From a bacterium (GTDB lineage: Bacteria > Sysuimicrobiota > Sysuimicrobiia > Sysuimicrobiales > Humicultoraceae): a stretch of DNA of 19,459 nt. The translations under genes were made by a program, and so were the position numbers. The stretch is from NCBI GenBank assembly GCA_041497675.1, contig JBGQGY010000071.1, forward strand, positions 1 through 19,459, given 5' to 3'. The notes under the pieces were generated by a model. That model ran no database searches, was not told the origin of the DNA, and saw only the letters and a program-made list of their open reading frames with translations. Below, piece after piece: positions 1 to 19,459 of this stretch. Position 1 is the stretch's first letter. Every line of letters starts with the position of its first letter.

Positions 1-53
1 CCCTCATGGTGTGTGCCGAGCCAGAGGCGCCCCCACCGCGCCCACCTCCCGAA

Positions 54-109
54 GCCGAACGATCAAGCTCAGCGGCGGCGCAGCCGTCCGCTGCCGCGCC
101 TAGTTAGGC
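54..109 (-). mobile_element. attC: Integron attC recombination site (56 bp)
   Basis: Minus strand reads R'' GCCTAAC, 5-bp spacer TAGGC, L'' GCGGCAGC, central hairpin GGACGGC-TGC-GCCGCC with one unpaired base, L' GCTGAGC, 6-bp spacer TTGATC, R' GTTCGGC. The stop codon TAA of the upstream gene lies inside R''. Confidence 0.85.
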
Positions 110-661
110 GCCGGCCCCTGCAGCCGCCCGCCGGATCAGATCGTTGGACGGCCACCCGGGGTCCAGTACCTTTCGGGCCGTCTCGGCCCCGGCGACTGGC
201 AGGTGCGACGGGTCGAGCAACCCGAGTTGCACCAGGACCGACGCCTGATCCCAGTAGATCCGCTCATACACGACCTGTCCCGCACGCAACTGGACGACGA
301 CCACCAACGGAACCTCGACCCGACGGCCGGTCGGCGCCACGCCGGGCAGCATCCAGTCCATCACGATGTCGTGGGTGAACGCGAAGATCATCTCGTCGAT
401 CACCCGCTCCTGACCGACCGTCCGGCAGACCGGGGTAAGCCGGGTGTCGGCCGGCATCTTCGGGATGAAGTGCCGGCTGTAGAACGCCAGCATCTCGGCC
501 CGGCCCCGACCGCCGGTCATGACGGGGACATGATTGACATAATTGTCGTCGGACATGGTCGCGACAGTGGCGGCCGCGTCCCGGTCCGCGAACTCGCAGC
601 GAAGATGTTCCTCCCATATGTCGATCAGCCGCTGCTCGTCTGGCGTGTACGTCGATTCCAC
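104..661 (-). CDS. SnoaL/NTF2-like ester cyclase family protein (gene cassette)
   Basis: 185 aa with WEEH..EF, YVNHVP..TGG.G, DWMLPG..PTG and ERIYWDQASVL.Q.GL motifs. GTG start with GGAGG upstream; stop lies in attC R''. Confidence 0.85.
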   Translation of the reverse strand: MESTYTPDEQRLIDIWEEHLRCEFADRDAAATVATMSDDNYVNHVPVMTGGRGRAEMLAFYSRHFIPKMPADTRLTPVCRTVGQERVIDEMIFAFTHDIVMDWMLPGVAPTGRRVEVPLVVVVQLRAGQVVYERIYWDQASVLVQLGLLDPSHLPVAGAETARKVLDPGWPSNDLIRRAAAGAGA

Positions 662-695
662 GTCGGAACCTCCCCGTGGGCATCCGCCCGCTGTC

Positions 696-725
696 GCCTA
701 ACGTTTGAGTTGATCGGCAGACAAC
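696..725 (-). mobile_element. Cassette 5' boundary: core site GTTAGGC with an L'-like box (partial attC or attI-like site)
   Basis: Minus strand GATCAAC-TCAAAC-GTTAGGC. The core at 702-696 is the exact complement of the cassette R'' GCCTAAC at 109-103. No R'' was found upstream. Confidence 0.65.
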
Positions 726-729
726 GGCT

Positions 730-819
730 TTCTCCCTCATAGACTGATGTCTCAAGCCTGAGTTTCTTGTCCCTTACCGGAGGGTAGAAGCCGATGTGCT
801 TCTTGAAGGCGCCGAAGTC
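730..819 (-). pseudogene. Fragment of a DUF1801/YdhG-like gene
   Basis: Manual translation DFGAFKKHIGFYPPVRDKKLRLETSVYEGE resembles the F.AFKKHIGFYPP...Y.GEKG segment of DUF1801 proteins. Similarity is lost on both sides. Confidence 0.6.
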
Positions 820-925
820 AATGCTGGAGGCGGGGCGGCTTGAGGCCGCGCGGCGCGCGAGGCCGAAGGTGGATATGATTGAGGGACACCTTCCGCTCCA
901 GTCTGGTTCTTAGAGGAGACCCCAG

Positions 926-2164
926 ATGACTATCGACACTGGGAACACCGGCTTCATGCTCCTGTGCTCGAGCCTCGTGATGTTGATGACGCCCGGGCTG
1001 GCGTTCTTCTACGGCGGGCTCGTCGGTCGCAAGAACGTCCTCGCCATCATGATGCAGAGCTTCGTCTCCATGGGCTGGACGACCGTGCTCTGGTGGGCTT
1101 TCGGCTTCTCGCTGTCCTTTTCCGGCAACCTCGCGGGCGGCACCGACTTCGCCGGCGTCGTCGGCAACCTCGACTGGGCGTTCCTGCGCGGCATCACCCT
1201 CGCCACGCCGGCGCCGATCAACGGCTCGATCCCGATGATCGTCTTCATCGCTTATCAGATGATGTTCGCGATCATCACCCCGGCGTTGATCACCGGTGCC
1301 TTCACCAATCGGGTCACCTTCAAGGCCTACATGGCCTTCCTCACCGGCTGGTTGGTCCTCGTCTACTTCCCGTTCGTCCACATGGTGTGGGGCGGCGGGA
1401 TCCTGGCGCAGTGGGGCGTCCTCGACTTCGCCGGCGGCATCGTCGTCCACAACATCGCCGGCATCGCCGCCCTTGCCTCGGTGCTCTACGTCGGCAAGCG
1501 CAAGATCGTCGACCGCGGGCCACACTCCATCCCGCTCGTGGCGCTCGGCACCGGCCTGCTCTGGTTCGGCTGGTACGGCTTCAACGCCGGCAGCGAGTTT
1601 CGGGTCGACTCGGTCACCGCCGTAGCCTTCCTGAACACAGATCTGGCGGCCAGCTTCGCCGCCATCGCCTGGCTCGCCGTCGACTGGATGACCACCAAGA
1701 AGCCCAAGTTCCTCGGCCTCCTGACCGGCGCGGTCGCCGGCTTGGCGACCATCACCCCGTCCGCCGGCTACGTCTCCCCAGCCTCCGCCTGCCTGATCGG
1801 ACTGATCGCCGGCATCGTCTGCTTCTACGCCGTGACGCTCAAGAACCGTCTGGGCTGGGACGACGCGCTCGACGTCTGGGGCGTCCACGGCGTCGGCGGC
1901 TTCATCGGCATCGCCCTCTGCGGCGTCTTCGCCACCAAGGCGTTCAACCCGGCCGGCGCCGACGGCCTATTGCGGGGCAATTCGCACTTCTTCCTCATCC
2001 AGCTCGGCGCCGTCGTCCTCTCCTCGGTATGGGCGCTCCTCTTCACCTTCGGCATGCTCTGGCTGATCGACCGGTTCACTCCGGTGAGGGTCGAGGACAG
2101 CGACGAGGCGATGGGCCTGGACGAGGCGCTGCACGGGGAGACCGCGTATCTCGAAGGCGTCTGA
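926..2164 (+). CDS. amtB: Ammonium transporter (Amt family)
   Basis: LMTPGLAFFYGG, DFAGGIVVH, WFGWYGFNAGS and DDALDVWGVHG (twin-His) motifs; GAGGAG RBS. Confidence 0.97.
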   Translation: MTIDTGNTGFMLLCSSLVMLMTPGLAFFYGGLVGRKNVLAIMMQSFVSMGWTTVLWWAFGFSLSFSGNLAGGTDFAGVVGNLDWAFLRGITLATPAPINGSIPMIVFIAYQMMFAIITPALITGAFTNRVTFKAYMAFLTGWLVLVYFPFVHMVWGGGILAQWGVLDFAGGIVVHNIAGIAALASVLYVGKRKIVDRGPHSIPLVALGTGLLWFGWYGFNAGSEFRVDSVTAVAFLNTDLAASFAAIAWLAVDWMTTKKPKFLGLLTGAVAGLATITPSAGYVSPASACLIGLIAGIVCFYAVTLKNRLGWDDALDVWGVHGVGGFIGIALCGVFATKAFNPAGADGLLRGNSHFFLIQLGAVVLSSVWALLFTFGMLWLIDRFTPVRVEDSDEAMGLDEALHGETAYLEGV

Positions 2165-2226
2165 GCCATGGCCGCAAGCTCGGCGCGATTCCGGCGTGTA
2201 ACTAGGGCGCGCGGCGCGCGACTCTA

Positions 2227-2255
2227 TTGCTGGGGGTTGTGGCGCGTGCTAGACT
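2227..2255 (+). promoter_or_regulatory. Putative sigma70 promoter for the proS leader
   Basis: TTGCTG, 17 bp, TAGACT with extended TG, just upstream of T-box Stem I. Confidence 0.6.
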
Positions 2256-2266
2256 CCGCCTGATAA

Positions 2267-2412
2267 CGGCGATGACGGGGCAACCCACCCCTGAGCCGCG
2301 GCTGATGAGGCCGCCGGGCGCGCCCGATACGCGCAGAGAGTGCCAGAACCTGGAACAAGGGTGGTACCGCGGGAACCTCCCGTCCCTTGAGGATGTGAGG
2401 TTCTTTCCTTTT
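2267..2412 (+). ncRNA. T-box riboswitch (Pro specifier, ultra-short Stem I)
   Basis: Antiterminator AAGGG-TGGTACC-GCG...CGT-CCCTT (2358-2388). Stem I GGCGATGAC-GGGG-CAACCCA-CCCC-TGAGCC with CCC at 2284-2286. Stem IIA/B CGGGCGCGCCCG-ATAC-GCGC. Located upstream of proS. Confidence 0.9.
2372..2412 (+). terminator. T-box intrinsic terminator
   Basis: GAACCTC.CGTCC-CTTGA-GGATG.GAGGTTC hairpin followed by TTTCCTTTT; it overlaps the antiterminator 3' arm. Confidence 0.75.
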
Positions 2413-2422
2413 GAGGGAGTGC

Positions 2423-3868
2423 ATGTCCACCGAGGCGCAGGCGTTCGTTAAAGAAATCCCGAGCAAGGCCGAGCACTTCTCGGATTGGTACACCGCCGTC
2501 GTCCTCAAGGCCGAACTCGCCGACTACTCGCCCGTCCGGGGCTGCATGGTCATCCGGCCGTACGGCTACGCGCTGTGGGAAGGCATGCAGCGCTGGCTCG
2601 ACGAGCGCTTCAAGGCCACGGGACACTCCAACGCCTACTTCCCGCTCTTCGTCCCAGAGTCGTTGCTTAAGAAGGAAGCGGAGCACGTCGAGGGGTTCGC
2701 GCCCGAGGTGGCCTGGGTCACACACGGCGGCGCCGAGGAGCTGGCCGAGCGGCTGGCGGTCCGGCCGACGTCTGAGGCCATCATCATGCCGATGTACGCC
2801 AAGTGGATCCAATCCTACCGCGACCTGCCGGTGCTGCAACTGCAGTGGAACAGCGTCGTGCGCTGGGAGAAGTCCACGCGTCTGTTCCTGCGCACCACCG
2901 AGTTTCTGTGGCACGAGGGCCACACGGCGCACGCCACCTTTGAGGATGCCGATCGGGAGTGCCTCACGATCCTCGAGATCTACCGCCAGTTACTGGAAGA
3001 CGTCCTCGCGATCCCGGTGCTCGTCGGCCGCAAGCCGCCGTCCGAGCGGTTCGCCGGCGCGGACAACACGTACACGCTCGAGGCGCTCATGCCGGACAGC
3101 CAGGCGATCCAGGCGGGCACGAGCCATTTCCTCGGGCAGCGGTTCGCGAAGGCGTTTGGCGTGAAGTTCCTCGATCGCGACAACACTGAGAAGTTCGTGT
3201 GGACGACGTCGTGGGCGGTGTCCACCAGGCTGATCGGCACGCTGATCATGGCGCACGGCGACGACCGCGGCCTCGGGCTGCCGCCGCGCATCGCGCCGAT
3301 CCAAGTCGTCATCGTGCCGATCCTCGGCAAGAAAGAATCAGAAAAAGTACTCGATGCCGCTCGCGCGCTTGCCTCGCGTCTGGGGACGGTAGCGCGGGTG
3401 CGCCTCGATGATCGCGACGAGTACACGCCGGGCTGGAAGTTCAACGAGTGGGAGATGCGCGGTGTCCCGGTGCGCCTGGAGATCGGTCCACGCGACGTGG
3501 CCGCGAATCAGGTCGTCATGGTGAAGCGGACAGGCGGCGGCAAGACCACCATCTCGCTGGATGGGATCGAGCAGGCGGTGCGGGACGCCCTCGACGACGT
3601 GCAGCAAACGTATCACGCGCGGGCGAAGACGTTTCGCGACTCGCACATGGTGGAGGCCGATACCCTGGAAGAGGTCGAGAAGGCTATCCGCGACCGGCGC
3701 GGTTTCGTGAAGACGGGGTGGTGTGGCGATCAGTCGTGCGAGGATGTCATCCGCGAGCGTACCGGCGCGTCACCGCGCGTGATCCCGCTGGACGACGCGC
3801 CGGAGGGCGACTGTCTGGTCTGCGGGAAGCCATCGACCGCCACCATGTTCTATGCGAGGGCCTACTGA
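2423..3868 (+). CDS. proS: Proline--tRNA ligase, archaeal/eukaryote-like (Thermus-type), no INS editing domain
   Basis: VRPTSE, FLRTTEFLWHEGHTAH, QAGTSHFLGQ.F and MAHGDD.GL motifs; C-terminal WCG...C..CLVC Zn site; ends ARAY. ATG at 2423 follows GAGGGAG. Confidence 0.97.
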   Translation: MSTEAQAFVKEIPSKAEHFSDWYTAVVLKAELADYSPVRGCMVIRPYGYALWEGMQRWLDERFKATGHSNAYFPLFVPESLLKKEAEHVEGFAPEVAWVTHGGAEELAERLAVRPTSEAIIMPMYAKWIQSYRDLPVLQLQWNSVVRWEKSTRLFLRTTEFLWHEGHTAHATFEDADRECLTILEIYRQLLEDVLAIPVLVGRKPPSERFAGADNTYTLEALMPDSQAIQAGTSHFLGQRFAKAFGVKFLDRDNTEKFVWTTSWAVSTRLIGTLIMAHGDDRGLGLPPRIAPIQVVIVPILGKKESEKVLDAARALASRLGTVARVRLDDRDEYTPGWKFNEWEMRGVPVRLEIGPRDVAANQVVMVKRTGGGKTTISLDGIEQAVRDALDDVQQTYHARAKTFRDSHMVEADTLEEVEKAIRDRRGFVKTGWCGDQSCEDVIRERTGASPRVIPLDDAPEGDCLVCGKPSTATMFYARAY

Positions 3869-3873
3869 CGCCG

Positions 3874-4665
3874 GTGCAGTACCTGATCCTCGCTCGACCT
3901 CTGGTCTTCATGGACTTTGAGTCCACCGGAACGAACCCGCTGACCGATCGCATTGTCGAGCTGTCGATGATCAGGGTGTGGCCCGACGGACGCCGCGAGA
4001 CCCTCACGCGGCGCGTCAATCCCGGCATGCCGATTCCTCCCGAGACGACCCGCTTTCACGGGATCACTGACGCCGACGTCGCCGGCGCACCGACCTTCGC
4101 GGAGATCGCGCCCGAGATCCTCGCGTTCATCGACGACGCCGATCTCGCCGGGTTCAACGTGCAGCGCTTCGACCTGCCGCTGCTCCGCCGAGAGCTCTCG
4201 CGTATCGGGAAGGCGCTGGACGTCACCGGCCGCGCCATTGTCGATCCGCAGACCATTTATCATCGCCGGGTGCCGCGCGACCTGGCGGCCGCCTACCAAT
4301 ACTACTGCGGCAAGGAACTCGTCGACGCGCACCATGCCCGCGCGGACATCGAAGCCTGTGTCGAGATCCTCGACGCGCAGCTCGCGATCTACGCCGACCT
4401 GCCGCGGACGCCACAGGAACTCTTCGAGCACTTCACCCCGCGCGACCCAGCCGCCATCGATCCCGACGGACGGTTCGTCTGGAGGGGAGACGAGGTCGTG
4501 CTGACCTTCGGGCCCGACGATGTGCGGGGCCGGACGCTGCGGGATGTCGTGGCACAGGATCGAGGCTTTCTGGAATGGGTCCTCCGGAAGGACTTTCACC
4601 CGGAGGTCAAACGCATCATTCAGGACGCGCTGGAGGGACGCCTGCCTACGGCGCCGACATCGTAA
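3874..4665 (+). CDS. DEDDh 3'-5' exonuclease (DnaQ/epsilon-like) with C-terminal extension
   Basis: ExoI DFESTG, ExoII FN..RFD and ExoIII HHARAD motifs. GTG start 5 bp after the proS stop. Confidence 0.88.
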   Translation: MQYLILARPLVFMDFESTGTNPLTDRIVELSMIRVWPDGRRETLTRRVNPGMPIPPETTRFHGITDADVAGAPTFAEIAPEILAFIDDADLAGFNVQRFDLPLLRRELSRIGKALDVTGRAIVDPQTIYHRRVPRDLAAAYQYYCGKELVDAHHARADIEACVEILDAQLAIYADLPRTPQELFEHFTPRDPAAIDPDGRFVWRGDEVVLTFGPDDVRGRTLRDVVAQDRGFLEWVLRKDFHPEVKRIIQDALEGRLPTAPTS

Positions 4666-6823
4666 CCTTCTCGTTGTACCCGAACATCGAGACCGCCATG
4701 TGGTGCGCTTCGCCTTCCATGAAGAGGCGCGCCGGATAGGCCGTGGCCAGGTCGATCCAGACCGCGAAGTGGAGGGCGCCGCTGGGCTCCGAGAACGTCA
4801 CGACCTGCGTCTGGCGCCCGTTGAGGTCGGCTTTCACCCCGAGCCGCGCTCCGACGATCCCGGTGGCCAGCGGGAAGCGAAACCGGACTTCCACAGAGCC
4901 GGGCCGCTCATTGATGTTCCATTTGCTTCCCTTGACGCGCGTGTAGGACTTCCTCCCCAGCACGCGACCCTCTTCCCCCGCGCTGGTGCGATACGTGAAC
5001 CGATCGGGTGGAGCGAACACGTACTCGCGGGTCACGATGGTGCCGTCGCCCGCCGAATAGTGCTCGACTTCCCGCCACGCGCTGATCTTCGCCACCTGTT
5101 GCTCGGCCCGCTTGAGAAGCGCCAGCGCCTGCGGGTCGTTGGGACCGCCCTCGGGTTTGCCGACAAGCACCGGCAGCGCGAGCGACACGTCCTCGGCGCC
5201 CTGCCGCCTCACGGTGATGTCGAGGTCCCACCAGCCGGGAGCCCCAATGAACGGGCCATCGCCGCCGGCTTTGCCGTCCTGACCCGTGAGCTGCGTGACC
5301 TGCGGCGGCAGATCGGTCGTCAACGATCCCAGCCGGAGGATGAAGCGTATCTCCCCGGTCGGGGGCTGCTTGTCCGGTCCCATCGTGACGCTCAGATCGA
5401 CCTTGTTGGCGCCCTGCTTTGCCGGTGACAAGGCGATCGCCACGTTCACGTTGTCGATCGTGCCGCCCATGAGGATTTTCGATTCTTCGGGGCGCTGGTT
5501 TATCGGCGTCTGGCCGTCGGCCGATTCAGTCCCTGTCACGGGCTGCGAGATCGCGACCGCCGCCGCGACAAGCACCACCGTCAGGGCGAGTGCCGTCTCG
5601 ACCCGGACCAACAACGTCAGCGGCGCCCACATGCGGGACGCGCCGGCCAGACGCGGGACGATGCGCCAACGGTTGACCGCTGCCGTCAGCAGCAGCGGGG
5701 TTAAGATGATGAGTTTAATGAGCAGGGTGCGGCCGTACACGGGTCCCAGCAGCGCCGACAGTGTGCCGAGGTAGAAGTACGCCTGTGTGACACCGGTCGC
5801 CACCAGAGTGATGACAGTGACAAGCGCGAGCCGTGAGAATCGCAGCGCGCCGGTCTTGACGACATCCGGCGTCACGCGGTGGATCACGGGGAGGTAAAGC
5901 GCTCCGAAGAACGCGAGCCCACCGACCCACACGCTGGCCGAGACGATATGCACGAGGCTGACCAGGCTGCCGATAGCCCCCCGGGTGAGCCCGTGCGTCG
6001 TGAGCACGGGCCCGATCAGCAACACGCTGAGAATCGCGATCAACCCATCGCGTTCGATTGGTCGTTGTGGTTTGAGCTGGATCAGCAAGAAGGCTGCGCC
6101 GGTCAGCCTGAAGGTCAGATCGTGCCCGTCGTGCGACACGGACAGCACCCGCAGCAGCGGCTCGCCGAGCGCGCCGGAGAGCGACAGCGTTCCCGCGATG
6201 GCCATCGCGTCGTTGACCAGCCTGTAGACGCCCGAGACGACGATCATCACAGTGGCGACCTGCGCGACCCGGTACAGGTGCACTCGGAGGTCGCCCGTCG
6301 CCGCCGCCGGGATCGGAAGCCACAGGAAGGCCACAATGCCGCCGGTCAGCAGCAGCACGCCGACCAGACCGAGCCATCGGGCCAGCACGTCCTGCCAGGC
6401 CGGCGCCGCGACCGTGCTGGACGCGCCGACCGGCACGGCGACGGCGCCCACGCCAAACGCAAACGATCCCCTCGTCAGGTGGCCGTCTACAGCAGAGATG
6501 ACGCGCCAGTCGACGATGTAGAGACCGGTCTCCAGCGACGGCACGTTGTAGACGACCGTGCGCCCGACACTCGAGAGGGGCTTCAACGGGATCCGCGTGC
6601 CGTCACGCACCAGGACGACGGTGCTGATCCGCGAGTCGACCGCTTCATTGAACTGCAACTCCATGCGGTCGGGGGAGGCCCTGAGCACGCTGCCGTGGGC
6701 GGGGGTCGAGAACTGGAGGACGGCGTGGGCCGAGGCGGCGGAGGAGAACAGTAGGACGAGCAGGACCATAGTACCCAGAAGACGGAGGGGCTGGTGGGGG
6801 GGAACACTAAATGGGATCGACAT
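4646..6823 (-). CDS. CopC-CopD copper uptake/resistance fusion with C-terminal extracytoplasmic domains
   Basis: Signal peptide then HAVL..STP, FNE and WRVISAVDGH (CopC). Transmembrane region with H..SASVWVGG, RFS and YGRTLLIK (CopD). About 300-aa soluble C-terminus. Start could also be 6769. Confidence 0.85.
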   Translation of the reverse strand: MSIPFSVPPHQPLRLLGTMVLLVLLFSSAASAHAVLQFSTPAHGSVLRASPDRMELQFNEAVDSRISTVVLVRDGTRIPLKPLSSVGRTVVYNVPSLETGLYIVDWRVISAVDGHLTRGSFAFGVGAVAVPVGASSTVAAPAWQDVLARWLGLVGVLLLTGGIVAFLWLPIPAAATGDLRVHLYRVAQVATVMIVVSGVYRLVNDAMAIAGTLSLSGALGEPLLRVLSVSHDGHDLTFRLTGAAFLLIQLKPQRPIERDGLIAILSVLLIGPVLTTHGLTRGAIGSLVSLVHIVSASVWVGGLAFFGALYLPVIHRVTPDVVKTGALRFSRLALVTVITLVATGVTQAYFYLGTLSALLGPVYGRTLLIKLIILTPLLLTAAVNRWRIVPRLAGASRMWAPLTLLVRVETALALTVVLVAAAVAISQPVTGTESADGQTPINQRPEESKILMGGTIDNVNVAIALSPAKQGANKVDLSVTMGPDKQPPTGEIRFILRLGSLTTDLPPQVTQLTGQDGKAGGDGPFIGAPGWWDLDITVRRQGAEDVSLALPVLVGKPEGGPNDPQALALLKRAEQQVAKISAWREVEHYSAGDGTIVTREYVFAPPDRFTYRTSAGEEGRVLGRKSYTRVKGSKWNINERPGSVEVRFRFPLATGIVGARLGVKADLNGRQTQVVTFSEPSGALHFAVWIDLATAYPARLFMEGEAHHMAVSMFGYNEKVTMSAP

Positions 6824-6879
6824 TGCGTTTAACCACACCAAGGATACTCGCCGAATACGGGGGGCGACAAGAGGATGCG

Positions 6880-7380
6880 ATGCGCGCGGCGATGAACACG
6901 GTGGTCGTGAGTGCGGCAACTGACCGGGTGCGCGAGGCCCTGGCGGCATCGGGTATCGCGGCGGAGATCGTGGAGTTTCCCCAGGGGACCCGGACCGCGC
7001 AGGACGCGGCCCGGGCGATCGGCACGACACTGGGCCAGATCGTCAAATCGCTCGTTTTTTTGGCCGACGGGAGACCGATCCTGGTGCTGGCCTCGGGGCG
7101 CAATCACGTGGATACGGGCAAACTGGCGCGCGCCGCGGCGAGCGCGCGCATCGACCGGGCGGATGCCGACCGGGTGCGTGAGACGACCGGATTCGTGATC
7201 GGCGGGGTCCCGCCAGTTGGGCATACTGTATCGTTGGAGACGTTTATCGATGAGGACCTGTTGACGTACGATATCGTCTATGCGGCGGCGGGCACACCGA
7301 CGGCAATCTTCCCGATCGCACCACGCGACCTGGTGCGCGCGACCGGGGGCCGGGTGGTGCACGTCGCGCGGCCGCAGTAG
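6880..7380 (+). CDS. YbaK/ProX (EbsC) family aminoacyl-tRNA deacylase
   Basis: TA.DAA..IG....QIVKSL, TG..IGGVPP and AAG motifs; start uncertain (6880-6907). Confidence 0.88.
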   Translation: MRAAMNTVVVSAATDRVREALAASGIAAEIVEFPQGTRTAQDAARAIGTTLGQIVKSLVFLADGRPILVLASGRNHVDTGKLARAAASARIDRADADRVRETTGFVIGGVPPVGHTVSLETFIDEDLLTYDIVYAAAGTPTAIFPIAPRDLVRATGGRVVHVARPQ

Positions 7381-7408
7381 TCCTGGCGCCGATTTGAGGA
7401 GGTGTCCC

Positions 7409-8689
7409 GTGCAATACGCAGGACGCCGTGCTCCCATACTCCTGCTTGCGTTGGTCCTCGCCCTGGTTGGGGCGGCCGCCGGGTGGGCTCAGACCGCGCC
7501 ATCCGGGGCGTCGGCATTCAATCACGTCCAGCACCTCGCCGGGGTGATCGGTCCGCGAGTCGCCGGCACGCCGGCCGACCGCCAGGCTGCCGAGTACATG
7601 GCTACGCAGTTCCGCCAGTACGGCTACGCGGTCGAGTTCCACACGTTCCAATTCCCCTTCTTTGAAGTGCGTCAGGTGCAAATGCAGGTCGCCGGGGCGC
7701 AGCCCAGGACGATCCAGGCCGAGGCGTTGTTGCTGACGGCCGCGACACCCGCCGCGGGCATCGAGGCGGAGGTCGTGCCGGTGGGGCTGGGCCGGCCGGA
7801 GGATTTCGAAGGCCGCCGAGTCACCGGCGCGATTGCGCTGGCCGAACGGGGCGGGCTCACCTTTCGCGAGAAGATGGTCAACGCGGCATCGCGCGGCGCG
7901 GTCGCGATCATCGTCTACAACAACCAACCGGGCATCGTGCCGGGCACCCTGCAGCAGCGAGCCGAGATCCCCGCGGTGACGGTCTCGCAGGACGACGGCC
8001 GGCAGCTGGTCGACGCCGCGCAGGCTGGCAGCCTGAGGGTCCGGCTCATGGTAGACGTCGTGAACGAGACGCGTTCGACGGCCAATGTCGTGGCCACCAA
8101 ACGCGGCACGACGCGACCCAACGAGATCATCGTGATCGGCGGGCATTTCGACTCGGTCCCCCGCAGCCCCGGTGCCAACGACAACGCGTCGGGTGTCGCG
8201 ACACTCATGGAAGCCGCGCGCGTGCTCGCTTCGGTGCCGACGGCGCGCACGATCCAGTTCGTCCCGTTCTCAGGCGAAGAACTCGGGCTCTTTGGATCGG
8301 CCGCGTTCGCGAACGACCGGCGGCAGGGCGTGGTGGCGATGATCAACCTCGACATGGTGGGCTGGGGCGAGCGGTTGATGGTGGGGAATTCACCAGGCCG
8401 CGACGGCGCCGCCGTCGACACGGCTCTGCAGGTCGCCCAGCGATTGGGCATCGAGGTGAACCGCTTCCGCGCCGTGGGCAGCGATCACGTGAGTTTTGAA
8501 CGGCACGGGATCCCGACGGTCTTTGTCCACCGGGGCATCGACCCATCGTATCATCGCCCCACGGACGTGCCGGCAAACGTCGACCCCAAGCACCTCGAAG
8601 AAGCGGCGCGGCTGCTGGTAGCGCTCATTCAGGATCTGTCGCAGGTGCGCAGCAGCGCGACGCAGAGACGCTACAGCCAGCGTTTCTGA
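7409..8689 (+). CDS. Secreted M28 family aminopeptidase with PA domain
   Basis: Signal peptide; PA domain (IAL..RG...F..K..NA...GA.AII.YNN); HFDS, GANDNASG, GEELGL, NLDMVG, SDH and YH..TD motifs; GGAGG RBS before GTG. Confidence 0.92.
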   Translation: MQYAGRRAPILLLALVLALVGAAAGWAQTAPSGASAFNHVQHLAGVIGPRVAGTPADRQAAEYMATQFRQYGYAVEFHTFQFPFFEVRQVQMQVAGAQPRTIQAEALLLTAATPAAGIEAEVVPVGLGRPEDFEGRRVTGAIALAERGGLTFREKMVNAASRGAVAIIVYNNQPGIVPGTLQQRAEIPAVTVSQDDGRQLVDAAQAGSLRVRLMVDVVNETRSTANVVATKRGTTRPNEIIVIGGHFDSVPRSPGANDNASGVATLMEAARVLASVPTARTIQFVPFSGEELGLFGSAAFANDRRQGVVAMINLDMVGWGERLMVGNSPGRDGAAVDTALQVAQRLGIEVNRFRAVGSDHVSFERHGIPTVFVHRGIDPSYHRPTDVPANVDPKHLEEAARLLVALIQDLSQVRSSATQRRYSQRF

Positions 8690-9321
8690 TCACGGTAGTA
8701 ATCTGCGGGACCGTTCGGGTGCCTCTTGCGAAAGCTCTCGAAGATTTTCAACAGTTGAATGTAGCGATGCTTCGATGATCTCAGCCGCTTGTGCGGGTAG
8801 TCGATCAGGAACTTCTCGACCTTCCACATGTTTCGGGGCGACAGCCGCCAATCGTAGTTGCCCAGTTCGCGCAGGTCGACCAGGGCGTACCCCGTGATCT
8901 TCCCCGTCCAGTCAACATACGGTTCGTAGTAGCTGGCGACCAGGTCGCGGATCGAGCGAAACACCGGCCGCCGCCCGTGCAGGCCGAAATCCCTCGACCG
9001 CGCGACTGACCCCCACCGGCCTCGGTGCTTAAAGACGAAGATGACGTGGTCCAGATTGTCCTGGGATTCCATGCTCACGACCAGTGGCGGATAGCCGTGC
9101 TGCTCCAGGATGACGGTGGCGGTCAGCGCGGCTTCCAGACAATGGACCTGCCGGATCTTGGCGATCTCGCGAAACGACCGCAGCGTCTCGCCGAGCCGTT
9201 CGTGGTTGTAGCGCAGCGACCGCAGGAACCCCTGGACCTGCTTTGGGGTTCGGTACGTCTCGATAATCTTGCGTTCACGGCGCGTGAAGGCGTCGCGCGG
9301 CGGCGCCTGGGTATGATCCAT
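8671..9321 (-). CDS. Conserved hypothetical protein, possible transglutaminase/papain-like fold
   Basis: 216 aa, protein-like composition; HCLEAAL and DHVIFVF...WG motifs give a candidate Cys-His catalytic pair. Confidence 0.65.
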   Translation of the reverse strand: MDHTQAPPRDAFTRRERKIIETYRTPKQVQGFLRSLRYNHERLGETLRSFREIAKIRQVHCLEAALTATVILEQHGYPPLVVSMESQDNLDHVIFVFKHRGRWGSVARSRDFGLHGRRPVFRSIRDLVASYYEPYVDWTGKITGYALVDLRELGNYDWRLSPRNMWKVEKFLIDYPHKRLRSSKHRYIQLLKIFESFRKRHPNGPADYYRDQKRWL

Positions 9322-9379
9322 GCTCAGAAGGGTAGGGGAAGCAGGTCGGGTTCTGCCCAATGCGCCCGCGCATCGGGTC

Positions 9380-9808
9380 TCATCGCAGGCTCCCTTCCAG
9401 GCCTTCCAGTGTTGCCCAGAATCCGCGCATGGCGGCGTCGGAGGTCGCGCGTCCGACGCGGACCTCCACCCTGCGAAACGCTCCGGCGACGCGACGCGCC
9501 GTCTGCGCGCCTCTGGGGGTGAGGCGGATGCGGAACGACCGGCGATCGGTCGGTTCGATCTCCCTCGTGATGAGACCGCGGGTCTCGAGCCGGTCGAGGA
9601 TACTCGTCAGCGTGGAGCGCTTGTGTCCAACGTCACGGTGGAGTTCGGCGACGGTGCGGCTTCCCCCGTCCGCCAGGGCCGCCAGAACGTGCGCGTCGGC
9701 CTGGCCGAGCCCCGGCACCTCGCGTTCGAGATACGAGGCGATCAGGTGGGTCGATCGCTGGATCGACGTGATGATTGCGTGTGCCGGTGTTGTCGACGAG
9801 GAAGGCAT
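9380..9808 (-). CDS. MarR family transcriptional regulator
   Basis: TVAEL....G..RSTLTSILDRLE.RGLI.R.....DRRS..I.LT..G winged-HTH signature. Confidence 0.93.
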   Translation of the reverse strand: MPSSSTTPAHAIITSIQRSTHLIASYLEREVPGLGQADAHVLAALADGGSRTVAELHRDVGHKRSTLTSILDRLETRGLITREIEPTDRRSFRIRLTPRGAQTARRVAGAFRRVEVRVGRATSDAAMRGFWATLEGLEGSLR

Positions 9809-9818
9809 TCCGATAGCG

Positions 9819-9847
9819 AGAATATACGATATCGTACTATATGTCAA
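9819..9847 (-). promoter_or_regulatory. sigma70 promoter of marR with palindromic operator in the spacer
   Basis: Minus strand TTGACA, 17 bp, TATTCT; perfect palindrome TACGATATCGTA at 9825-9836. Confidence 0.8.
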
Positions 9848-9861
9848 TGAACCGTCTCTTC

Positions 9862-9890
9862 TTGCCGAGAGCGGCCCTTGGTGCTACACT
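9862..9890 (+). promoter_or_regulatory. Putative sigma70 promoter of the rib operon
   Basis: TTGCCG, 17 bp, TACACT with extended TG, about 25 bp upstream of the FMN riboswitch. Confidence 0.65.
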
Positions 9891-9915
9891 AAACGTCGCA
9901 CACAAATCACATAGA

Positions 9916-10054
9916 GACCTTCAGGGCAGGGTGAGCCGGCACGACGCCGGCAATTCCCGATCGGCGGTACAGCCCGCGAGCTTGGCTGCCACGCAGCCGG
10001 GCAGGACTCGGTGAGACTCCGGGGCCGACGGTATAGTCCGGATGGAAGAGGGTC
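9916..10054 (+). ncRNA. FMN riboswitch (RFN element)
   Basis: CTTCAGGGCAGGGTGA...AATTCCCGATCGGCGGT..AGCCCGCGAGC...GGTGAGACTCC.GGGCCGACGGTATAGTCCGGATGGAAGAG consensus blocks upstream of ribD. Confidence 0.96.
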
Positions 10055-10136
10055 ACGTGATGCTCGGGTGTTGGACGCCGGGGCCGCGGCACGATCGTCG
10101 CGGCTTTCCTGCCCGCCCCGTGTATCTGGTTCGTAT

Positions 10137-10174
10137 CGCCCGGAGGTCATCGCGACTTCGGGCGTGATTGTTTT
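10137..10174 (+). terminator. Riboswitch-linked intrinsic terminator candidate
   Basis: CGCCCGGAGGTC-ATCGC-GACTTCGGGCG followed by TGATTGTTTT, directly before the ribD start. Confidence 0.6.
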
Positions 10175-10175
10175 G

Positions 10176-11261
10176 GTGACGGCGATCGCAGACGACATCC
10201 GGTGGATGGAAGAGGCCCTCGCCCTGGCGCAGCGGGCGGCCGGGCGGACGAGCCCCAACCCCCTTGTCGGCGCGCTGGTCGTGGCCGGTGGTGAGGTGGT
10301 TGGGCGCGGGTTCCATCACCGCGCGGGCGAGGCGCACGCCGAAGTCCTGGCGCTGGGCGAGGCCGGCGATCGCGCCCATGGTGCCACCCTCTACACGACC
10401 CTGGAACCGTGCAGCCACACCGGTCGCACGGGGCCGTGCACTGACGCGGTGCTGGCGGCGGGCGTGCGGCGTGTCGTCGTGGCCATGGTGGACCCGGATG
10501 TCCAGGTGTCCGGCCGGGGCGTCGCGCGTCTGCGTCAGGCCGGTGTTGCGGTCGATGTCGGGATCCTCGAGGGCCAGGCACGCCGCGCGAACGAGTTCTA
10601 CATCAAACACCGCACCACCGGGTTGCCGTTCGTGACGCTGAAGTGGGCGATGAGTCTCGACGGCAAGATCGGGGTCACCCGTAATACCGAGACGCCGATC
10701 ACCGGCGACGACGCCCGGCGGTACGCGCACGAGTTGCGCAACGTCTATGACGCAGTGCTGGTGGGCGTGGGCACGGTGCTGGCCGACGATCCCGAGTTGA
10801 CGTGCCGGCTGCCCGGCGGCCGCGATCCGCTACGCATCGTCGTGGATTCGCGTCTGCGCGCGCCAGCGGGCGCTCGCGTCCTGACCGGCGCGCGCACCCT
10901 GATCGCGACAACGGCGTCGGCGCCGTTGTCGCGCATTGAGACGCTCCAACGGTCCGGGGTGGACGTCATCGTTCAGGACGGCGTAACGCGGGTCGCGCTG
11001 CGGCCTCTGTGTGAAGAACTGGGCCGCCGCGGCGTACTGAGCGTCTTGATCGAAGGCGGCGGCACCGTGAATGCTGCGGCGCTGGCCGAGGGGCTCGTCG
11101 ACAAGGTGATCGCGCTGGTCGCCCCACGGCTGATCGGCGGCGACCAGGCGCCGACGCCGGTAGACGGTCCCGGGTTGGTGGCCGGCGTGTTGGCGCTGCG
11201 CGATCTGCGCGTCTGGTCGCTGGGCGACGACGTGGCCATCGAAGGATACGTTGGCGGCTGA
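10176..11261 (+). CDS. ribD: Bifunctional diaminohydroxyphosphoribosylaminopyrimidine deaminase/reductase
   Basis: TSPNPLVGA, HAE, TLEPCSHTGRTGPC, KWAMSLDGK and IEGG motifs; GTG start inferred. Confidence 0.96.
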   Translation: MTAIADDIRWMEEALALAQRAAGRTSPNPLVGALVVAGGEVVGRGFHHRAGEAHAEVLALGEAGDRAHGATLYTTLEPCSHTGRTGPCTDAVLAAGVRRVVVAMVDPDVQVSGRGVARLRQAGVAVDVGILEGQARRANEFYIKHRTTGLPFVTLKWAMSLDGKIGVTRNTETPITGDDARRYAHELRNVYDAVLVGVGTVLADDPELTCRLPGGRDPLRIVVDSRLRAPAGARVLTGARTLIATTASAPLSRIETLQRSGVDVIVQDGVTRVALRPLCEELGRRGVLSVLIEGGGTVNAAALAEGLVDKVIALVAPRLIGGDQAPTPVDGPGLVAGVLALRDLRVWSLGDDVAIEGYVGG

Positions 11262-11860
11262 TGTTCACCGGCATCATTGAGGCTCTGGGAACGGTGGAAC
11301 GCGTGGATAGCGGGGCGGAGGGCGCGCGTCTGGTCGTCCGCGCCGGTGCCGTGATCGATGACGCACGCATCGGCGATAGCATCGCGGTCAACGGGGTGTG
11401 TCTGACCATCACGGCGCTGAACGACGGAACGTTCACGGCCGATGTGTCGCTCGAGACGTTGCGCCGCAGCACGCTGGGTGACCTGCGCGGTGGCGATCCG
11501 GTGAACCTGGAACGCCCGTTGCGGGTTGATCAGCGCCTGGGTGGCCACATCGTCCAAGGGCACGTTGATGGTGTCGGTACGATTACCGGTGTGCGCCCAG
11601 AAGGCGACGGCATCTGGATGCAGTTGGCACCGCCGGCCGCGCTGCTGCCCCTTCTGGTCGAGAAGGGGTCGGTCGCGATCGACGGTGTCAGCCTGACGGT
11701 CGCGGCTCTGGCCGACAGTGGGTTTGCCGTCGCGCTGATTCCTCATACGCTCGCCGTCACCACACTCGGGCGGCGGCGCGTGGGCGAGCACGTGAACATC
11801 GAGGTCGATATCCTGGCCAAGTACGTGCAGCGGTTGCTGGAGGGAGCGCGAGGCACATGA
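11261..11860 (+). CDS. ribE: Riboflavin synthase (alpha chain)
   Basis: MFTGII, GDSIAVNGVCLT, GGHIVQGHVDG and NIEVD motifs (called ribC in E. coli nomenclature). Confidence 0.97.
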   Translation: MFTGIIEALGTVERVDSGAEGARLVVRAGAVIDDARIGDSIAVNGVCLTITALNDGTFTADVSLETLRRSTLGDLRGGDPVNLERPLRVDQRLGGHIVQGHVDGVGTITGVRPEGDGIWMQLAPPAALLPLLVEKGSVAIDGVSLTVAALADSGFAVALIPHTLAVTTLGRRRVGEHVNIEVDILAKYVQRLLEGARGT

Positions 11861-13083
11861 CCGATCATCAAGACGTTGCCGTCAGCCGGTTCGCGACGGT
11901 GGAGGACGCCGTCGAGGACATGCGCGCCGGGCGGATGCTCATCGTGGTCGATGACGAAGACCGCGAAAACGAGGGCGACCTCATCATAGCCGCCGAACAC
12001 GCGACGCCGGAGGCGGTCAACTTCGTCATCGCCCAGGCGCGCGGGCTCATCTGTGTGCCCATGACGGCCGAGCGCTGCGAAGCGCTGCGACTCCCGCTCA
12101 TGGTGGCGGAGAACACCGCCCGTCACGGAACCGCGTTCACCGTCTCGGTCGACGCGGCGGCGGGCGGCACCGGCATTTCGGCGTACGACCGCGCGCTCAC
12201 GGTGCGCCTGCTTGCCGATCCGGCCACGCAGCCCGACGACCTCCTGCGCCCCGGGCACATCTTCCCGCTGATCGCGACTCCCGGCGGTGTGCTGCGACGT
12301 GCCGGTCACACGGAAGCCGTGGTCGATCTGGCGCGTATGGCCGGTCTGCAACCTGCCGGGATCGCCTGCGAGATCGTTCACAACGACGGCACCATGGCGC
12401 GTCTGCCGGACCTATTCCGGTTTGCCGAGCGCCACAATCTGAAGATCATTACGGTGCGCGACCTGATCCGCCACCGGATGCGGCACGACCCGTTCGTGCG
12501 GCGCGAGGGACAAACGCGCCTCCCGACCACGGCGGGCGAGTTCACGGCGATCGTGTACGAAAATCCCATTGACGGCTCAACTCAGCTGGCGCTGGTCAAG
12601 GGTGTCGTGGACGATGGCGAACCCGTGCTCGTGCGGATGCACTCCGAATGTCTGACGGGCGAGGTGTTCGGGTCGCTGCGGTGTGATTGTGGTGACCAAC
12701 TGCGGGCGGCCATGGCCGCGATCGCGCAGGAAGGCCGCGGGGTCATTGTCTACATCCGGCAGGAGGGCCGCGGGATCGGTCTCGATAACAAGATCAAAGC
12801 CTATGCGCTGCAGGATCAAGGCAGCGACACGGTTGAAGCAAACGAGTTGCTGGGGTTTCCACCGGATCCACGCGACTATGGGGTGGGCGCGCAGATCCTC
12901 GTCGACCTCGGCGTCCGCCGCATCCGGCTGCTCACCAACAATCCGCGGAAGCGGGCCGGGCTGGAAGGCTACGGGCTCCAGGTTGTCGAGCGTGTACCGC
13001 TGGAGATTCCGCCGAACAAGGAGAACTACGCGTACTTGAAGACCAAGCGCCATCGGCTCGGACACCTGTTGAGCATCGAGTAG
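11857..13083 (+). CDS. ribBA: Bifunctional DHBP synthase / GTP cyclohydrolase II
   Basis: [44 protein letters not shown] and LTNNP motifs. Confidence 0.97.
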
Positions 13084-13101
13084 GCCACGCGCGCAGAGAC
13101 C

Positions 13102-13560
13102 ATGGGGACCGAGTATCGGGGAAGCGATGACGCCACCGGGCTGCGTTTTGCGGTGATCGCCAGCCGCTACAATGCCTACATCACCGAGCGGCTGCTGGAA
13201 GGGTGCCGGCAGGTGCTGGCGGCAGGCGGTGCCGCCGTCGTGGACGTCGCCTGGGTGCCGGGCGCGCTGGAAATCCCGCTGGCCGCGAAGCGGCTCGCGG
13301 ACACCCACCGCTACGATGCCATCATTTGCCTGGGATGTGTGATCAAGGGCGAGACCCTGCATTTCGAACTTGTGGCGCAGCAGGCGGCGGCGGGTATGAC
13401 CCGCGTCGCGTTGGACACCGGCGTGCCGGTGATCAACGAGGTACTGGCCGTGTTCGATCCCGCGCACGCCGCGTCCAGGGCCGGCGGGCAGACCAACCGG
13501 GGTGAAGAAGCCGCCCGCGCCGCCATCCAGATGGCCACCGTGATGCGCTCGATGCCTTGA
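13102..13560 (+). CDS. ribH: 6,7-dimethyl-8-ribityllumazine synthase
   Basis: VPGALEIP, LGCVIKGETLHFE and NRGEEAA motifs. Confidence 0.96.
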   Translation: MGTEYRGSDDATGLRFAVIASRYNAYITERLLEGCRQVLAAGGAAVVDVAWVPGALEIPLAAKRLADTHRYDAIICLGCVIKGETLHFELVAQQAAAGMTRVALDTGVPVINEVLAVFDPAHAASRAGGQTNRGEEAARAAIQMATVMRSMP

Positions 13561-13570
13561 TGAACGCCCG

Positions 13571-15211
13571 ATGAGCGTGGTCGTCTATCACCGCGCCCGC
13601 GTGCATCCTGACGCCGGCCCCCGTGCGAGCGCCGATGCGCTGGCGACGGTGTTTGGTCGATTGCTTGCAGTGGGGCGCGCGGACGAGATCGAGGCCGCGT
13701 TCCCAAGGGCGCGCCGGGTCGATCTGAGGGGTCTGCACGTCTTCCCGGGGCTCATCGACGCTCACCTGCACTTCGTCAGCTACGGGATGGGACTGCTCCA
13801 GGTTGAACTGCGGCAGACCCGCTCGATCGCCGAGGCCGCGCGCCTGCTGGCGCAGCGCGCGACAGCGCTGCCCGTGGGGGCCTGGGTGCTCGGACGGGGA
13901 TGGGACAAAAACGTGTGGGCCGAGGGGCGCTTTCCCACCCGTCACGATCTCGACCCACTGACCGCTGATCACCCCTGCGCATCGTGGAGCAAGGATGGGC
14001 ACGTCTTCTGGGTGAACTCGGCGGCGCTGCGGCTGGCGCGCATCACACGCGCCACCGTCGATCCACCGGGTGGGGTGATCAGCCGCGATGGATCGGGCGA
14101 ACCCGACGGCATCTTGAAAGAAGAAGCCAAGACATTGGTCCAGCGGATCCTGCCCGATCCCACCCCCGAGATGCGCGAACAGGCCGTTGCGGCCGCGTCC
14201 GCCGAGTTCCACCGATTTGGTCTGACCGGCGTGCACGCGTTCACCGGCGCCGCCGCCGAAGGCCCCGATCAGTTCGCGACACTGCAGCGCCTCCACGCGC
14301 GCGGCGAACTGGCCATCCGGACCGTCGCGACCGTCCCCGACCGGCTGACCGATGCGGCCGTGGCCGCGGGGATGACGACCGGCGTCGGCGACGCGATGCT
14401 GCGGGTCGGCGCGCTGAAGCTCTTTGCCGACGGCGCGCTTGGCTCGCAGACCGCCAGCATGCTCGAACCGTATGCCGGACAGCCGGGCAATGTCGGGATT
14501 CAAGTGCGCGCGCCCGAGGAAATTGACGAGTTCGTCCGCAAGGCGGTGGGCGCGGGGTTCTGGACGGCGATTCACGCCATTGGTGACCGGGCCAACCGTG
14601 AGGTGCTTGATGTCTACGAGCGTTACGATCAGGCCTCGCGTCGCTTCGGTGCGAGGCATCGGATCGAGCACGTCCAGGTGGTCGATCCGGACGATCTGCC
14701 ACGGCTGGCGCGGCTCGGGATTGTCGCGTCGATGCAGCCCATCCATGCCACCGCCGATCGCGACATCGCCGACCGCTATTGGGGCATCCGCGCGCGCTGG
14801 TCGTATGCGTGGCGCTCGCTCGCGGCCACCGGGGCCGTCCTGGCGTTTGGATCGGACGCACCGGTCGAAACACCCGATCCCTGGCGGGGGTTGTACGCGG
14901 CGGTGACGCGGCAGCGGGAAGAGGAGCCCGGCGTGCCCTCCTGGTATCCGCAGGAGTGTCTCTCGTTGGAACAGGCGTTGCGCGCGTATACGACGGGTCC
15001 GGCGTACGCCGCGGGTACCGAAGCGTGGCAGGGCCGCTTGACCCGCGGGTCTGTCGCGGACTTCATCGTCTTGGACCGCGATCCGTACGCCGGGTCGTCC
15101 GAAGACCTGCTCCGGGTACAGGTCCTGGCAACGATCGTGGACGGCCGCGTGCGGTACGCCACCGGGGCGCTCGCGGGAATCGCCGGACAACATGAGGAGG
15201 AGTCGTCGTGA
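13571..15211 (+). CDS. YtcJ-like metal-dependent amidohydrolase (Amidohydro_3)
   Basis: PGLIDAHLH, KLFADGALGS.TA, HAIGDRA, RIEH, MQP.H and GSDAPV motifs. Confidence 0.92.
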   Translation: MSVVVYHRARVHPDAGPRASADALATVFGRLLAVGRADEIEAAFPRARRVDLRGLHVFPGLIDAHLHFVSYGMGLLQVELRQTRSIAEAARLLAQRATALPVGAWVLGRGWDKNVWAEGRFPTRHDLDPLTADHPCASWSKDGHVFWVNSAALRLARITRATVDPPGGVISRDGSGEPDGILKEEAKTLVQRILPDPTPEMREQAVAAASAEFHRFGLTGVHAFTGAAAEGPDQFATLQRLHARGELAIRTVATVPDRLTDAAVAAGMTTGVGDAMLRVGALKLFADGALGSQTASMLEPYAGQPGNVGIQVRAPEEIDEFVRKAVGAGFWTAIHAIGDRANREVLDVYERYDQASRRFGARHRIEHVQVVDPDDLPRLARLGIVASMQPIHATADRDIADRYWGIRARWSYAWRSLAATGAVLAFGSDAPVETPDPWRGLYAAVTRQREEEPGVPSWYPQECLSLEQALRAYTTGPAYAAGTEAWQGRLTRGSVADFIVLDRDPYAGSSEDLLRVQVLATIVDGRVRYATGALAGIAGQHEEESS

Positions 15212-15972
15212 AGAATACCGTGCTGCTCGAAGAACTGTCCTGGCCCGAGGTGCAGGCCGCCGTGGAGGCCGGCACGCGCACGATGATCATCGTCACGGCC
15301 TCGATGGAGCAGCATGGCCCGCACCTGCCGATGATGACCGATACCGCCATCGGGTACGCGCTAGGTGAGCGCCTGGCGCGGCGGTTGGGCAAGACGCTCC
15401 TCGCGCCGATCATCCGGCCCGGGTGCTCGGATCACCACCTCGCGTTTCCGGGCAGCCTGTCGATCCCTCGAGAGGTATTCATCGAGACGGTCATGGGCTG
15501 CGTGCGCTCGCTGGCGCCGCACGGCTTCGACACGTTTGTGCTGCTGTCGACTCACGGCGGTAACTTCGATGCCTTGGAGGATGCCGCCCGACGGCTGCGC
15601 GGCGAGTTTGCCTCGAAGCATGTACGGATCATTGACGCCGCTGGTCGCGACGCCCTGACCGAGACGATGCGCGTCATGGTTGAAGCGGCCGCGCAGATGG
15701 GCGCGCCGCAGGACGTGGACGCGATCCACGCCGAGGTGACCGAGACCTCGATCATGATGCTCCGTCATCCTGCGCTGGTGGCCGCCGATCGTCTTGAGCA
15801 AGGCCGCATGGGACGGATCGACCGCGACGATATGTTCCGCCGTGGGCTTCGCGCCATCACGCCGAACGGCATCCTCGGCGATGCGCGCGGCGCGACGCCG
15901 CAGATCGGCGACGCCGTGCTCGAGCGTCTGGCCGAGCACCTGGCGGCCGTGGTGCGCCGGCAACCGGGCTAA
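15208..15972 (+). CDS. Creatininase family amidohydrolase
   Basis: EQHGPHLP..TD, S.HH..FPGS, HGGN, HA...ETS and NGILGD motifs; GAGGAG RBS; GTGA overlap with the upstream gene. Confidence 0.92.
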   Translation: MKNTVLLEELSWPEVQAAVEAGTRTMIIVTASMEQHGPHLPMMTDTAIGYALGERLARRLGKTLLAPIIRPGCSDHHLAFPGSLSIPREVFIETVMGCVRSLAPHGFDTFVLLSTHGGNFDALEDAARRLRGEFASKHVRIIDAAGRDALTETMRVMVEAAAQMGAPQDVDAIHAEVTETSIMMLRHPALVAADRLEQGRMGRIDRDDMFRRGLRAITPNGILGDARGATPQIGDAVLERLAEHLAAVVRRQPG

Positions 15973-16042
15973 CGGGGTCCGGCCAGGAAACGCCGCGGCG
16001 GTCGCGAACTACTCGACCACATGCGGAGAGGAGACTGTCGAA

Positions 16043-16597
16043 ATGGGCACGACCGGTCGCTCGGTAGTGGACCTCGACCTCAACGCGCTCCTCACCGATC
16101 TGCGCCGCGCGATGCTGATGGAACTCCAAACCTTCTATTCGCTGTGGATGACCGCCATCGTCGCGGAAGGGTTTCACGGCGAAGAGCTCACCGAGCACTT
16201 CAAAGCCGACGCCCTGGAAGAGCTCGGCCACGCCGAGAAACTCGCGAATCGTATCCTCGAGTTGGGCGGCCAGGTCGTCGTCGATCCCGGCGGTTGGGCC
16301 GCCGTCGCGGGTGGCCCCTGGATCGGGCCGCGGCCGGACCCAAGCGACGCGGACGGGATGGTCGGGGATCAAATCGAGGCCGAGGCCGCCGCCATTCTCC
16401 ATTACAACAACATCGCGAAGATGACGTTCGGCAAAGACCCGGTCACCTACATGCTGGTCACCGAGCTGCTGGCCGACGAAGTGGGGCACGAGGAGTTTCT
16501 CGAGAACCTGCTGGGGCCCAAGGGACGCAAAGAACTCACGGCGCGCGCCCGCGCTGCCAGGAAGCGGGCAGTGGCGCGGCCGCGGCCGGCCCGATAG
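16043..16597 (+). CDS. Ferritin-like di-iron protein (DPSL/bacterioferritin-like) with basic C-terminal tail
   Basis: E...EELGHA..LANRILELGG...EAE..AI..Y...DPVTY......LADEVGHE ferroxidase pattern; GAGGAG RBS. Confidence 0.87.
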   Translation: MGTTGRSVVDLDLNALLTDLRRAMLMELQTFYSLWMTAIVAEGFHGEELTEHFKADALEELGHAEKLANRILELGGQVVVDPGGWAAVAGGPWIGPRPDPSDADGMVGDQIEAEAAAILHYNNIAKMTFGKDPVTYMLVTELLADEVGHEEFLENLLGPKGRKELTARARAARKRAVARPRPAR

Positions 16598-16601
16598 TCG
16601 C

Positions 16602-16646
16602 AAAAAGTGACGACCCATCTGCCGTGAGGCAGGTGGGCCGTCTTTT
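16602..16646. terminator. Bidirectional intrinsic terminator
   Basis: AAAAA..GACGACCCATCTGCC-GTGA-GGCAGGTGGGCCGTC-TTTT between convergent genes. Confidence 0.8.
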
Positions 16647-16658
16647 ACCGCGCCGTCT

Positions 16659-17276
16659 TTACCGCTTGGAGGCTTTCGAGTATCGCGCGCCGACCTCGGC
16701 CCAGTTGACCACGTTCCACCAGGCGGCCAGATAGTCGGGGCGCTTGTTCTGGTACTTCAGGTAGTAGGCGTGTTCCCAGACGTCCACGCCGAGAATCGGG
16801 ACCTGCCCATCCATGAGCGGGCAGTCCTGATTGGCGGTGCTGGTGACGGCCAGTTTGCCGTCCTTCCCCAGTACCATCCAGGCCCATCCGCTGCCGAAGC
16901 GGCCGGCCCCAGCGGCATTGATCGCTTCTTTCAGCTTGTCGACCGACACGAAGATGGCATTGATGGCCGCCGCCAGGTCGCCGCCCGGCGCGCTGGGACC
17001 GCCCGGCTTCATGATGTCCCAGAACATGGTGTGGTTGTAGTGGCCGCCGCCGTTGTTGCGGACGGCGGTGCGGATGTTTTCCGGCACGGCGTTCAAATCT
17101 CGCAGCAACTCGTGAATGGCCTTCGACTGCAGGGCCGGCGCGCTCTCGAGCGCCTTGTTTGCGTTGGTCACGTAGGCGCCGTGGTGTCGGTCGTGGTGGA
17201 TGCGCATCGTCATCTCATCGATGTGGGGCTCGAGCGCATTGTACGCGTAAGGCAACGGCGGCAGTTCAAACGGCAT
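16659..17276 (-). CDS. sodA: Superoxide dismutase, probably Mn-type
   Basis: LEPHID..TM.IHH..HH, NNGGGH.NH, FGSGWAW, TANQD and DVWEHAYY motifs; GGAGGAG RBS. Confidence 0.97.
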
Positions 17277-17344
17277 GGATGCTCTCCTCCTGAAACTTGG
17301 GGTCTTTAGGACTCTTCGAGACTAAACCCCGCTGTCCCTGCCAA

Positions 17345-17353
17345 TGTTACAAT
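17345..17353 (+). promoter_or_regulatory. Extended -10 element (TGtTACAAT) for the ECF operon
   Basis: Lies 10 bp upstream of the ATG at 17364; no Shine-Dalgarno sequence is visible. Confidence 0.5.
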
Positions 17354-17363
17354 ATCAGAAGCC

Positions 17364-17924
17364 ATGGGTATGGATGCTGAGGACGGCCGGCTTCTCGAGG
17401 CCTTCCGGCGCGGTGAGGAGAGCGCCTTTACGGCGCTCGTCATCAAATACCGCGAGGGCATCTATCGTGTCGCGCGCCGCATGCTCAGCAACCACGAAGA
17501 CGCGGCGGACGCCACGCAAGAAGTCCTGATCCGCGCCTACCGGGCCCTGCACCGGTTTGACGGACGATCGCAGCTCTACACGTGGCTGTACCGCATCACC
17601 GTCAACCTCTGTCTCGATGCCCGCAGCCGGCTCGCACGGGTCACCCTGGTCGACGGCGAAGAAGCCCTCAAAGACGTCGCCGCGGGACCGGGGATCGAGG
17701 ACGAAGCCGAACATCACGAAACCGGCCGGCTCGTGGCTGACGCGGTCGCGGGGCTGCCGCCGCGGCAGCGCGCCATGGTCGTGCTGAGGCTCTATCAGGA
17801 TCTGCCGTATCGGGAGATCGCTCGGATCATGGGCTGTACGGAGGGCACGGTCAAAGCCACCATGTTTGCCGCGGTGCGAAAACTGCGCCAGACCCTGACA
17901 GCGAAGGGGGTCCGGGCGCCATGA
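17364..17924 (+). CDS. ECF sigma-70 factor
   Basis: DAADATQE, TWLYRITVNLCLD (region 2) and LPPRQR...Y.EIA.IMG...GTVK (region 4) motifs. Confidence 0.95.
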   Translation: MGMDAEDGRLLEAFRRGEESAFTALVIKYREGIYRVARRMLSNHEDAADATQEVLIRAYRALHRFDGRSQLYTWLYRITVNLCLDARSRLARVTLVDGEEALKDVAAGPGIEDEAEHHETGRLVADAVAGLPPRQRAMVVLRLYQDLPYREIARIMGCTEGTVKATMFAAVRKLRQTLTAKGVRAP

Positions 17925-18412
17925 CCATCCGTTGCGAGGAGGCGCTCCAGCGCCTGGTCGAGGGACTCACCGGGTCGGTCACGCCCGCCGATCGCGAGGC
18001 CGTCGTCTCGCATCTGGCGACCTGCACCCGATGCCGCGATGAAGCCGCGCACCTCGAAGACGTGACCGGGCACCTGCGCGAGGCCGGCCGATTCAGCGCT
18101 CCGCCGGGGTTCTGGCCCGAGTTTATGAGCCGTCTGGAGACGCGGGTCGCCGAAGAGCGTCTTCCGCTTTCGGTACGCATCGGACGCTGGCTCGCGCCGC
18201 CGCGCTTTGCGATGGCCACAGCAGTTGCCACCGTTGCCACAGTCCTGCTCCTCACGACGGCCGTTCGCCACACCTCTCAACCGGCCGCCGAGCCTGATCC
18301 TCTGGCCGGCGCCCGGGGGATCGTGACTGAGACGATGACCACCACCCTCCCGTCGCTCGGCGAGATGCTCGACGTCTGGCGGGCGGGCATGACGGCAGAT
18401 GGTCCGCGCTGA
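17921..18412 (+). CDS. Zinc-finger (zf-HC2) anti-sigma factor with transmembrane helix
   Basis: HxxxCxxC (HLATCTRC), hydrophobic segment, ATGA overlap with the sigma gene. Confidence 0.88.
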   Translation: MTIRCEEALQRLVEGLTGSVTPADREAVVSHLATCTRCRDEAAHLEDVTGHLREAGRFSAPPGFWPEFMSRLETRVAEERLPLSVRIGRWLAPPRFAMATAVATVATVLLLTTAVRHTSQPAAEPDPLAGARGIVTETMTTTLPSLGEMLDVWRAGMTADGPR

Positions 18413-18905
18413 CGCCGTGCGACGGTTCATCCCCGTCGCGCTCATCGTGATGGTGGCGCTCGCGATACCGGCGGTGGGTCAGGAGATCCATCCCACCCCA
18501 CGGGGCGAGCGGATCATCGAGGCGCTGTTGATCTGGCGCCTGGTTGATGAGCTCGACCTCACCGACGCGCAGATCGCCCGCACCTTTCCGAGGATCAAGG
18601 CGTTGAAGGACATCCGGCTGGAAATGGGCCGCCGGGTCCCGCCGCTGCTGCGCGAGATCCGCGTGATGACGCGTCAGGTACCACGCGATGATGAGGCGAT
18701 CCGCATCAAGGTGACCGAACTCAACCAGTTGCGGGTCGATATGGAAACACGGCGCCGGCGGCAGCTGCAGGGGATCGCGACGGTGCTGACGCCTGAACAA
18801 CTCGGCAAATTCGCGCTGATCCAAGAGACCTTTGAAATCGAGACCCTGCGCCTGCTCCAGGAGGCGCGGAGGGTTGCGGAAGAGCAGCTGCCTCCCAGGC
18901 GATAG
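18399..18905 (+). CDS. Secreted Spy/CpxP/ZraP-like helical protein
   Basis: Signal peptide, ELDLTDAQ and VLTPEQ (LTxxQ) motifs. Confidence 0.75.
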   Translation: MVRADAVRRFIPVALIVMVALAIPAVGQEIHPTPRGERIIEALLIWRLVDELDLTDAQIARTFPRIKALKDIRLEMGRRVPPLLREIRVMTRQVPRDDEAIRIKVTELNQLRVDMETRRRRQLQGIATVLTPEQLGKFALIQETFEIETLRLLQEARRVAEEQLPPRR

Positions 18906-18953
18906 CCTTTGGGCACAGGAGACCGCGACCTTCGCGGTGTAACCCTGTGCCCG

Positions 18954-19459
18954 ATGGAGCGGATCGCGTCGCGCATCGCCACTCAGAGCGAAGAATTCCA
19001 GGCTAACCAGCGCCACCACGAAGCGCTGGTGGCCGAGCTACACAGGCGGCTCCAACAGGTTCGGGCGGGTGGCGGCGAGCCGGCGATGCAGCGTCATCGT
19101 TCGCTGGGGAAGATGACCGCGCGCGAGCGGATCGACGCGCTCCTCGATCCCGGTTCGCCGTTCCTCGAACTGTCGCCGCTCGCCGCATGGGACATGTACG
19201 ACGGCGAGGCCCCGGCCGCGGGGATCATGACGGGTGTCGGGCGCGTCAGTGGGCTCGAGACGATCATCGTCGCCAATGACGCGACGGTGAAGGGCGGCAC
19301 GTACTATCCCATCACGGTCAAGAAACACCTCCGCGCGCAGGACGTAGCACTGGCCAACCGGCTGCCCTGCATCTACCTCGTCGATTCAGGCGGCGCGTTT
19401 CTGCCTCTCCAAGACCAGGTCTTCCCCGACCGCGACAACTTCGGCCGGATCTTCTACAA
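18954..19459 (+). CDS. Methylcrotonyl-CoA carboxylase beta subunit / carboxyltransferase (3'-truncated by window)
   Basis: Manual translation: MERIASRI...[27 protein letters not shown]...[24 protein letters not shown]...[25 protein letters not shown]. Not in the ORF track. Confidence 0.92.

Follow-up and report, generated by a model that had tools for sequence, protein, structure and literature searches.

In the available text of recent reviews, transcriptional T-boxes generally need a long Stem I carrying the IDTM for fast capture of the tRNA (PMC7583486), and ultrashort forms are translational, an arrangement explained by the time limit of transcription (Zhang 2020, PMC7583486). A truncated Stem I is reported there to need a Stem II S-turn, the adenines of which are worth more than 1000-fold in binding (PMC7583486). 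Class III T-boxes, described in the text available from Suddala 2023 as having a short Stem I, an apical loop of 5–6 nt and a required Stem II S-turn (PMC10482949), are exemplified by the actinobacterial ileS T-boxes of Nocardia farcinica (PDB 6UFM) and Mycobacterium tuberculosis (PDB 6UFG) (PMC10482949, PMC7583486). Classes III and IV are said 'mostly' to regulate translation (PMC10482949), which would allow for exceptions already known. According to the accessible part of its description, TBDB applied a class II model to Actinobacteria and to class I hits whose Stem I is truncated (PMC7778990), and ultrashort T-boxes with a terminator may be catalogued there. Among the literature matches listed, none described a transcriptional ultrashort or a Pro-specific short T-box, a result compatible with the existence of catalogued cases, and none of those matches described T-boxes in the CPR or the Sysuimicrobiota; the paper describing the Sysuimicrobiota contains 0 mentions of riboswitch or T-box.

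The leader analyzed here lies in a window of 19,459 nucleotides (the whole stretch of DNA that was analyzed; GCA_041497675.1, contig JBGQGY010000071.1) from a member of the Humicultoraceae within the Sysuimicrobiota. An initial annotation had read it as a hybrid minimal T-box, specific for proline and ending in a transcription terminator. The comparative analysis suggests that the leader is most probably a proline-specific T-box in which a class-III-like decoding module is wired to transcription attenuation of proS.

Anatomy of the proS leader and its promoter

The T-box leader precedes proS at positions 2263–2412 of the window and fills part of a 258-nt intergenic gap, the 5' neighbor of which is an ammonium transporter gene (926–2164). 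The downstream gene (+ strand; Shine-Dalgarno sequence (SD) GAGGGAG 2413–2419, ATG 2423, stop 3868) is assigned to an archaeal-type prolyl-tRNA synthetase (ProRS) through a Pfam search of the ORF, which identified the domains tRNA-synt_2b, HGTP_anticodon and ProRS-C_1, and through the alignment of orthologues, which are alignable from residue 1. The nearest named ProRS loci belong to MAGs labelled Armatimonadota and to Candidatus Fervidifonticultor tertius (81% identity), the latter assigned by NCBI to Candidatus Sysuimicrobiota (formerly CSP1-3). Elsewhere in the window are an FMN riboswitch (9913–10057, + strand; RF00050, 89.2 bits, exceeding the cut-off) and a 794-aa ORF (4646–7030, - strand) with CopC and CopD domains, a copper-resistance fusion.

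Scoring against RF00230, as proposed in the initial annotation, returned a match at 2263–2390 (+ strand) of 58.4 bits, with an E-value of 1.9e-12 for the stretch and 5.9e-12 for the whole genome, below the gathering cut-off of 93 bits. In the Rfam alignment, 5 nt stand in place of 74 Stem I model positions that correspond to the elbow-binding arm, and the elbow-binding IDTM (long Stem I, AG bulge and distal loop) is missing. The remaining Stem I (2268–2297, + strand) comprises a GGC/GCC base, a K-turn, a 4-bp GGGG/CCCC helix and a 7-nt end loop, CAACCCA. The K-turn is built from GAUGA and UGA strands, with a GAU bulge and tandem G2274-A2294 and A2275-G2293. With the distal Stem I missing, the former specifier loop serves as the end loop and displays the specifier CCC (2284–2286) followed by A2287. 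Stem II (2298–2314, + strand) is a 17-nt hairpin without an S-turn internal loop, as the initial annotation had noted, though the 5 bp and 7-nt loop proposed there are better read as 6 bp (GCGGCU/GGCCGC) closed by the loop GAUGA. It is followed by the Stem IIA and IIB pseudoknot (2315–2334, + strand), in which CGGG pairs with CCCG and the loop CGCG (2319–2322) pairs with CGCG (2330–2333); an F-box-like CCCGAUA is present in this region. The linker and Stem III (2335–2355, + strand) consist of the purine-rich AGAGAGUG, which is compatible with RRRxG as defined in the available text of PMC7583486, then CCAG-AAC-CUGG (2343–2353) and AA.

The T-box antiterminator (2358–2387, + strand) is composed of helix A1 (AGGG/CCCU), the bulge UGGUACC (2362–2368) and helix A2, which has G2369-U2383 at its base. 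In the RF00230 alignment the element reads AGGGUGGUACCGCG...CGUCCCU and contains the 7-nt UGGN-ACC bulge. The genome encodes tRNA-Pro with the anticodons GGG, CGG and UGG, and tRNA-Pro(GGG) has A73 and an encoded CCA, such that its ACCA end fits the UGGU of the T-box bulge. Specifier, downstream ProRS and this tRNA all agree with the proline specificity originally proposed, and both the RF00230 alignment and direct reading place every element of the initial annotation where it had been assigned. A snoPyro_CD match in the same search space (24.7 bits against a cut-off of 45) was rejected; it reflects K-turn-like GAUGA/CUGA motifs and not a C/D RNA.

The leader combines features of several described designs. 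As far as the available accounts of class III go, it shares with them the basal K-turn, a short Stem I without an elbow platform, an end-loop specifier followed by a purine, C at the third codon position, the IIA/B pseudoknot, and Stem III with the UGGN discriminator. On the same accounts it departs from the class III ileS T-boxes in its amino acid and gene (Pro, proS), in its lineage (Sysuimicrobiota, not Actinobacteria), in an end loop of 7 rather than 5–6 nt, and in a 17-nt Stem II hairpin that has no S-turn internal loop in place of an elongated Stem II with an S-turn (a 5-purine string). Its output is a terminator with a U-tract, unlike the SD-sequestering helix of those leaders. The discriminator and the terminator logic resemble class I transcriptional T-boxes (RF00230, of the Bacillus subtilis tyrS type, and the long proS T-boxes of this phylum), but approximately 75–85 nt of distal Stem I, comprising the specifier-loop S-turn, the AG bulge and the distal loop, are absent. 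Like the class II glycine T-box of B. subtilis glyQS, the leader is reduced and transcriptional; glyQS retains a long Stem I but has no Stem II or IIA/B, the reverse of the arrangement seen here.

Immediately upstream is a putative promoter (2227–2255, + strand) with a -35 element TTGCTG (2227–2232), a 17-nt spacer and an extended -10 element TGCTAGACT (2247–2255), which ends 12 nt before Stem I and predicts a transcript start at approximately 2262–2263, about 5 nt 5' of Stem I. A generic promoter scan of the window called no sigma-70 site before the leader, and the call therefore rests on conservation. Among the 22 related leaders with at least 50 nt of upstream sequence, a TAnnnT -10 element occurs 12–22 nt before Stem I in 20, an extended TG in 19, and TTG at a spacing of 17–18 nt in 20, while in 17 of the 22 the -10 element ends 12–13 nt 5' of Stem I. 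A long Stem I could not be accommodated downstream of a conserved promoter in this position. The negative promoter scan would fit a Stem I that is really long, with transcription starting further upstream and the short hairpin forming only its proximal part, as the initial annotation had considered. This reading is scarcely credible, being contradicted by the conserved -35 and extended -10 elements, by K-turn strands that close immediately around the 4-bp hairpin, by an Rfam alignment that covers nothing upstream, and by the absence of AG-bulge and distal-loop motifs from the 100 nt upstream.

Conservation, covariation and regulatory output

A covariance model (R1), built from an alignment (A2) of 13 orthologous leaders, scored 81.9–137 bits on the leaders of 23 public species, the window included. 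All 23 matched leaders lie directly before ProRS, with 29–56 nt between the end of the T-box and the CDS. Stem II and IIA of the distant leaders are misaligned in A2, which was made with MAFFT, and a model-fitted alignment (A3) was used instead. Across the 23 sequences of A3, the paired fraction of cells is 95.1% and double changes occur in 12 of the 30 pairs, values that lean towards structure as a result of fitting to a structural model; none of 500 shuffles scored as high, and slid partners were 42–63% paired. The double changes fall in five of the six Stem II pairs and three of the four Stem III pairs, and all nine antiterminator pairs are 100% paired in the 23 sequences. The alignment of relatives that the initial annotation had called for thus revealed compensatory changes in the helices, the terminator included.

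The single-stranded elements are similarly constrained. The specifier CCC is followed by a purine in every leader (A in 22 and G in one), within a Stem I end loop of 5–8 nt in the relatives, and the ultrashort Stem I with its apical specifier and without an elbow platform, as first described for the window, is conserved among them. In 22 of 23 leaders the Stem II loop terminates in GA or AA. Stem II is longer in only three (L133, L135 and L137), which carry an internal loop rich in purines at the corresponding height. The IIB loop has a downstream complement of 4–7 bp in all 23 leaders, through differing sequences such as CUCGUC/GACGAG, UCCGCC/GGCGGA and CGCA/UGCG, which bears out the pseudoknot proposed from the window sequence. 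Six leaders (L134, L130, L125, L126, L132 and L131), from genus g4 of family f1, carry a G+C-rich insertion of 20–50 nt in Stem III, elsewhere 2–4 bp; the remainder of the leader is unchanged.

Downstream of the sensor, a predicted terminator (2372–2412, + strand) comprises a hairpin at 2372–2404 (8 bp, a 1x1 loop, 5 bp and the loop CUUGA) and the U-rich UUCUUUCCUUUU at 2401–2412. The hairpin (-18.1 kcal/mol) and the antiterminator (-11.1 kcal/mol) overlap and are mutually exclusive, and both the SD and the start codon lie outside the hairpin, with the SD unpaired in both folds. A hairpin overlapping the antiterminator in its 3' half is present in every one of the 23 leaders, at -15.4 to -24.7 kcal/mol (mean -19.8) against an antiterminator mean of -10.5 kcal/mol. 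The A2-loop bases, free in the antiterminator, covary with the 3' arm of the terminator (AACCUC/GAGGUU, AGCCUC/GAGGCU, CAACCCCG/CGGGGUUG and ACGUCCCG/CGGGACGU), with GC in 12 leaders, AU in five, GU in two and CG in one at position -4, and CG in 12, GC in six, AU in two, UG in two and GU in one at position -2.

A generic scan of the window called no terminator before proS, and the U-tract is interrupted in the window clade (UUCUUUCCUUUU here and CAUUUCGUUUC in relatives). Nevertheless, 12-mers with at least nine T account for only 2.6e-5 of those in this genome of 65.9% G+C, and this rarity, together with recurrence and covariation in 22 other species, indicates that the U-tract and the structure are not due to chance. 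In the 9 nt after the chosen hairpin, 19 of the 23 leaders have 5–8 U and four have 3–4 U, though the low counts in L120, L134 and L138 arise where the hairpin picked by scoring includes part of the U-tract; the tail of L126 (CAUAUCGUU) is genuinely poor. One RNA library contained 9% of the words, and its contigs, 90–95% alike, represent relatives and are uninformative on transcript starts and ends.

The terminator is, judging by the structures predicted across the genome, also the usual T-box output of the organism. Six other T-box leaders were identified there, five of them full with a long Stem I and one cut off by the contig start, and all six end in a hairpin and an interrupted U-tract. 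The conserved hairpin and U-tract, the position of the SD and these similar ends together support the transcriptional reading, under which the switch would likely act by transcription attenuation, as originally proposed for a hairpin that ends in a U-tract and leaves the SD outside. The hairpin ends just 9 nt short of the SD and may therefore affect ribosome access to some degree. Control at the level of translation, or at both levels, would follow if the off-state hairpin hindered 30S binding from that distance, after the manner of the actinobacterial ultrashort ileS T-boxes. Reviews, in their available text, link a short Stem I to translational control, and the window clade has imperfect U-tracts and only 18–25 nt between the hairpin end and the start codon. 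Such control is unlikely: the SD and start codon lie outside the hairpin in all 23 leaders, the SD of family f2 leaders follows a canonical UUUUGUUUU tail at a distance of 20–40 nt, the off state has no anti-SD pairing of its own, and U-rich tails are kept in a genome of 66% G+C.

Distribution and history in the Sysuimicrobiota

The phylum was sampled through 94 genomes of one order, two of which (G019 and G010) are unpublished and support no claim made here. The sequence upstream of proS was readable in 76 public genomes; in the other 16 public genomes the gene start or upstream sequence is missing. An ultrashort T-box precedes proS in 23 of the 76 (14 in family f1 and nine in f2) and a long-Stem-I T-box, classed by eye from printed leaders, in 14 (six in f1 and eight in f2). 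In the remaining 39, from families f3–f7 and part of f1, there was no R1 match upstream of proS at an E-value of 0.01. The long version is confirmed for one of these leaders, L027 from a sister genus, which aligns fully with RF00230 over 213 nt and has CCC-A in an ordinary specifier loop. Long proS T-boxes in sister genera share with the window leader the promoter-to-K-turn spacing, the CCC-A specifier and the regulated gene. Applied to 151 Chloroflexota genomes, R1, a model tuned to G+C-rich Pro leaders, gave no match at an E-value of 1e-7 under strict filters.

Two proS leaders of other form were observed. L037 (G027, family f4), which has no R1 match, retains what looks like part of a T-box (UGGU..GCGGGAGCCUCCCGUCCC) and, after it, a long hairpin that lacks a U-tract and whose 3' arm (CUCCCG) could pair with the SD; this element may be a translational or decayed form. 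In L023 (G037), a promoter is immediately followed by a terminator-like hairpin (GGGAAUCCCGUCC...GGGCGGGAUUCUCCAUUU) with no recognizable sensor.

A rapidly built ProRS tree with 40 rows (22 ultrashort, seven long and 11 without a T-box), which omits L128 and seven long-stem genomes that lack the coding sequence, distributes the ultrashort leaders over three clades, and its well-supported branches force at least three changes, as read from a single gene, a short search and an assumed root. Repeated loss of the distal Stem I is the simpler reading of this history, since regain of the whole elbow platform is unlikely.

Rfam scores are low for T-boxes throughout the window genome. All seven RF00230 matches fall below 93 bits, the five full, long-Stem-I leaders included, and the T-box leaders of this genome (G000; contigs C38, C78, C77, C1, C45 and C73) score 19.5–63.4 bits. 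The low score of the window leader thus reflects its lineage and not its truncation. Read from their specifiers and the N-termini encoded downstream, the five full T-boxes precede valS, Met-linked, hisS-like, thrS and ilvB-like genes.

The ultrashort design extends beyond proS. Inspection of 26 mid-scoring R1 matches identified six ultrashort leaders and 20 in which a long Stem I precedes the match, and a match of 130–160 nt with full model coverage was accordingly rejected as proof of a short stem. The six have a promoter directly upstream and a terminator downstream, and their specifiers match the genes that follow: UCC-A before serS (L142), GCC-A before alaS (L185, L188 and L199) and CCC-A before a gene for a ProC-like reductase (L184 and L195), the proC family being assigned from 52–54 residues only. 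In two of the alaS leaders (L185, G053:C131; L188, G055:C173) the K-turn is separated from the IIA/B pseudoknot by approximately 5 nt, and these seem to be T-boxes without any Stem II, hence without elbow contact or S-turn; unlike glyQS, they drop both the distal Stem I and Stem II. In one genome (G031), Stem I is long before proS (L022) but short before proC (L195) and alaS. The presence of long and ultrashort Pro T-boxes in the same genome implies that both designs work with the same tRNA pool. The hybrid nature first attributed to the window leader is upheld by these comparisons, but it is no one-off; rather, it belongs to a lineage-wide class with several specificities.

Loss of the IDTM and of the S-turn internal loop, both reported in the available literature to be important for binding, could also mark a decayed T-box, in which the truncated Stem I has lost tRNA binding and the leader serves only as a constitutive attenuator or a stability element, and the 39 of 76 proS leaders without a T-box demonstrate that loss occurs in the phylum. 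Decay is nonetheless quite improbable for a leader type in which CCC and a purine are kept in 23 of 23 cases, in which the K-turn, Stem II, pseudoknot, RRRxG and UGGU are kept with compensatory changes over three ProRS clades, and which recurs with matching codons before alaS (GCC), serS (UCC) and proC (CCC). Weighed on this comparative evidence, the window leader is a real, conserved T-box variant.

Proposed mechanism and implications

Under the proposed mechanism, transcription would start approximately 5 nt 5' of Stem I, and the nascent RNA would fold in order into the K-turn hairpin with CCC-A in its end loop, the 6-bp Stem II with its purine-rich loop and the IIA/B pseudoknot. By analogy with class III ileS, the K-turn and the pseudoknot would place Stem I beside Stem II and clamp the anticodon arm of tRNA-Pro(GGG), and the predicted clamp makes no contact with the tRNA elbow. 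With uncharged tRNA, the ACCA end would pair with the UGGU of the bulge, hold the weaker antiterminator and permit read-through into proS; otherwise the stronger hairpin (2372–2404) would form and transcription would stop in the U-rich tract before the SD. The tRNA binding, the clamp geometry and the termination itself are inferred, and binding by the module remains a prediction in that the S-turn internal loop, reported as necessary for a truncated Stem I, is absent. It is proposed from the sequence comparison that the purines of the Stem II loop may replace the purine string of the S-turn.

More tentatively, and at less than even odds, these leaders might constitute a distinct minimal T-box class defined by a K-turn hairpin, an apical specifier and a 6-bp Stem II. 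In such a class, the adenines of a GNRA-like loop would perform the minor-groove reading of the S-turn, the clamp would be fast enough for co-transcriptional sensing without elbow contact, and for proS the design would have been derived from leaders with a long Stem I on three or more occasions, while it would also serve alaS, serS and proC.

Annotation by Rfam threshold misses T-boxes in this phylum, as every T-box match of the window genome falls below the cut-off. A terminator-type T-box without the elbow platform is a pairing treated as exceptional in the available text of field reviews, where, on the current account, a terminator-type switch has only a few seconds of transcription in which to catch its tRNA, and translational switches alone, being able to wait, can afford a short Stem I (PMC7583486, PMC10482949). 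The natural leaders described here dispense with the platform yet retain the terminator, and the majority also do without the S-turn internal loop; at 128 nt, the sensor may be of use for engineering. Long and short versions for one tRNA, found in sister genera and, in the case of G031, within a single genome, provide matched natural pairs for the kinetic argument.
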